From NCBI GenBank assembly GCA_965242865.1, contig CBDETK010000013.1, forward strand, positions 3,360,001 through 3,424,000: a stretch of 64,000 nt of DNA. The letters run 5' to 3'. Each line of letters opens with the position of its first letter. Position 1 is the stretch's first letter. The DNA comes from Candidatus Latescibacterota bacterium (GTDB lineage: Bacteria; Latescibacterota; UBA2968; UBA8231). Both the position numbers and the translations under genes were made by a program. This document shows positions 1 through 64,000 of the stretch, in pieces. Under the pieces are notes generated by a model. The model saw only the letters and a program-made list of their open reading frames with translations, did not search any database and was not told the DNA's origin.

Positions 1-1
1 T

Positions 2-628
2 ATTACTAGTTTGAGTAGTTGGGAGATTTCTCAGGAGCGAGAAATGCGCCTCGGTTCTGAGATGTCTACTGCATCCGGTGTTCTGCACGAAATCGACATC
101 GTGGCCAAGCACCCAGATGTCACTGCTATAATGGAGTTGAAGAACCGGCAGGGGCCTCCAGAGAAAAACGACGTAATAGTCTTCTTTGCCAAGATACTAG
201 ACTATCTCGCCCTCAATCCGGATTTGTTATTGAAGGAGTTGTGCCCTGTATTCATGTCTACCGCGGCGTTCGACCCCAACGGCTTGGCTGCGTGTCTTGG
301 GCTTGGCATCCACCCGGTAAGCCCTAGTTTGAGACCTGTTCCCATACTCGTTGATAATGCAAAGAGGATTAACGTGGAACTGCGTCGGGGTCTCCAAGTT
401 TCAGAAGAATTCCATGACCGGTTTCAAGATTTTTGTGCCGAGCTTAACAATGTATGGCTGAAGTTAATGGATAATTGGATCAGCAGTAGGTTCGGCTATC
501 GTTCTGAAAATACTATTGTGTTAAAGGCGGGTGCTGAATCTGAACCTCAGGTAATCAGCCATTCGCTTCGGCAGCTTAACGTGGACTGTAATTGGCTTTT
601 AGCCAGTGCCCGGGAGGCGATGCAGTGA
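2..628 (+). CDS. PD-(D/E)XK restriction-endonuclease-like protein, 5' partial
   Basis: Frame is open from base 2. Motif HEIDIVAK...MELKNR fits the D...ExK nuclease core. The stop overlaps the next start (GTGA, 625-628). Confidence 0.6.
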   Translation: MTSLSSWEISQEREMRLGSEMSTASGVLHEIDIVAKHPDVTAIMELKNRQGPPEKNDVIVFFAKILDYLALNPDLLLKELCPVFMSTAAFDPNGLAACLGLGIHPVSPSLRPVPILVDNAKRINVELRRGLQVSEEFHDRFQDFCAELNNVWLKLMDNWISSRFGYRSENTIVLKAGAESEPQVISHSLRQLNVDCNWLLASAREAMQ

Positions 629-1716
629 ATATAACTAGCTACAACGTAACCGATGTTGGCTATCACTATATCGGACTGCGCGTATTGGCAGGTTTGCCTT
701 CTAGTGCTCGCCGAGAGGAGCAGACAGACACAATTGCTAAGAGCGTCCGCAAATATGTCAGTGACAAAGCTTTGCGGCTAATGTTACCGGAGCCGAGGGG
801 TACATTCGAGACCGTGGGTGAAAAAATTTGTCCTGAATTGGTACATCTCCAATTTGCCAAGTCCGTCAAGAGGAGGGCGTATGAACTGACGGATAAGGGC
901 AGGGCAGTTTTATCCCTTCTTGATAATCGTCAATTCCAAAAACTGCGGCGCGTTATGGCTACGGAGCATTTGCGGACTTATGATAATCTCCGATTGGTAG
1001 TCAAGAAGCACTTAGAATTGGAGGCTATTTGGCGTCCAGTAGTAAGTGCTGACAGATTTGATAACAGTGATTACATCACTGGTTTACTTGTTCCTACATT
1101 CGGTGAAGAAGCAGCTAAGCAGGCCGACCAAGTATTATCGACACTGAATGGTAGTAATCCTAAGAAAATGGAGGATGCCTTACGTCATCGCATTCTGCTA
1201 AAGGCGGTTCCCGAAATGCGTATAGGCGTTCCCATATTCAGAGCGATTTGTGATCGATTGGTAAGTCTCCGATTATTAAACCAAATGAAGCATAACCAGA
1301 AAGGTTATGAGTTCTTAAAGACGTATACTCCTTGTATGGCGAATTTTCCTCCGAATGATTGGCATGTCCCACTAGATGTTCGTCTTAACTCGGACGAATC
1401 TTTCAACATATATTTTTGCGAACCGGACATAGCTGATTCTAAAGTACTCGACAAACTCCTTAAGGCCATTTACGAGGTGTTCGACAGCTTGACTCCGATC
1501 GCCGGATACTATGACTTACCTGAGGTCCGGGATAGGGTCAGCGAATATTTGAAGATACCAGAAGCGGCGTTCGACGAGGGCCTCAACCATATCCTTGACT
1601 TGGACCCTCGCCCCTTAACGGTCGGCCTACAATACGAGGGTATCACCGGTCGGCGAAAGCCATTGGTGCGTGACCGGGGTTCTACCCAAATCTATAACCT
1701 TATCAGGAAGGCATAA
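625..1716 (+). CDS. Hypothetical protein with probable winged-helix domain(s)
   Basis: GTG at 625 after a GGGAGG RBS. YELTDKGR is a typical wHTH wing signature. TAATG overlap with the next gene. Confidence 0.6.
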   Translation: MNITSYNVTDVGYHYIGLRVLAGLPSSARREEQTDTIAKSVRKYVSDKALRLMLPEPRGTFETVGEKICPELVHLQFAKSVKRRAYELTDKGRAVLSLLDNRQFQKLRRVMATEHLRTYDNLRLVVKKHLELEAIWRPVVSADRFDNSDYITGLLVPTFGEEAAKQADQVLSTLNGSNPKKMEDALRHRILLKAVPEMRIGVPIFRAICDRLVSLRLLNQMKHNQKGYEFLKTYTPCMANFPPNDWHVPLDVRLNSDESFNIYFCEPDIADSKVLDKLLKAIYEVFDSLTPIAGYYDLPEVRDRVSEYLKIPEAAFDEGLNHILDLDPRPLTVGLQYEGITGRRKPLVRDRGSTQIYNLIRKA

Positions 1717-3077
1717 TGATGCTAAGAGTACCTAAGAAGGGCCTACAACAAACGACTTCTCCCTATAAAAAACTTGGTCTGAAAGACTTGCCATTTCCTA
1801 ACGACCCTGTCTCTGATCCATATAATACTGACCCTCGGCGCAATGGTACCATTTATGCTGAGGGACCGATGCGTCCAAGCATCGAAAAATTTGAGCAGCT
1901 TTTGATTCGTCCCAACGATTTCCAAAATAGAGTTCGGCTTGCCTATCTTTGGTCCAAGGGAGACACTGAGTCGAGCCGAGGCATGGGCAAGACAGCGTTG
2001 CTCCGTTACTTTCGGCAGCGTATCAACCAAGACTGGGGGTGGACGGAATTCGATGGGCAATTCTCTGCGCTGGTGGTTTACGTATCTTTTCCTAACCAAG
2101 TAGACCGGCGCTTTATGGAGCAGTTGGCTTTGTCGGCATTGGTTGATGTGTGTGAAAGCGGCGTACTGAGAGCATCGCAGGCCGCTCTACGAATGCAGCA
2201 TCTGACAGACCAAGAAGTTCAACAGGTTGAGACAAAACCAGACGGAACCCGAGATCCCGCTAATCTGTTGGCTGACGACATATTGCACGCCAACGGGATA
2301 GACGCTGTGTAACTGAACCTAAAGGTTACGAACCAGCTAACTACAGAAGGAATACGACCCGAATCAGCATCAGCTCTTGCCACAGGCGGGTTTGAAGACT
2401 ATCTGAAGTCCTTTAGAAAGGACAACAGTCTCAAACCGTTCTATGTTCCCCGTGACACAAAGCTATTGGATCTCTCACGCGATTTTCTTTTCAATGACAT
2501 AGTCCTCTACTTGAAATCCGCTGGTTTCGCCGGAGGATATCTCTTTATTGATGACATAGAGAACCTTGTCGACCAAATGGCGCGTAGACATCGCGTGGAG
2601 TTTGCAAAGGAATTCGCCCTATGCACTGTTCGCCCAGGATATGCAAACACAGCACACAACTTTTTTTCTTGCGTACTGACTACCCACCAACAGGCCTCGG
2701 TAGGCTTGTCTACAGCTTGGGGGGAAGCGGGGTTGGCAGGAGTTGCCCGATTGGATCCTAGCGATCCCAATTCAGTAGAACTTCCGCTTCCGAGTACGGA
2801 CCAAGCCAGAGAGATCATAGTTGCCCACCTTGACTACTATCGGGACAATCCCGGAGACCGTGGCACCATTAAGCCCTTCACTGAAGACGGGATGGCGGCC
2901 CTGTTGAAGAATAGACAACATCCTCGCATCCTGTTGAGACCAGCGGCTTCGGTGGTCAGTCGTGCTGCCCAAGAAGGGGTAACTTCAATAGATGCGGCGT
3001 ATGTGGATGCGGTAAGCGAGGGTGCAACGGTTCAATCCACGTCCGACTGCACTGAAGGTATTGAAGGCGCAGTGTAG
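1716..3077 (+). pseudogene. P-loop AAA+ ATPase (ExeA/Cdc6-like) split by one in-frame TAA at 2310-2312
   Basis: ORFs 1716-2312 and 2466-3077 share a frame and the codons between them are open. Walker A-like GDTESSRGMGKT, Walker B GYLFIDDIE, N-terminal YxxLGLxxxPF and a C-terminal PFT...HPR lid. Confidence 0.75.
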
Positions 3078-3223
3078 AGCCGCTGGGGTTAGCCCGCCAA
3101 TCATCGATCATATTTGAGTCACCGGAAGCACCTCTGCCACTTCCCTACGCTGATCCCATCCAAGCAATCAGGGTCGAGAAGGCGATTACCGTACCGACTG
3201 ATAGTGTCATTCCCGGTTCACCA

Positions 3224-3328
3224 TTAGGACTCTGCGCTCGAGGTGGCCACCTCGTCGGCGGTAAAAAACGGGCGCAGGACGACGGAGCCAAAGGTCTGAA
3301 AGTGCTGGTATTGTTCGCTGCTGAGCAT
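3224..3328 (-). pseudogene. Truncated N-terminus of a PhyH-family dioxygenase (34 aa)
   Basis: AGGAG RBS, then MLSSEQYQHFQTFGSVVLRPFFTADEVAT, resembling the usual PhyH start (LT.EQ...F...G..V....), then an early stop at the edge of the AT-richer block. Confidence 0.55.
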
Positions 3329-3351
3329 GGGAACTCTCCTGTGGGGTGTGC

Positions 3352-3930
3352 CTATCCCGCGTTGAGGATCTGGCTGCGGCGGAAGCAGCCGAGTACGTGG
3401 TCGTTGACCAAGCCGGTGGCCTGCATGTGGGCGTAGATGACGGTTGAGCCGATGAATTTGAAGCCGCGGCGCTTGAGATCTTTGCTCAAGGCGTCGGATT
3501 CGCGGCTGGTGGCCGGCAAATCGGCGAGGGTGCGAAACTCGTTGACCAGGGGCCGGCCATCGACAAAGCGCCAGATATAGGCGGCGAAGCAGCCGAATTC
3601 GTCCTGCACGGCGAGGAAGTGCCGCGCGTTTTCTACGGCCGCGCTGATCTTGCGGCGATTGCGAATCAGCCCGGGGTCTTGGAGCATCTGTTCGATGTTG
3701 GCCGCGCTGAAGCGAGCGACCTTGGCCGGGTCAAATTCGGCGAAGGCTTGGCGGTAGTTGGCGCGCTTGCGCAGGACGGTGTACCAACTGAGGCCGGCTT
3801 GGGCGGACTCGAGGGTGAGAAACTCAAAGTGCTTGCGGTCATCGTGAACGGGGACGCCCCACTCGCGGTCGTGGTACGCGACGTAATCGGGCTTGTCGAG
3901 GTCGAGCCATGGGCAGCGTTGGAGAGCCAT
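3352..3930 (-). CDS. tag: DNA-3-methyladenine glycosylase I
   Basis: RCPW...YHDREWGVP, LESAQAGLSW, LKRRGFKFIG, GLVNDH motifs. Confidence 0.95.
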   Translation of the reverse strand: MALQRCPWLDLDKPDYVAYHDREWGVPVHDDRKHFEFLTLESAQAGLSWYTVLRKRANYRQAFAEFDPAKVARFSAANIEQMLQDPGLIRNRRKISAAVENARHFLAVQDEFGCFAAYIWRFVDGRPLVNEFRTLADLPATSRESDALSKDLKRRGFKFIGSTVIYAHMQATGLVNDHVLGCFRRSQILNAG

Positions 3931-3931
3931 A

Positions 3932-6337
3932 TCAGCGAGCGGGAAAATCAAACGCGGCTTGGTGCTCCGGCCCGAGCTTCAACCGCGCGTCGAATTTGTG
4001 GCCCTTTTTGCTTTTGAAGCCCTTGATCAGGCCGGTTTTGCCCTTGGCGATCAAGGTGTGGATTTGCTTTGCGGTCAACTGCTTACCGGCCATTTCCTTC
4101 CACACCACAAAGTTGCATCCTTGGCGATAGCGATTGCAGCCAAAGCCGCGCTGGCCCTCGATGATTTGGCCCTGCCGACACTTGGGGCAGGTGAGGGCGG
4201 GGGCTGGCTCTCCTGACCGAGCGGAGCCATTTTGCGGCGGATCGTCAAACGCAAATACTACTTTGAACTCGTCGTCGAATTTGAGCCGCGCCGCAAACTT
4301 CTTGCCGGCTTTGGAGGTAAAGCCCTGCATCTTTTCGGTGCGGCCATTGGCTAGCAACAACTGGGCCTGCTTTTCGGTCAGCCGCTTGCGCGCCACCGTC
4401 TTCCAGATAGTCAAGTTGCAGCCGTCTCGGTAGCGGCTGCAGCCGTACGCCTTGGCGTTTTCTACTACTTGGCCCTCCTTGCACTTGGGACAAGGTCCCA
4501 ACACTTTGCCGCGGCCTCGCTTCTTGCCTCGGGCCTCGGCCGCTTGCTCAGGCGAGAGTGCCGGCCCCTGCTGGACTTTGGGGACCAGCGATTTCACTAA
4601 GCCGGCGATCTCGGCGTAGAATTTCGCGGCTGGACGCTGCCCCTCCTCCACTTCCTTGAGCTGCTGCTCCCATTCGGCCGTCAGCGCTGGACTACGCAGC
4701 GGTTCGGCCACCAAGCTCACCAGTGCTTTGCCCTTCTCGGTCGAAGTGATCGCCTTGCGGTCGCGGACGACGTAGCCGGTGCGAATCAGCTTCTCAATGG
4801 TCTCGGCCCGCGTGGCCGGCGTCCCCAGCCCGGATTCCTTCATGGCCGCGGCCAATTCGTCGTCCTCGATTTCGCGGCCGGCGTTTTTCATGGCCGCTAG
4901 GAGCGTGGCGTCCGTGTAGGGGCGCGGCGGCTGGGTTTCCTTCTCGACCACATCCATGCGCGTCACGCGAACTTGCTGACCTCGTTGCAACGGCGGGAGG
5001 GCCACTCGCTCCTCCTTTCCTTGGCCCGGGGGTCGGATGGCTACCACTGTCCAGCCGGCCTCTAAGACGACCGACCCTTTGGCCACAAAGTCGGCGCCGC
5101 CGATGTCGATGAGTACCGTGGTTTCCTCAACCACTTGGTCGGGCAGAAAGACCCCGACAAAGCGCGCCACGATTAGGTCGTACACCTTCTGTAAGTCCGG
5201 CGCCAGATTGGGGGCGGGCTGTTGCCCGGTGGGAATAATGGCGTGGTGGTCGGTGAGCTTGGTGCGATCGACATACGCCTTGCCGAGCCGATGCCCACCG
5301 CGCAGACGCGCCAGCGCGGCCTCGGCCTGCGGGTGCGCTAACTTTGCTAGGATGCCGGGCAGCTTAGGCACCATATCCTCGGAGATGTGGCGGCTCTCAG
5401 TGCGCGGGTACGTGATGAGCTTGTGGGTTTCGTACAGGGCTTGGGCGCGTTCGAGGGTTTGCGCCGCAGTAAAGCCAAAGCAGCGGTTGGCGTCGCGCTG
5501 GAGGTTGTTGAGGTCGTAGAGGGCGGGTGGCCGGTGTTTTTTGACTTTCTGCTCAATTTTGCGGACGGTGCCGACCTCGTGGGGGCTGAGTTGGCGATGC
5601 AGGCGCTCGGCTTCCTCTTTTTGGTCGATGCGCGTCTGCCCATCCTTGCAGTACTTGGCGGCAAAGCCCTCGGCTAGCTGCGCCACCAACTCGTAAAAGT
5701 ACGCCTTTACAAAGCGGGCAATCGCTGCATCGCGCTGGACCACCATGGACAAGGTCGGCGTCTGCACTCGGCCAATGGTGCAGAGCGCGTTGTTGTGGAC
5801 GGTATAGGCGCGGGTCAGGTTCATGCCCATCAGCCAATCGGCTTGGCTGCGCGCCCGGGCGGCCGCAGCCAGAGGATCGAAGGCCGCTCCCTCCTGCAAG
5901 GCGCGAAAGCCGCTCTGGATGGCCTCGTCGGTCAGGCTCGAAATCCACAGCCTGTCAACCGGCTTTTTGCAGCGGGCGTGCTCGTAGATCAGGCGAAAGA
6001 TGTGCTCGCCCTCGCGCCCGGCGTCCGTCGCGCAGATGACGCGCTCGGTCTGCGGGCTGTTGAGCAATTTTTTGACGATTTGGTATTGGTCGGCGGTCGA
6101 GCGCGTCGTCTTGAGCTTCCACTGCTCGGGGATCATCGGCAGTTGGGTAAAGGACCAGCGGCCATTCCAAGGCGGGCCGTAATCGTCTGGCTCGGCGAGT
6201 TGCACGAGGTGCCCTAGGGCCGAGGTGACGATGTAGCCGTTGCCTTCGACGTAGCCTGGGCCGCGTTTGTTGACGCCGAGGACCCGGGCAATGTCGCGTG
6301 CCACACTGGGCTTTTCGGTGAGGACGACGATGGCCAT
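3932..6337 (-). CDS. topB: DNA topoisomerase III (type IA) with C-terminal Zn-ribbon/Toprim C-terminal repeats
   Basis: EKPSVA, CATDAGREGE, GRVQTPT, ITYPRT (catalytic Tyr), GLGTPATR; two CPKC...GC repeats with FxSKxGxKFxARL. Confidence 0.93.
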   Translation of the reverse strand: MAIVVLTEKPSVARDIARVLGVNKRGPGYVEGNGYIVTSALGHLVQLAEPDDYGPPWNGRWSFTQLPMIPEQWKLKTTRSTADQYQIVKKLLNSPQTERVICATDAGREGEHIFRLIYEHARCKKPVDRLWISSLTDEAIQSGFRALQEGAAFDPLAAAARARSQADWLMGMNLTRAYTVHNNALCTIGRVQTPTLSMVVQRDAAIARFVKAYFYELVAQLAEGFAAKYCKDGQTRIDQKEEAERLHRQLSPHEVGTVRKIEQKVKKHRPPALYDLNNLQRDANRCFGFTAAQTLERAQALYETHKLITYPRTESRHISEDMVPKLPGILAKLAHPQAEAALARLRGGHRLGKAYVDRTKLTDHHAIIPTGQQPAPNLAPDLQKVYDLIVARFVGVFLPDQVVEETTVLIDIGGADFVAKGSVVLEAGWTVVAIRPPGQGKEERVALPPLQRGQQVRVTRMDVVEKETQPPRPYTDATLLAAMKNAGREIEDDELAAAMKESGLGTPATRAETIEKLIRTGYVVRDRKAITSTEKGKALVSLVAEPLRSPALTAEWEQQLKEVEEGQRPAAKFYAEIAGLVKSLVPKVQQGPALSPEQAAEARGKKRGRGKVLGPCPKCKEGQVVENAKAYGCSRYRDGCNLTIWKTVARKRLTEKQAQLLLANGRTEKMQGFTSKAGKKFAARLKFDDEFKVVFAFDDPPQNGSARSGEPAPALTCPKCRQGQIIEGQRGFGCNRYRQGCNFVVWKEMAGKQLTAKQIHTLIAKGKTGLIKGFKSKKGHKFDARLKLGPEHQAAFDFPAR

Positions 6338-6478
6338 AGATGTATGCTACCAATCGACTAGCGCCGACGCAATGGCGACTCCTTTTAGCTATTCGCCAAC
6401 GGACCGTATCGCGCTATATTCAAGCGCAGATTGAATCCTTCAACTTCGACCCTTCCCTACCGCAAAAAGGCCCGCCTC

Positions 6479-7807
6479 ATGCCCTCACCCATCCTCCTGA
6501 CCGACGCCCAAGTCCAAGCCTATTTGACCCAAGGCTACATCACCGTGCAAACCGCTCACCCGCCCGCGGTCCACCAAAACATCCACCGCCAAATCGAAAC
6601 CCTCTTCGCCGCCGACGGCAATCCCGGCAACGATATCCTCCCCAAAGTCCCAGACCTGTACCAAATCCTCCAAGACCCGGCGGTTGACGGCGCGCTCCAG
6701 AGCCTCCTCGGCCCCGCCTACCTCATTCACCCGCACCGCCACTGCCACCACAACCCCAGCGGGTCCCCAGGCCAAGGCATGCACCAAGATAGCTATGAAA
6801 ACGACCAGAACGTCCGCCACCACCGCACGCGCTGGACCATGGCCTTCTACTATCCACAGGACGTCGGCTTGGACATGGGACCGACCGCGATTTTGCCCGC
6901 CACCCAATACTACAATTCGTCTGAGCAGGCCCACGAGCGGCAGGAGCAGCCGCTCTGCGGTCGGGCCGGAACGGTGACCATCGTCCACTACGACCTCTGG
7001 CACCGCGCCATGCCCAATGCCAGCGACCACGACCGCTTCATGGTCAAGTTTCTCTTTACCCGCATGGGCGAGCCGCAGGCTCCCTCGTGGAATTATCGCG
7101 GTGGCACTTGGCGGGCCGAAGGTGCGGAGCCGCCCGCCGCGCTATGCCGTCGCGCCTGGGACTGGATGCGAGGCACCGATACCGCAGCTCCTACGGCGGC
7201 TGCGCTCAACGAGTTGCGTCGGGCTTTAGAAGCCGAAGCCGAAGCCGAGCGGTTGCGTGCCGTATATGCCTTGGCCACGCACGGCGAGGAAGCAATGCCC
7301 CTCCTCTTGAACGCGCTGCGCCGCGAGGCCAAAACGCGCCTCAAAGCCAATCTAGCGAACGCACACACCAACCCCAGCCAACTCGACGCGGTCTTTGCCC
7401 TTTCCGCTGTTGGTCGCGCCGCAGTGCCCCACGTGGTGGAGTTGCTCGGCGAAAACGAGTGGTGGCTCCGCGCTGCGGCCGCCGATGTACTCGGCGACTT
7501 GGGCACCACAGCGTCCGACGCCGTGCCCCAGCTCACTCGCACGCTCGACGACGAGGCCGAGTGGGTGCGGCGCAATGCGGTTGAAGCACTCGGCCACATC
7601 GGTCCGGCCGCGGCCGACGCCGTGCCCGCCTTGAGCCGTTGCCTACGAGATTCCGAGAGCTGGATCCGCCACAACGCCGCCCTCGCGCTGGCCAAGATCG
7701 GCCCGGCTGCGGCCGAGGCTGCGCCTGCCCTGCGCCAAAGCATCGACGACGAGGACTATTACGCCCGGGCCAACGCGGCCGTGGCTTTGGAGCGCATCAG
7801 CCCTTAA
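6479..7807 (+). CDS. PhyH-family Fe/2OG dioxygenase fused to HEAT repeats
   Basis: HQD...LWH triad and DMGPT motif; C-terminal WVRRNAVEALG-type HEAT repeats. Confidence 0.85.
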   Translation: MPSPILLTDAQVQAYLTQGYITVQTAHPPAVHQNIHRQIETLFAADGNPGNDILPKVPDLYQILQDPAVDGALQSLLGPAYLIHPHRHCHHNPSGSPGQGMHQDSYENDQNVRHHRTRWTMAFYYPQDVGLDMGPTAILPATQYYNSSEQAHERQEQPLCGRAGTVTIVHYDLWHRAMPNASDHDRFMVKFLFTRMGEPQAPSWNYRGGTWRAEGAEPPAALCRRAWDWMRGTDTAAPTAAALNELRRALEAEAEAERLRAVYALATHGEEAMPLLLNALRREAKTRLKANLANAHTNPSQLDAVFALSAVGRAAVPHVVELLGENEWWLRAAAADVLGDLGTTASDAVPQLTRTLDDEAEWVRRNAVEALGHIGPAAADAVPALSRCLRDSESWIRHNAALALAKIGPAAAEAAPALRQSIDDEDYYARANAAVALERISP

Positions 7808-7936
7808 CAACCGGCTGGCACTTCCGACGAATGGAAATGCGGCAATCGCCGCGCATCTTGCGCTTGTGGATGGAGCGCGAGGCGGCGTGAAGGCCGAAGG
7901 CTTCAGGCGATGGCAGGAACTGGGAAGAAGGATCGG

Positions 7937-9049
7937 CTACAATCCTTTGAACAGGATCGCGCCCATGGTGGACAGCCAGCTAGCTAAGACGATGCCGATG
8001 GTCCAGCGGAAATAGGCTCCGAGCTTGTTGTGGAAATCGCGCACGATCGCGTCGTACTTATTATGCAGATTGCGCTCTACCGCGTCGATTTTGTCATGCA
8101 GTTCCCGATGCGCCACGGCACTCTCCTTGCGAAGCGTCTGCACGGACGCGGCATTCTCCGCTCGGATCGTCTGCACGGACGTGTCGATTTTCTCGTTCAG
8201 GCTCTGATAGGACGCGGCATTTTCGTCGCGGAGTATCTGCACGGACGTGTCGATCTTCTCATGCAGTTCCCGATGCGCCACGGCACTCTCCTCGCGGAGC
8301 GTCTGCACGGACGCAGCATTCTCGTCGCGGAGTATCTGCACGGACGTGTCGATCTTCTCATGCAGGCTCCGATGCGCCACGGCACCCTCGTCGCGCAGGG
8401 TCTGCACGGACGCGGCATTCTCGTCGCGGAGTATCTGCACGGACGTGTCGATCTTCTCATGCAGGCTCCGATGCGCCACGGCACCCTCGTCGCGCAGGGT
8501 CTGCACGGACGCAGCATTTTCGTCGCGGAGTATCTGCACGGACGTGTCGATCTTCTCATGTAGGCTCCGATGCGCCACGGTACTCTCCTCGCGGAGCGTC
8601 TGCACGGACGCGGCATTTTCGTCGCGGAGCGTCTGCACGGACGTGTCGATTTTCTCATGCAGTTCCCGATGCGCCACGGCACTCTCCTCGCGGAGTATCT
8701 GCACGGACGCAGCATTTTCGTCTCGGAGTGTCTGGACGGACGTGTCGATTTTCTCATGCAGTTCCCGATGCGCCACGGCATTCTCGTCGCGGAGTGTCTG
8801 GACGGACGTGTCGATTTTCTCATGCAGTTCCCGATGCGCCACGGTACTCTCGTCGCGGAGCGTCTGCATGGAAGCGGCATTCTTATTGTGCAGCGTCTGC
8901 ACCGCCGCATCCTGCTTTTCATGCAGACCTTGAACGGACACATCGAGCTTATCGCTGACGGCTCGCACGTCGCTTTCAATCAACTCTAAGCGGCGGTTGA
9001 TCTGCTGTAATACGTCGCGGGTGGTTATCTCGGATGTCTCAGGGGTCAT
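7937..9049 (-). CDS. Coiled-coil repeat protein with C-terminal TM anchor (DUF1640/CCDC90-like architecture)
   Basis: AAGGAG RBS; 11-aa modules HRELHEKIDTS, VQTLRDENAAS, VQTLREESAVA; terminal FRWTIGIVLASWLSTMGAILF helix. Confidence 0.75.
   Translation of the reverse strand: MTPETSEITTRDVLQQINRRLELIESDVRAVSDKLDVSVQGLHEKQDAAVQTLHNKNAASMQTLRDESTVAHRELHEKIDTSVQTLRDENAVAHRELHEKIDTSVQTLRDENAASVQILREESAVAHRELHEKIDTSVQTLRDENAASVQTLREESTVAHRSLHEKIDTSVQILRDENAASVQTLRDEGAVAHRSLHEKIDTSVQILRDENAASVQTLRDEGAVAHRSLHEKIDTSVQILRDENAASVQTLREESAVAHRELHEKIDTSVQILRDENAASYQSLNEKIDTSVQTIRAENAASVQTLRKESAVAHRELHDKIDAVERNLHNKYDAIVRDFHNKLGAYFRWTIGIVLASWLSTMGAILFKGL
8085..8900 (-). repeat. Intragenic tandem array of 33-bp modules (66/99-bp higher-order units); ends approximate
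   Basis: Recurrent ctgcacggacgtgtcgat and cgatgcgccacgg blocks spaced in multiples of 33 bp. Confidence 0.9.
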
Positions 9050-9247
9050 CTCGGTATTGCTCCTTGATTGGGGTTAAAATAGACAACAGAAACAGACAAG
9101 CAAAATGCGAGCCACCTTTTTTCTCTAAGGGAATCGCCGTTGTATTGCCTCTTTTTTTGTATCTAATGGCAGACAATGTGACCCCTGTCCTATACAGTCG
9201 ACTCCCCCCTTGATAGCGGCCCGTCAGGCCCTATCTTGTTTGTCGCC

Positions 9248-10291
9248 ATGACTGCACCTTTTCGCATAGGCGTCACCCGCGACTTTCTCAAGGCCGACGG
9301 CACCCTCGGGTTCGGCGATATTGGTCTCGACCTGCTCGACGAAGCGCCAAGGGTCGAGTGGGAATTTCTAGCGGAAAACACCACCGAACTGCGGCCCGAC
9401 CAGATTCGCGGCTACGACGGCTTGCTGGTCCTCACCGCGACAATCAGCGCCGAGACCTTGCAGGGCACGGGCAAGCTGGCGATCGTCGCCCGCTTTGGCG
9501 TCGGCTACGACAGCGTCGACGTCGAAGCCTGCAACGAGCGGGGCGTGCTGTTGACGATTACCCCCGATGGGGTGCGCCGGCCCGTGGCGGTCATGGCCCT
9601 GACGTACCTCTTGGCCCTCAGCCACAAGATGCTGGCCAAGGATCGCCTAGTGCGCGAGGGCCGCTGGAACGAGCGGCTCAATTACATGGGCATGGGCGTC
9701 ACCGGCCGCACCCTAGGGCTGGTCGGCCTAGGCAATATCGGCCGCGAGATCTGCACTTTAGCCAAGCCCTTCGGCATTCGCTGCATGGCCGCCGACCCTT
9801 TTGTCGATGCGGCACAAGCCCGCGCCGCTGGGGCCGAACTGGTTGAACTCGACTCGTTGCTGCAACGCGCCGATTATGTCTGTATTTGCTGCGCCCTCAC
9901 TGAGGCGACCCATCACCTCATCGGCGAGCGCGAGCTCGCACTGATGAAGGAGAGTGCCTATCTCATCAACGCGGCTCGCGGCCCCATCGTCGATCAGCAG
10001 GCCCTGACCCGCGCCCTGCAGCGGGGGCAGATCGCCGGTGCTGGCCTCGACGTTTTTGAAACAGAGCCTGTATCCCAAGACGAGCCGGTGCTGGCCCTCA
10101 CCGACCAGACCATCGTCGCTCCGCACGGGCTTTGCTGGACCGATGAGTGTTTCCGCCTCATTGGCCGCAGTGCCTGCCGCAGCATCCTAACGGTCGCCTC
10201 GGGTCGCTTGCCCGAATACGCGGTCAACCCCCAAGTGGCCGAGCATCCTCGTCTCAAAGAAAAACTGAACCACTATCGAGCTATCGGATGA
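9248..10291 (+). CDS. D-isomer-specific 2-hydroxyacid dehydrogenase
   Basis: RFGVGYD, GLGNIG NAD-binding motif, LINAARG, GLDVF. Confidence 0.9.
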   Translation: MTAPFRIGVTRDFLKADGTLGFGDIGLDLLDEAPRVEWEFLAENTTELRPDQIRGYDGLLVLTATISAETLQGTGKLAIVARFGVGYDSVDVEACNERGVLLTITPDGVRRPVAVMALTYLLALSHKMLAKDRLVREGRWNERLNYMGMGVTGRTLGLVGLGNIGREICTLAKPFGIRCMAADPFVDAAQARAAGAELVELDSLLQRADYVCICCALTEATHHLIGERELALMKESAYLINAARGPIVDQQALTRALQRGQIAGAGLDVFETEPVSQDEPVLALTDQTIVAPHGLCWTDECFRLIGRSACRSILTVASGRLPEYAVNPQVAEHPRLKEKLNHYRAIG

Positions 10292-11070
10292 AACCCAACA
10301 AAGTCAAACGCGCCCTCAAAGAGGGCGGCACAGTCATCGGCACCATGACCCTTGAGTTTTGCACCCCAGGCATTGCTCGTCTCTCTGCCGAGGCGGGGGC
10401 CGAATTCATTATGTACGACATGGAGCACACTGGCTGGAGCGTCGAGACGGTGCGCGACCTGATTGCCACCACCAACGCCGGCCACATCGAGCCTTTTGTG
10501 CGGGTGCCGGCGACCCAATACCACTTCATCGCCCGCGTCCTCGACGTCGGGGCGCGGGGCATCATGGTGCCGATGGTTGGCGACGCGCAGCAGGCCGAGG
10601 TCATCGTGCAGTCAGGCAAGTACCCGCCCCTAGGCCAGCGCGGCGCGGCCTTTCAAATCGCACACGACCACTTCGCTGCAGGCTCCATCGTTGGCAAGAT
10701 CGAGCACGCCAACGCCGAGGGCCTGCTGATCGCTCAGATCGAAAACCGCCCCGGGCTCGAAAACGTAGAGCGCATTGCCGCGGTAGAAGGGATTGACGTG
10801 CTGTGGATAGGGGGGTTTGACTTGAGCAACTTCTTGGGGATTTCCGGGCAGTTTGACCACCCCGAATTCACCGCCGCCCTCGAGCGCGTCGTCGCGGCTT
10901 GCGACCGCCACGGCAAGGCCGCGGGCTACTTGGTCAATACCATTGAGGAGGGAACGGAGATGCTGGGCCGCGGCTTTCGCTGCATAGCTTATGGCGGCGA
11001 CTTGTGGCTCTATCGCCGCGCCTTGAGCGAAGGGATTGAAGGGCTGCGGACGAGGGTGTGGCGGGGGTGA
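10288..11070 (+). CDS. HpcH/HpaI aldolase family protein
   Basis: DMEH, VRVP, LDVGARGIMVPMV, KYPPLGQRG, AQIE; ATGA overlap with the dehydrogenase. Confidence 0.9.
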   Translation: MKPNKVKRALKEGGTVIGTMTLEFCTPGIARLSAEAGAEFIMYDMEHTGWSVETVRDLIATTNAGHIEPFVRVPATQYHFIARVLDVGARGIMVPMVGDAQQAEVIVQSGKYPPLGQRGAAFQIAHDHFAAGSIVGKIEHANAEGLLIAQIENRPGLENVERIAAVEGIDVLWIGGFDLSNFLGISGQFDHPEFTAALERVVAACDRHGKAAGYLVNTIEEGTEMLGRGFRCIAYGGDLWLYRRALSEGIEGLRTRVWRG

Positions 11071-11124
11071 GATGAGAAGGCGCGTAGGGCAGGGCGAGCC
11101 GCTTGCATCCCGTATTAACCCGGC

Positions 11125-12846
11125 TTACGACGAGTGCATTTCCGAAATAAGCCGCCTAGTATCCTCTAACAGGCTATTGAGTTCTTGGAAGAGGTCGCTA
11201 CGCGATTGTTGCATGTCTCTGAGTTTTTCGAGTTCCTCATCTATCTCCGCAATGCGCTGGCCGATGGTTTGATCCGCATAAGTGGCAGTCGCTTTATCGT
11301 AATGGAGTTCGACTGCGTGGGCGGCTTCATCAAACCCCGCCCGCACCGCCACCCGGCCTTCGCGCAATTCCCGTTCCAGCTTGGCGGCATCGGCGTCTTC
11401 TTTGATTTGAAGCGCAATGCTCAAAACAACCCCTGCTACGGACAAAACCCGACCAGCGTTTGCAATATTTCGCGTCCACTTCACTGCCTCCCACGGCTTA
11501 AAGGATTTCCCAAAGAAATGACCTATATTTTTGACCATACCGTGAGTTGCTGTACCCGAATACTGGTTGAGTTTGAACAGACCGGAGAAGGTCGAGGTTG
11601 TGGGAGTGAAAGACTTACTTACTAGAAATGACCCAAGTCGGTAGGTTACATCTCCACCTTGTTTCATCTTAGACAACGTCTCAGGATCCATGTCGAGATC
11701 TTGGACTCTTTTTCTTAGCCTCGACAGCAACTCTTTAGCTAATTCGCTCTCCGCGATTTGCTCTACCCTCTCCGCGAGATTGTTGATACCCTCTTCCATC
11801 GTTTTCTGAATGAGTCCAGACAACTCATCCACTTGCTTTTCAACACGCCCTTGGGCAGCCGTTAATTCCCGATTGACAGCATCGGAGTCCGCGCCTCCAC
11901 GAATTAGGTCCGCCGCCTTACGTCCTTCTTCCCTAATCTCATTTACAGTCTGTTGGACCTTACTTTCCACGGATTGAGAAACCTGTGCCTTACCATTCAC
12001 TAATGCACGTCGTTGCTGAGTAAGCAATTCTTGCAAAGCATCTACATCGATATCACCGCTCGACTCGGCTGCGAGGGCCTCTTGAAGCACCTGTTCAAGG
12101 GTGTAGAGCGATGTTGTATAACGTGCAGTTAGTCCCTTCTCTTCCACGAACGCATTGAAATTATCGAAGAAATCGTCAAAACCACTTCTTTTGTGGAAAA
12201 TTTTGCGAAACTCTTCGTCTCGCTCTGCACGGGCCTCAAGCGCGGCCTCAGCATCTACAAAAGAGAGGCGAAGCTGTTCCGGGGTAAACGGTACGAGGAC
12301 TTTTCGGAGGTCTTCCCGGAGTACGCCCTGAACTTCTGGTGTATTTCCCTTAGCGCATCGCTGCATCTTGTTTACAACCAACAGCATCTCGTGAGCTTTT
12401 TCCTGTTCAATCGCGAGCTTCCTGAAATGCTCCGCGATATGGGCGTCAAATAGTTCGTTGGTCACAACAAAGACCAAAAGGTCGGCTTTACTAATCGCCT
12501 CGTACGTTATTACGTCGTGGTCGGGCCGTATCTCTGTGTGGACGCCGGGCGTATCTATCACCGTGATTCCGTTCCAGTCGAGCTGTTGTACCTGTTGAGT
12601 CGTAATACCAGCCCCAATAGCTATGTCTTCTCGCCCCGTCATCACCTTGAGAATCGAAGACTTGCCAGCACTGTATTGACCGGCAAAGACTACATGGACA
12701 GCTTTATCAGGCGGTGCAACTTCTTTCGGAATCCGTTGAGCAAGCTCTCGCACCTTGTCAAAAGGCGCATCTTTGATAACTCTTTCTGCCTTCTTGAGTA
12801 GAGTCTGTCCCCTTTCCAAGCATGATTGAATATGTACAGTTTTCAT
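11125..12846 (-). CDS. Dynamin-like GTPase B
   Basis: G1 GQYSAGKS, G2 ITT, G3 DTPG, G4 NKM; long helical C-terminal half with a hydrophobic segment; AT-richer than the flanks. Confidence 0.8.
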   Translation of the reverse strand: MKTVHIQSCLERGQTLLKKAERVIKDAPFDKVRELAQRIPKEVAPPDKAVHVVFAGQYSAGKSSILKVMTGREDIAIGAGITTQQVQQLDWNGITVIDTPGVHTEIRPDHDVITYEAISKADLLVFVVTNELFDAHIAEHFRKLAIEQEKAHEMLLVVNKMQRCAKGNTPEVQGVLREDLRKVLVPFTPEQLRLSFVDAEAALEARAERDEEFRKIFHKRSGFDDFFDNFNAFVEEKGLTARYTTSLYTLEQVLQEALAAESSGDIDVDALQELLTQQRRALVNGKAQVSQSVESKVQQTVNEIREEGRKAADLIRGGADSDAVNRELTAAQGRVEKQVDELSGLIQKTMEEGINNLAERVEQIAESELAKELLSRLRKRVQDLDMDPETLSKMKQGGDVTYRLGSFLVSKSFTPTTSTFSGLFKLNQYSGTATHGMVKNIGHFFGKSFKPWEAVKWTRNIANAGRVLSVAGVVLSIALQIKEDADAAKLERELREGRVAVRAGFDEAAHAVELHYDKATATYADQTIGQRIAEIDEELEKLRDMQQSRSDLFQELNSLLEDTRRLISEMHSS

Positions 12847-14976
12847 TCAATGGCTCCTTTCTGAGTTCATCACATGGAGTTCGGTTAGCTGTTGCGCCAA
12901 CTTGATCCGATAGATGCCAACCGAGTCGAGTGGTCCTATAGGCACATGCGCGACTTGAATTTTTGATTCAATACTGACTTTGTCCGGATCACAGTTGCGT
13001 CCGATGGCTTGGGATAGAATTGATTTTTCGTCGCGAGTGTTGACCACAAACCAGACATTTTCTCCAAGCAGTTTCCCCAAACTCTTACGCACTTCCTCCG
13101 GGAACTTAGTTTCAATCAGCAGCATGATAGACAGTCCAGGAACTCGCGCTATATCCGATATGAGATTACCACTGTCTTTATTTTTTAGTTGCTCAAGTGC
13201 TTTGTTGATCAAGGCACGGTGCAATTCTTTCTGTTGCTTGTTGATTCTCCAAGCCAAGGCCCTCTGTCTATCTGCCAGTTCTAAGGTGCTCGATATGATC
13301 AACTGAAAGTCTTGGAGAAGGACATCAACTTGCTCTCTGAGAAGGCGTTGGTAGAACCAATCCTTTAGCTCCTTTTGGAGGCTGCGTTCTATTTTTTTCA
13401 CATCACTTTTAAGCCTGTCTTCAAGTTTTTTGCGTTGCCTCCTCGCCTTTTCTTCTCGGTCTCCGAAGAACCAAGAAAAGATACGTCCTATGACCCCAAA
13501 TGCTGCTGCTACCAAACCAAGAGGACCGCTGGAAAGAATCAAAGCAGCGAGACCAAGCCCGCTAGCAGTAATCGTGGTCATCCATTTCCAAGCACGTTTT
13601 GCGTCGAATATAGAGTCCATGCTAATTCTGCGTTCGCCAGCAAACGTACCGACAAACTTCAGTTCGGATTCAAGTTGTCGTGAAACTTCTGACAGTTCAC
13701 TTTGCATTTCGTTCTGAATCTGCTCAATAAGTTTATTTCTCTTTCGCTCAATGCCTTGACTCTCAACTAGGTGCTTCCAGCGTTCGCCAGCATCCCGTGA
13801 TTCGTAGTTGTCTTCCGCAAATCCCGGAATTTTAGCGCGTAGCGAGTTCATCTCTTTTTCGACGAATGTATCAATGCGCTCTTTGCCACTTTTGCGAAAT
13901 CGATCAGACCACGACTTAACTTGGCGATTCTTGTCTATGAGAACTCTGCCACTGGACGAGTTCTGGGCACTAAAGTCCAACAATTTTTCGCTAAACTCAA
14001 ACATTGGAACGACAGCACCATCAATGAAGCTCTTCCATCTCAAGAATGTTCCACGTTCGACTACTTCCGATACAATTTGCTTTTCGACAGCGTTGAAGCG
14101 ACTCGCGTGTTCCAACTCGCTATGCTGAGGTTCACCGGGCTGCTGAGATAGAAATTTTGATTGCAAATGGGTGTAAACGAAATATATTCGCCTACCCGGA
14201 CTGTATCTTTCCGCAAACTCGTGGAATTGTCGGACGATAGCATCGAAATCCTTTCGTTTTCGGTTGAACCAATTCCTTTTTAGAAAAAGGCTCACATCGT
14301 CTGCATCGTTGAGAGCGGTTTTAACATTGCAGATACCCACAATCGGTTTGCCGAGAGCCCGAACACGTGCGAAACACTCCGCTTCCTCGTTCTGTGGCGC
14401 ATCGTCAGTAATTAGAAAAAGCACGAGGTCCGATTGCTGGGCGGCTTCGAACGCCTTTTCTTCGTCCTCACGGCCCTCAAACGCAGCTATACCGGGCACA
14501 TCGGTAATTTTGAGCCCTTCCCAGTCATAGCTACGCACATCTCGAGTCGTGCGCTGGCCTCCCTTGCCGATGGACGAACCGTCGCCGTTAGTCAAAATCT
14601 CCATCAACGTTGATTTACCTGTCATCGTGCGGCCAAAGAGGGCAATAGAGAATTTGTCTAACCGTGTATGGTTCTCTTCTACTTGGCGCACCTGTTTTTC
14701 GTGCAACGAATAGAGTTCCGACACCACTTGTTGTAGCTGTTTTTGGGTCTTCTTTTCAATGTCAGAGGTCTGGATATTTCCATCTTTCAGGCTTGTCAGT
14801 TGTTGTTTCAAATCCTCTGAAATCTCGTCTATAGCAACCTTGATTCCGTCGAGGTTGCCCTTTGCAATCTTATATCCTTCACGGGCTGATCGAGAGCATT
14901 TATCAAGGGCCTTCTGCAACTCGGTCTTTTTTTGAAAAATTCTTGAGATTCTTGAAATTGCTCTATTCATTAACAT
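12847..14976 (-). CDS. Dynamin-like GTPase A with N-terminal coiled coil, hydrophobic hairpin and KH-like C-terminus
   Basis: G1 GRTMTGKS, G2 RTT, G3 DVPG; AAGGA RBS before the ATG at 14976; the stop abuts the start of GTPase B. Confidence 0.8.
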   Translation of the reverse strand: MLMNRAISRISRIFQKKTELQKALDKCSRSAREGYKIAKGNLDGIKVAIDEISEDLKQQLTSLKDGNIQTSDIEKKTQKQLQQVVSELYSLHEKQVRQVEENHTRLDKFSIALFGRTMTGKSTLMEILTNGDGSSIGKGGQRTTRDVRSYDWEGLKITDVPGIAAFEGREDEEKAFEAAQQSDLVLFLITDDAPQNEEAECFARVRALGKPIVGICNVKTALNDADDVSLFLKRNWFNRKRKDFDAIVRQFHEFAERYSPGRRIYFVYTHLQSKFLSQQPGEPQHSELEHASRFNAVEKQIVSEVVERGTFLRWKSFIDGAVVPMFEFSEKLLDFSAQNSSSGRVLIDKNRQVKSWSDRFRKSGKERIDTFVEKEMNSLRAKIPGFAEDNYESRDAGERWKHLVESQGIERKRNKLIEQIQNEMQSELSEVSRQLESELKFVGTFAGERRISMDSIFDAKRAWKWMTTITASGLGLAALILSSGPLGLVAAAFGVIGRIFSWFFGDREEKARRQRKKLEDRLKSDVKKIERSLQKELKDWFYQRLLREQVDVLLQDFQLIISSTLELADRQRALAWRINKQQKELHRALINKALEQLKNKDSGNLISDIARVPGLSIMLLIETKFPEEVRKSLGKLLGENVWFVVNTRDEKSILSQAIGRNCDPDKVSIESKIQVAHVPIGPLDSVGIYRIKLAQQLTELHVMNSERSH

Positions 14977-15034
14977 AATGTCCTTATTTGAACTTGAACG
15001 ATAGTTCTTAACCGGCGCGAGCGGCACTATTCAC

Positions 15035-15823
15035 CTACTCCCCCTCCAACGCCCGCCGCATCGCCTCCCCTTGCTCGCGCCAATACCCGTACAGCAACGA
15101 TATATCCGTGCCGACGCAAAAGTGCCGCACCCCCATGTCGAGATAACGCTTGGCGTCGTCGGCTGAGTTGATCTCGGCGCGCGGATGGATGCCCATTTCC
15201 AAGGCGGTCTTAAAGACCTTTGCTTCGGCGGCGGCAATTTCCGGTGCGCCGCGCTGACCGGCCTTGCCGACGCTCATGGAGTAATCGGCCCCTCCCCACT
15301 GGACCATCTCGACTCCTTCCACCGAGAGCATGGCCTCCAAGTCGGCGACAGCACTCTGCTTTTCGATCATCAACACCACGACCACGTCGCGCAACGCTTG
15401 AACGTACTCCGGGGTGCCGCCGTAGCTCATATAGGCAAAGCGCCGCATGGCGACCCCGTAGGTGCCTTCGTCGCCGGGCGCATCGGCGCGCACACAGCGC
15501 ACACAGGCCCGGGCGTCGTCTGGATCGCGCACATCGGCAAAGAGGACGCTGCCAAAGCCCGACCCAATGGCCCGTTGGGCCACGTAAGCGCGGTTTTCGG
15601 CATCGACCTTGATCATCGTTCCCAAATCCCATAGCTCGGCGGCTCGGGCGAGATTGTCCAAGTCGTGCAGGTCAAAGGGGGCGTACTCGGCGACAAACTC
15701 CACGTAGTCGTACGCGCCGGTATGCCCTAGAGCTTCGACGACCGACGGCCAAGTGGTGTGAATGTGGGTGGCGAGCGTCGGCTCACCGGCGTTGAGTTTT
15801 TCGCGCAGCTTGTTGGGTCTCAT
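15035..15823 (-). CDS. HpcH/HpaI aldolase family protein
   Basis: MRPNKLREKL start, VVLMIEK, WGGADYSMS motifs. Confidence 0.85.
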   Translation of the reverse strand: MRPNKLREKLNAGEPTLATHIHTTWPSVVEALGHTGAYDYVEFVAEYAPFDLHDLDNLARAAELWDLGTMIKVDAENRAYVAQRAIGSGFGSVLFADVRDPDDARACVRCVRADAPGDEGTYGVAMRRFAYMSYGGTPEYVQALRDVVVVLMIEKQSAVADLEAMLSVEGVEMVQWGGADYSMSVGKAGQRGAPEIAAAEAKVFKTALEMGIHPRAEINSADDAKRYLDMGVRHFCVGTDISLLYGYWREQGEAMRRALEGE

Positions 15824-15840
15824 GGTTCCTTTCCCTTCCT

Positions 15841-16812
15841 TTAAGATTGAACCTCGTCGCGGTCAGTAGCGGGCGGCGGCGCAATCGAAAGCGCCGACAC
15901 CTCATCGCGCATCTCGGCAGATATGGCAAAGTCGAGCGCGGCGAGCGATGGCTTGAGTTGGTCGAGATCGCGCCCGCCGACAATCGGCGCGGTCACGTCT
16001 GTGTGCCCCATAACCCAAGCGACCGCCAAGGTCGCCGGATGTACGCCCTTGGCGCCGGCATAGCGCACGAAACGCTCGGCGATTTCGTAGAACACCGGGT
16101 TGGCGTAGCGTTTGATGTAATTGTCCTGCTGCAAGAGACGCCCCCGTGCGGGCCGCTTGTCGATCCCGTACTTGCCGGTCAGCAAGCCGCCGCCTAACGG
16201 GCTATAGGTAATCACGCCTAAGCCTTCGGAGCGGGCCAGCGGCAGGATTTCTACCTCCACTTGCCGCTTGGCCAAGTTGTACATGGGCTGAATACACGCA
16301 AAAGACGCCAGCCCTTCGCGGGCGCAGTGGCCGAGGGCTTTGGCCATTTGCCAAGCGGCCCAGTTGCTCACGGCCGGATAGAGGATTTTGCCGCGGCGCA
16401 CCAAGTCGTCGAGCGCGGCGAGGGTCTCTTCCATCGGTGTCTCTTCGTCGAAATTGTGGACGAAGTAGAAATCGAGGCGGTCCGTCTGCAACCGCCTGAG
16501 ACTGGCCTCAACGGCCTGCACAATGTGCCGCCGCGACAAGCCCCGGTCGTTGGGGCCATCCCCCATCGGCCCGCAGACCTTTGAGGTGATGACCAACTCG
16601 TCGCGCTCGCCTTGGATCAACCGACCCAAGATCTCCTCGGACCGCCCGTTGGAATAGATGTTAGCCGTGTCGAAGAAATTGATCCCCAACTCGCGGCAGT
16701 AGCGGTACATCTGCCCAGATGTCGCCTCGTCCGCATCGCCGCCAAAGGCCATGGTGCCGTAGCACAGGGAAGACACTTTGACGCCCGTGCGACCTAGGGT
16801 GTTGTATTGCAT
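15841..16812 (-). CDS. Aldo/keto reductase
   Basis: LGRTGVKVS, GINFFDTANIY, SLRRLQTD, YSPLGGGLLTGKY. Confidence 0.93.
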   Translation of the reverse strand: MQYNTLGRTGVKVSSLCYGTMAFGGDADEATSGQMYRYCRELGINFFDTANIYSNGRSEEILGRLIQGERDELVITSKVCGPMGDGPNDRGLSRRHIVQAVEASLRRLQTDRLDFYFVHNFDEETPMEETLAALDDLVRRGKILYPAVSNWAAWQMAKALGHCAREGLASFACIQPMYNLAKRQVEVEILPLARSEGLGVITYSPLGGGLLTGKYGIDKRPARGRLLQQDNYIKRYANPVFYEIAERFVRYAGAKGVHPATLAVAWVMGHTDVTAPIVGGRDLDQLKPSLAALDFAISAEMRDEVSALSIAPPPATDRDEVQS

Positions 16813-16939
16813 TTTTCCATCTCCTCAGCGGGGCAAGCTAAGAAAGACTGCACCCGCTATCAAGCGGCGTCATTGGCCGCACCGCACGGCCGTTCTATAT
16901 TAAACGCGCACCCCGCATTACAGGAGCAATTCAACCCCC

Positions 16940-17224
16940 ATGGCCGCACCCCGCCAACGCCTGCTCTACTTGCAGGCCCGCACCCCCAGCGTCATGTCCA
17001 ACATCATCGGCCTCACGCTCATCGAGCCGGTCGCGGGCTTTGTGCCCGAAATCCGCGCTGAATCAGCACCCGACTGGCCCTACCAAACCGTACACGACGC
17101 CGTAGTAGATGGCTGGCAAATCGTCCAATTCCCCCATCTACAGGCCCCGTTCGACGACCGGGAGTTGGACGTAATAGGCTATGAGTTCATCTTACAGAAA
17201 ATGGAGGATATCGCCGATGGATAA
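16940..17224 (+). CDS. Small hypothetical protein overlapping the PhyH gene
   Basis: AGGAG upstream, host-like codon use, 8-bp overlap with the next gene. Confidence 0.7.
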   Translation: MAAPRQRLLYLQARTPSVMSNIIGLTLIEPVAGFVPEIRAESAPDWPYQTVHDAVVDGWQIVQFPHLQAPFDDRELDVIGYEFILQKMEDIADG

Positions 17225-17996
17225 GCATTTGCTCAGCGACGCCGAAGTGGCCCGTTTCCTCGTCTCCGGCTACCACCTCGTCGAGCCGGAGTTGCCCGCC
17301 GGACTCAACGAGTCCATCGCCGCCCAGCTCGACTCTTTAGACTACAACCCCGGCGACGCCATCACCGACGCCGTGCCCCTGCTCTGGCAGGTGCTCGACC
17401 ATCCGGCCGTCACCGGCGCCCTCGTCAGCCTGCTCGGGCCGGACTACGAGGTGCAGTCGCATCGCCACTGGCATTGCAAGCAGCCAAACTCCCCGCAGAT
17501 GAGCTGGCACCAAGACGGCCTCAACAACCGCGACGTCCTGCTCAACCGCTTCTTGGGGCTGTACTACCCGACCGACGTCACGCCCGACATGGGGCCGACG
17601 ATCATCGTCCCCGGCACCCAGTTCCGCAACGCGCCGACGGACCGCATGGCCACGTACACCAACATCCGTGGCCAAGTGCCGCTGGTAGTCAAGGCCGGTA
17701 CTGTGGCCTTCACGCACTACGACCTGTGGCACGGCACGGCCGCCAACCGCTCGTCGCACAAGCGCCACATGATCAAGTTCCTCTTCCGCCGCACCCGGGA
17801 CAACACCGCCCCCACTTGGAACCACGACCCGGCCGCGGCCAACAAGCCCACCGACTGGAACGAGCGCGACCGGGCCGAGGACGTCACCAACATCCTCAAC
17901 TTCACCAATCCGCTCGGCGTCTCCCAGAGCGACCACTACAAGGAGCGAGCCATCCGCCGCCAAAACTGGAACTACCTCATGGGCCGGTCGGCCTAA
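17217..17996 (+). CDS. PhyH-family Fe/2OG dioxygenase
   Basis: WHQD, DMGPT, YDLWH; GGAGG RBS before the ATG at 17217. Confidence 0.85.
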   Translation: MDKHLLSDAEVARFLVSGYHLVEPELPAGLNESIAAQLDSLDYNPGDAITDAVPLLWQVLDHPAVTGALVSLLGPDYEVQSHRHWHCKQPNSPQMSWHQDGLNNRDVLLNRFLGLYYPTDVTPDMGPTIIVPGTQFRNAPTDRMATYTNIRGQVPLVVKAGTVAFTHYDLWHGTAANRSSHKRHMIKFLFRRTRDNTAPTWNHDPAAANKPTDWNERDRAEDVTNILNFTNPLGVSQSDHYKERAIRRQNWNYLMGRSA

Positions 17997-18024
17997 TCCC
18001 AACCTCTAGCCAAGAAAGCACACC

Positions 18025-18702
18025 ATGACCATCCAAATCGCTCGCGTTGAAGAGCGTTTCAAATGCCCCGGCCCTCAGCCCAATGGGCTGCAAGCCGCGC
18101 CCGACGGCCTCTGGTGCATCGACCAAGTTGACCTCAAGGTCTATAAATTCGACTACGAAAGCGGCGAGACCCTTTTTGCGGCCCAGACCGACACCGAGCA
18201 CTCCAGCGGCATCACGCTCGGCGGCGGCTCTCTGTGGATCGCCTCGACCTTTGAACTCAAGATCGCCCGCCTCGACCCGGCGACCGGCCAAACCATCGCC
18301 AAGCTAGATTCGCCCGGCAATGGCGTCGTCGCTTGGGTGGCCGACCAGCAGCATGGCCGCGTCACCGGGGCGCACGGCTTAGAGTGGCAAGACGGCCAGG
18401 TGTACGTGGCCTCGCCGCCCTCGCAATTCGTCCACGTGATGGATGCCAACACCTGGGAAGAAGTCCACTCCTTCCGCGTCCCCGGCCTCCGGGTCCACGG
18501 CCTAGCGTGGGCGGGCGACGGCACCCTGTGGGCCGCGGACACCTCGGCCGGCACCATCAATCGCCTCGACCCCCGCGACGGGCGCATCTGGGAGGTCGTC
18601 CGCGTTGAGGCCCCCACCGAGGTCCACGGGCTGACCATCCACGAGGGCGTGCTCTGGTACTGCGACGCGGCCACGCGCGCCATCGGCCAACTCCACCTCT
18701 AA
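18025..18702 (+). CDS. Beta-propeller protein (glutaminyl cyclase/Vgb/NHL-like)
   Basis: Repeated HGL.W/GIT blades followed by LW..D strands. Confidence 0.7.
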   Translation: MTIQIARVEERFKCPGPQPNGLQAAPDGLWCIDQVDLKVYKFDYESGETLFAAQTDTEHSSGITLGGGSLWIASTFELKIARLDPATGQTIAKLDSPGNGVVAWVADQQHGRVTGAHGLEWQDGQVYVASPPSQFVHVMDANTWEEVHSFRVPGLRVHGLAWAGDGTLWAADTSAGTINRLDPRDGRIWEVVRVEAPTEVHGLTIHEGVLWYCDAATRAIGQLHL

Positions 18703-18716
18703 AGAAAGGGACTCCA

Positions 18717-19838
18717 TTGAAGATCACAGAGGTCAAAACCGCTCAAGTGCGCGTCCGGGCCGGCTATCTCTACCACTACGTCCGCATCCACACGGATGAG
18801 GGCCTCTACGGCACAGGCGAGGCCAGCCACGTCGATGGCGGCTGGCGCGGCTCCACCCAATCCATGGCCGCCCAGCTCATCGGCAAGGACCCGCGCGATG
18901 TCGATGCGCTCTTTGAGGGCATCCGCCGCAGCTACATCTTCCGCGGCGGCATGGCGGGCTTGGCGATTTCGGTGCTGACCGGCCTTGAGATCGCGCTTTG
19001 GGACTTGGCCGGTAAGGCCCAGGGCGTCCCCGTCTATCGGCTCTTGGGCGGCAAATTCCGCGACCGGGTGCGCCTCTACGTCGATAGCGCGCATTCGGAT
19101 TACAAAAGGCGCGCCGAGGACGTGCGGGCCCAAGGCTTCAACGCGATTAAGTTCGACCTCGACGACTCAAGCCACCCCGAAAAGCTCGATCCTTGGAACT
19201 GGTCGGTGGCCCCGGCCGAGTTGGAAGACTTAGTCGATCAAGCCCACCAGATCCGCGAGGCGGTTGGCCCCCATATCGACTTGGCCATTGACCTGCACGG
19301 CCGCTACGATGCCACCGCCGGCATGAAGTTCGCCCACGCGCTAGAGGGCCTGAATCTGATGTGGCTCGAAGAGCCGGTCCCGCCCGAGAACATCGACGCC
19401 CTCAAGCGCGTCACCCGCTCGACCCGCACCCCGATTTGCGCTGGCGAGAATGCCTATTTGCGCTATGGCTTCCGCGACATGCTCGAACAGCAAGCGGTCG
19501 ATATCATCATGCCCGACATTTCCAAGTGCGGCGGCCTATCCGAGTGTCGCAAGATCGCCAACATGGCCGAGGCGTACTACATCCCCTTTGCCCCGCACAA
19601 CAATTCGAGTGCCTTGAGCACGGTGGCCGACGCCCACGTCTGCGCCAGCGTCCCCAATTTTCTCGCCTTGGAGTTCCATCGCTACGACGACCCGACGTGG
19701 TGCGAGGTGGTCCTCGCCGACGAGCCGGTGATTCAGGAGGGACACGTGGTGTTGAGCGAAAAGCCGGGGCTGGGGGTGGAGCTAAACGAGGCGTTTCTGC
19801 AAAGTTCGCTGGAAGACGGGGAACCGCTCTGGCAGTAG
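18717..19838 (+). CDS. Mandelate racemase/muconate lactonizing enzyme family (sugar-acid dehydratase-like)
   Basis: ALWDLAGKA, KFD, DLH, WLEEP, GEN, PHN motifs. Confidence 0.9.
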   Translation: MKITEVKTAQVRVRAGYLYHYVRIHTDEGLYGTGEASHVDGGWRGSTQSMAAQLIGKDPRDVDALFEGIRRSYIFRGGMAGLAISVLTGLEIALWDLAGKAQGVPVYRLLGGKFRDRVRLYVDSAHSDYKRRAEDVRAQGFNAIKFDLDDSSHPEKLDPWNWSVAPAELEDLVDQAHQIREAVGPHIDLAIDLHGRYDATAGMKFAHALEGLNLMWLEEPVPPENIDALKRVTRSTRTPICAGENAYLRYGFRDMLEQQAVDIIMPDISKCGGLSECRKIANMAEAYYIPFAPHNNSSALSTVADAHVCASVPNFLALEFHRYDDPTWCEVVLADEPVIQEGHVVLSEKPGLGVELNEAFLQSSLEDGEPLWQ

Positions 19839-19846
19839 GAGGAAAG

Positions 19847-20236
19847 ATGACCCAACGCACCGCACACAACCCGGCTTGGCCTTGGGCCGAGAAATTCCGC
19901 ATCGCACAAGCCGTGCAGGTCGGCACTACGGTCTATGTCTCCGGCCAAGGGCCTATTGATCCGGCAGGGAATCTCGTCGGCGAAGGCGACATGGCCGCCC
20001 AGTCGCGCCAAGTTTTTGCCAACATCCGCGCCGTGCTCGCCGAAGCCGGCGCGACCATGGACGACGTGGTCAAAATTACCTCGTTTATCACCGACACCCG
20101 CCTCTATCCCGAATACTCGGCCGCCCGCGCCGCCGCCTTTCCCAATCGCGTCCCCGCCAGTTCCACTGTGACGGTCGCGGACTTAGTGCTGCCCGGGATG
20201 CTCGTCGAGGTCGAGGCCATTGCCGTGCTACAGTAG
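19847..20236 (+). CDS. RidA/YjgF family protein
   Basis: VYVSGQ, QVFANI, DVVKIT, LVEVEAIA; GGAGG RBS. Confidence 0.9.
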   Translation: MTQRTAHNPAWPWAEKFRIAQAVQVGTTVYVSGQGPIDPAGNLVGEGDMAAQSRQVFANIRAVLAEAGATMDDVVKITSFITDTRLYPEYSAARAAAFPNRVPASSTVTVADLVLPGMLVEVEAIAVLQ

Positions 20237-21463
20237 AATCCCGGCCACGCAGGCCGTCATAAAACAGGCCAACGAGCCGCCGAGCATGGCGCGGAAGCCC
20301 AAGCGCGCTAGCTCGCTGCGCCGCGCCGGGGCGATGGCGCCAATGCCGCCGAGCTGGATGCCAATACTGCTGAAGTTGGCGAAACCGCACAGGGCATACG
20401 TCAAAATGGCCACCGAGCGCGGACTCAACTCTACGCCCGAGCCGGGCTGGAGCCACTGGCTCAGTTGGAGATATGAGACAAATTCGTTGGCCACCATTTT
20501 CTTGCCCAACAACTCGCCAGCCGCCAAACAATCTCCGGCTTCAATGCCCATCAAGTAGGCAAAGGGCGCGAAGAGGTAGCCCAACGCCGCGGACAAAGAC
20601 CACTCCAAGCCCTCCAGGCCGAGGAGGTAGGACGCGCCCCGGCCCAATAAACCCAGCGCCCCGTCCAACAGGGCGATCAACCCCAAGGCGGCAATGAGCA
20701 TGGCCGCCACGTTCAGGGCCAGCCGCAAACCATCCAAGGTGCCGTTGGCCGCGGCCTCCACCACATTGGTAGCCGTGCGCTCCACCTCGATAGCGACCTG
20801 CCCCAAGGTCTGGGACGCCTCCACTTCCGGCTGCATCACCTTGGCCACCAACAGCGCGGCCGGGGCCGAAATCACCGAGGCGGCCACCAAGTGCCCGGCG
20901 TCGATTCCCAAGCCCACGAAAGCCGCCAATACGCCGCCGGCAATGGTGGCAAAGCCGCCGACCATCAAGGCCATTAGCTCCGACCGGGTCATGCTGGCCA
21001 CGTACGGGCGCACGACCAGCGGGGCCTCGGTTTGGCCGACGAAGATGTTGGCGGCCGCGGCCAAGCTCTCCGCGCCCGAGGTGTGCAGGGTGCGGCGCAT
21101 GACCCACGCGAAGGCCGCCACCACGGGCTGGATCAAGCCCAAGTGGTAGAGCACGCTCATCAGGGCGGAAACGAAAATAATGGTCGGCAGCACCTTGAAG
21201 GCGAAAAAGTGCTCGCCGAAATTCGCGCCAAAAACAAATTCGGACCCGGCATCGACATAGCTGAACAAGGCGGTAAAGAAAGTGCCGATATAGCTAAAAA
21301 ACGCCTGTCCGAACTGGGTCTTGAGAACGAGCACAGCCAAGGCGAATTGAAGCCCTAGTCCTCCCAACAGGATTCGTCGCTTCACCTGGCACCGGTCGGC
21401 ACTCAAGGCAAAGGCCAAGGCGACCATGATCAGAAGTCCAAACAGGCTGATGAGTCGTTCCAT
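20228..21463 (-). CDS. Concentrative nucleoside transporter (CNT/NupC family)
   Basis: ANIFVGQTEAPL, GGFATIAG, NEFVSY, CGFANFSSIGIQLGG. Confidence 0.93.
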   Translation of the reverse strand: MERLISLFGLLIMVALAFALSADRCQVKRRILLGGLGLQFALAVLVLKTQFGQAFFSYIGTFFTALFSYVDAGSEFVFGANFGEHFFAFKVLPTIIFVSALMSVLYHLGLIQPVVAAFAWVMRRTLHTSGAESLAAAANIFVGQTEAPLVVRPYVASMTRSELMALMVGGFATIAGGVLAAFVGLGIDAGHLVAASVISAPAALLVAKVMQPEVEASQTLGQVAIEVERTATNVVEAAANGTLDGLRLALNVAAMLIAALGLIALLDGALGLLGRGASYLLGLEGLEWSLSAALGYLFAPFAYLMGIEAGDCLAAGELLGKKMVANEFVSYLQLSQWLQPGSGVELSPRSVAILTYALCGFANFSSIGIQLGGIGAIAPARRSELARLGFRAMLGGSLACFMTACVAGILL

Positions 21464-21481
21464 CTGCCCTCACTTGTCGCG

Positions 21482-21517
21482 GTGTCCGGGATCGAGGGCA
21501 AGATGCCCTCGATCCTT
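21482..21517. repeat. REP-like palindrome, family 2, copy 1
   Basis: GGATCGAGGGCA-AGA-TGCCCTCGATCC perfect hairpin; near-identical copy at 28303-28338. Confidence 0.85.
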
Positions 21518-21553
21518 GTAAGGCTGCTGCCGACCTCTTCCCCCGCGCACCGC

Positions 21554-24500
21554 TCAATAGGTGTAGCGCAAGCCGACCTGCACCTCGCGCGGATCGCCCA
21601 AGCCCGACTGCACGGTGCCGTCAAAATTGAACAGCAGACCGGCGCTGGAGGGATCGCGGAAGTTGTCCGTGTTGAACAGGTTGAACACCTCGACGAGGAG
21701 CTCCAATTGGCCGTTGCCCACGGGAAAGGGCCGCGACAGCCGCACGTCATAGGAGAAAAATGCGTTGTCCTTGCGCAGGGTGTTGCGCTTGATGATGGAG
21801 CCATCGCCGCATATCCGGTCGGAATCGGCCCCCCACGGGTTCGTTGAAGGCGTGCCCGAGCCTCGGTTGTCGTCGCCGCAGGATTCGGAGGTCGGCTGCG
21901 CCGAATAGTAACTCACGCGCTGGTTGAGCAAGACCGCGCCGGGCAACTCGGCCAAGGCCCACCCGTTGAAGCGGTGGCGCTGGTCGCGGTCTGAGTAGGA
22001 CCACTCGCGTTCCAACTGCGTTGGATCGACGTAGCGGAACGTGAAGGGGTCGCGCTCGTTGTCGTCGTCGGACCGATCCCACGACAAAGTATAGTTGAGC
22101 TGGAACTGCAAGCGCTCGTGTACCATCTGCCGCAACCCAACGCTGAGGCCGTGGTAGCGCGACTTGGCGGTGCTCTCGACCACGGTCAAATCGCCTATGC
22201 CGTTGCTGCCGTCTGCGCCCAAGCCGGTTGACCACGGGGCACCAAAGACCGGGTCGTTGTGGTTGACAAAGCGCGTCAGATTATCGGTGCGGGCGTAGGT
22301 GTAACCGAGCGATCCCACCAAACCCCCCGGATGCAACTCGCGTTCAATGCCCACGTTGGTACTGAGGGTGCGCGGGTTCTCAAAGTTTTGATCGACGACA
22401 AAGATACTGGGCCGGAAGGGATCGCCTGCGGGCGTGGGCAACAGCTCGCCGTAGGTCGGCGGCCGCCCCAAAACGGGCGTCAGCTCGCTGGAGCGGAAAA
22501 TTCTCTGGCCGCGCGAGCCATTGGTCGATCTCGTACTGGCCACGTTCAAGCCCGGGATGCGGGCGTAGTACAGCCCGACACTGCCGCGCAACAAGGTCTT
22601 GTTGTCGCCCTGTACATCGTAGGCTACCCCTAGCCGCGGCTGGAACATATCCCAGTCCGAGGGGATTTTGCCGTTGGAGGGGAAAGTGTAGGTGCCGGTG
22701 TCGTTGGTTTTCGTTTGGCCAATAAAATCGGCGAAGAACACCTCGTCTGGCTCGGTGAGTACGTCGGGCTGGATTTGGGCCTCCCAGCGCAGACCGTAAT
22801 TGAGCGTGAGCTGGTCCGAGGGCTTCCAACTGTCTTGCGCGAACAGGGCCAACTCGTGCTGGGGGATGCTTTGCGTACCCACCTCTTCCACGGTGAGGCT
22901 GCCGACGCCGGTTTGCTGCAAATAGACCAAGACCGGGCCGGTGATAGTCGCCTCCTCGGGACAGACCCCGTCCATGCTGGTGCTGCCGTCCGAGCACTCG
23001 ACATAGCCGTTGCCCTGCTCGACGAAGTTGAGGAAGCCATCGACCGAATTGAAGATGTAGCGGCCATTGGCAAAGCCGACGAAGGTCTGGGTAGAGCCGA
23101 CCAGATTCCACTCGGCACCGGCTTTGATCAAGTGATCCCCCCTGCTCACGGAAACATTGTTGAGCAGTTGAAGGCGGGTGTCGTAGTAATCAACCGGAAT
23201 GAAGAAGGGCATGCCAAAGCGATAGCCCGCGACAAAATCCATGCCCGTATCGGGAAAAGGCCGCCCGGTGTCGGGGTTGTCCGGCCCCCGGTACGGACGC
23301 GGCCTATCCTCGCGGGCGATCTGGAAGCGGAACTCGTTGGTCGCGGTGGGGGACAGCACCGACAGCAAGCTGCCGTTGAACGCATGGGACCAGTCCCGCT
23401 CGACCGCGTTGGCACTGCGGGCCCACGAATCCACATCGAAGGTGCCGTTTTTCTGTTCCGACCAAGTGTAGTTGTATTTGAAGGTGGCGTAGTGCGCCTC
23501 GGACAAGCGGTAGTCGATCTTGGCGAGAAAGGCGCGGGCGTCGTTGGTGCGGTTGATGGCCCGGTAGTCTCCGGCCAACGCTCCGCCGAACTCCCCGTCC
23601 ATGAACTCGCGCAAGCGGCCGTCTATGCGCTCAACGTCGTCCTGCTTGGTGTCTTCAAAGACCTGCTGGTCGTACGCGGTAAAAAAGAAGGCTTTGTCCG
23701 CGATCAGGGGGCCGCCCAAGGTAAAGCCGGACTGCACTTGCCTGAAATCGGGATCGCGTTCCACCCCTTGGTGCCGGGCGGTCCCGGACAAGGCGTCGTG
23801 CTTGCCAAAAAAATGCACGGACCCGTGCAGGTCGTTGGTCCCCGACTTGGTGATGACGTTGACAAACCCGCCGCTGGAGCGGCCAAATTCGGCGTTGGCT
23901 CCTTGGGGCACCACGACGATTTCTTGTACCGCGTCCAAATTAAAGGTGAAGGCCGGGCGCTGCCCGCCGCGTTGTTCGCCGAAGAAGGGGTTGTTGAAAT
24001 CGGCCCCATCCACTGAGACGTTGTTGTGGATGCCGCGCTGGCCGGCAATGGTCAGTTCGTCGCCATCAGGCCCCTGCACAATCGCGACGCCCGGGGTCAA
24101 TAGGGTCAGGTCGAGGAAATTGCGCCCGTTGTTGGGCAAGTCCTGCACGGCTTCTTCGGGCAGGCGCGTGGCCGGCTCGCTCTGGGTGATGTCCACCGCG
24201 GGGGCCGTTGCCTCAACGACCAGCTCCTCCAACTGCGGCACCATTTTGACGGTCAGCTCCACGGTCTCGCCGACCCGCACTTGCACCCCGGTCTGCCGCA
24301 TGTCGCTGTGCCCGGCCGCCTGCACGGTTACTTCGTAGTGCCCCAAGGGCAGCAAGGTCGCCGTGAACAGCCCCAGCTCAGACGAGGTGAGGGTGCGCTC
24401 GTAGTTGGTCCGCGTCTCCTTGAGCGAGATCGTGGCGTTGCCAATGGGCTGGTTGAACTGGTCCTGCACCAAGCCGCGGATGACGCCGGTGGTCGCTTGG

Positions 24501-24586
24501 GATTGGGCCGAGGCGGGTTCGCCCAACAGGACGGTGCCCAATAGCGCGGTGAGAAGGGCGAAAAAACAAACTCGGTTCGTCGGCAT
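21554..24586 (-). CDS. TonB-dependent receptor (Oar-like, N-terminal carboxypeptidase-regulatory-like domain)
   Basis: Signal peptide, LPNNGRNFLDL, AEFGRSSGG, TKSGTN, LNYGLRWE, C-terminal GLRYTY; AGGAG RBS. Confidence 0.9.
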   Translation of the reverse strand: MPTNRVCFFALLTALLGTVLLGEPASAQSQATTGVIRGLVQDQFNQPIGNATISLKETRTNYERTLTSSELGLFTATLLPLGHYEVTVQAAGHSDMRQTGVQVRVGETVELTVKMVPQLEELVVEATAPAVDITQSEPATRLPEEAVQDLPNNGRNFLDLTLLTPGVAIVQGPDGDELTIAGQRGIHNNVSVDGADFNNPFFGEQRGGQRPAFTFNLDAVQEIVVVPQGANAEFGRSSGGFVNVITKSGTNDLHGSVHFFGKHDALSGTARHQGVERDPDFRQVQSGFTLGGPLIADKAFFFTAYDQQVFEDTKQDDVERIDGRLREFMDGEFGGALAGDYRAINRTNDARAFLAKIDYRLSEAHYATFKYNYTWSEQKNGTFDVDSWARSANAVERDWSHAFNGSLLSVLSPTATNEFRFQIAREDRPRPYRGPDNPDTGRPFPDTGMDFVAGYRFGMPFFIPVDYYDTRLQLLNNVSVSRGDHLIKAGAEWNLVGSTQTFVGFANGRYIFNSVDGFLNFVEQGNGYVECSDGSTSMDGVCPEEATITGPVLVYLQQTGVGSLTVEEVGTQSIPQHELALFAQDSWKPSDQLTLNYGLRWEAQIQPDVLTEPDEVFFADFIGQTKTNDTGTYTFPSNGKIPSDWDMFQPRLGVAYDVQGDNKTLLRGSVGLYYARIPGLNVASTRSTNGSRGQRIFRSSELTPVLGRPPTYGELLPTPAGDPFRPSIFVVDQNFENPRTLSTNVGIERELHPGGLVGSLGYTYARTDNLTRFVNHNDPVFGAPWSTGLGADGSNGIGDLTVVESTAKSRYHGLSVGLRQMVHERLQFQLNYTLSWDRSDDDNERDPFTFRYVDPTQLEREWSYSDRDQRHRFNGWALAELPGAVLLNQRVSYYSAQPTSESCGDDNRGSGTPSTNPWGADSDRICGDGSIIKRNTLRKDNAFFSYDVRLSRPFPVGNGQLELLVEVFNLFNTDNFRDPSSAGLLFNFDGTVQSGLGDPREVQVGLRYTY

Positions 24587-24698
24587 AAATGATCTCCTGA
24601 AAGTAAGAAGGTGCGTACTGAGAAGGTGTGATTCAGAATAATTTACAGTTTTCAAGCGACAGCCTTTTTTGTCGCCAAAATTTGGCCTTGTTGGTCGC

Positions 24699-25469
24699 CT
24701 AGTTGCGCGAGTTGTTTATATCCGATTCCCATTTTAGGGGATTGTTTTGGACGTAAGCCCGGATGTTGTCCAAAGATTCCTCGTTCCTGATGATGTGGTC
24801 GTGAAACGACCGTTGCCACAGTTTTCCATCAAAGGATTTCCAGCCATTATTTTTGACGCCTTCCATATATCTGTGGGTTGTAAATGATTTGAACCGATGT
24901 ATGATGTCCGATAATGACAGTGCCGGGACGACCGATAGTGACGCCGTCGGGCCTGTCGCCGGGCCTGTCGCTGGGCCTGTCGCTGGGCCTGTCGTCGGGA
25001 TCGTCGTCGGGATCGTCGTCGGGATCGTCGTCGGGACCCCCGTTGGGGCTGTCGTCGGGATCGTCGTCGGGCCTGTCGCTGGGACCGTCGCCGGTCCCAG
25101 CGTTGGGACAACCCCCTGTGGTTGTCCCGTTCCCGGCTTGGGCTTGGGACAGGCACGGGGGCCTGTCCCAACGGGGCCTGTCCCAACGGGGCCTGTCCCA
25201 ACGGTTCCGATAATGATAATGATGCCGTGGAGGTGGTTGGGCATTATTTGGAATTGGTCTATTTGGATGCCGCGATAAAATTTCGGCAATTCATTCCATG
25301 TTCTTTCCACCATTCTCCCCGCGTCGTTTGTAACCATCTGTCGATCTATTATTTCCCCGAACAATAGCTGTTTGTTTTGCGTGCAGATTGTAACGAAATA
25401 ATATCCCGCCTGAGAATAATCGTAATTTCGCAGCCGATTTGGTTTTCTGTTACGATTCTTCATTATCAC
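24699..25469 (-). mobile_element. REP-associated tyrosine transposase (RAYT, HUH Y1) with in-frame internal repeats
   Basis: RLRNYDYSQAGYYFVTICT, MPNHLHGII (HUH), WQRSFHDHIIRN, YVQNNP (catalytic Tyr). Confidence 0.92.
24945..25203. repeat. REP hairpin pair plus 15-bp and 12-bp tandem repeats inside the RAYT gene
   Basis: ggacaaccccctgtggttgtcc (25106-25127), ggacaggcacgggggcctgtcc (25147-25168), 3x cggggcctgtcccaa-like units, runs of gggcctgtcgct/gggatcgtcgtc. Confidence 0.85.
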
Positions 25470-25487
25470 CTCAAAACGACAGTAATG

Positions 25488-25640
25488 ACATCGTGGGGAT
25501 GGCCCCTAACGACATCGTACGGACGCCCCCTAACATCGTACGGACAACCCCCTGTGGTTGTCCAGCGTCTAGCACGGGCCAGCATCCAGCACGGTCCTGT
25601 ATTTCGCCTGCATTCGGACAGACACGGGGGTCTGTCCCTA
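25488..25640. repeat. REP hairpin pair (REPIN-like) upstream of RAYT
   Basis: ggacaaccccctgtggttgtcc at 25542-25563 (identical to the in-gene copy) and ggacagacacgggggtctgtcc at 25616-25637, preceded by partial acatcgtacggac repeats. Confidence 0.8.
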
Positions 25641-27359
25641 GCGCGGCTCTCGATAGACATCCGGCCCAGAGCCGCCGACCAAGATATCCAGATCAACGCC
25701 CCTGTCGGCTTGCAACACATGCTGAATGTACAGCCCAGCATAGCCCCGCGTCTCTCGCGGCGCCGGCGGCGTCCACGTCCGGCGTCTTTTCGCCAGCTCC
25801 TCGTCGGACACGGCCATGTTCAATGACCGCTTCTCCACGTCCAGCTCGATCCGGTCGCCTTCTTGCACCAGGGCCAGCGGCCCGCCCACGGCCGCTTCGG
25901 GCGCGACGTGCAAAATCACCGTGCCGTAGGCCGTGCCGCTCATCCGCCCGTCCGAGATGCAAACCATGTCGCGCACCCCTTGCTGCAACAGCTTCTTGGG
26001 CAAGCCGAATTTTCCGGCTTCGGGCATGCCGGGAAACCCTTTTGGCCCAATGCCTTTCAAAATCAGGACGCAGTCCTTGTCAACGTCGAGGGCGGGATCG
26101 TCGATCCGCGTTCTGTAGTCCTCTATGTCTTCAAAGACTACGGCGCGCCCGCCGTGCTGCATGAGCGCGGGCGAAGCGGCCGAGGGCTTGATAATGGCCC
26201 CATCCGGGCAGAGGTTGCCCCGAAGCACGGCGATTCCCGCCGCTTCCTTGAGCGGCTCGTCGATGGAGGCGATGACCGCCCGGTTGTAGCATTGGGCCTC
26301 GGCTGTGTTCGCCCCGAGCGACTGGCCAGTCACCGTCAAGGTGTCTAGCTGTAGATGCTCCTTCATCTCTTGGATTACGACCGGCAAGCCCCCGGCGTAA
26401 AAAAAATCCTCCATCAGGTACTCGCCCGCGGGCATTAGGTTGACCAAGTGCGGCATGCGGCTGCCCAAGCGGTCGAAGTCGTCTAAGTCGAGCGCGACGC
26501 CGATCCGCCCGGCAATGGCCAATAGATGCACCACGAAATTGGTTGAGCCGCCCAGCGCGGCATTGACCTTGATGGCGTTTTCTATGGCCGGCCGCGTCAA
26601 AATGCGCGACATGCAAAGGCCCTCGCGGACCATCTCGACGATGCGATTGCCGGCCAAATGCCCCAAGCGCTTGCGCCGCGCGTCCGGTCCCGGGATCGCC
26701 GCGCCGCTCGGCAGGGTCAGCCCGAGGGTTTCGACCATGCAGGCCATCGTCGAGGCCGTGCCCATGGTCATGCAGTGCCCGTCGGAGCGGGAAATCCCGG
26801 CCTCGGCCTCTAGGTAATCCGAGCGCGAGATGCGCCCGGCCCGCCGCTCGGTCGTAAAGCGATAGACGTCCGTGCCGGAGCCGATGTTCTGATTGCGGAA
26901 TTTGCCGTTGAGCATCGGCCCGCCCGTCACCGCGATGGTCGGCAAGTCCACGCTCGCCGCGCCCATCAGGCAAGCGGGCGTGGTTTTGTCGCAGCCGGTC
27001 AGCAGCACCACCCCGTCGAGCGGATTGGCGCGGATGCTTTCCTCCACATCCATGCTCGCCAAGTTGCGGTAGAGCATGGTCGTGGGCTTCATCATGGTCT
27101 CGCCGAGGGAGGTGACTGGAAACTCGAGCGGAAAGCCCCCAGCCTCGTACACCCCGCGCTTGACCTGCTCGGCCAAAATCCGCAGATGGGCGTTGCAGGG
27201 ATTCAAGTCCGACCACGTGTTGCAGATCCCGATCACGGGCCGGCCGTCGAACATCTGCTCGGGATGGCCTTGGTTTTTGGCCCAGCCGCGGGACACAAAC
27301 CCTTGGTGCCACTCGTCGCCAAACCACGCCGCACTGCGGAGCTTGTCGTCGCCCGTCAT
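25638..27359 (-). CDS. IlvD/Edd family sugar-acid dehydratase (arabinonate dehydratase-like)
   Basis: PCNAHL, GCDKTTP, CMTMGTASTM, SDGRMSGT, HVAPEAAVGGP. Confidence 0.92.
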   Translation of the reverse strand: MTGDDKLRSAAWFGDEWHQGFVSRGWAKNQGHPEQMFDGRPVIGICNTWSDLNPCNAHLRILAEQVKRGVYEAGGFPLEFPVTSLGETMMKPTTMLYRNLASMDVEESIRANPLDGVVLLTGCDKTTPACLMGAASVDLPTIAVTGGPMLNGKFRNQNIGSGTDVYRFTTERRAGRISRSDYLEAEAGISRSDGHCMTMGTASTMACMVETLGLTLPSGAAIPGPDARRKRLGHLAGNRIVEMVREGLCMSRILTRPAIENAIKVNAALGGSTNFVVHLLAIAGRIGVALDLDDFDRLGSRMPHLVNLMPAGEYLMEDFFYAGGLPVVIQEMKEHLQLDTLTVTGQSLGANTAEAQCYNRAVIASIDEPLKEAAGIAVLRGNLCPDGAIIKPSAASPALMQHGGRAVVFEDIEDYRTRIDDPALDVDKDCVLILKGIGPKGFPGMPEAGKFGLPKKLLQQGVRDMVCISDGRMSGTAYGTVILHVAPEAAVGGPLALVQEGDRIELDVEKRSLNMAVSDEELAKRRRTWTPPAPRETRGYAGLYIQHVLQADRGVDLDILVGGSGPDVYREPR

Positions 27360-27360
27360 G

Positions 27361-28242
27361 CTACACCGGCATTTCCCGCCGCGTGTGTACTCGCCCGACC
27401 CGAGCGGTTTCTTCGTTCCCCCCGGAGAGTACGCGCGCTCCAGCGTCAATTTTCTCCGCGACCGTGGCGGGTGTGGCACCATCCAAGAAGGCCACGCCGT
27501 TTTGCCGACACGCCGCCTTGACCCGCTCGTGCGTCTCCTGCATCTGCGCGGGCCACGGCTGCGGCATCGCCCGATACCCCAGCGAAAGGCTCAAGTCGCC
27601 CGGCCCCATTTCGGCAAAGCCGATCCCCGGGACGGATAGGATTTCCTCGATGTGCGGCAGGGCCGCGACCGACTCGATTTTCAGCCCTAGCAGCAACTCG
27701 CCGGCTGGATTGAGCGGCCAAGGATCGGCCTTGGCGAGATACTCGCCGCGGCTCGTGCCCCACACGCCCGTACATACGCCCTCTGAGCCGACGCCGCGCG
27801 TCCCCCGGCCCAAGTCGGGGCCGACGCCGATGGTGTTGACCGGATAGCGGCACGATTCGACAAAGGCCCGGACAGCCGCAGCCGATTCGGCTTGGCACAG
27901 CAAAATTCCGTGCGCCCCCCGGCCCAAGATCTGCCGAAACTGCCAAGCGTTGTAGCGCACGATCTCCTCGGACCGGCCCTCGACCGGGGCCTCGACGATG
28001 ACCGCCGGCGTCCGGTGCCCACTGCGAGTCGGCCCGCCGGCGATCAAGCCGCGTAGGTATTCGTCGAGCCCGGTCATGTCAAACGAACCGTGTTCCATGC
28101 CGACATTGATGTAGTCGGCCCAAGTTGCGGCGTCCTTTTGGCCCTGCTCGTAGGTCAGCACGTGTCCGGCGTGGGCCCCTGTGTAGTAGATTGGCTGATC
28201 CGCGGCGAGGAGTTCGATGGCGCGGTTGATTTTCTCACTCAT
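27361..28242 (-). CDS. HpcH/HpaI aldolase-citrate lyase family protein
   Basis: MEHG, CRYP, LGLKIES, GPGDLSLSLG. Confidence 0.8.
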   Translation of the reverse strand: MSEKINRAIELLAADQPIYYTGAHAGHVLTYEQGQKDAATWADYINVGMEHGSFDMTGLDEYLRGLIAGGPTRSGHRTPAVIVEAPVEGRSEEIVRYNAWQFRQILGRGAHGILLCQAESAAAVRAFVESCRYPVNTIGVGPDLGRGTRGVGSEGVCTGVWGTSRGEYLAKADPWPLNPAGELLLGLKIESVAALPHIEEILSVPGIGFAEMGPGDLSLSLGYRAMPQPWPAQMQETHERVKAACRQNGVAFLDGATPATVAEKIDAGARVLSGGNEETARVGRVHTRREMPV

Positions 28243-28302
28243 TGAATCGCTCCTTGAGAGGGTTTTATCGTCCTACGCTAAGTACGCGACTTTTCTGTTG
28301 TT

Positions 28303-28338
28303 GTGTCCGGGATCGAAGGCAAGATGCCCTCGATCCTT
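28303..28338. repeat. REP-like palindrome, family 2, copy 2
   Basis: gtgtccgggatcgaaggcaagatgccctcgatcctt, one mismatch to 21482-21517. Confidence 0.85.
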
Positions 28339-28397
28339 AGGACTGTCTGAAGCAATGCCCGAATATATCCAATAGCATACTGGGTCTTGGATATACA

Positions 28398-29303
28398 TCA
28401 GGCGACCGGCCGATCCCGTTGGTTTTGGCCGCCGTAGCGGAAGCCGGGGACGTTGTCCGCGCAGTACGTGCCGCGGAACAAGGTCTGCCGCATCGGAGGC
28501 ATCTGCTCGACGAGGGCGGCCGGCGGCGACCACGAGCTCCAGCGCGATCCCACGCTATTGTAGAGGTTGAAGATGCCGACCCGCTCGTTGTCGGCATTGG
28601 TCCACCGCGAGGTGCTGTGCGCGAGGGCCTCGGTAAAGAACAACACCGATCCGGCTGGGCACTCGTAGGTTTCCCACACGGCCGAATGCGGCTTTTGAAT
28701 GGCGGCGGGCGCGGGGTATGCGGCCTTGTGGCTGCCCGTGGCTAAGAGCGTGCCGCCCTGCCCCATTTTGACCGGGGCGAGCTCCCACACCACCCGCGTC
28801 AACCCGCTAAAGGATTTGCCGGGAATGCTCTGGTAGTGGTGCGAATCCACGGCAAAGCGAAAGAAGCCGCTGCCGTTGTGCGGGTTGAAAACGCCCTCTC
28901 GCTCGGGAGTGGCCGCTGGATTGCGCAAGTTGCTGCCCTCCATCCGAAACCCGTAGCACTCGGCGCTCGACAGCCCGGGGAAGGCCAGAAATTCATTGAG
29001 AAAGCCCACTACGACCGGATGATCGGTCAGCTTCTCCAGAGGCCCGGCCACAAAAGAACGCTCGTGCTCCGGCAGCGATTCTGGGCGGTGCTGCACGCGC
29101 AAGGCGTACTCGCGCATGGCCTCAATCTCATCGTCGGCCACTACCCCGGGCACCAAGAGCCACCCGCGCACATCGAAGAGGTATTTCTGCTCGTCGGTCA
29201 GCGCGACGACCGGCTCGCCATCGGCGTTTGTTTGCGGCAGGTCGCCTTCTTCCACCAGCAACGGCTGCCCTAGGTTTTTATCTACTACGTATGCTTGGCT
29301 CAT
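28398..29303 (-). CDS. PhyH-like dioxygenase, H-x-G variant
   Basis: LTDEQKYLFDVRGW, GSHK, PAGSVLFFTEALAH; ATGA overlap with the upstream gene. Confidence 0.8.
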   Translation of the reverse strand: MSQAYVVDKNLGQPLLVEEGDLPQTNADGEPVVALTDEQKYLFDVRGWLLVPGVVADDEIEAMREYALRVQHRPESLPEHERSFVAGPLEKLTDHPVVVGFLNEFLAFPGLSSAECYGFRMEGSNLRNPAATPEREGVFNPHNGSGFFRFAVDSHHYQSIPGKSFSGLTRVVWELAPVKMGQGGTLLATGSHKAAYPAPAAIQKPHSAVWETYECPAGSVLFFTEALAHSTSRWTNADNERVGIFNLYNSVGSRWSSWSPPAALVEQMPPMRQTLFRGTYCADNVPGFRYGGQNQRDRPVA

Positions 29304-30172
29304 CGGCTGCATCCCCTTTTGGTTTTGGCTTGCGGAAATGGTTCGGCTGGCGACTTGTCTTCCGGGCTTACTTCGTATTCGTCCGGCGGAAAATTCTGGC
29401 ACAACGCGCCTTTGCGCAGCACCCAAGGGAAGGTGCCCCAAGTGCGGGTGGAGCGGTTGGCGAGCGTGGGTGTGGTATAGACGCCGGCGATGCCAATTCG
29501 GCTCTGTTTACTCGCGTTGACCGGGCTGTAGTGCCACAAACTGCTGTGCCAGCAGACGACATCCCCCGGGGCCAGTTCAATGTGCTCAACGCCGCGCTCG
29601 GCCTTGAGGGCCGCGACCCGCTCCCGCGGCAGTTCGCCGTGGATGCTGTCGGCATAGAGCACGTGCTCGACGATCTCGGTTTGGTGGCTGCCCGGAATGA
29701 ATTGTAAGCAGCCGTTGTCGCGCCGTGCGGGGTCGAGGGCCATCCAGAAGTTGAACGGCTCGGTCTCGCCATCGCGCCACAGCCCGTTGTCTTGGTGCCA
29801 AGGCGTGGCCGCTCCGGTATGGGCCGGCTTGACGAAGACGCTGCTGAACTTGAGCAGAATGTCCTCGCCTAGATAGTGCCGCGCCAGCGGGACCATCGCT
29901 CCGGCGTGTACTGTGTGCCAGATCAGCGGCGCGGTGTGGCACCAGCGGTTGAACTTGCGAAAGCGTTGCGCCCGCGCCTCGGGCGTAGCGCCCATTGGAT
30001 CCATGGGGTCGGCGTCCGTGCGCACGTTTGGGGGCTCGGGCGTGTACAGGACGTTTTTGATCACCCCGCGCATCTCGGCTGCTTGGTCGGCCGTCGCGAT
30101 CCCGGGTACCGTAAAATAGCCCTTCTCGGCCCAAGTTTGGGCTTGGTCTGGGGTGGGTTGCCAGCGTTTCAT
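29300..30172 (-). CDS. PhyH-family Fe/2OG dioxygenase
   Basis: TPWHQDN, WMALD, NGCLQFIPGSH, LWHYS. Confidence 0.9.
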   Translation of the reverse strand: MKRWQPTPDQAQTWAEKGYFTVPGIATADQAAEMRGVIKNVLYTPEPPNVRTDADPMDPMGATPEARAQRFRKFNRWCHTAPLIWHTVHAGAMVPLARHYLGEDILLKFSSVFVKPAHTGAATPWHQDNGLWRDGETEPFNFWMALDPARRDNGCLQFIPGSHQTEIVEHVLYADSIHGELPRERVAALKAERGVEHIELAPGDVVCWHSSLWHYSPVNASKQSRIGIAGVYTTPTLANRSTRTWGTFPWVLRKGALCQNFPPDEYEVSPEDKSPAEPFPQAKTKRGCSR

Positions 30173-31314
30173 GCGTCGTGCCTTTCGACGACCAGCGAGC
30201 GGAACTTCTCCTCGTCCCACTCCGCGCCCCAACCCGGCCCATCCGGGGGCGCGATGTGCCCTTCCTCGATCAAGGGCGCGTTGAGCAAACCCCAGCGCGC
30301 CCCGGTCTGCCGCAAGCTGTCGGCCGTGCCCCCGAAAAACTCGTAGAAGTCCGTGTTGTCGATACAGCAGCCCAAGTGCGCGTGGACCAGCCCGTCCAAC
30401 GCGCCGCCGCCATTGAGCTCGATATTCGTGCCGTGCAACTCGGCCAGATGCGCCAGCTTCAGCACCTGCGTGGTCCCGTGCCGGGCATTGCCCCGCAGCC
30501 GGTCGGTCGCCCCTTGGATCAGCCATTGCGCCGTCAAGTCGATGTCGTGCATCAGCATCTCGGTTCCCATCACCGGAATGGTCAACGCTCGGCACAGCTC
30601 CTGATATTGATTCATCTTCTGCTCGTGCAGCGGCTCTTCCAACCACACAAAATCCAGTTCCTCTAGCACGCGCCCGACCTCAATGGCCTCGCGCAAGTCA
30701 TAAGAGCACACGGGATCGGTGATCAACTCGTAATCCGGCCCCACGGCATCCCGCACCGCCCGGTAAATGGGAATGTCGGCCTTTCCGCCTTTGTACGTGT
30801 GAAACTTGTACGCGCCAATCCCCATTTCCCGGCCGAGCGCTACGGCCCTGAGATACCCCGCTATATCCGCATCGCCGCCGGTCAGATACGCGGGCAGTCG
30901 CGGCCGCACGCGCCCGACCAACGCATAGACCGGCAGCCCCGCGGCCCGGCCCAAAATGTCCCACAGACAGTTGTCAAACGCTCCAAACCACCCCGGCGGC
31001 TGGTACACCCACCGGGTTCCCTTGCAAAACTGCTGAAACAACCCCTCGCGCTCCCACGGGCTGCGCCCCAGCGCGTGATACCGCACGATGTCGGCCTGAT
31101 AGGGCGTCATGGATGTGTCGCTGCGCCCCACAATCCCCTCGTCCGTATGCACCTCCAAAAAGCTCTGGCGCACCGGACGCAACTCCCGGTCGGGCCTTCC
31201 CCGATGCGTGTATTGGATCCTCCGCAGCCCCTCTACCTGCGCGATAGAATGCCCGACGCTTCCCCGGTGGCTTGGGTCTTCCAACACCAGCAATTTTACA
31301 GCGGTGATTTTCAC
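30169..31314 (-). CDS. Enolase superfamily (mandelate racemase-like) protein
   Basis: LWDILGRAAGLPVY, YKFH, WLEEP, PDGPGWG; AAGGAGG RBS before the GTG. Confidence 0.85.
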   Translation of the reverse strand: MKITAVKLLVLEDPSHRGSVGHSIAQVEGLRRIQYTHRGRPDRELRPVRQSFLEVHTDEGIVGRSDTSMTPYQADIVRYHALGRSPWEREGLFQQFCKGTRWVYQPPGWFGAFDNCLWDILGRAAGLPVYALVGRVRPRLPAYLTGGDADIAGYLRAVALGREMGIGAYKFHTYKGGKADIPIYRAVRDAVGPDYELITDPVCSYDLREAIEVGRVLEELDFVWLEEPLHEQKMNQYQELCRALTIPVMGTEMLMHDIDLTAQWLIQGATDRLRGNARHGTTQVLKLAHLAELHGTNIELNGGGALDGLVHAHLGCCIDNTDFYEFFGGTADSLRQTGARWGLLNAPLIEEGHIAPPDGPGWGAEWDEEKFRSLVVERHDA

Positions 31315-31392
31315 GGTCGCCTCCTTTATCGGCAAATTTGAATACCCTATATTTCATCGCCCCTCGACACCTGTCAACCTCAGAGACCCATC

Positions 31393-32526
31393 ATGAAGAT
31401 CGCTGCTATCGAAGCCTTTGACCTTAGCTGCCCCCTTGAGCACCCCTTTGGCTGGTCGCAGGGATGGCTCGCCGAGCGCAGCACCACGCTCGTCAAAGTC
31501 ATTGCGGACGACGGCCTCGTCGGCTGGGGCGAAGGCGCGAGTGCCGCCCTCATCAATGGCCTGCTCGCCCCGCTGCTGATCGGCCAAGACCCCATGGACC
31601 GCACCGGCCTTTGGGAGCGCATGTTCCACGCGCTGTACAACGGCAACAACGCGGTCGGCCTAGCCGGCAGTGCCCTTTCCGCGCTCGACATGGCCCTTTG
31701 GGATCTGGCGGGCAAGGCCGCCGGTCTCCCGGTCTGCGCCCTCCTCGGCGGCAAGGTCCGCGATAAAGTCGCTGTCTATGCCACCGGCCTCTACTACACC
31801 GAAGGCGAGTTCCCCGACCGCCTGCTCGACGAGGCCCGGGCCTATGTGGCCGAAGGCTTCAAAGGGATGAAGACCAAGGTCGGAGGGCTGTCTATCGCCG
31901 AAGAGGTCGCACGCGTCCGTGCGTTGCGGGCTGCCATCGGCCCGGACATTAACCTCATGGTCGATGCCAACGAAGCCTACAACGCCACCACGGCGATTCG
32001 CTTGGGCCAGCAGCTGGCCGAGCTGGATCTGGTGTGGTTTGAAGAGCCGGTCAACGCCCAAGACTTGGACGCCTATTTAGAAGTCAAAGCCGCGCTGCCC
32101 ATGGCCATTGCCGGCGGCGAAAACCTCCGCACCCGCTACGAATTCAAGCCCTACCTGACGCGCCGCGCCTACGACATTGTCCAGCCCGACGTCATGCACT
32201 GTGGCGGCATCACCGAAATGCAGCGGATATGCGCCATGGCCAACGCCTGCGGCATTCAGGTCAATCCCCACGTCTGGGGATCACCCGTTATGATCGCTGC
32301 GACGCTGCACGTGGCCGCTACCTTGCCGCCCTGCCCCCCAGCGCACAACGCCCAGCCCTATTTGCAGGAGCCGGTGATGGAGTTCGACCGGACGCCGAAT
32401 GCCATTCGCCAAACGATCTGCGCGGTGCCGTTTGATCACGAGGATGGGTTTGTGCGCGTACCGACCGGGCCGGGGTTGGGGATTGAGGTGGATGAAGGGG
32501 TCGTCGAGCGGCTGAGGCGAGGTTAG
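31393..32526 (+). CDS. Mandelate racemase/MLE family protein
   Basis: GWGE, ALWDLAGK, KTKVG, VDAN, WFEEP, GGE, PHVWG. Confidence 0.9.
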   Translation: MKIAAIEAFDLSCPLEHPFGWSQGWLAERSTTLVKVIADDGLVGWGEGASAALINGLLAPLLIGQDPMDRTGLWERMFHALYNGNNAVGLAGSALSALDMALWDLAGKAAGLPVCALLGGKVRDKVAVYATGLYYTEGEFPDRLLDEARAYVAEGFKGMKTKVGGLSIAEEVARVRALRAAIGPDINLMVDANEAYNATTAIRLGQQLAELDLVWFEEPVNAQDLDAYLEVKAALPMAIAGGENLRTRYEFKPYLTRRAYDIVQPDVMHCGGITEMQRICAMANACGIQVNPHVWGSPVMIAATLHVAATLPPCPPAHNAQPYLQEPVMEFDRTPNAIRQTICAVPFDHEDGFVRVPTGPGLGIEVDEGVVERLRRG

Positions 32527-32529
32527 GTC

Positions 32530-33717
32530 ATGGTATTCTCAAGAGTATTCAGTGCGGCTTTGGCTGCGGCCCTTCTAGTCGCGCAGGGCGAACCTGCCGC
32601 AGCAACTCCTGAAAGCAGGGCGGCGGCCCTGTTCCTGCTGGTTTCCCCGTCGGCGCGCGTCAACGGGATGGGGCAGGCGGGCGTCGCTCTCTGGGACGAG
32701 CCAGCCGGTTACTACAATCCCGGTGCGGCAGCCCTCGCGTCGCCGGCACACACGTTACAGAGCCGCTTCTACCTGAACGCGATGCCGTGGCTTCCGGCGT
32801 TGTCTGGTGATATGAGCTACAATTACTTTGCCGGTCAGGCCGCAGTTGAGCGGGTTCTCGACGGGGGGAGGCTTAGGGCAGCATTTTACGGATACCGCAC
32901 GAAGCTGAATCTCGGAAAACAAGCCCGTACCGATGAACTGGGCTCTTTCACCAGCGCAGAGTCATCTAACAATCTCGGCGTCAGCTTGGCGTGGAGATCG
33001 GTCGTGGAGATCGGCGTCGGCTACACAACCAAGTGGATTTCGTCCGACCTTGCTGGGGCCGGTCTTGATAGAGGAGAAGCGTGGGGAACCGCCCGAGCAT
33101 ACGACTTTGGTCTCATGGCGGTAGTACCGATGGTTGGAGTCTTGGAGTGCCTTACCGGCAGGGAGCTTACCCTGCGTCAACACCTCCGGCCAAAGCTCGA
33201 CATCGGGATCGGCGTCGCGTGGCAGAACCGTGGCGGTGAAACCATTGCCTATATTGATGCGAGCCAAGCGGATCCTCTACCGGCGAACAGGCGGCACGGA
33301 TGGTCGGGCAGCTTGGGGATGGACTGGCACTCTGACTCCCTCAATCTCGCTATCGGCAGAGTGACATTTTCCACGGAGACGTACCGTCCCCAGATAGAGG
33401 GCGTCCATATCACGAGCCGTGCTGAGGACGACAAGAGCGGGATTGAGATTTCGATTCTGGAAACGGTCTCTATTCGGCGAGGGACGTACGACGACTTTGA
33501 TGGCGACGTTCGTCTGAAAACCTCGGGATGGACCGTTAAGTCCGATGGCCTCTTCAAGTTTCTTGCCTACGACAGTACTCCTTCCAGTTCTGCCGGCGAC
33601 GCACTCCAATTTCTTGCCAAACACCTGTCGATCCGTTGGTCCCGGTTCGACTACGGTGACAGAGGTTCGTCGGTGTTTCGCGGCGTCGGCCACTCCTTTA
33701 TCGGCTTGTCGTTTTGA
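32530..33717 (+). CDS. PorV/PorQ-like outer membrane beta-barrel protein
   Basis: Signal peptide, FLLVSPSARVNGMGQAGVA and YYNP motif, QADPLP, terminal Phe. Confidence 0.7.
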   Translation: MVFSRVFSAALAAALLVAQGEPAAATPESRAAALFLLVSPSARVNGMGQAGVALWDEPAGYYNPGAAALASPAHTLQSRFYLNAMPWLPALSGDMSYNYFAGQAAVERVLDGGRLRAAFYGYRTKLNLGKQARTDELGSFTSAESSNNLGVSLAWRSVVEIGVGYTTKWISSDLAGAGLDRGEAWGTARAYDFGLMAVVPMVGVLECLTGRELTLRQHLRPKLDIGIGVAWQNRGGETIAYIDASQADPLPANRRHGWSGSLGMDWHSDSLNLAIGRVTFSTETYRPQIEGVHITSRAEDDKSGIEISILETVSIRRGTYDDFDGDVRLKTSGWTVKSDGLFKFLAYDSTPSSSAGDALQFLAKHLSIRWSRFDYGDRGSSVFRGVGHSFIGLSF

Positions 33718-34090
33718 GTAGCGGATTCTCTGACCGCGCCCTAGATACACGACAGTAAAATCAGTTCATACCGTCGGGCTTGTTTATCGTTCCCAACAGA
33801 AATGCAAATTAGGCTCGACCGCTGAACGCGAGATCGACGACCAAGCAGCACGAACTCGGATCGAGATAGGTCAGGGCCTTGCCCGGGAGGGGAACTTAGA
33901 TGGTGACACTTTTGCCGTGCTTATGGGTTTAATAAGGGAGCACAACGGCGATGGGAAGTGATGCCGACCTAGGACTCAGGGCGATCTGCTTCCTTCGCTG
34001 AGAACCGTGCAACAGGTGGCGTCAGTTTTGATTCCAGCGTACGCCGACCTGCTGTCAAGCTGTCGATGCAACTTTGAGAAAGGACCTTTA

Positions 34091-35494
34091 ATGCAACTCA
34101 CGACCAAAGATGCTGCGGAGGCACGTGCTGCCAGCCAGTCTGATCTATTGTTTATCTCGTTAGATTGGTCGCGGCCCAAAGATCTGCGAAGGCCCCTAGC
34201 CATGGCCTCAATAGAAGCCTATTTCATGAAGATTCAAACCGAAAACCTAAAAGCAGAATTTAGAAGTTTTAATTTGAATGCTCCAAGATTCAATATCCAA
34301 GACGTGCTAAAAACCATAGGCGAAACTCGTCCGATGTTTCTCGCACTTGGAGGCTATATTTGGAATGAAAAATATAGTCCAGATGTGATTCGCTGGACCA
34401 AGACCCACCATCCAGAGACAGCAATTATTATGGGAGGCCCCCAAGTCACTTATGGCGATCACAGCATGGCGATGGAATACCCCGGAGTGGATTATTTTAT
34501 CAGAGGAGAAGGAGAGGTCCCTTTCACGGAATTGATCAATGTGTTATTTCGTCATGGGACACCAGATCAGAGTTTTTTGGATAAATACGCGATTTACACG
34601 CCTAAAACCCTCAAGGAGGGAAAGTGCGAGCGCATTTTTACTACCGGCTTGGATGCGTTAGAATCACCTTATTTGAGTCGCGTCCTTCCAATTGAGCAAA
34701 ACCAAGAATTTGTCCGTTGGGAAACACTGCGCCGGTGTCCGTACAGATGTTCTTTCTGCCAGTTTCGTTTGGCAGGACACAAGATGGAGGAAATCAATCG
34801 GGAGCGGCTCTTTCAAGAGCTAGAGTATTTCAAGGCGAAGGAAGTTCGAGAGATTAACGTACTCGACCCGATATTCAATCTCAAGGCGGATCACTACTTA
34901 AACATTTGTAAAAAAATAGCTGAATTAGAGATGGGTGCTCGCTTCTATTTTCAGTGTCGGCTTGAATTGCTCTGTAGTGAGAACGGGCGGCGGTTTTTGG
35001 AGTTTTGTCAGGGCCTCGACGTTTGGCTCGAATTTGGCGTTCAAACTTTTCAAGAAAAAGAGTCCAAGGCCGTAGATCGAGGAAATAATTATACAAAAAT
35101 CAATGAGGCTATTGAACTTTTGCATAGATTCAATATCCCATTCGACCTTCATCTGATCTTTGGATTGCCATTTCAGTCGTTACGCGACTTTCTGGCGAGT
35201 TACGACAAAGCTAGAGCAGCGCAACCCCGGGGTCTCTACGTTTTTCCGCTCAATGTACTCAAGGGTACGCAGCTCTACTGGAAACGCGATGAGTGGGAGT
35301 ATGAATTCGACACTGAAGACAACAACATATTCCTGCAAAGTAAGTGGATGGAAAAGCACGAAGTCGCATACTTAAAAGAGGTCAGCAAAGGCATAAATCA
35401 AAGCTCAAAGCAGTCCCGATGTAACGGGAAATTGCTCCAACTTCCCGATTTGCGGAAAGAACTGGAAGAGCTCCAATATATCGAGGATAGCTGA
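34091..35494 (+). CDS. Cobalamin-binding-domain radical SAM protein
   Basis: YIWN and MGGPQV (B12 domain), GEGE, CPYRCSFC, GVQT, LIFGLP; AAAGGA RBS; AT-richer than the flanks. Confidence 0.88.
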   Translation: MQLTTKDAAEARAASQSDLLFISLDWSRPKDLRRPLAMASIEAYFMKIQTENLKAEFRSFNLNAPRFNIQDVLKTIGETRPMFLALGGYIWNEKYSPDVIRWTKTHHPETAIIMGGPQVTYGDHSMAMEYPGVDYFIRGEGEVPFTELINVLFRHGTPDQSFLDKYAIYTPKTLKEGKCERIFTTGLDALESPYLSRVLPIEQNQEFVRWETLRRCPYRCSFCQFRLAGHKMEEINRERLFQELEYFKAKEVREINVLDPIFNLKADHYLNICKKIAELEMGARFYFQCRLELLCSENGRRFLEFCQGLDVWLEFGVQTFQEKESKAVDRGNNYTKINEAIELLHRFNIPFDLHLIFGLPFQSLRDFLASYDKARAAQPRGLYVFPLNVLKGTQLYWKRDEWEYEFDTEDNNIFLQSKWMEKHEVAYLKEVSKGINQSSKQSRCNGKLLQLPDLRKELEELQYIEDS

Positions 35495-35497
35495 GTT

Positions 35498-36649
35498 ATG
35501 ACCGATCTTTTTGAGCGAGTGCGCCACGACTTCCCGCGAGCGCGGACCATGGCGTACTTCGACAATGCCTCGTCGCATCCGATCAGTGTGCATTCGGCGG
35601 CGGCCCTGCATCGGTACGTCGATTGGGTCGCGCACGAGGTGGGAGAGCCGTGGTGGCCGGCTTGGGCGCCGCCGCGAGACCAAGCCAGCGCCCTATTTGC
35701 CCGGCTCATCAACGCCGACCCGGGGGAAATCGCCTTTGCCCGCAGCACGGTGGAAGCGGAGAGCAACATCCTCAACGGCTTACGAGATCATCTGGCGGGC
35801 GGCAACGTGGTGACGTCGGACTTGGCCTTCAATTCCTGCCTGTACAACTACAAGTTTCGGGCGCAGCACGGTCTCGATGTGCGGATCGTCAAGAATCGGA
35901 ACTGGCAAATCGACATGGATGCTATGGCCGCCGCGGTCGACGGCAATACCCGGCTGATTTCGGTGGCATTGGTGTCAAACGTCAATGGGTATGTCGCCGA
36001 TGTCGCGGCCCTGAGCAAGCTGGCGCACGACAATGGCGCGTATCTGTATGCCGACATCATGCAGGCCGCCGGCGGCGTTCCGATCGACGTCAAGGCGATG
36101 GGCATTGACTTTGCGGCTTGTTCGACGTTCAAGTGGCTGATGGGCGTAAAGGGGTTCGGATTTTTGTACGTCCGCGCTGATCTACAGATCGATGTGCTCG
36201 ATCCGTCTCAACCTATGGGTGGGGTGCGCCTCAATTATCCCCCTTGGGTAGAAGAGCCTGATGCGGCGAGTGAGGAGATCGCGTTTTCACCGCCGACCGG
36301 AGTTGGGGCCTACGCGGTCAGTTACCCCTCGTACGAAGGCGTCGTGTGTGCCCAAGAGAGCCTGCTGTACATCCTGCGCCTCGGCGTGGACCGAATCCGC
36401 GACCACGCGAGAGACCTGACCAATCGCCTGCAAGAGGAACTGCCCAAGAGGGGGTACAAATCGATCACGCCGAAGGGAAACGAAAGCCCCATTCTCTCGT
36501 TTGTAGCACCACACCCCGAAGCGGTTCTGGCCCGTTGCAGGAGTGCCAATGTTCAGGTGGCGATGCGCTTCGGCAACAAGATGCGTCTCTCCCCCTCGGT
36601 GTACAACAACCACGCGGACATTGACCGCCTCCTCGAAGCTCTGCCTTAG
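35498..36649 (+). CDS. Class V PLP aminotransferase / cysteine desulfurase-like protein
   Basis: YFDNAS, DIMQAAG, STFKWLMG (PLP Lys), RLSPSVYN. Confidence 0.88.
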   Translation: MTDLFERVRHDFPRARTMAYFDNASSHPISVHSAAALHRYVDWVAHEVGEPWWPAWAPPRDQASALFARLINADPGEIAFARSTVEAESNILNGLRDHLAGGNVVTSDLAFNSCLYNYKFRAQHGLDVRIVKNRNWQIDMDAMAAAVDGNTRLISVALVSNVNGYVADVAALSKLAHDNGAYLYADIMQAAGGVPIDVKAMGIDFAACSTFKWLMGVKGFGFLYVRADLQIDVLDPSQPMGGVRLNYPPWVEEPDAASEEIAFSPPTGVGAYAVSYPSYEGVVCAQESLLYILRLGVDRIRDHARDLTNRLQEELPKRGYKSITPKGNESPILSFVAPHPEAVLARCRSANVQVAMRFGNKMRLSPSVYNNHADIDRLLEALP

Positions 36650-36938
36650 CAGCGGTCTGAAAACCCTGTGATGTATCGCGTATTTGAGTTGGCGCACTCA
36701 TTGAGCCATCTTCAGGTTTCGCTAAAAGATCGGAACAGAAAGGATCGTCTCGTATTAATGAGTACGCCGAGCGGTCAATATGCCACCGATGTAACCGATG
36801 TACAATGGCCGCCGCTCGAACCGTTGCGGCCGGCTCCGATTTAGCGTCCCACCGGTCTGGGTTGGTCGCCGTGCGAACGTCGCCCGATCGTCAATGCAGA
36901 CAGCTTCTAAGGGGTTCATGGTGTTATCCTTGTTAGAT

Positions 36939-36976
36939 TTGATAGAACAGGGCTATTTTGATAGAACAGGGCTATT
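36939..36976. repeat. Perfect 19-bp tandem duplication
   Basis: ttgatagaacagggctatt occurs twice in the intergenic region upstream of the pgi-like gene. Confidence 0.9.
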
Positions 36977-37040
36977 ATAAACTCGGGCGCGATCTGGAGA
37001 CGATCCTACGCCTACAACTACCAAACCACGCGATCTATAT

Positions 37041-38723
37041 ATGCAAGTTTCCGCCCTTCAGGCCTCGGCCGATTTTGTCGCCCAAGTGCAGCGGGCCAAC
37101 GAGCGTCTAGCGGCCGAGCGCGTCTATGAGCGCATCCTCGCCCGCGATCACACGGTCTGGCGGCCCGACCCAACCGAGATTGCCAATCGGCTCGGATGGC
37201 TCGACAGCCCGCGCGTCATGCGGGACGCCATCGGCCCCATCGGCCAGTTCATCGACGCAGTCCGCGCCGAGGGCTATACCCACGCCCTGCTGCTGGGCAT
37301 GGGCGGCTCTAGCCTCGCGCCGGAAGTTTTCCGTGCGATTTTTGGCGTGGCCGATGGTTTTCTCGACCTCTCAGTGCTCGACAGCACCCAGCCGGCCGCG
37401 GTCTTGGCCAAGGCGCACGCCCTCGACCCAGCCCGCACCCTGTTTCTCCCGGCCACCAAGTCCGGCGGCACCGTAGAGACGCTGTCCTTGCTCAAGTACT
37501 TCTACAACCGCACGACCGACGCCCTCGGACCAGCCCAAGCCGGGCGGCACTTCGCCGCCATCACCGACCCGGGCAGCGGCCTCGAAGCCCTCGCGCACCG
37601 TCTCGGCTTTCGCCACGTCTTTTGCAACGATCCCGACATCGGCGGGCGCTACTCGGCCCTGTCGCACTATGGCTTGGTCGCGGCCGGAGCCATTGGCGCG
37701 GATCTAGGCCGCCTGCTCGACCGGGCCGAACGCGCCAGGGCCAATCCGCAACCGAGCATCCAACTCGGCTCCTTTCTCGGCGCAGGGGCCCTCGCCGGCC
37801 GCGACAAGCTCACCCTCATCGCTTCGCCCGCCGCCCGCCCGCTGGGCGTTTGGATTGAGCAGCTCATCGCCGAGAGCACCGGCAAAGACGGCAAGGGCCT
37901 GCTGCCGGTCGATCTGGAGCCTGAATGTCCAGCCCACGCCTACGGGGCCGACCGGCTCTTCGTCCATCTGCGGTTGGACGCTGGGGCCGATGCCCGCGCC
38001 CAAGCCATAGCCGCGGCCGGGCATCCCCTCTTGTGCCTCCAGCTAGCGGACGCCTACGATCTCGGCGCGGCCTTTTTTTACTGGGAAATGGCCGCGGCCA
38101 TCGCCGGGTTTTTCCTCGGCATCCATCCCTTTGACCAGCCCGATGTCGAGGCGGCCAAGGAACAGGCCCGTCGGATGGTCGCGGCCTATCAGCTACGCGG
38201 CGCGCTGCCCGCACCCGCGCCCGATCTCGTTGATGGCCTCGCGCTATACGGCCCGGTGCAGGGCACCACCCTGCCCGAGGCTTTGACGCACTTTCTGGCG
38301 TACGGCGAGTACATTGCCCTGCAAGCGCATCTCCCGCCGACCCCAGAGACCACCGCCGCCCTCCAAGACGTGCGCCGCCAGCTCCTCGCACGCACCGGCT
38401 TGGCCACCACTCTCGGCTTTGGCCCGCGCTATTTGCACTCGACCGGCCAACTACACAAGGGCGACGCCGGGCGCGGGCTTTTTATCCAGCTAACGGCCGA
38501 CTCGGTCGCGGACGCGCCGATTCCCGACGAAGCGGGGGCCGCGGCCTCTAGCATCACCTTCGGCGTCCTCGCCCAAGCCCAAGCCCTCGGCGACCGCCAA
38601 GCCCTCCTCGACCGAGGGCGGGCCGTGCTCCGCATCCATCTAGGCGCGGACATCGCGGCGGGCATTGCCCAACTGCGCCGCGCCTTACACCCGAACCACG
38701 ACCTCACCGGAGGAGCTCAATGA
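37041..38723 (+). CDS. pgi: Glucose-6-phosphate isomerase (Tal/Pgi C-terminal type)
   Basis: LGMGGSSL, TKSGGT, IGGRYSALS, EQLIAESTGK, FDQPDVE, HSTGQLHKG. Confidence 0.85.
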   Translation: MQVSALQASADFVAQVQRANERLAAERVYERILARDHTVWRPDPTEIANRLGWLDSPRVMRDAIGPIGQFIDAVRAEGYTHALLLGMGGSSLAPEVFRAIFGVADGFLDLSVLDSTQPAAVLAKAHALDPARTLFLPATKSGGTVETLSLLKYFYNRTTDALGPAQAGRHFAAITDPGSGLEALAHRLGFRHVFCNDPDIGGRYSALSHYGLVAAGAIGADLGRLLDRAERARANPQPSIQLGSFLGAGALAGRDKLTLIASPAARPLGVWIEQLIAESTGKDGKGLLPVDLEPECPAHAYGADRLFVHLRLDAGADARAQAIAAAGHPLLCLQLADAYDLGAAFFYWEMAAAIAGFFLGIHPFDQPDVEAAKEQARRMVAAYQLRGALPAPAPDLVDGLALYGPVQGTTLPEALTHFLAYGEYIALQAHLPPTPETTAALQDVRRQLLARTGLATTLGFGPRYLHSTGQLHKGDAGRGLFIQLTADSVADAPIPDEAGAAASSITFGVLAQAQALGDRQALLDRGRAVLRIHLGADIAAGIAQLRRALHPNHDLTGGAQ

Positions 38724-40174
38724 GCCAAGCAGACATCGGCCTAATCGGCCTCGCCGTGATGGGCGAAAACCTCGTCCTCAACATGGCGAGTCGCGGTTTT
38801 ACCGTGGCGGTGTACAACCGCACCACCGCCAAAGTAGATGCCTTTATGGCCGGCCGCGCCCGCGGTAAATCCATCATCGGCACCCACTCGCCAGCCGAAC
38901 TGCTCGCCCAGCTCAAAAAGCCGCGCCGCGTGATGCTGATGGTTCAAGCCGGCCAAGCGGTTGACCGCGTCATCGCCGAACTCGCGCCCCTGCTCAACCG
39001 CGGCGACATCCTCATCGACGGGGGCAACTCCAACTACCAAGACACGGCCCGCCGCACCCAAGCACTGGCGGCCAAGGGCTTGCTCTACGTGGGCACGGGC
39101 GTCTCCGGGGGCGAGGAGGGCGCGCTCAAAGGCCCGAGCATCATGCCCGGGGGCAACCCGGCCGCTTGGCCCCACCTCAAAGACCTGTTCCAAGCCATTG
39201 CCGCCAAAGTCGCCGATGGCAGCCCGTGTTGCGATTGGGTGGGGCTCGACGGCGCCGGTCACTACGTGAAAATGGTCCACAACGGCATCGAGTACGGCGA
39301 CATGCAGATGATCGCCGAAGCCTACGCCTTGATGCGCGAGGCCCTCGGCATTGAGCCGCAGGCACAGAGCGAAATTTTCAAGCGGTGGAACGAGGGCGAG
39401 CTCGACAGTTACCTCATTGAGATCACCGGCGACATCCTCGCCAAGACCGACGACGAGACCGGCCAGCCGATGATCGATGTAATCCTCGACGCGGCTGGCC
39501 AAAAGGGCACTGGTAAGTGGACCGGCATCGACGCCCTACAATTAGGTGCGCCCGTGACTGCCATTACCGAGGCTGTCTTTAGCCGCGCCCTATCCTTCCT
39601 CAAGGACGAGCGCGTAGCGGCCGCCGAGGTCCTCCGCGGCCCCGACGCTTCGTTTGCCGGCGACAAAGACGCTTTTGTCGAAGACATTCGCCGCGCCCTG
39701 TACGCGGCCAAAATTTGCTCCTATGCCCAAGGCTATCAGTTGCTCGCCCTCGCCGCCCGCGAATACGGCTGGGCGCTCAACTACGGAGGCATTGCCTTGC
39801 TGTGGCGCGGCGGCTGCATTATTCGCGCCCAGTTTTTGGGCCGCATCAAGGAAGCCTTTGACGCGGATCCAACGCTGGCCAATCTGCTACTCGCGCCGTA
39901 CTTCCGCGAAGCACTCGCGCACACCCAAGCGTCTTGGCGCAGAGTCGTGGCTACGGCCGCAACCCTCGGCATCCCCGTGCCGACCTTTTCTAGCGCCCTC
40001 GCGTACTACGATGGCTACCGTTCCGCTCGCTTACCTGCCAACCTGCTCCAAGCCCAGCGCGACTACTTTGGTGCCCATACCTATGAGCGCACTGACAAGC
40101 CGCGCGGCGCGTTCTTCCACACCAACTGGACCGGACGCGGCGGAACGACGGCATCCACGGCGTATAACGCCTAG
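38720..40174 (+). CDS. gnd: NADP-dependent 6-phosphogluconate dehydrogenase
   Basis: GLAVMG, VSGGEEGA, KMVHNGIEY, QKGTGKW, QAQRDYFGAH. Confidence 0.97.
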   Translation: MSQADIGLIGLAVMGENLVLNMASRGFTVAVYNRTTAKVDAFMAGRARGKSIIGTHSPAELLAQLKKPRRVMLMVQAGQAVDRVIAELAPLLNRGDILIDGGNSNYQDTARRTQALAAKGLLYVGTGVSGGEEGALKGPSIMPGGNPAAWPHLKDLFQAIAAKVADGSPCCDWVGLDGAGHYVKMVHNGIEYGDMQMIAEAYALMREALGIEPQAQSEIFKRWNEGELDSYLIEITGDILAKTDDETGQPMIDVILDAAGQKGTGKWTGIDALQLGAPVTAITEAVFSRALSFLKDERVAAAEVLRGPDASFAGDKDAFVEDIRRALYAAKICSYAQGYQLLALAAREYGWALNYGGIALLWRGGCIIRAQFLGRIKEAFDADPTLANLLLAPYFREALAHTQASWRRVVATAATLGIPVPTFSSALAYYDGYRSARLPANLLQAQRDYFGAHTYERTDKPRGAFFHTNWTGRGGTTASTAYNA

Positions 40175-40304
40175 CGTACAAGCACTTGGAATGTATCGCA
40201 CTCAGCGGCGTTTTTGTGTGCTAGTGCCGATGCGATTTTCTACCTGTTGCACCGTTTTGCGCTGCATAGCAATAGGGCGAAACGCGCCTTTCCATTCCAA
40301 AAAA

Positions 40305-40427
40305 GGACAGGCACGGAGGTCTGTTCGAGGACAGGCACGGAGGTCTGTTCGAGGACAGGCACGGAGGTCTGTTCGAGGACAGGCACGGAGGTCTGTTCGA
40401 GGACAGGCACGGGGGCCTGTCCTCTAC
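40305..40427 (-). repeat. Tandem REP array: 4 x 24 bp plus one perfect GTAG-led hairpin
   Basis: ggacaggcacggaggtctgttcga four times, then ggacaggcacgggggcctgtcctctac; 40401-40422 is identical to 25147-25168 inside RAYT. Confidence 0.9.
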
Positions 40428-40532
40428 GGTTATGACGATTACGACGATTGCCCACGTAAATACGATTATGACGATTACGACGATTGCCCACGTAAATACG
40501 ATTATGACGATTATGACGATTGCCCACGTAAA
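40425..40532. repeat. 3 x 36-bp tandem repeat abutting the REP array
   Basis: tacgattatgacgattacgacgattgcccacgtaaa three times with single-base variants. Confidence 0.9.
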
Positions 40533-40777
40533 CGGGAATCCGGTTTGCTATACGACATGCCAAACCAACGCGCCTTTTGTGCGGTCAGTCGGCGTAAATG
40601 TCGTTGAGACCCTATCAGCGGGGGGGCTGGCATTTTTTAACCGGCACGGGCCGCTGGATCGGTTGGGCGCGGCGAATTTGTCGCTAGCGTTTTATCGCGC
40701 ATTTGCTAAATACTCGATCTTTTTTTTAATTTGAAAACATTCGCACCTACACTTACTTAAAGGCGAAAGGATATTTC

Positions 40778-41236
40778 ATGCCTAACCTCGCAACCCTTCT
40801 GAAAGAAGAGATCAGCAAACTCGCTCGCAAAGAAGTGCAAGACCAGTTGCGCGCGGTTGAGAAAACCATCAAAGGGCAGGACGCTCGCATTGCCCGCTTG
40901 GAAAAACAAGACGACCAGCCCAAGGCCAAAACCAAGGCCAAGGCCAAAGCCGACAAGCCCGCCAAGAAAGCCGCGGTAGCTGCGGACGCGCCCAAGCAGA
41001 AGTCCAAAACCCGGTTTTCCCCGGCTGCGCTCAAGAACAACCGCAAGCGCCTCAGCCTCTCGCAAGCCGATGTTGGCGTGTTGCTCGGCACCAGCACCAA
41101 CACCGTTTTGCGTTGGGAAGCGGGCTCGTCCAAGCCGCGGGGTGCCAATCTTCCCAAAATTGCCGAACTCAGCAAGTTGGGCAAAAAGGAAGCCAAGCAG
41201 CGGCTAGAGCAACTCAAGGCACAAGCCGACGAATAG
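40778..41236 (+). CDS. XRE-family helix-turn-helix protein with Lys/Ala-rich linker
   Basis: MPNLATLLKEEISKLARKE N-terminus; LSQADVGVLLGTSTNTVLRWEAG HTH. Confidence 0.85.
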   Translation: MPNLATLLKEEISKLARKEVQDQLRAVEKTIKGQDARIARLEKQDDQPKAKTKAKAKADKPAKKAAVAADAPKQKSKTRFSPAALKNNRKRLSLSQADVGVLLGTSTNTVLRWEAGSSKPRGANLPKIAELSKLGKKEAKQRLEQLKAQADE

Positions 41237-41259
41237 CCGCGTCCACAATTGGGCGGTAC

Positions 41260-41310
41260 AATAAAACCCTGGTCGAGCGACATTTGTCGTGCCGACTAGG
41301 GTTTTATTTT
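41260..41310. terminator. Probable bidirectional intrinsic terminator
   Basis: aataaaaccctggtcg...cgactagggttttatt inverted repeat between convergent genes. Confidence 0.7.
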
Positions 41311-41334
41311 GCCTCAATCGCAATTCCCACCAAT

Positions 41335-42156
41335 TCACGTCCAGCGTTCCACATAGCCTTCCATCTGCCGCTGCAATGCCGAGTTGTCGCGCTTCGCGGC
41401 GCCGCGCCAGACGATCCGCGCCTTGTGCAATAGCATGGCCCGTGCGGCCGCGGCGCGGGCCGGTGCGAGTTGCGGGGTCTCGCGCAGCAGCTTGTCGAGC
41501 GCATATACTCGAAAGCGATCCATTGCGTGGTGAGCCTGCGATAGTTGGTCGGCGTGGCCGCCGTATTTGCGAATGAGTTTTTCGGCCAAATAGGCCACCT
41601 CATAGCGACAGGCAATCCGCAGCCACAGCTCGTAGTCCTCACAGGCGGGCAGGCTTTCGTCGAACCCACCAACGTCCGCAAAAACCCGGCGGTGAATCGC
41701 AATCGACGATGGCGACATAACACACAAGGGCAAGGCGTGCAAGAAAATGTCGCCGCCGTATTTCTGGTGGTGTTTGTGGGGATTGACCCGTACGCCATTG
41801 CGGATCCAAATCTCATCGGTGTGGCAGACCCACAGGCCGCTTGTGTGCAGGGCGGCGGCTTGTCGCACGAGTTTGTTGGGCAACCACTCGTCGTCCGAAT
41901 CGAGCAGGGCGATCCACTCGCCGGCGGCCTCGGCGATCCCGCGATTGCGCGCCGCAGAAACCCCGCTGTTTTCTCGTTGGATCACCATTTTGACGGCACT
42001 GCCAAATTCCTCGCGCACCTGCTCGGGCGTACCGTCGTCGGAAGCGTCATCGACCACGATCACCTCAAAGTCTGCCGCCTGCTGCGCCAGTGCCGAACGG
42101 ATCGCCCGGCCAACCAACGCCCGGCGATTGTACACCGGAATGACAATTGAGAACAC
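41335..42156 (-). CDS. Glycosyltransferase family 2
   Basis: SIVIPVYN, VVDDASDD, SAARNRG, LDSDD, CEDYELW. Confidence 0.93.
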   Translation of the reverse strand: MFSIVIPVYNRRALVGRAIRSALAQQAADFEVIVVDDASDDGTPEQVREEFGSAVKMVIQRENSGVSAARNRGIAEAAGEWIALLDSDDEWLPNKLVRQAAALHTSGLWVCHTDEIWIRNGVRVNPHKHHQKYGGDIFLHALPLCVMSPSSIAIHRRVFADVGGFDESLPACEDYELWLRIACRYEVAYLAEKLIRKYGGHADQLSQAHHAMDRFRVYALDKLLRETPQLAPARAAAARAMLLHKARIVWRGAAKRDNSALQRQMEGYVERWT

Positions 42157-42163
42157 GGCCGGC

Positions 42164-44284
42164 TCAGTTGTTGCGGGCGAGCGCCGCGGCCGCGTCTAAT
42201 TTTTCGACGACCATCGCTGGCGTAATGATCTCGGGCAACACCAGCGGCTGCTCGATAAGACCGGCGGGAAAGATCACGTACAGGGGTACGCCCGAGCGCC
42301 CAAAGGCGCGCAAAAGCTGGGTGATCTCGGGGTTGCGATGGGTCCAATCGGCTTGGACTAAGGCCACATTGAGCGCGGCAAACCGCTCGCGCACCACAGG
42401 CTGCGCCAACACCGCTTGCTCGTTGACTTTGCACGTCCAGCACCACTCGGCCGTAAAGTCGATAAAGACCATCTGCCCGCTGGCGACCAACTCCTCGACG
42501 CGGGCCGCGCTAAACGGCTGCCAGTCTAGCGCGGACGAGGTAGTCTGCTCGACGGTTAGCAACGGATGGACAAAGAGCGCGTAGCTGCCCACCACCAGCC
42601 CTAGTGCCGCCACTCGGGCCACCCTTTTGGAGCGAGTGGGATGTTGGAAGCTGCCCCACTGACCCCAGACCCAGCAGGCCAGCCCCAACCCCAGCAAAAA
42701 GGCCCCGGTCCACACCACGCCTTCGACCCCGGTCTGCTTGCCTAAGACCCAGAGTAGCCACAGCACCGTGGCCATCAGCAAAAAGCCCATGAGCTGCTTG
42801 AATCGCATCAGCCACGGGCCGGGCTTGGGTAAGCATCCGATCCAAGCGGGCTCAATCGCCAGCACCCCGTACGGCAGGGCCATGCCCACGCCAATCGCCA
42901 AAAAGACCGCGACGACCACCGCGGCCGGTTGGGCAAAGGCAAATCCAAGCGCGGTCCCCAAAAAGGGCGCGGTGCAGGGCGTGGCCAGAATGGTCGCCAA
43001 CGCGCCGTTGAGAAAGGAGCCGGTCAATCCTTCGCGCCCCCCGATCCCCCCCAAGCGACTCGTCCCCGGCAGCAGGATTTCATAGACGCCGAAAAGGCTT
43101 AGGGCCAACGCAAAGACCAAGGCACTCATCGCCACCACAAAACCCGGATACTGGAACTGAAATCCCCAGCCGATCTGCTCGCCGCTGCTTTTGAGCAAGA
43201 GCACGGCTAGCGCCAGCGCCAAAAAAGTGGCCACAATACCGGCGCAAAACGCCCATCCTAGGCGCCGCACCCGCTGGGTTTCTTCGCCGGCTTGATTGAC
43301 AAACCCGAGCACCTTGAGCGAGATGACCGGCAACACGCAGGGCATCAAGTTGAGGATCAACCCCCCCAACGCCGCAAAGGCGATGTAGAACCCCAGCGAC
43401 CGACCGACCGGTCCGCTCGCCGTGCGGTAATCCCGCTGCAAAATCCCCCGGCCTAGGCGCGGCGCGGCGCGCAAATTTAGCGTCAACGTCCCGGCTTGTA
43501 CCGCGCCGTCAAGCCTATAGACGAGTACGCCGCGCAGCGTATCGACTTCGGCCTCGCCGTACGGCTGGATCGCAAGTACGAGGTGATCGGCGGCTAGACG
43601 CCGGGTGGAGAACGCAAAATCGTCGGCCGCCAGCGGATAGAAGTCCGGGGCTTGCTCGCCCTGCTCAAAAGACTGGCCCTCCGCAGCAAGACGCACGTCA
43701 ACCTCCACTGCCTGCTCTCCGCGGGCGCGGACGCCAATATCGACCGCAACGCGCCCGACGCCCTCGCCCGGCACCTGCGCGGCATAGCGGTCAAATTGCG
43801 CCTGCTGGGTACTCGGCGCGCTCGCCGCGGCGACCGGCAGGGCCAACGCCAACGTTGCCTCCCCCGGAATGCACAACTCGCGGCACACCAGCCAAGAGAC
43901 CTCGGCCGCGAGGCGCAGCGTATCCCCGGCTGCCAACGCGCTGGACGCCGCCTCGGCCATGAGCAGGACTTCGTCGGCATACCCATAGACGACCAGCCCC
44001 CCTTCTTCCTCGAACTTGCGCGGCAAGGGCCATTGCAGCGGCCTGACCTCAACCCCGGTTGGGAGCTGCCACTCGACAGCGGTTGGCAAGCCAGCGTCGC
44101 CGCTAACCATCCAATAGGTGTGCCAGCCCGCCGCCATCGTCAGCTCGACCCCCAGCCGAAAGGGCTGGCCGGGCACGGCGGCCTCTACGTCGGCCAACAG
44201 ACGAGCCTGCACTGGGTGATCGCTGGCGTTGAGCCGCCCGCAGAGGAAGGGGACTACGGTGAGAATCAGGAGGAGAGGGTACAT
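42164..44284 (-). CDS. dsbD: Thiol:disulfide interchange protein DsbD-like
   Basis: GWHTYW N-domain with CRELC, LMPCVLPV, ATPCTAP, FTAEWCWTC thioredoxin motif. Confidence 0.9.
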   Translation of the reverse strand: MYPLLLILTVVPFLCGRLNASDHPVQARLLADVEAAVPGQPFRLGVELTMAAGWHTYWMVSGDAGLPTAVEWQLPTGVEVRPLQWPLPRKFEEEGGLVVYGYADEVLLMAEAASSALAAGDTLRLAAEVSWLVCRELCIPGEATLALALPVAAASAPSTQQAQFDRYAAQVPGEGVGRVAVDIGVRARGEQAVEVDVRLAAEGQSFEQGEQAPDFYPLAADDFAFSTRRLAADHLVLAIQPYGEAEVDTLRGVLVYRLDGAVQAGTLTLNLRAAPRLGRGILQRDYRTASGPVGRSLGFYIAFAALGGLILNLMPCVLPVISLKVLGFVNQAGEETQRVRRLGWAFCAGIVATFLALALAVLLLKSSGEQIGWGFQFQYPGFVVAMSALVFALALSLFGVYEILLPGTSRLGGIGGREGLTGSFLNGALATILATPCTAPFLGTALGFAFAQPAAVVVAVFLAIGVGMALPYGVLAIEPAWIGCLPKPGPWLMRFKQLMGFLLMATVLWLLWVLGKQTGVEGVVWTGAFLLGLGLACWVWGQWGSFQHPTRSKRVARVAALGLVVGSYALFVHPLLTVEQTTSSALDWQPFSAARVEELVASGQMVFIDFTAEWCWTCKVNEQAVLAQPVVRERFAALNVALVQADWTHRNPEITQLLRAFGRSGVPLYVIFPAGLIEQPLVLPEIITPAMVVEKLDAAAALARNN

Positions 44285-44297
44285 GAGCCGCCGGAAG

Positions 44298-44903
44298 TCA
44301 GCTTCTCAGCACCGCTTGGTGGATTTGCTCAATGTCGATTAAGCGGCAGCCGAGGCGGGCGGCAAAGTCCACGAGCTGCTGGCCCTTGGCCATGGTGCCA
44401 TCGGGGGCCATCACCTCGGACATCACCGCGGCCGGAAAGAGCTGGGCTTGGCGGGCCAATTCCACCGCGCCTTCGGTGTGCCCTTGGCGGCGGACCAACC
44501 CCTCGGGGCGGGCGGCCAAGGGAAACACGTGCCCGGGAATGACGATGTCGGCCGGGCCGGTCGCCGGGTCGAGGGCCCGCTGAATGGATGTGGCGCGATC
44601 GGCCGCTGAGACGCCGGTTTCAATGCCCTCTAGCGCGTCAAAGGGCAGCCCAAAGCGCGGCGTCGTCCAGTCGGCATTGTGCGGCTCAATCAGGCCGACG
44701 CCGAGCCGCGCCAGATGCTCCTCGGTCGTGGCCAGATGGAGCATGCCCCGCGCCTCTTTGAGCATTTGATTGATCGCCGCGCCCGAAACGTATTCGGCCG
44801 CCACGATCAGATCGCCTTCGTCTTCCCGGTCGTGTGCATCCACTAAGACCAAGAATTTGCCGGCGCGGAAGTCCGCGACCGCGTCGTCGAGTCGGCAGAA
44901 CAT
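44298..44903 (-). CDS. Divergent 3,4-dihydroxy-2-butanone-4-phosphate synthase (RibB-like)
   Basis: DREDEGDL, TGVSAADRA, PGHVFPL, GHTE; several usually conserved positions differ. Confidence 0.8.
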   Translation of the reverse strand: MFCRLDDAVADFRAGKFLVLVDAHDREDEGDLIVAAEYVSGAAINQMLKEARGMLHLATTEEHLARLGVGLIEPHNADWTTPRFGLPFDALEGIETGVSAADRATSIQRALDPATGPADIVIPGHVFPLAARPEGLVRRQGHTEGAVELARQAQLFPAAVMSEVMAPDGTMAKGQQLVDFAARLGCRLIDIEQIHQAVLRS

Positions 44904-46024
44904 TATGGCACCCGGTGCGCCATGAGCACCGCTTCGTCGAGCTCAATCCCCAAGCCGGGCGCGTCCGGCACCTGAATGTGACCGTCGCGGATGGTTTCTG
45001 CCGGGCGGATCAATTCGCCGCGCCAATCCACCTCGCCAAACGCATATTCGAGCACCGTGAAGTTGGCGATCGTGGCCGCTAGATGCACCCCGGCCATCGT
45101 CGAGACGGGACCGGCTGGGCTGTGGGGCGCGATCGGCAGCTGCGCGACCTCGGCCAGCGCGGCAATGCGGCGGCATTCGGTAATGCCCCCGGCGTGTTTG
45201 ACATCCGGCATCAGCACATCCACGGCTCCTTGGGCGATGTACGGCCAAAAGCCCTCGCGCCCTACGAGGGACTCGCCGCCGGCAATGGTGTGGCCCGAGT
45301 GCAACCGCAACTGGCGCAGGGCATCGACCTGATCGCGCGGCACTGGCTCCTCAAACCAGTACAGATTGAGCGGGCGCACCGTTTCGGCCACCTTAAACGC
45401 CAAGGCCAAGTCAAAGCGCTGATGGCAATCCACCAACAGCTCAATTTCGTCGCCAATGGCCTCCCGCGTTGCCGTGAGCCGCGCGATCCCTTGGCTTACG
45501 GCGCGCTCGACCCCAGCGCGGTCCAGCCGCCGCCAATGCACCTCGTCAAAGGGCGTGCTCTTGACCGCGCTGAAGCCGGCGTCAACCGCTCGGCGCGCTG
45601 CATCGGCAAACCCCTGTGGGCTGCGGTCGCGGGTGCCGCGATTGAGATTGGCGTACAATCGCACGGCGTCGCGCCGCTTGCCGCCGAGCAGACGCCAAGC
45701 CGGCACCCCAAGTGCCTTGCCGGCCAAATCCCACAGCGCTTGGTCGATCGCGCTCCGCGCCGTGGCCCCCACCCGGCCGGTGTCGCCCGAGAAAATCGCG
45801 CCCCCACGCGCCAGCCGTTCCCACAACGCCTCTACTAAGGTCGGGTCCGCGCCCGCTAACCTCGGTCCCAACTGCTCTAGCGCGGCCACGACCAAGCCAT
45901 CATTGCCGCTCTGGCTCGCTTCGCCCAACCCGCTCAGCCCGGCGTCGGTATGCACTTGGACGAAGAGCCAATTGCCGCGCGGCGACGCCGCCACTGAATG
46001 GAGTTCCAAATGAGTAATTTTCAT
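44903..46024 (-). CDS. Galactonate dehydratase-like enolase superfamily protein
   Basis: WLFVQVHTDAGLSGLGE, ALWDLAGK, VDCH, WFEEP, PHSP. Confidence 0.88.
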   Translation of the reverse strand: MKITHLELHSVAASPRGNWLFVQVHTDAGLSGLGEASQSGNDGLVVAALEQLGPRLAGADPTLVEALWERLARGGAIFSGDTGRVGATARSAIDQALWDLAGKALGVPAWRLLGGKRRDAVRLYANLNRGTRDRSPQGFADAARRAVDAGFSAVKSTPFDEVHWRRLDRAGVERAVSQGIARLTATREAIGDEIELLVDCHQRFDLALAFKVAETVRPLNLYWFEEPVPRDQVDALRQLRLHSGHTIAGGESLVGREGFWPYIAQGAVDVLMPDVKHAGGITECRRIAALAEVAQLPIAPHSPAGPVSTMAGVHLAATIANFTVLEYAFGEVDWRGELIRPAETIRDGHIQVPDAPGLGIELDEAVLMAHRVP

Positions 46025-46174
46025 AGCCTCTCCTGCGTAAACCTGCGCTCTTGAAAAACATAAAGAACAGATGGCCTAGCCGCTACGAGCCAAGGGGTTC
46101 GCACGGTTCAACAGAGTCGTTATGTTCTCTATGTTCTCTGCTAGTCTGCGCCTTCTTGCCCCGGAGGTACGAGC

Positions 46175-48409
46175 ATGGATCTCTTCGACGCCGGACTTAG
46201 GGATCGCCAAGCGGCCGACCAACCCCTCGCCGCTCGCCTGCGACCGCGCACCTTGGACGAATACGTCGGCCAAGACCACATTCTCGGCCCGGGCCGCCTG
46301 CTGCGGCGCGCCATTGAGGCCGACCAGCTCTCCTCGCTGATTTTCTACGGCCCGCCCGGCACGGGCAAAACCACGCTCGCGGCCGTCATCGCCCACACCA
46401 CCCGCGCCCATTTTATTTCCATCAACGCCGTCTTGGCCGGGGTTGCCGACATTCGCCAAGCCGTGGATGAGGCCGGCCAGTTGCGCAAGCTGCACAGCCG
46501 CAAAACCATCCTCTTCATCGACGAGGTCCACCGCTTCAACAAGGCCCAGCAAGACGCGCTCCTGCCTTGGGTCGAAAACGGCACCATCATCCTCATCGGC
46601 GCGACCACGGAGAACCCGTACTTTTCGGTCAACCGCCCCCTGCTCTCGCGGAGCCGGGTTTTTCAGCTCCAGGGCCTTAGCCCCCAAGCCCTCGCGCACA
46701 TTGCCCAACAGGCGCTTGCCGACGAGCGCGGGTACGGTCAGCGCCGCGTCGAGCTACACCCCGACGCCTGCGCCCACCTGATCGATGTGGCCAACGGCGA
46801 CGCCCGCGCCCTGCTCAACGCCTTAGAGCTGGCAGTCGAAACCACCGAGCGCGACACCCAAGGGCGAATTGCCATTACCCTAGCGGTGGCCGAAGAGTCC
46901 ATCCAGCGGCGCGCCCTGCTCTACGACAAGGAGGGCGACTACCACTTCGACGCCATCAGCGCCTTTATCAAGTCCATGCGCGGGTCCGATCCAGACGCCA
47001 CCCTCTACTGGCTGGCGCGGATGGTGTACGCTGGCGAAGACCCGCGCTTTCTCTTTCGCCGCATGCTCATCTTTGCCAGCGAGGACATTGGCCTCGCCGA
47101 CGAGCGCGCCCTCCAAGTCGTCATTGCCGCGGCCGAATCCTTCGACCGCATTGGGTTGCCCGAGGGGCGTTTTCCCCTCGCCCACGCGGCCTTGTACTTA
47201 GCCACCGCGCCCAAGAGCAACTCGACGATGGCCTTTTTCGACGCGCTGGCGGTCGTGGAAAAAGAACGCGAAGGCGAGGTGCCCACGCACCTCAAAGACG
47301 CCAGCCGCGACAGCGAGGGCTTTGGCCACGGCGCCGGCTATCTCTACCCCCACGCGTACCGCGAGCACTGGGTGGCCCAGCAGTACCTGCCGGCCGGCCT
47401 GCAGGGCCGCATCTTTTACCAGCCTTCGGACCAAGGCCGCGAAAGGGCCGCGGGCGACCGCGTCCGCCAACGCCGCGAGCTCCAGCTCGCCGCCATGCGC
47501 GAAGAAGCCGCCCCGGCCGAAGTGCTGTCCCTGTCGCCGCCGGACCAAGTGCGCGACCAATGGCTCAAGCGCGTCAGCGGCGATGTGGCCCCCCAACTGG
47601 AGCACACGCGCCAACGCCTCTTCGCGCCGCTGGCGCTGGCGCGCCACCACCTCGTCCTCGACTTGGAGGCTGGCACCGGCCTGCTCACTTGGGAAGCTCT
47701 GCGGCGCGTGCCCGAAGGCGGGGTCTGGGCCCACGTCAGCGACAAAATCGCGGCCGTAGCCCTGCACGAAACCGCTGCCCATCTAGCCGAGATCGAGCGG
47801 CCCCAAGTGCTGCAAGGCCCGCTCGCCACCCTCGCCGACCAGATTGCCGCCCACGACCCCGACATCCTGTTTGACGCTGTCGTGGGACGCCATGCCCTCG
47901 GCGGGCTAGCGCACAAAGCCCAAGTACTAGCGGCCCTGTATCGCTACCTCGCCCCACAGGGCCGCGTCAGCTTGGTCGAGGTCCTCTCTCGCCGGTCGCA
48001 GCGCTTGTACCAGCTAATCGACTTGCAGCCTCTCGGCGCGTTGGGCGAGCGTCTCGTCGCGGCCGAAGAGGCCATCTACGCCGCGCCCGACAACCCGCGC
48101 GTCAACTGGGATGCCGCGGATCTCAAACAACTGTTCGCGGCCGCGGGCTTTGGCTCGGTGCAGGTGCGGGTGGAAGCGGTCCAGTCGCAGCGGCACATTG
48201 AGCCGCGCCATCTCGCGCATTGGTTCAATCCCGGCGGCGAGAAGCGGCACACGTACGCCCACCACCTGATCCAGCACCTCGACGAAGACGAGCTGCGGCA
48301 GGTGCGCAAGCTCTTTGAGCAGAGCTTGGCCCACCGCGCGGTGACGTGGACGACGCCTCGGATATTTATCGTCGCGGCCGGGCGGCCGGATGCAGCCCCT
48401 GAGCATTGA
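46175..48409 (+). CDS. rarA: Replication-associated recombination protein A with C-terminal methyltransferase-like domain
   Basis: [42 protein letters not shown]; tail with VLDLEAGTG. Confidence 0.9.
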
Positions 48410-48480
48410 TTTATGGCCTCTCACCGCGTACCTTATCCGCACTTGCCCACCCCTAACCCGCCTAACCCGCCGCCCTAGCC

Positions 48481-49695
48481 ATGATCGCCAAGCACGTATC
48501 CTGTCTGCTGCTGGCTGGCCTCACGGCCTGTAGCACCACCGAAGAGCAAGTCGTTGAGCTCCTAGAACAGATGGCCGCAAACCCAGTGGATTCGCCGGCC
48601 TATCAGCAATCCATCGACGAATTGGCCGCCATTGGTCGGCCGGCCGCCCGCCAGCTCATCGCCCGCCTCAACCCCGACCTGTACCGCGGCGAAAACTACC
48701 GCGAGTTCCGCGCCGAGCGGGAAAAACTCCGCATTGGTTGCGCCCGCGTGCTGGGCCGCATCAAGCCGCGCGGGGCTACGGCCGCCCTCAAGGATCGAAT
48801 CTCAACCGCGTACACCGATCGCGAGCGCATCGCCTGCCTGTGGGCCATGGGGCAAGTCGGCTACGTCCAAGCCGGCGTGGATGCGGCCAAAGCCCAGCTC
48901 GGAGATTCCAACCCCATCATCCGCATTCACGCGGCCATTGCCTTGCTCAAGATGGACGACGACCGCGGCACCAGCGAAATCGAAGCGGCTCTGGCCAGCA
49001 GCGACCCCCAGCTAACCCAAACGGCCCTGCAAGGACTGGAAGAATCCGGCTACTTCGGCGTCCCCCTGCTCGTGGACCTGCGCGCTCGCCCTGGCCCTCA
49101 TCGCGACGCACTGCGCTCGGTGATCGCCGAGGTCAAAGACCAACTCGTCGTCCAACTGGCGGACGAAGGCCCGGTCCACCGCCAGCGCGCCGCGCAAGCC
49201 CTCGGCTACATCGGCGACGAGGGCACCGCAGCCTCCTTGGCCGACCTGCTGGCCGACCCCAGCAATCAAGTGCGCTTTAGCGCGGCCGCGGCCCTAGCCA
49301 CCATGGGGCGCAGTCAGGGCATTGAATTCCTCTTTGAGGCCCTGCGCCATACCGACGCCATTCTCCGCGCCAATGCCGTCAAGTTTCTCACCGATGTCCA
49401 GCGACAATCCGGTGCCGTCGAAGCGCAGCTCATCGCGGCCCTTAGCGATGAGGATTCGCTCGCCCGGGCGGGTGCGGCCCAAGTCTTGGGCCAAGCGCGC
49501 GTTCAGTCCGCCTTTAGCGCCCTGCTCGCGGCCACCCTAGACGAGGTCGCCGATGTGCGGGCCAATGCCGCCATGGCCCTCGGGCACCTCGGCGGCGACC
49601 AAGGCCGCGCCCAACTCGAAAAGTTGCGCTACGACAGCGACGCCACTGTTTCCTACTACGCCGAGTGGGCCTTGGGCCAGCTCGGCCCGAGTTGA
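48481..49695 (+). CDS. HEAT-repeat lipoprotein
   Basis: Lipobox LTAC; repeated VR..AA.ALG motifs. Confidence 0.8.
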   Translation: MIAKHVSCLLLAGLTACSTTEEQVVELLEQMAANPVDSPAYQQSIDELAAIGRPAARQLIARLNPDLYRGENYREFRAEREKLRIGCARVLGRIKPRGATAALKDRISTAYTDRERIACLWAMGQVGYVQAGVDAAKAQLGDSNPIIRIHAAIALLKMDDDRGTSEIEAALASSDPQLTQTALQGLEESGYFGVPLLVDLRARPGPHRDALRSVIAEVKDQLVVQLADEGPVHRQRAAQALGYIGDEGTAASLADLLADPSNQVRFSAAAALATMGRSQGIEFLFEALRHTDAILRANAVKFLTDVQRQSGAVEAQLIAALSDEDSLARAGAAQVLGQARVQSAFSALLAATLDEVADVRANAAMALGHLGGDQGRAQLEKLRYDSDATVSYYAEWALGQLGPS

Positions 49696-49717
49696 CCCTA
49701 ACCCCCGTTCTCGCGCC

Positions 49718-50626
49718 ATGCAAAATGCAATCTGCCTGTTGTTCGTCCTCTTGGCCCTGCCGCTGGTTGCCGTCCCCAGCCGCGCCGGCGAAACGCCCGA
49801 GACCCTCCTCATCCGCCAAGCCCTCGCCAACGACATTGCCGGGTATCGCCGGGCCGATGGCGAGCTGGCCCTCAAGGCGTACCACCCGCACTTCGTAGCC
49901 TATCAGGGCCATGCCAACGCGGACCCGCGCGCTTGGACGGTCCTGCACGAAAACCGCGATGCGTTTGAAAGCCAGCTAGCGGCCGACCTCAAAGCCCAGC
50001 GCTACGAGGTGGTGCGCTCGGTTCCCTTTATCGCGGTGCGCACCACCCACGCCATTGCCACCAGCTTAGACTCCGGGCGCGTCGTCGATCGCCAGACGAG
50101 CGAGCCGACGCCGGTTGCCGTCCACCGCTTTTGGACCTTTCTCAAGGAAGAGGACGACTGGCTGGCCACGGCCATGGTCGCGGATTTGGGCGACTCGCTC
50201 TTGCCCGTAGCGGGCGCACCGGCCAACGGCGAGATCGCCGAGTTGTTGCAGCGCGAAAGCCAAGCGTGGGAAACCGGCAGCGGCATCCTCGGCTTCTTCG
50301 ACGCACATTTCACGGGCTACGACGCCTTGGGCGCTTTTAAGCCGGCCTCCTACAAAATCGCCTTCAGCGGCAGCGAGGAGCTGGAAAAGTGGCTCGACAA
50401 GCGGCTGCCGTACGTGCAGTACGACCTCGACCGCAACGTGCTCCACACGGCCATCGGCCCGGCCGGCGACGAAGCCTTGGCCGTCACGCGCGAAACCGTG
50501 GCCGTTGAGCACGTCAAAGGCCCGGCCAAACACGCCAAAGAACGCTACGTGTTCTGGACGCTGAGCCGCCGCTCCGGCTCGTGGAAGATCACCAACATGC
50601 TCTTCGACGTGGGGCTTTCCGACTAG
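49718..50626 (+). CDS. Secreted protein with two NTF2-like domains
   Basis: Signal peptide; internally duplicated HF..Y...FWT...W pattern. Confidence 0.6.
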   Translation: MQNAICLLFVLLALPLVAVPSRAGETPETLLIRQALANDIAGYRRADGELALKAYHPHFVAYQGHANADPRAWTVLHENRDAFESQLAADLKAQRYEVVRSVPFIAVRTTHAIATSLDSGRVVDRQTSEPTPVAVHRFWTFLKEEDDWLATAMVADLGDSLLPVAGAPANGEIAELLQRESQAWETGSGILGFFDAHFTGYDALGAFKPASYKIAFSGSEELEKWLDKRLPYVQYDLDRNVLHTAIGPAGDEALAVTRETVAVEHVKGPAKHAKERYVFWTLSRRSGSWKITNMLFDVGLSD

Positions 50627-50641
50627 CGCGGGCGCGAGTAC

Positions 50642-52516
50642 ATGGAAAAACTGGTCTGGCTACTGGTCTTTACCGTCGGCTATTGGTCGTACTGCGTCTT
50701 CTGGGGGATCAAAGGCGCCCGCCGGGCCAAGACGGCCTCGGATTACTTTATCGCCGGCCGTGGGATCGGCCTGTGGGTCTTTGTGTTGGCCGCGACCGCC
50801 ACCTCCTTTAGCGGCTGGACCTTCGTCGGTCACCCCGGCACCATCTACAATGTGGGCCTGCCCTACGCCTTTGCCTCGTTCTACGCCATCACCATCCCCT
50901 TCACCGGGGTGTTGTTCCTCAAGCGACAGTGGCTGTTGGGCCAACGCTTTGGCTATATCACCCCGGGCGAGATGTTCAGCGACTACTACCGCACCGATGC
51001 GATGCGCTTCCTCACCGTCATCGTCGCTTTCGTCTTCAGCGTGCCCTATCTCGGCCTCCAGCTCAAGGCGTCGGGCCTGCTCTTCAACCGCTTGACGACC
51101 GGCACGCCGCTGGAGGGCAGCTTCATCGGCTCGGTTGAAGGCGGGGCGATTGTGCTTTCGGTGATCGTTTTTATCTACGTGGCATCCGGTGGGTTGCGCT
51201 CGGTCGCTTACGTCGATTGCGCCCAGTGCGTCCTCTTGGCGTTCGGCATCGTCGTCCTCGGGTTTGTCGCCCTCGACTTGGTCGGCGGCTGGTCGGCCTT
51301 CAAGGGGGGGTTGACCGCCCTCGCCCAGCAAAAACCCGACATGGTCGCCATTCCGACGCGGCCGGAGTCCGACTCCTTCCTCGAGCGGGTTGGCACCCTG
51401 TTTTTTGACGCCCAAGGCGGCCCTTGGACCGGCCTGATGATCCTGTCCTATATGTTCGCCTTGATGGGCATTCAGTCGGCCCCGGCGTTTTCGATGTGGG
51501 CCTTTGCCAACCGCGACCCGCGGCCTTTCCCTTGGCAACAGGTGGTCGCCTCTGCCCTCGTCATCGGCGGCATCATGTTCTTTTTCACCGCCTTTCAGGG
51601 GCTGGGTGCCCGGCTCCTCGATATGGAACTGATCCCGGGGACTACCCCCCTCGGCTTGCCAGCATCCGACCACTTGGTTCCCTACCTAATCGACACCTTG
51701 GCCGACCGCTTCCCGTTCCTCTTGGGGCTTTTGGCCGTCTGCGCGCTCGCCGCAATGCAATCGACCGGGGCCGCTTACATGTCCACGGCCAGCGGCATTG
51801 TCACCCGCGACCTCTACCGCCATTTCTTCAATAAAGAGGCCTCGCATTCGGCCCAAGTCTTCGTCGGCCGCTTGAGCGTGGCCATCGTCGTCAGCTTGGC
51901 CCTGTTGGTCGGCCTCGCTTCCGGCGACCTGCTCGTCTTGCTGGGGGGGGCGGCCGTTTCTTACGGATTTCAGATGTGGCCGGCCCTGCTGGGCATCTGC
52001 TACATTCGCTTCTTCACGCCTCAAGGAATCGTCGCTGGCCTCATCGTTGGCCTCGTCGCCGTTACCTTCACCTACATAACCGAGCTGGGCGGGCTCATCG
52101 GCATTGGCCGCTATCCGCTCACGCTCCACAGCGCTGGGTGGGGCATTCTCTTTAACCTGAGTACGGTCGTCGTCGTCAGCTTTTTCACCCAGCCCAAGCA
52201 AGCCAACCACCTCGCCCACCGCGATCGCTTCCACCGCTTCCTCAAAGCGCACACGGCCTTGCCCGAGGCCAAAAAGAAATGGAAAACGCCGGTCTGGATT
52301 CTGACGGTCGTTTGGTTTCTCTGTGCCATCGGCCCCTTTGCCGTCCTCGGCAATCAGACCGATCCCGCCCGTTGGCCCTGGGGCATCCCCTCGCTGTGGC
52401 TGTGGCAGATCGCTTGGTGGATCATCGGCTGTTTTATGATGTATTTGCTCGCCTTTAAGCTGGAGATGTCCACCGTCCCCGCCCGCAAAGTCGAATCCTC
52501 GCCGCAAGACGACTGA
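50642..52516 (+). CDS. Sodium:solute symporter
   Basis: DYFIAGR, SFSGWTFVGHPG, GGLRSVAYVD, AAMQST; many TM helices. Confidence 0.92.
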   Translation: MEKLVWLLVFTVGYWSYCVFWGIKGARRAKTASDYFIAGRGIGLWVFVLAATATSFSGWTFVGHPGTIYNVGLPYAFASFYAITIPFTGVLFLKRQWLLGQRFGYITPGEMFSDYYRTDAMRFLTVIVAFVFSVPYLGLQLKASGLLFNRLTTGTPLEGSFIGSVEGGAIVLSVIVFIYVASGGLRSVAYVDCAQCVLLAFGIVVLGFVALDLVGGWSAFKGGLTALAQQKPDMVAIPTRPESDSFLERVGTLFFDAQGGPWTGLMILSYMFALMGIQSAPAFSMWAFANRDPRPFPWQQVVASALVIGGIMFFFTAFQGLGARLLDMELIPGTTPLGLPASDHLVPYLIDTLADRFPFLLGLLAVCALAAMQSTGAAYMSTASGIVTRDLYRHFFNKEASHSAQVFVGRLSVAIVVSLALLVGLASGDLLVLLGGAAVSYGFQMWPALLGICYIRFFTPQGIVAGLIVGLVAVTFTYITELGGLIGIGRYPLTLHSAGWGILFNLSTVVVVSFFTQPKQANHLAHRDRFHRFLKAHTALPEAKKKWKTPVWILTVVWFLCAIGPFAVLGNQTDPARWPWGIPSLWLWQIAWWIIGCFMMYLLAFKLEMSTVPARKVESSPQDD

Positions 52517-52650
52517 GTTGACGCGCTTGGCGGGCGAGATGACCGCCGAATAAAATGGCTAGCCGCGCGTGAAGCGGCGATGTCCTTTGTCTTGGGACGC
52601 CCAGCGGATATATTTCTCTCCAACCGATTCCCCTTAGACGAAAGGCACCG

Positions 52651-53619
52651 ATGGCCGAATTCGATAGTGTACCCAAATCGCTTTTGAACGCCCATCCGCA
52701 AGGGTTTTTGGCCTTTCTCTTGGGGCACTCAACAGGGCAGTGGATCGAGACGCTCAACCCGGAGCAACCCACCGTCAAGACCCAGATGATGGACAGCTTG
52801 CTTCGCGTCCGGCTCGACGGCAAGGAAGCGTTAGTTCACTGCGAGTTTCAAACCACCGACAGCACTCAGACGCCCATGCCCCAGCGGATGGCTGGCTACA
52901 TGGGACGCTGCATTGCCGAGCATGGCTTGCCCCTGTTGTCTTATGTGCTCTACTTGCGTCCTGACGCTGGCCGGCGCGACCCGGGAGAGTACGTGCAGGA
53001 CATCGTCGGCCATGAGGTGGTGCTGCGCTACAAGGTGCTGCGGTTGAGCGCGTTGGATGGGGTGGCGTATTTGTCGTCGGGCAATGTGGGGGCGCTGCCG
53101 TTTACGCCGCTGATGGGTCGTCCGTCGGGGGTGGGGGTGGAAGCGTGGTTGGGTCGGTGTGTGGCGGCGACCGAGGGGTTGGAGGTGTCGCGTGAAGTTA
53201 AGCACAGCGTGTTGGCGCACATGGGGGTGTTGAGTTCGTTGGTGTGCGAGGAGTCAACCATTTTTTCTTTCATCTCGGAGGATATTATGACAGAGTTTCC
53301 GATGTTTGAGTGGGTGCGCAAGCGCACGTTGGAGCAGGGGTTGAAGCAAGGGATCGAGCAAGGGATCGAGCAAGGGATCGAGCAAGGGATCGAGCAAGGG
53401 ATCGAGCAAGGGATCGAGCAAGGGATCGAGCAGGGGATTCGGCAAAGTATCCAAGAAGCCTTGACGATTCGATTTTCGGAGGATGCCGCGCAGGCGGTGG
53501 CCGACCGCTTGGCGGCGATTGAGCAGGAGGATCAACTGCAAGCCTTGCTGCGCACAGCCATACAGGAGGACCAACTGGCCGAGTTCACGCGCTTGTTGGA
53601 CGAGATGACCGCCGAATAA
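52651..53619 (+). CDS. Rpn/YhgA-like PD-(D/E)XK nuclease (putative transposase family)
   Basis: MDSL...HCEFQT core, MPQRM, YVLYL, EQGI repeats and a C-terminal IRF...L..I helical domain. Confidence 0.85.
   Translation: MAEFDSVPKSLLNAHPQGFLAFLLGHSTGQWIETLNPEQPTVKTQMMDSLLRVRLDGKEALVHCEFQTTDSTQTPMPQRMAGYMGRCIAEHGLPLLSYVLYLRPDAGRRDPGEYVQDIVGHEVVLRYKVLRLSALDGVAYLSSGNVGALPFTPLMGRPSGVGVEAWLGRCVAATEGLEVSREVKHSVLAHMGVLSSLVCEESTIFSFISEDIMTEFPMFEWVRKRTLEQGLKQGIEQGIEQGIEQGIEQGIEQGIEQGIEQGIRQSIQEALTIRFSEDAAQAVADRLAAIEQEDQLQALLRTAIQEDQLAEFTRLLDEMTAE
53329..53436 (+). repeat. 12-bp coding tandem repeat (IEQG x7 plus 2 variants)
   Basis: atcgagcaaggg repeated in frame. Confidence 0.95.
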
Positions 53620-53620
53620 A

Positions 53621-55315
53621 GTGCGCTCGGCCTTTCCCTTGCTCCGCCTCGCGCTAGCACTCGGCGCGGCCGCGCTCGGCACGTTGCTCTTGCCTGATCG
53701 AGGCGCGACGAGCGGGCTGAGCCTTTTTCCGCCGGCCACGGCCATCCTCGTCGCCATCGCCACGGGCCGCCTAATTTTGGGACTAGGGCTGGCCATCGTC
53801 GGCGGGGCGCTCGTTTCCCTGCCAGCCGACGTCCCGCTCTACGCGCTCCCGTTCCGCAGCGTAGAGAAAGCCCTCCTGAGTTTTGTCTGGCCGCCGTTGC
53901 GCGACTCCTTCCAACTCTTCATCCTCGGCTTTACGGCCGCACTAATCGGCATGATCCGCGTCATCTCGCTGGCCGGCGGCACCCGCGGCATCGCCGAGCT
54001 GTTGGTCGCCCGAGCCGCCGGGGTGCGCTCGGCCCGGTTGGCCACCGCGCTCTTGGGGCTGGCCGTTTTCTTCGACGACTACGCCAACACACTCGTCGTC
54101 GGCACCACCATGCGCCCCATTGCCGATGGCTTCCGCATCTCGCGCGAAAAACTGGCCTTTCTGGTCGATTCCACCGCCGCCCCCGTGGCCGGTATCGCCG
54201 TTATCAGCACTTGGATCGGCTTTGAGGTGGGCCTGTTCGACAGCGCGATGGAGCAAGTCGGCGCGGGGATCTCTGGGTACGAACTGTTCTTCCGCGCCCT
54301 GCCAGCCCGCTTCTACTGCCTGCTAACCCTTGCCTTCGTGCTGTGCTCAACCGTGGCTGGCCGCGATTTCGGCCCCATGCTCAAAGCCGAGCGCCGCGCC
54401 CGCCAAACCGGCCAAGTCATCGCGCCGGGCGACCGCCCGATGACCGGGGACGCATCCGAACTCCCCGAGCACCCCGGCCTCCGCGCCCATTGGGCCGTGG
54501 CCGCAAGCCCCGTCCTTCTCGTCGTCGCCGGCGTACTCGGGGGAATGCACCTAGACGCCAGCCAAGCACCGGCCGTGGTGGCCGCCCGCGCCGACCACGG
54601 CTTTTTCGCCCGGCTCTACTGGATCCAAGTGTTCTCCCACGCCGACAGCGCCAAAGTGATGTTCCTATCCGCCCTCGCCGGTTCGGCCCTCGCCGTGGTC
54701 TTAGCCCTGACCCGCCGCGAAAAAGCAAGCCCAAGACGCCCTCTCGGCCTAGCGGAAGTAGGCAAAACATACATGAGCGGCATTACGGGCTTTTCTTATG
54801 CGCTGGTGATATTGATCTTGGCGTGGGCACTCAAGGAAACCTGCGAGGCGGTCGAGACTTCGGCCTATATCGTCGGGGCGCTTTCCGGCTTCCTCAACCC
54901 GCACTTTTTCCCCCTCCTCGTCTTCCTGCTGGCCGCGGTGGTCGCCTTCTCCATCGGCACCTCGTGGACGACGATGGCCGTCCTCCTGCCGACCCTGATC
55001 CCCGTAGCCTACGACCTAGGCGGTCTGCCGCTGACGGTCCTCGCGGCGGCCGCGGTATTGGACGGCGCGATCTTCGGCGACCATTGCTCGCCGATCAGCG
55101 ATACCACCGTCCTCTCCAGCATTGCCGCGGCCTGCGACCACTTAGCCCACGTGCGCACCCAGATACCCTACGCCCTGACGACGATGGCGATCGCCGGGCT
55201 GTGCGGCTACTTGGGCAGCACCCTGCTGTGGTCGCCGACTACGGGCTTGGCCGTGGGGCTGTGCTTAATTGTCGTGGTGATTTTTGTCGTGGGAAGAAAA
55301 ACGGACGCCGATTGA
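53621..55315 (+). CDS. Na+/H+ antiporter NhaC-like protein
   Basis: FFDDYAN, SREKLAFLVDSTAAP, GTSW, GAIFGDHCSPISDTT. Confidence 0.92.
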   Translation: MRSAFPLLRLALALGAAALGTLLLPDRGATSGLSLFPPATAILVAIATGRLILGLGLAIVGGALVSLPADVPLYALPFRSVEKALLSFVWPPLRDSFQLFILGFTAALIGMIRVISLAGGTRGIAELLVARAAGVRSARLATALLGLAVFFDDYANTLVVGTTMRPIADGFRISREKLAFLVDSTAAPVAGIAVISTWIGFEVGLFDSAMEQVGAGISGYELFFRALPARFYCLLTLAFVLCSTVAGRDFGPMLKAERRARQTGQVIAPGDRPMTGDASELPEHPGLRAHWAVAASPVLLVVAGVLGGMHLDASQAPAVVAARADHGFFARLYWIQVFSHADSAKVMFLSALAGSALAVVLALTRREKASPRRPLGLAEVGKTYMSGITGFSYALVILILAWALKETCEAVETSAYIVGALSGFLNPHFFPLLVFLLAAVVAFSIGTSWTTMAVLLPTLIPVAYDLGGLPLTVLAAAAVLDGAIFGDHCSPISDTTVLSSIAAACDHLAHVRTQIPYALTTMAIAGLCGYLGSTLLWSPTTGLAVGLCLIVVVIFVVGRKTDAD

Positions 55316-55316
55316 G

Positions 55317-55817
55317 CTACCACCCGGCCGTCGTCCGGTCCACCAATTCCTCTAGCACCATGTTCAGGGCCCGCTCCACCGCCGGCTCCCGCCCCGCTTC
55401 CTCTTCCAATGCGGCATCGTACGTTCCCCATCCTTCGAGCTCGGCCAACGCCAACAACACCTCCCCATCCTCCACCCGCACCAGCTCGGCCGCCACCAAG
55501 ACCGCAAACCGATACTGCTCGGTCTGCTCGGCCGTCGTATAGGTGTGGGGGCGGTCCTCGATTGAGAGCACGTTGAGTTGCAACAGGGCATCGGCGCTCT
55601 CTTCATCTACTACCCGCAACTGGCCGTCTTCGCCATAGACATCGATGGCGCGTTCGGTCAGGAGCTCGGCCACGGCAAACTCCGAGGTCTGGTTGTCGGC
55701 CACCGGGATGCCAATGCTGCGGATGCCGCCCAGCAAGCCGCCGGAAGTCGAGTAATAAGCGCATCCCCCGATGCAGAGGGCAACGAGCGCGGCTCTAATC
55801 GGCGGGATCGCGCTCAT
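55317..55817 (-). CDS. LptE-like LPS assembly lipoprotein
   Basis: Lipobox IGGC, SIGIP..DNQT, ADALL, terminal W. Confidence 0.7.
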   Translation of the reverse strand: MSAIPPIRAALVALCIGGCAYYSTSGGLLGGIRSIGIPVADNQTSEFAVAELLTERAIDVYGEDGQLRVVDEESADALLQLNVLSIEDRPHTYTTAEQTEQYRFAVLVAAELVRVEDGEVLLALAELEGWGTYDAALEEEAGREPAVERALNMVLEELVDRTTAGW

Positions 55818-56253
55818 CGTCCTCGGCCGCGTCGGCCGCGGCCAGCGACCGCGCTCCATCGCCCACGGCAATGGGCTGATTTTGCGGCCGTCCCCGGACA
55901 TCGGTCCCCCGCACCTCCAGCTTTTGCCACTGCTCTTGGCCTGAGCCGCGAGCCACCGAGTGCTCAACCATCACCGCGCTCAAGGGCCGAGTATCGCCGA
56001 CCACCGGGGGATCGCCGACCACCGGAGCGCGCACCGTACACAGACGTTCCTGCACGTGGGTGGCTACTACGCGCGCCTTAACCACTTCCCAACGGCCCAG
56101 CGGCTGCCCGCTGTCGGGGTCCTCGATCTCGCCGTGCGGGGCGAAAATGGCAAAGGCCATGCCCTCTTGGACGCCCTGCTCGCTACCGATGTTGAGCACT
56201 AGGGTGGTGTCGTCGATAATGGCGGCGACCTTGCCTTCAATGGGGGTGCTCAT
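55795..56253 (-). CDS. Hypothetical beta-barrel protein (FlgT C-terminal-like)
   Basis: GKVA.I, LNIGSEQGVQEGM.F, DPDSGQPLG; GAGGAG RBS. Confidence 0.7.
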   Translation of the reverse strand: MSTPIEGKVAAIIDDTTLVLNIGSEQGVQEGMAFAIFAPHGEIEDPDSGQPLGRWEVVKARVVATHVQERLCTVRAPVVGDPPVVGDTRPLSAVMVEHSVARGSGQEQWQKLEVRGTDVRGRPQNQPIAVGDGARSLAAADAAEDDERDPAD

Positions 56254-56270
56254 GCGGGGGTGCTCCTCGT

Positions 56271-56308
56271 AAAAAAAGAGACCGGCCCGCGCTCGCCGGA
56301 CCGGTCTC
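56271..56308 (-). terminator. Intrinsic terminator after the M23 peptidase gene
   Basis: gagaccgg...ccggtctc stem followed by a T7 run on the minus strand. Confidence 0.75.
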
Positions 56309-56331
56309 GCTGTGCCTAAGTGGAATTTAAT

Positions 56332-57342
56332 TCACTTGCCGGCGGCCCACCTATCGTCCTCGCTCTTGTCGAAGATGAAGTCTTCTGGATTTTTGTAGCC
56401 CCGGTGCTTGCTCAACTCGCGATCCCGCAAGCGCACCCCGTAGTGCAAGTGGGGGCCGGTTGAGCGGCCCGTGCTGCCCATCGTTCCGATCCGATCCCCG
56501 CGCTTGACCGGCTGGCCCTGCTCGACCAACACCTTGTCCAAGTGGCCGTATTCGGTCTGGTAGCCGCCGCGATGAGCATAAGGCTGGCCCTGCTCGTCGA
56601 ATTCCTTTTTCCGATGGTCGAGAATAATCGTGTTGCCGAGGTATTTATCCGTTCCGGCGTAGCTCACAAAGCCATCGGCCGTCGCGTAGATGGGCATTCC
56701 CTTGCGGCCGGCAAAATCGACGCCGCTGTGGAAGGCCCGCCGCCCGGTAAAGGGGTCAATGCGCCACCCAAAGGGCGACGACCGCCACGTCCGCCCCTCG
56801 TGAACCGGCGAAATCGTGGGCAAGTATTGGACGTTGGTCTCTTCAAATTTGCGCTCGATTTCCTCAAAGCTCTTTGCTTGCAGATTGGTCATCCGCTTGA
56901 GATAGTCGATGCGCACACTCAACTCGCGCATCCGCTGCTTTTGCGGCGGCAAGGCCGTGAACTCCTCGGACAAATCCTCCACGCCCCCGACGCCGCCCGG
57001 CTCTTGCTCCGCAGCGAGCGGTGCCATCTCGTGGTGAGCGCGCAATCGGTCTTCGGTGGCCTTGAGCTGGGCCATGGCCTCTCCGAGCTGCTGTACTTCC
57101 TCGCGGGTCTGCTCTAAGGTGTGAAGGAGGATTTTGTTTTCGTCCTGCAAGGCCAGCAGGGCCTTTTGCTCGCCCGTTTGATAAAGACCCTCGGTGTAGA
57201 TGTAGTACCCAAGCCCCCCCGCAAAACCAAGCCCCCCCAGCAGGATCAGCCCCAAGAGGCGAGGGAAAAAACCGCACTCGCGCATCCGACCGTCTTGGGA
57301 GGAAATGACGATAAAGGTACGGCGTTGGCCTAGTATGTTCAC
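56332..57342 (-). CDS. M23 family metallopeptidase with TM helix and coiled coil
   Basis: FGWRIDPFTG, HSGVD, YGHL, GSTGRSTGPHLHY. Confidence 0.92.
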   Translation of the reverse strand: MNILGQRRTFIVISSQDGRMRECGFFPRLLGLILLGGLGFAGGLGYYIYTEGLYQTGEQKALLALQDENKILLHTLEQTREEVQQLGEAMAQLKATEDRLRAHHEMAPLAAEQEPGGVGGVEDLSEEFTALPPQKQRMRELSVRIDYLKRMTNLQAKSFEEIERKFEETNVQYLPTISPVHEGRTWRSSPFGWRIDPFTGRRAFHSGVDFAGRKGMPIYATADGFVSYAGTDKYLGNTIILDHRKKEFDEQGQPYAHRGGYQTEYGHLDKVLVEQGQPVKRGDRIGTMGSTGRSTGPHLHYGVRLRDRELSKHRGYKNPEDFIFDKSEDDRWAAGK

Positions 57343-57476
57343 AATGATTCCCTGTCTGCTAGTCTGCTAGCAACTGTTTGAGGCGTCCGGTAGATACTGT
57401 ATTATTGGATATTGGTTGACTTGAGTTTACCTAAGATATAGACGCCGCAACAGAAGGTCAATCGCCAAATTTCTCC

Positions 57477-58220
57477 ATGCTCTTGGCCATCGACATCGGC
57501 AACACCTGCATCGACATCGGGCTTTTGGCCGGCGACGACCCGGTCTTTCGCTACAAATGCGCCACGGCTGCTCCGGCCGATGTCGGCTTACAACGCCTGC
57601 TCGCCTTGCTCGACGCGCCCCCGCTCGGCGCGGTCGTTGGGTCGGTCGTCGCGGAACTGGGGGCTGCGTACGCCGAGGCGTGTCGCGCCCTTGCGGCCGG
57701 CCCGGTTCTCCAAGCGAGCAGCGCGTGGGATTGGGGCCTGCACATCGCCTACGACGACCCCGCTCAGCTCGGCGTTGATCGCCTCGCCGCGGCCGCGGCC
57801 GCCCATCGCACCGCTCCGGGCGCGGCCGTAGTCGTCGATGCCGGCACCGCGCTCACGGTCGATGCCATTGACGCCGAGGGCACCTTCCGCGGCGGCGCGA
57901 TGGCCCCGGGATTGCGCCTCGGATTAAACGCCCTCAGCGCGGGCACCAGCCTGTTGCCGCAAGTTGAGTTCGCGGGGGTGCCGCCCCTGCTGGGCCGGAA
58001 CACGGCGGATGGCTTGCGCTCGGGGGCCTTGCACGGATCGGCCGCTCTCGTCGAGGGCCTTTGCTCGCGCATGGCTGCGGCCTTAGACAGCCGCGTCACA
58101 GTCTTTCTCACCGGGGGCGACGGCCCCCTGCTCCAGCCGCACATCGCCGCGATCCACACCTGCGATCCAGACCTCGTACTCCGCGGCTTGGCCCTCGCGT
58201 ACAGGCGGCGCACTGCTTGA
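57477..58220 (+). CDS. coaX: Type III pantothenate kinase
   Basis: LAIDIGNT, LGVDR, VVDAGTA, TGGD, LVLRGL. Confidence 0.93.
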   Translation: MLLAIDIGNTCIDIGLLAGDDPVFRYKCATAAPADVGLQRLLALLDAPPLGAVVGSVVAELGAAYAEACRALAAGPVLQASSAWDWGLHIAYDDPAQLGVDRLAAAAAAHRTAPGAAVVVDAGTALTVDAIDAEGTFRGGAMAPGLRLGLNALSAGTSLLPQVEFAGVPPLLGRNTADGLRSGALHGSAALVEGLCSRMAAALDSRVTVFLTGGDGPLLQPHIAAIHTCDPDLVLRGLALAYRRRTA

Positions 58221-58245
58221 CGCGATACCAGCACGTCCATAGTAT
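58217..58245 (+). promoter_or_regulatory. Putative sigma70 promoter for the S41 protease gene
   Basis: TTGACG-N17-TAGTAT about 40 bp upstream of AAGGAG-N6-TTG. Confidence 0.45.
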
Positions 58246-58286
58246 CCTTAAACAGCAACTCAGTCCCACAGACCAAGGAGTATCGC

Positions 58287-60164
58287 TTGTCCATTTTGCG
58301 CGTTTTGCTACTGCTCGCCCTCGTCGCGTCCACCTCCGAGTTGCGAGCCGAGCGCTCGGTTGAAGCCGAATACAAAGCCCTGTTGGTAAAGACGGCCCGG
58401 ATCGTTCATCAACACTACGTGGAAGAAGTGCATCCCGATTCCCTCGTGCAGGCGGCTGCGCGCGGGATATTCAACGCCTTAGATCCAGCCTCGGAATACA
58501 CGTTCAAGGCCCGCACCCCATTCGACGACGAGGGGGCCGCCAAGCGGCTAAACCACCGCCTCTACACCCTCATGCAGATGGCCCAAGCCATTGACGCGAA
58601 TTCCTTTTATCCGGTGGCCGCGGACACCCTAATCCGCTTTGGCATCGCCGGGATGATGGAGATTCTCGACCCCTACTCGGTGTTTTTGGAAAAGCGCAAC
58701 CTCGATAATTTTAACATCCAGACCCAAGGCAAATACGGAGGGCTGGGCTTTCGCATCCAAGTCGTCTATCCCGACAGCGCGATTGCCGTGTGGAACCTCC
58801 TGCACGACCAGACGCCCGCGGCCCTAGCCGGCGTCCAGTCGGGCGACCTGATCACCGCGATCAACAACACTTCCACCAAGGGCATGTCGGCCAGCGTGGC
58901 CGCCGACAGCATGCGCGGCCGGCCGGGCACCGCCGTGACCCTGACCCTCGCACGCGCCGATCGCCCCACTCCCTTCGATCTGACGATCGAACGCCAAGAA
59001 GTGCAGGTCAACAGCGTCTCCCTAGCCACCCTCTTTCCCGGCTACACCGGCTACATCAAGCTCGACAGCTTCCAAAAGGGGGCGAGCCGGGAAATGTTCA
59101 AGGCCATCGTCGAGCTAGAGGAACAAGGGATGCAGCGGCTGATCTTTGACCTGCGCAATAACGGCGGCGGGTATCTCGAAGAAGCCGTGCAGATCGCGGA
59201 CCTCTTCCTGCCCCGCGATCACCTCGTGGTTTTTACCGCGGGCCGCGCCTTCAAGGATACCTCCAAGTACTTCACCCGCGAGGACGCCCTGCTTGACGAC
59301 ACGCCCCTGATCGTCTTGGTCAATCGCCTGTCCGCTTCGGCGTCCGAGATCGTCGCCGGGGCCATCCAAGACTGGGACCGCGGGCTGGTGCTGGGGACTA
59401 CGACCGTGGGCAAAGGCTCGGTGCAGCAGGTCGTCCCCATCGACGACCGCGCCGAGCTCAAGTTGACCATGGCCGCTTGGCACACGCCTTCGGGCCGCTC
59501 CATTGACAAGCGCATGCGCAAGGACTCCACCCTCGTCCGCGGCCACGACGAGGAGTTCAAAACCCTCCGGCTCGAGCGCATCGTCCGCGGCCGTGGCGGC
59601 GTCGCCCCAGACATTGAGGTGCTCGGGCGCAGCGGCAGCCGCCTCTACGGGCAGCTCAGAGGCTTCTACAACCTCAACAACCAATTCTTCTACTACGCCC
59701 GCGCGCATCGGCTCAACTACCCCAACCTAACGCCCGACTTCGTCGTCGGCCCAGCGGACTTGGCGGCCTTTCGCGCCTTTGCCGAACACCGCGGGTTCAA
59801 CTACGTCAGCGAGCTCGAAGCCCAAGTCGAGGAATTGGACGAGATCGCCGAAGACGACGAGGAGTACAACCAACTCGCCCAGCCGCTCAGCCACCTGATC
59901 GACGAAATCGACAAGATCGAGGAAAAGCACTGGCAGGAAAACGAAGAGCGCATCGCTTGGCAGCTCACCTTCGACATCCTCGAAAAAGCATTCGGGTTGC
60001 CAGCGGCCGAAGCGTACAACGTCACCGTGGATCCCCAAGTGCTAGCGGCGCGCCGCATCATCGACGACCCGGACGAGTACCAGACGTGGTTCGCCAAAGA
60101 GGAAATAGGCGTGCGCGAAGAGGACTCCATCGCCCAAGAAGGCAGCAGCGGTGATCTCCAATAG
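58287..60164 (+). CDS. Carboxy-terminal processing protease (S41A, PDZ domain)
   Basis: GGLG PDZ loop, DLRNNGGG, SASASEIVAGAIQD, GKGSVQ, TPSGRSI. Confidence 0.93.
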   Translation: MSILRVLLLLALVASTSELRAERSVEAEYKALLVKTARIVHQHYVEEVHPDSLVQAAARGIFNALDPASEYTFKARTPFDDEGAAKRLNHRLYTLMQMAQAIDANSFYPVAADTLIRFGIAGMMEILDPYSVFLEKRNLDNFNIQTQGKYGGLGFRIQVVYPDSAIAVWNLLHDQTPAALAGVQSGDLITAINNTSTKGMSASVAADSMRGRPGTAVTLTLARADRPTPFDLTIERQEVQVNSVSLATLFPGYTGYIKLDSFQKGASREMFKAIVELEEQGMQRLIFDLRNNGGGYLEEAVQIADLFLPRDHLVVFTAGRAFKDTSKYFTREDALLDDTPLIVLVNRLSASASEIVAGAIQDWDRGLVLGTTTVGKGSVQQVVPIDDRAELKLTMAAWHTPSGRSIDKRMRKDSTLVRGHDEEFKTLRLERIVRGRGGVAPDIEVLGRSGSRLYGQLRGFYNLNNQFFYYARAHRLNYPNLTPDFVVGPADLAAFRAFAEHRGFNYVSELEAQVEELDEIAEDDEEYNQLAQPLSHLIDEIDKIEEKHWQENEERIAWQLTFDILEKAFGLPAAEAYNVTVDPQVLAARRIIDDPDEYQTWFAKEEIGVREEDSIAQEGSSGDLQ

Positions 60165-60170
60165 GAGTTT

Positions 60171-60478
60171 GTGGACTTTGAGGTGATTTCACGCCAACTG
60201 GACCTGATCATCAAGCTGCTCAGGGTGCAAGTCAAGATGAACATGATGAGCACTCTCATGGAGCACGAAGATCGGGTTCCCCCGAAGACATGGAGAAGGA
60301 ACAGGCGGACCTCGTAACGTTGATCAACAGCTATGACGACGCGCACGAGATTTACCGCGAGAAGACCAAAGGAATGTTCCTGGATGACAAAGAGGACTCT
60401 CCTGAGCCGCCGGTTATTGGCAGTGAGGGCTTTAAGCAGCTTTTTAGCCCTTCCGGTGGGAGAACCTCTCCCCCATAG
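60171..60478 (+). pseudogene. Possible frameshifted hypothetical gene
   Basis: AGGAG-N3-GTG start (VDFEVISRQLDLII...) and a second-frame ORF at 60290-60478; the frame change falls near a C5 run at about 60280. Confidence 0.3.
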
Positions 60479-60563
60479 TCGGCGGAGCGACACCCCCAAC
60501 GGCACGGCGGAGGCAGCTCGGCTTGCGTCCGTGCCTTGGGGTAATCACAACGAACAGGCCGAG

Positions 60564-61456
60564 ATGAATTGAGTTGAACTGTTTTGCCCTGTCGATGATT
60601 TTTGCCCAGGCTTTGAGCCCTCGTGGATACGCACCCCATTCACGGCGGGACGGCGTCAGCGTCGGCGGGCGGGTTCCCTTTGTTTGAGCGAGATCATGAC
60701 CTTGTTGATTTGGTTTCACCCGTCTCAGTATCGCACGTTCAAGGCGTTCTACCAGCAGCAGGTCTGTCGGCCTCTACGCGGGGCGTTTCCGGGGTTAGTC
60801 CGCTATGGGCGTTTTGTCGAGTTAATGCCTTCGGCTCTTATTCCGTTAGGCGTCTATCTGCGTCCATGCCAAGGCTCCTGCACGGGGATTTCGTTTATCG
60901 ACTCCACGCCGTTGGAGGTCTATGCGGCAGCGCGCCAGCACCAGCACCGTCTGTTTGCCGGCCTTGCCCAATGGGGCAAACGCTCGACCGGGTGGTTTTT
61001 CGGCTTCAAGCTCCATCTGGTCTGTAATGATCAAGGCCAAGTGCTCAACTGGGGGCTGACCCCCGGCAACGTCGATGATCGCCGACCCGTGGTCGGCTTG
61101 GTGCGCGACCTGTTTGGCACGTTGGTCGCCGACCGAGGGTATATTTCCAGTACGCTAGGCCACCAACTGAACGCACAGAGCACTCTCCGCTTGAGTACCA
61201 AGCCCCGATCCAACATGAAAAAGCACCCCCTGTCCCGCGCAGACCAACGCCTGCTACATAAACGAACCCTCATCGAAACCATCATCAACCAACTCAACAA
61301 TATCGCCCAGATTGAGCATACCAGACATCGAAGCCCAATCAATTTTATGGTCCATCTCATCAGCGGATTAATTGCCTATGCCCACCAACCCAAAAAACCT
61401 ACCTTAAAAACCAACGGGCCCAGCCAAGCAGAGGCCGGTTAACCCGAACTCACGTT
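60564..61456 (+). mobile_element. IS982-family transposase, probably inactivated
   Basis: ELFCPVDDFC N-terminus, LSEIMT, IDSTP, GWFFGFKLH, ADRGY, IETI; in-frame TGA at codon 3; right end acccgaactcacgt; left IR not found. Confidence 0.85.
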
Positions 61457-61458
61457 CC

Positions 61459-62031
61459 TTTAGGGAGGACTTCAGCGATGACGTGTCTTGGGACAAAAGA
61501 GGGTCTGGAACTTGGCGAGTACAAGGAGGGAGGCTAATTGGACGGGGTAGTGATGACAACTTCTTGACGAGTTTGACCACAGACAAAATTTTCGACTATG
61601 GGGAACCACTCTACAACTTTGGGGGACCACTCTACGTCTCAGTCACGACCCAATGGCTTCGTGGTGTTAAGAACTATGGGTACGGTATCACCTTTTATCG
61701 TAAGGTGAACAATTTCTCTGGGGACAGTTTCTACGGATTTCGCATAAGTGCCAATGAGCGTAGCGTTTTGCATTAAGCCGATGGGATAGCGGGGGTTCCC
61801 CCATATCACTGGTTTATTGGACTTATAGCTCGTCCATCAATGGAGAGGGAACCAATACGTTAAGTGTTCTTATTGAAGATAGCTGGATAGAGGCATCCAT
61901 CAATGGAACTCTCGTCGCTACGGTCTTTGACGACACTTACACCGAAGGGAGGAGTAGGTCTCACGATAGGTGGCGACCAAGAAGTGGCCTTCGACAATCT
62001 GACCGTAGGAGCGATCACTCCGTTGGATTGA
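61459..62031 (+). pseudogene. Fragmented concanavalin/DUF1080-like domain gene
   Basis: FREDFSD..W...GTWRVQGGRL, YGITF, later INGTLVATVFDDTY and VAFDNLTV in shifted frames; no start codon, begins at the IS end. Confidence 0.55.
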
Positions 62032-62057
62032 GCAATGCCGTTTGGAATAGTGCTCTT

Positions 62058-62081
62058 GGGAGCGAGGGCATCTCGCCCTCG
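62058..62081. repeat. REP-like palindrome, family 2, variant copy
   Basis: gggagcgagggc-atctc-gccctcg; its reverse complement matches the cgagggc-N5-gccctcg core of the other two copies. Confidence 0.65.
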
Positions 62082-62089
62082 TCTAAGGC

Positions 62090-62596
62090 TCAGCTAGCGG
62101 CGACGAGATCCCCGTAGGAGCCTTTGACTAGCTGGTCGCTGGTGATTTCCAACGCCCGCATCAGGGCCTCGACGCGATGGTGCGACTCCTCAATGCCCTT
62201 TTCTTCGGTCACGGCCTCTAGCTCGACGAATGGGCCGATGCCCTTTACGTCGTCGAGGTGGATGCGCACGTTTTCCCACAGCCAGACTTGGCGCGTCTTC
62301 TCCACCTCCACCCAGACGCCGTGGATGCCGCTGAGAATGGTACGCAAGCCCTCGGGGTCTTCGGTCTTGGCAATCTCGTAGTCGCTGCGCTTGGGGCCGG
62401 CTAGGTCTTCGCGCTGGTAGAAAATCAGATGGCCTTCATCTACGCTCAACTCGCGCAGCTTGAGCCGCCCTTGATCAATGCTGAAATAGGTGTCCTTCTG
62501 GTGGAAGGTCCCGGCCAACCCCGCGCCGAGGGCGTTGAGGTTTTCTTCGGCGCGCTTGACGTCTGGATAGTGCGCTTTGATTTCGATGTTGGTCAT
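62090..62596 (-). CDS. CYTH-domain protein (class IV adenylate cyclase-like)
   Basis: NIEIKA, QKDTYF, RLKLRE, VEKTR, IHLDDV, FVELE. Confidence 0.9.
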   Translation of the reverse strand: MTNIEIKAHYPDVKRAEENLNALGAGLAGTFHQKDTYFSIDQGRLKLRELSVDEGHLIFYQREDLAGPKRSDYEIAKTEDPEGLRTILSGIHGVWVEVEKTRQVWLWENVRIHLDDVKGIGPFVELEAVTEEKGIEESHHRVEALMRALEITSDQLVKGSYGDLVAAS

Positions 62597-62692
62597 GTTG
62601 GTTCGGTTTTGTTGAAAGCGGCTTGAAATGTACGCCTGCCCCGCGCTCGGTGCAACTTGCGCTCCACCGCCCGATGCGTCAAAGTATGGGCT

Positions 62693-63667
62693 ATGAAAGC
62701 GATAACCATAACCAACGACGCGGATCGCGCGCTCTGCTGGCAAGAGGTCCCCGATCCCACCTGTGGCCCAAGCGAAGTCCTCGTCGATATTCACGCCACG
62801 GCCGTCAACCGCGCCGATCTCCTCCAACGCGCGGGCCACTACCCGCCGCCGCCGGGCGCATCCCCGTACCTGGGCTTGGAAATGGCGGGCGTGGTCGCTG
62901 CTACGGGCGCGGCTGTGACGCAGTGGCGGCCCGGCGACCGCGTCCTCGGCCTGCTCTCTGGCGGCGGGTACGCCGAGCGCGTGGCCGTTCCCGCCACCCA
63001 TCTGCTGCCCCTGCCCGGCGACCGCAACTTCACTTGGGGCGCGGTCATCTGCGAGGTTTTTCTCACCGCTTTTGTCAACTTGTTTTGCGAAGCCGGCTTG
63101 CGCGCCGGCGAGACCGCCCTCATCCACGGCGGGGGCAGCGGCGTGGGAACGGCCGCGGTGCAGTTGTGTCGCCAAGCCGCGGCCAAGGCGATCGTCACGG
63201 CCGGCACGGACGCCAAGGTGGCGCGTTGCCTCGCGCTGGGCGCGGAGTTTGGGGTCAACTACAAGGAGCGGGACTTTGCCGAGGCCATTCTCGCCCACAC
63301 CGACGGGGTCGATGTGATCCTCGACATGGCCGGGGCTGCCTACTTGGAGCGCAACGTGCGGCTGCTCAAGTCCGGGGGCCGCCTCGTGGTGATCGCCGTC
63401 CTGACCGGCGCTGAAGCCCAAATAGACCTCTTGGAACTCCAGAGAAAGCGCCTGCGCCTGATCGGCTCGGTGTTGCGCAGCCGCTCGGACGCGGAGAAAA
63501 CCGCAATCGTCGCGGCCTTCAAGGAGCGGTTCTGGCCGCTGCTGATCGACGGGCGCGTGCGGCCTGTGATCGAGGAGGTGCTGCCCATTGAGCGCGCAGC
63601 CCAAGCCCAAGCCATCCTCCGGCAAAACCGCAACATCGGCAAGGTCGTGCTGCAAGTGCGGCCCTGA
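62693..63667 (+). CDS. NAD(P)H-quinone oxidoreductase (PIG3/zeta-crystallin family)
   Basis: VNRADLLQRAGHYPPPPG, GGGYAE, IHGGGSGVG, GSVLRSRS, GKVVL. Confidence 0.93.
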   Translation: MKAITITNDADRALCWQEVPDPTCGPSEVLVDIHATAVNRADLLQRAGHYPPPPGASPYLGLEMAGVVAATGAAVTQWRPGDRVLGLLSGGGYAERVAVPATHLLPLPGDRNFTWGAVICEVFLTAFVNLFCEAGLRAGETALIHGGGSGVGTAAVQLCRQAAAKAIVTAGTDAKVARCLALGAEFGVNYKERDFAEAILAHTDGVDVILDMAGAAYLERNVRLLKSGGRLVVIAVLTGAEAQIDLLELQRKRLRLIGSVLRSRSDAEKTAIVAAFKERFWPLLIDGRVRPVIEEVLPIERAAQAQAILRQNRNIGKVVLQVRP

Positions 63668-63682
63668 GCCAAAGGAGCGAAT

Positions 63683-64000
63683 ATGAGCACCCGGTATCGC
63701 CACATTGAAGTCAGCGGCTCGCCGCACGAGTTGGGCCGCCAGCTCGGCGAGGCCGCCCGCGACGAAATCCGCGGCTTTGCCGCCATCGCCCTAGCGCGCG
63801 TCAACAAGACCGTGTGCGTCTCGCGCGCCCGCGCCTTGGACATAAGCCGCCGGAGCATGGCCTGCGCGGCCGCGTACGCGCCCGACCTGCTCGACGAGTT
63901 GCGCGGCATGAGCGAAGGCGCCGGCGTCGCGCTCGACGAGCTGATGCTCCTACAGGTGCGCAACCAGCTTTGCCCGGAGGAAGACGCGGCCTGCACGGCC
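63683..64000 (+). CDS. C45 family peptidase/acyltransferase, 3' partial
   Basis: AAGGAG RBS; GSPHELGRQLG, ELRGMSEGAG, and a CT nucleophile motif at the window edge. Confidence 0.75.
   Translation, partial: MSTRYRHIEVSGSPHELGRQLGEAARDEIRGFAAIALARVNKTVCVSRARALDISRRSMACAAAYAPDLLDELRGMSEGAGVALDELMLLQVRNQLCPEEDAACTA

Follow-up and report, generated by a model that had tools for sequence, protein, structure and literature searches.

Two abutting dynamin-like GTPase genes, leoBC and leoA, in the window (the whole stretch of 64,000 nt that was analyzed) are, by profile comparison, a member of the known anti-phage system Eleos. The pair belongs to a lineage that is separate from ETEC LeoABC and whose LeoBC bears a NusA-derived tandem KH tail. 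Judged by fold and sequence profiles, this tail is a conserved, reduced copy of the RNA-binding part of the transcription factor NusA.

Organization of the locus

The features of the locus are listed below in the direction of the pair (positions are those of the window).

15035..15823, minus strand: HpcH/HpaI aldolase (PF03328), flank outside the system, upstream and on the same strand as the pair
14981..14985, minus strand: Shine-Dalgarno-like AAGGA, 10 nt 5' of ATG 14970, read from the sequence
12847..14976, minus strand: leoBC, dynamin-like GTPase, 709 aa from ATG 14976 (frame open from GTG 15027)
14611..14634, minus strand: P-loop (G1) of LeoBC, residues 115-122, invariant or nearly so in 87 homologues
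13462..13647, minus strand: stalk-tip paddle of LeoBC, residues 444-505, glycine-rich and hydrophobic, pLDDT <50
12865..13164, minus strand: NusA-derived KH1-KH2 tandem of LeoBC, residues 605-704, both GxxG loops deleted, from fold and sequence profiles
11125..12846, minus strand: leoA, dynamin-like GTPase, 573 aa, an ORF with PADLOC and Pfam matches
12658..12681, minus strand: P-loop (G1) of LeoA, residues 56-63, invariant columns in 59 homologues
11410..11466, minus strand: hydrophobic segment of LeoA, residues 461-479, candidate paddle, KD19 1.79
10288..11070, plus strand: HpcH/HpaI aldolase (PF03328), flank outside the system, downstream and convergent

The TGA of leoBC (12849-12847) is followed directly by the ATG of leoA (12846-12844), with 0 nt between them. 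The true start of leoBC is probably ATG 14970, which gives a protein of 707 aa, because AAGGA (14985-14981) precedes it and the three closest LeoBC homologues are 707 aa long. The upstream aldolase, which shows 93-96% identity in close genomes of the genus, ends 58 nt before ATG 14976. Between the two aldolases, the only ORFs of at least 100 aa besides the pair were four short opposite-strand frames overlapping leoBC and leoA, and a search around the pair for terminal or target-site repeats found none. The GC content of the pair was 47.6%, compared with 60.6% for the genome, and its GC3 values were 0.48 and 0.50, compared with 0.78 and 0.80 in the flanking aldolases. The neighbors of the pair in the window were metabolic genes, with no defense gene among them. 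The first-pass annotation had described two abutting, AT-richer GTPase genes between two aldolases with no mobility gene, and these data agree with it on each point. Promoter-like sites numbered 3 against 3.8 expected, with none on the minus strand, and we therefore only infer read-through from the upstream operon.

GTPase domains and membrane segments

LeoBC is laid out as N-terminal helices, GTPase, stalk, paddle, return helix and KH tail. The phosphate-binding motif was intact in the GTPase domains of both proteins (P-loop lysines LeoBC K121 and LeoA K62), and the further G motifs were located in LeoBC (G2 Thr near 143-144, G3 at 159-162 and a G4-like motif at 217-219) and in LeoA (G2 near 81-83, G3 at 98-101 and G4 at 159-161). 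The predicted model of LeoBC (pLDDT 79) contained a GTPase with long helical stalks, and its best Foldseek matches were BDLP (2j69) and then LeoA (4aur), with IniA and Cj-DLP also found. For LeoA, the Pfam families MMR_HSR1 and Dynamin_N were above the cut-off, and DLP_helical reached 25.2 bits against a cut-off of 25.5. The hydrophobic maximum of LeoBC was the 19-residue window 478-496 (KD 2.01), and by analogy with BDLP and LeoA the paddle is a candidate membrane-binding segment. Together with the LeoA segment, these results confirm the helical stalks and hydrophobic segments noticed earlier.

Assignment to the Eleos system

PADLOC profiles were used as the test for Eleos. LeoBC matched PDLC03841 (E 8.5e-100) with residues 19-603 on profile positions 6-570 of 601, and LeoA matched PDLC03839 (E 4.2e-114) with residues 2-571 on positions 6-555 of 559. 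The dynamin-like genes are adjacent and co-oriented in the Eleos order, LeoBC then LeoA, and the dynamin-like fold is indicated by the model for LeoBC and by Dynamin_N plus the just-sub-threshold DLP_helical match for LeoA. The LeoBC profile scored 334 bits here and 321-419 bits for ETEC-like fused proteins, and the LeoA profile 381 bits here and 320 bits for ETEC LeoA. No CrfC-named model was found among the NCBIfam matches at E <=0.01.

The first-pass annotation had proposed an Eleos-like, membrane-acting defense pair that was possibly a distinct system, and had itself named strong full-length matches to Eleos profiles as the mark of a known one. Because the Eleos profiles are matched along nearly the whole length of both proteins, the distinct-system reading fails, while the proposal of an Eleos-like, membrane-acting defense pair is supported. 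Its stronger form, in which the pair would be a categorically separate system with no more than a resemblance to Eleos, draws on the little similarity to ETEC LeoA/B/C (27% for LeoA over one 160-residue stretch, no BLAST match for LeoB), on a score of 57.3 bits with the NCBIfam LeoA model NF041922, well below its cut-off of 325 and thus outside the ETEC type, and on a branch of its own in the trees. However, the PADLOC Eleos profiles score both lineages similarly, and gene order and size agree with Eleos, so that a separate system is very unlikely.

Distribution and neighborhood of the pair

Vertical conservation at this locus across the phylum, which the same annotation had listed as evidence against its reading, was not seen. 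Of 168 genomes from the phylum, 15 had LeoBC matches, and these fell in 2 of 49 genera; the insertion site is variable, with the pair in 5 of the 26 genus genomes having both aldolases adjacent. A LeoA remnant was found in one genome (G005) and a truncated second LeoBC in another (G000). The order LeoBC then LeoA was observed at 73 of 79 GTDB loci, the remaining 6 of which run into contig ends. A PADLOC match (E <=1e-15) lay within the nearest two ORFs per side at 19 of the 47 loci scanned (of 79), a count that stands without a matched control and includes loose matches (WYL, an RT/PrimPol locus). Operons of the Eleos family are reported to adjoin defense systems in 60% of cases (10.1101/2022.05.11.491447).

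The GenBank phage collection gave no match, and relatives were present on 5 IMG/VR contigs. Besides the seed genome, LeoBC loci numbered 1 in 400 Gammaproteobacteria and 0 in 401 genomes of a third phylum, and are therefore too few for a tail frequency. No RNA holder was listed among the sequencing runs. Variable additions at the N-terminus were also seen in LeoBC relatives; by eye they look like ankyrin repeats and TerB.

A NusA-like KH tandem at the C-terminus of LeoBC

LeoBC extends ∼105 residues beyond its PADLOC profile match, into the KH tail. The first-pass annotation does not mention this C-terminal domain (12865-13164). According to the model, the tail contains two type II KH folds in the NusA arrangement, and it superimposed on NusA KH1-KH2 with Z 11.2-11.9 and an rmsd of 2.4-2.5 over 108/110 residues, at an identity to bacterial NusA of 13-21%. 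The GxxG loops of KH1 and KH2 both fall in alignment gaps in the window LeoBC, and motifs of the ARxPG, GE and RLA type are common to LeoBC tails and NusA KH. Among the Foldseek matches of the tail were NusA complexes that contain Lambda N or Q.

The sequence link depended on the diversity of the tails. A tail profile built from close homologues did not find the host NusA in the genome, a broader one placed NusA 6th of 53,012 ORFs (E 5.1), and a first hhalign comparison of tail and NusA gave a probability of 13%. When a profile of 139 LeoBC tails was run against the 53,012 genome ORFs, only the window LeoBC and the host NusA were found (E 1.9e-7); this profile is a bridge and not a loopless-only test, because loop-keeping tails are included. 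It thus took a more diverse set of tails, and the fold, to make the link between tail and NusA significant. No KH family of Pfam was matched by the pieces of the window tail or by any of 71 tails (71/71), and the ESM Atlas returned no usable match for LeoBC residues 600-709. In the openly accessible literature searched, no report linking Eleos to NusA or KH was found; a literature search for dynamin-like proteins and NusA, judged by title and the start of the abstract, likewise gave no report on this subject.

Three tail states were observed among the relatives: both loops, the KH2 loop only, and none. A both-loop pair is present in genome G002 (L072:6545-10557). Among the representatives surveyed (the best 150 of 1,399 clusters), the KH2 glycine loop was kept in ∼12 and a KH1-only or short tail was found in ∼10. 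Since ETEC-type Eleos is without the tail and these ∼10 relatives have the reduced form, the full tail is not required by every Eleos. Two ETEC-like proteins (L160 and L162) have different extensions at the C-terminus, which aligned with no KH profile, a weak test with two sequences only. Both-loop relatives matched Pfam KH_5 above the cut-off and aligned to NusA KH with a probability of 99.7. In addition, 11 short stand-alone tail matches, mostly on short contigs, look like fragments.

The dN/dS of the tail was 0.146, compared with 0.137 for the GTPase and 0.20-0.39 for four helical and paddle regions; the tail is under purifying selection as strong as that on the GTPase, which fits a fixed partner. 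R611 and R690 were invariant in 87 close LeoBC homologues. Net charge averaged +1.1 in 71 loopless tails (range -8 to +9) and +4.6 in 15 tails with both loops. It is a poor predictor of RNA binding, because the NusA KH pair of this clade is itself net negative (mean -2.6).

Comparison with described systems

The tested Eleos, or 'Dynamins' (LeoBC and LeoA), is that of Bacillus vietnamensis NBRC 101237 (10.1101/2022.05.11.491447; named in 10.1101/2022.12.12.520048). The window pair resembles it in its consecutive LeoBC-LeoA dynamin genes, intact P-loops, near-full-length profile matches and sporadic distribution; the accessible part of its report makes no mention of a KH tandem like that of the window LeoBC. 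ETEC H10407 LeoC/LeoB/LeoA (4aur; PMC4159319) shares the dynamin-like fold (Foldseek rank 2, E 4e-9) and the gene order, and ETEC LeoC matches the N-terminal P-loop part of LeoBC. However, its first gene is split where the window leoBC is fused, its LeoB ends at the stalk without a KH tail, and its LeoA fits PDLC03840 (953 bits), with which the window LeoA scores 42 bits.

NusA itself (E. coli 5lm9, M. tuberculosis 1k0r/2asb, T. maritima 1hh2) shares the KH1-KH2 fold and arrangement with the LeoBC tail, which differs in lacking the GxxG loops, S1 and the N-terminal domain and in being fused to a dynamin-like GTPase. C. jejuni DLP1/DLP2 (5owv; PMC6104087) are likewise paired dynamins, one of which carries an accessory globular domain (fold match E 3e-6), but that domain is reported to be N-terminal and Campylobacter-specific, unlike the C-terminal, apparently NusA-derived tail of LeoBC. 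B. subtilis DynA also has two dynamin-like units acting together and a reported role in phage resistance (10.1101/2022.05.11.491447), but it is a single fused housekeeping gene, and its model NF052648 gave 15.2 bits here against a cut-off of 1600. NusA-derived RNA-binding domains (an S1+KH effector) are reportedly reused in the MoxR-vWA ternary conflict systems (PMC7159879), with another NTPase and with the S1 that is absent from the LeoBC tail; the main text of that paper contains neither 'dynamin' nor 'LeoA'.

Proposed function and alternative explanations

The reading considered probable is that of an Eleos membrane-acting defense pair whose tail would have started out sensing RNA and would now work as a protein-docking switch. 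A role of the window pair in anti-phage defense, judged from sequence, is highly probable. The pair would have inserted at a variable site between convergent aldolases and would probably be transcribed by read-through from the upstream operon. During infection, LeoBC and LeoA may co-assemble on the inner membrane and spend GTP to remodel or seal it, or to trap phage structures. The tail is predicted to lie away from the paddle, following the long return helix at the GTPase/neck end. It may have been captured first as an RNA-binding sensor; in the loopless form the RNA clamps would be lost, and the tail could serve as a protein-docking switch through which a fixed partner (LeoA or the LeoBC head) gates assembly and GTPase activity. 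This shift from RNA clamp to protein docking in the present lineage is a tentative prediction, held with slightly more doubt than belief.

Several reports bear on such a mechanism. In published relatives, paired bacterial dynamins are reported to become active only upon joint assembly. P-loop mutants in either protein of the B. vietnamensis Eleos abolish defense, and the paper showing its activity states the mechanism as unknown (10.1101/2022.05.11.491447); LeoBC is reportedly the protein used for linking Eleos to human GIMAPs. In C. jejuni, the accessory domain of DLP1 is reported to capture DLP2, with GTPase activity triggered by assembly (PMC6104087), and LeoA alone is reported neither to bind nor to hydrolyze nucleotide (PMC4159319). 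KH nucleic-acid binding reportedly needs GxxG, and mutation of the loop impairs it (PMC3413153).

Instead of docking a fixed partner, the tail could act as a NusA-mimicking sensor or decoy for phage antiterminators or transcription take-over factors and trigger the dynamin pair. The full KH1-KH2 arrangement is retained, the 139-tail profile singles out the host NusA, Lambda N/Q complexes are among the fold matches, other conflict systems use NusA-like effector domains, and the N-terminal add-ons of LeoBC relatives vary. Such a role is nevertheless unlikely: with so little identity to bacterial NusA, a precise surface would be mimicked poorly, the tail evolves slowly, which many arms-race surfaces do not, NusA's S1 and N-terminal domain are missing, and no literature joining AR9, NusA, RNA polymerase and jumbo was found. 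It is still less probable that the tail binds RNA (e.g., phage transcripts) by a non-GxxG surface and so recruits or activates the pair. The KH_5 and NusA KH matches of the both-loop relatives, the KH2 loops kept by some representatives and the invariant R611 and R690 would fit this, but the window LeoBC lacks both loops, the reported loop mutation impairs binding, loopless charges span a wide range, and the invariant residues may be structural.

A function unrelated to the tail was also weighed, namely a general module for membrane remodeling or vesicle release, as for ETEC Leo, that is not mainly anti-phage. Knock-outs of ETEC leoA and leoB are reported to have halved vesicle release (PMC4159319), and the window pair lies among metabolic genes. 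The patchy, foreign-looking and often decaying state of the pair, together with the defense genes often beside its relatives and reported for the published operon family, makes this about as improbable as binding of RNA, if not slightly more so.

Implications

Apart from the tail, the locus is an ordinary Eleos insertion. The standard profiles merge two deep Eleos lineages and end before the KH tail. A wider proposal, regarded as unlikely, is that capture of NusA KH1-KH2 by a bacterial dynamin, as an infection sensor, gave rise to the larger Eleos lineage, with both-loop tails reading phage RNA directly and loopless tails serving as bait for phage proteins whose targets are NusA or the transcription machinery. 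If true, Eleos would be a membrane-remodeling GTPase activated through its own built-in replica of a transcription factor of the host. Given that this non-dynamin domain of LeoBC occurs in three natural states and is absent from the ETEC type, the question of the trigger is directly testable, and the NusA-like tail offers a testable handle on the control of a poorly understood defense.

Gene organization and assignment to Eleos

Two dynamin-like GTPase genes, the stop codon of one abutting the start codon of the other, were found where the first-pass annotation had placed them:

12847-14976, minus strand: leoBC, ORF for a dynamin-like GTPase of 709 aa
11125-12846, minus strand: leoA, ORF for a dynamin-like GTPase of 573 aa

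In each protein the G1-G4 motifs are complete and there is a single hydrophobic segment. The insert has a lower GC content than its surroundings (47.6% against 60.6% for the genome; GC3 is near 0.5, and 0.78-0.80 in the flanking genes) and lies between convergent HpcH/HpaI aldolase genes. Its AT-richness, its place between two aldolase genes and its lack of a mobility gene agree with that annotation. A terminal repeat was looked for at the insert and none was present. The nearest named relatives are labelled Candidatus Latescibacterota.

The 573-aa protein was identified as LeoA by PADLOC (residues 2-571 matched, E 4.2e-114) and the 709-aa protein as LeoBC (residues 19-603, E 8.5e-100), and BDLP and ETEC LeoA were the best fold matches of the predicted LeoBC model (pLDDT 79). 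LeoBC was followed by LeoA in 73 of 79 GTDB loci from many phyla, the remaining six running into a contig end. The pair agrees with the definition of Eleos in 10.1101/2022.12.12.520048, and the locus is a member of this known system; the proposal of an Eleos-like pair was supported, and that of a distinct system was contradicted by the PADLOC matches. According to 10.1101/2022.05.11.491447, the tested B. vietnamensis Eleos gave defence only against the jumbo phages AR9 and PBS1, both P-loops were required, and the mechanism was termed unknown.

Insertion site and distribution

Both aldolase genes are adjacent in 26 of the 31 genus genomes, and the pair lies between them in five of these 26 (the window's own genome G000, and G004, G007, G014 and G948); in the others the interval is a 72-bp gap containing a hairpin, or is occupied by a small ORF or by different cargo. 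One or both flanks are missing in G015, G017, G943 and G018, which were excluded from this count, and in G005 the site is rearranged and a 3' remnant of leoA is retained. The pairs at the shared site are 70-82% identical to the window proteins, and the flanks 89-94%. LeoBC occurs in 15 of 168 phylum genomes and 2 of 49 genera, a distribution opposed to vertical conservation across the phylum; with the 5 of 26 occupied sites, it indicates that the pair is gained and lost, like defence genes.

The interval between the aldolases is a small insertion hotspot. Other small low-GC cargo was seen there in G001, G002, G009, G011, G012 and G013 (loci L025, L026, L033, L035-L037), and one short ORF is common to several genomes. 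The interval in G014 also contains an ORF that we take, by eye, to be IS481-like. The pair shares the strand of the upstream aldolase gene and lies 58 nt past its stop codon; a search for a minus-strand promoter found none, and the pair is probably transcribed by read-through from this aldolase.

Among the 47 of 79 relative loci scanned, 19 had a PADLOC match within the two closest ORFs to each side, a count that has no control and includes some loose matches. Complete tailed LeoBC and LeoA pairs were also observed on five IMG/VR contigs (L184-L188), and two genomes carry two tailed pairs each (loci L081 and L089; L123 and L136), those at L081 and L089 being close neighbours on a single contig, oppositely oriented.

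Other loci in the window

An AT-richer cluster of three ORFs (42-53% GC) at 11-3077 gave no PADLOC match and may be a defence locus that has decayed or has not been catalogued. The further features are:

within 11-3077: 205-aa ORF without family
within 11-3077: 374-aa ORF with a weak Mrr_N match
within 11-3077: AAA-type ORF with one in-frame stop at 2310-2312
7937-9049, minus strand: 370-aa protein made up of helical repeats in tandem; its only matches are apolipoprotein-like and low-scoring
24699-25469, minus strand: ORF with a low-complexity Thr/Pro/Gly insert, by eye presumably resembling a REP-associated tyrosine transposase

A NusA-derived tail on LeoBC

LeoBC extends about 105 residues beyond the PADLOC profile match. 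When this tail was folded alone using 71 sequences (predicted model, pLDDT 87.5), all 15 rows listed by Foldseek at E 0.001 or better were NusA chains or NusA complexes. An independent wide structure search aligned it with E. coli NusA 210-339 (Z 11.9, rmsd 2.4, 108 residues), unrelated folds scoring Z 6.8 and below. In a search of 177,635 PDB sequences NusA also ranked first, but with an E of 0.1 only, and hhalign matched the tail to the KH pair of the clade's own NusA (probability 92.6, E 4.6e-7), both GxxG loops falling in gaps of the alignment. Pfam gave no match in 71 of 71 tails, and narrower tail profiles failed to link the tail to NusA.

Of 73 full-length GTDB LeoBC proteins, 70 have the tail; the six others among the 79 were excluded, being partial, split or fused. 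The dN/dS of the tail was 0.146, while the GTPase gave 0.137 and the other parts of LeoBC 0.20-0.39 (eight close genes); these are rough values from pairwise counts with dS near 1. The anatomy, Eleos membership and mobility of the pair, and the origin and conservation of the tail, are established by these analyses.

Tail states among relatives

A NusA family search recovered a second Eleos pair in another genome, G002. Its LeoBC has retained the two GxxG loops and matches Pfam KH_5 and KH_2 above cut-off:

G002:C1:34544-38556 (L072:6545-10557): both-loop Eleos pair, distant from the window pair

It is followed by PIN-like and PD-(D/E)XK-like ORFs (weak Pfam matches). Among the 25 matches of the NusA family query, 20 were LeoBC-sized proteins for which a NusA-like KH family had been precomputed. 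The window's own genome also has a truncated LeoBC that belongs to the both-loop clade and breaks off within the GTPase (G000:C13:1776207-1776905, L181). The gene before it is the one that precedes the intact G002 pair; the adjoining ORF is, by eye, presumably IS630-like.

A tail-free LeoBC core profile (14 seeds, 9 of the tailed lineage) drew 1,399 clusters at E 1e-30. Scored by pattern, 123 of the best 150, a sample biased toward the seeds, have a loopless tandem tail; a KH2 loop was present in 10, another 10 had KH1 only or a short form, 5 were truncated and 2 gave no match. By eye, a remnant of the KH2 loop persists in 3 of the 123, and one of the 10 KH2-loop tails falls in the both-loop group. 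ETEC LeoB is without the tail. In draws with the tail-free PADLOC profile, one of four new Bacillales-type loci had a tail and the sole new gammaproteobacterial locus had none. At least part of the tail is present in 5 of 5 plasmid types. In the window's phylum, 16 LeoBC genes had sufficient length to be scored: a tail match or an aligned short form was present in 13, two were ETEC-like and one was cut by a contig end.

Core trees (106 rows, with 61 loopless rows dropped, and 48 rows) separated an ETEC-like group from well-supported both-loop, KH2-loop and loopless clades, the last including the window protein. The order among the three is not secure, one tree giving a support of 0.28 and the other 93, and the root is the ETEC-like group only, near which support labels may have shifted on re-rooting; stepwise loop loss would therefore be only the simplest reading of these sequences.

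Other additions were seen among LeoBC relatives. Long N-terminal add-ons (P0150, P0154, P0194, P0226; P0143, P0165, P0249, P0283; L155, L172) presumably resemble, by eye, ankyrin repeats or TerB, and with the TerB-like type the tail is reduced to KH1. ETEC-like fused LeoBC proteins (L160:1135-3150, L162:1180-3201, L178:1210-3408, L179:1255-3441) have other, unassigned C-terminal extensions of about 85-95 residues. The close relatives L038:6179-8557 (G014), P0014 and P0015 have about 90-120 residues beyond the KH tail, duplicated in P0014.

Possible role of the tail

No description of a NusA/KH tail on Eleos LeoBC was found in the literature searched, and the word dynamin is absent from the main text of a KH review (PMC11261784). 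The nearest precedent, described in PMC7159879, is the NusA-like S1+KH effectors of MoxR-vWA systems.

In KH domains, nucleic-acid binding is lost when GxxG is changed (PMC3413153). Residual RNA binding by the loopless tail is quite improbable in our estimate; that a NusA-derived fold serves as bait for NusA-binding phage proteins is somewhat less so, yet still unlikely. The strong purifying selection and the loop loss fit a fixed protein partner best, a reading we hold tentatively.

Earlier reports describe an accessory domain that mediates assembly-triggered activity in the C. jejuni dynamin pair (PMC6104087), and, for ETEC, a LeoA inactive alone and a vesicle phenotype of Leo (PMC4159319). 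In the predicted LeoBC model the long return helix spans 507-596 and leads into the tail, which would place the tail near the GTPase head. LeoBC and LeoA would co-assemble on the membrane via their paddles during infection, and the tail may gate assembly of the pair.
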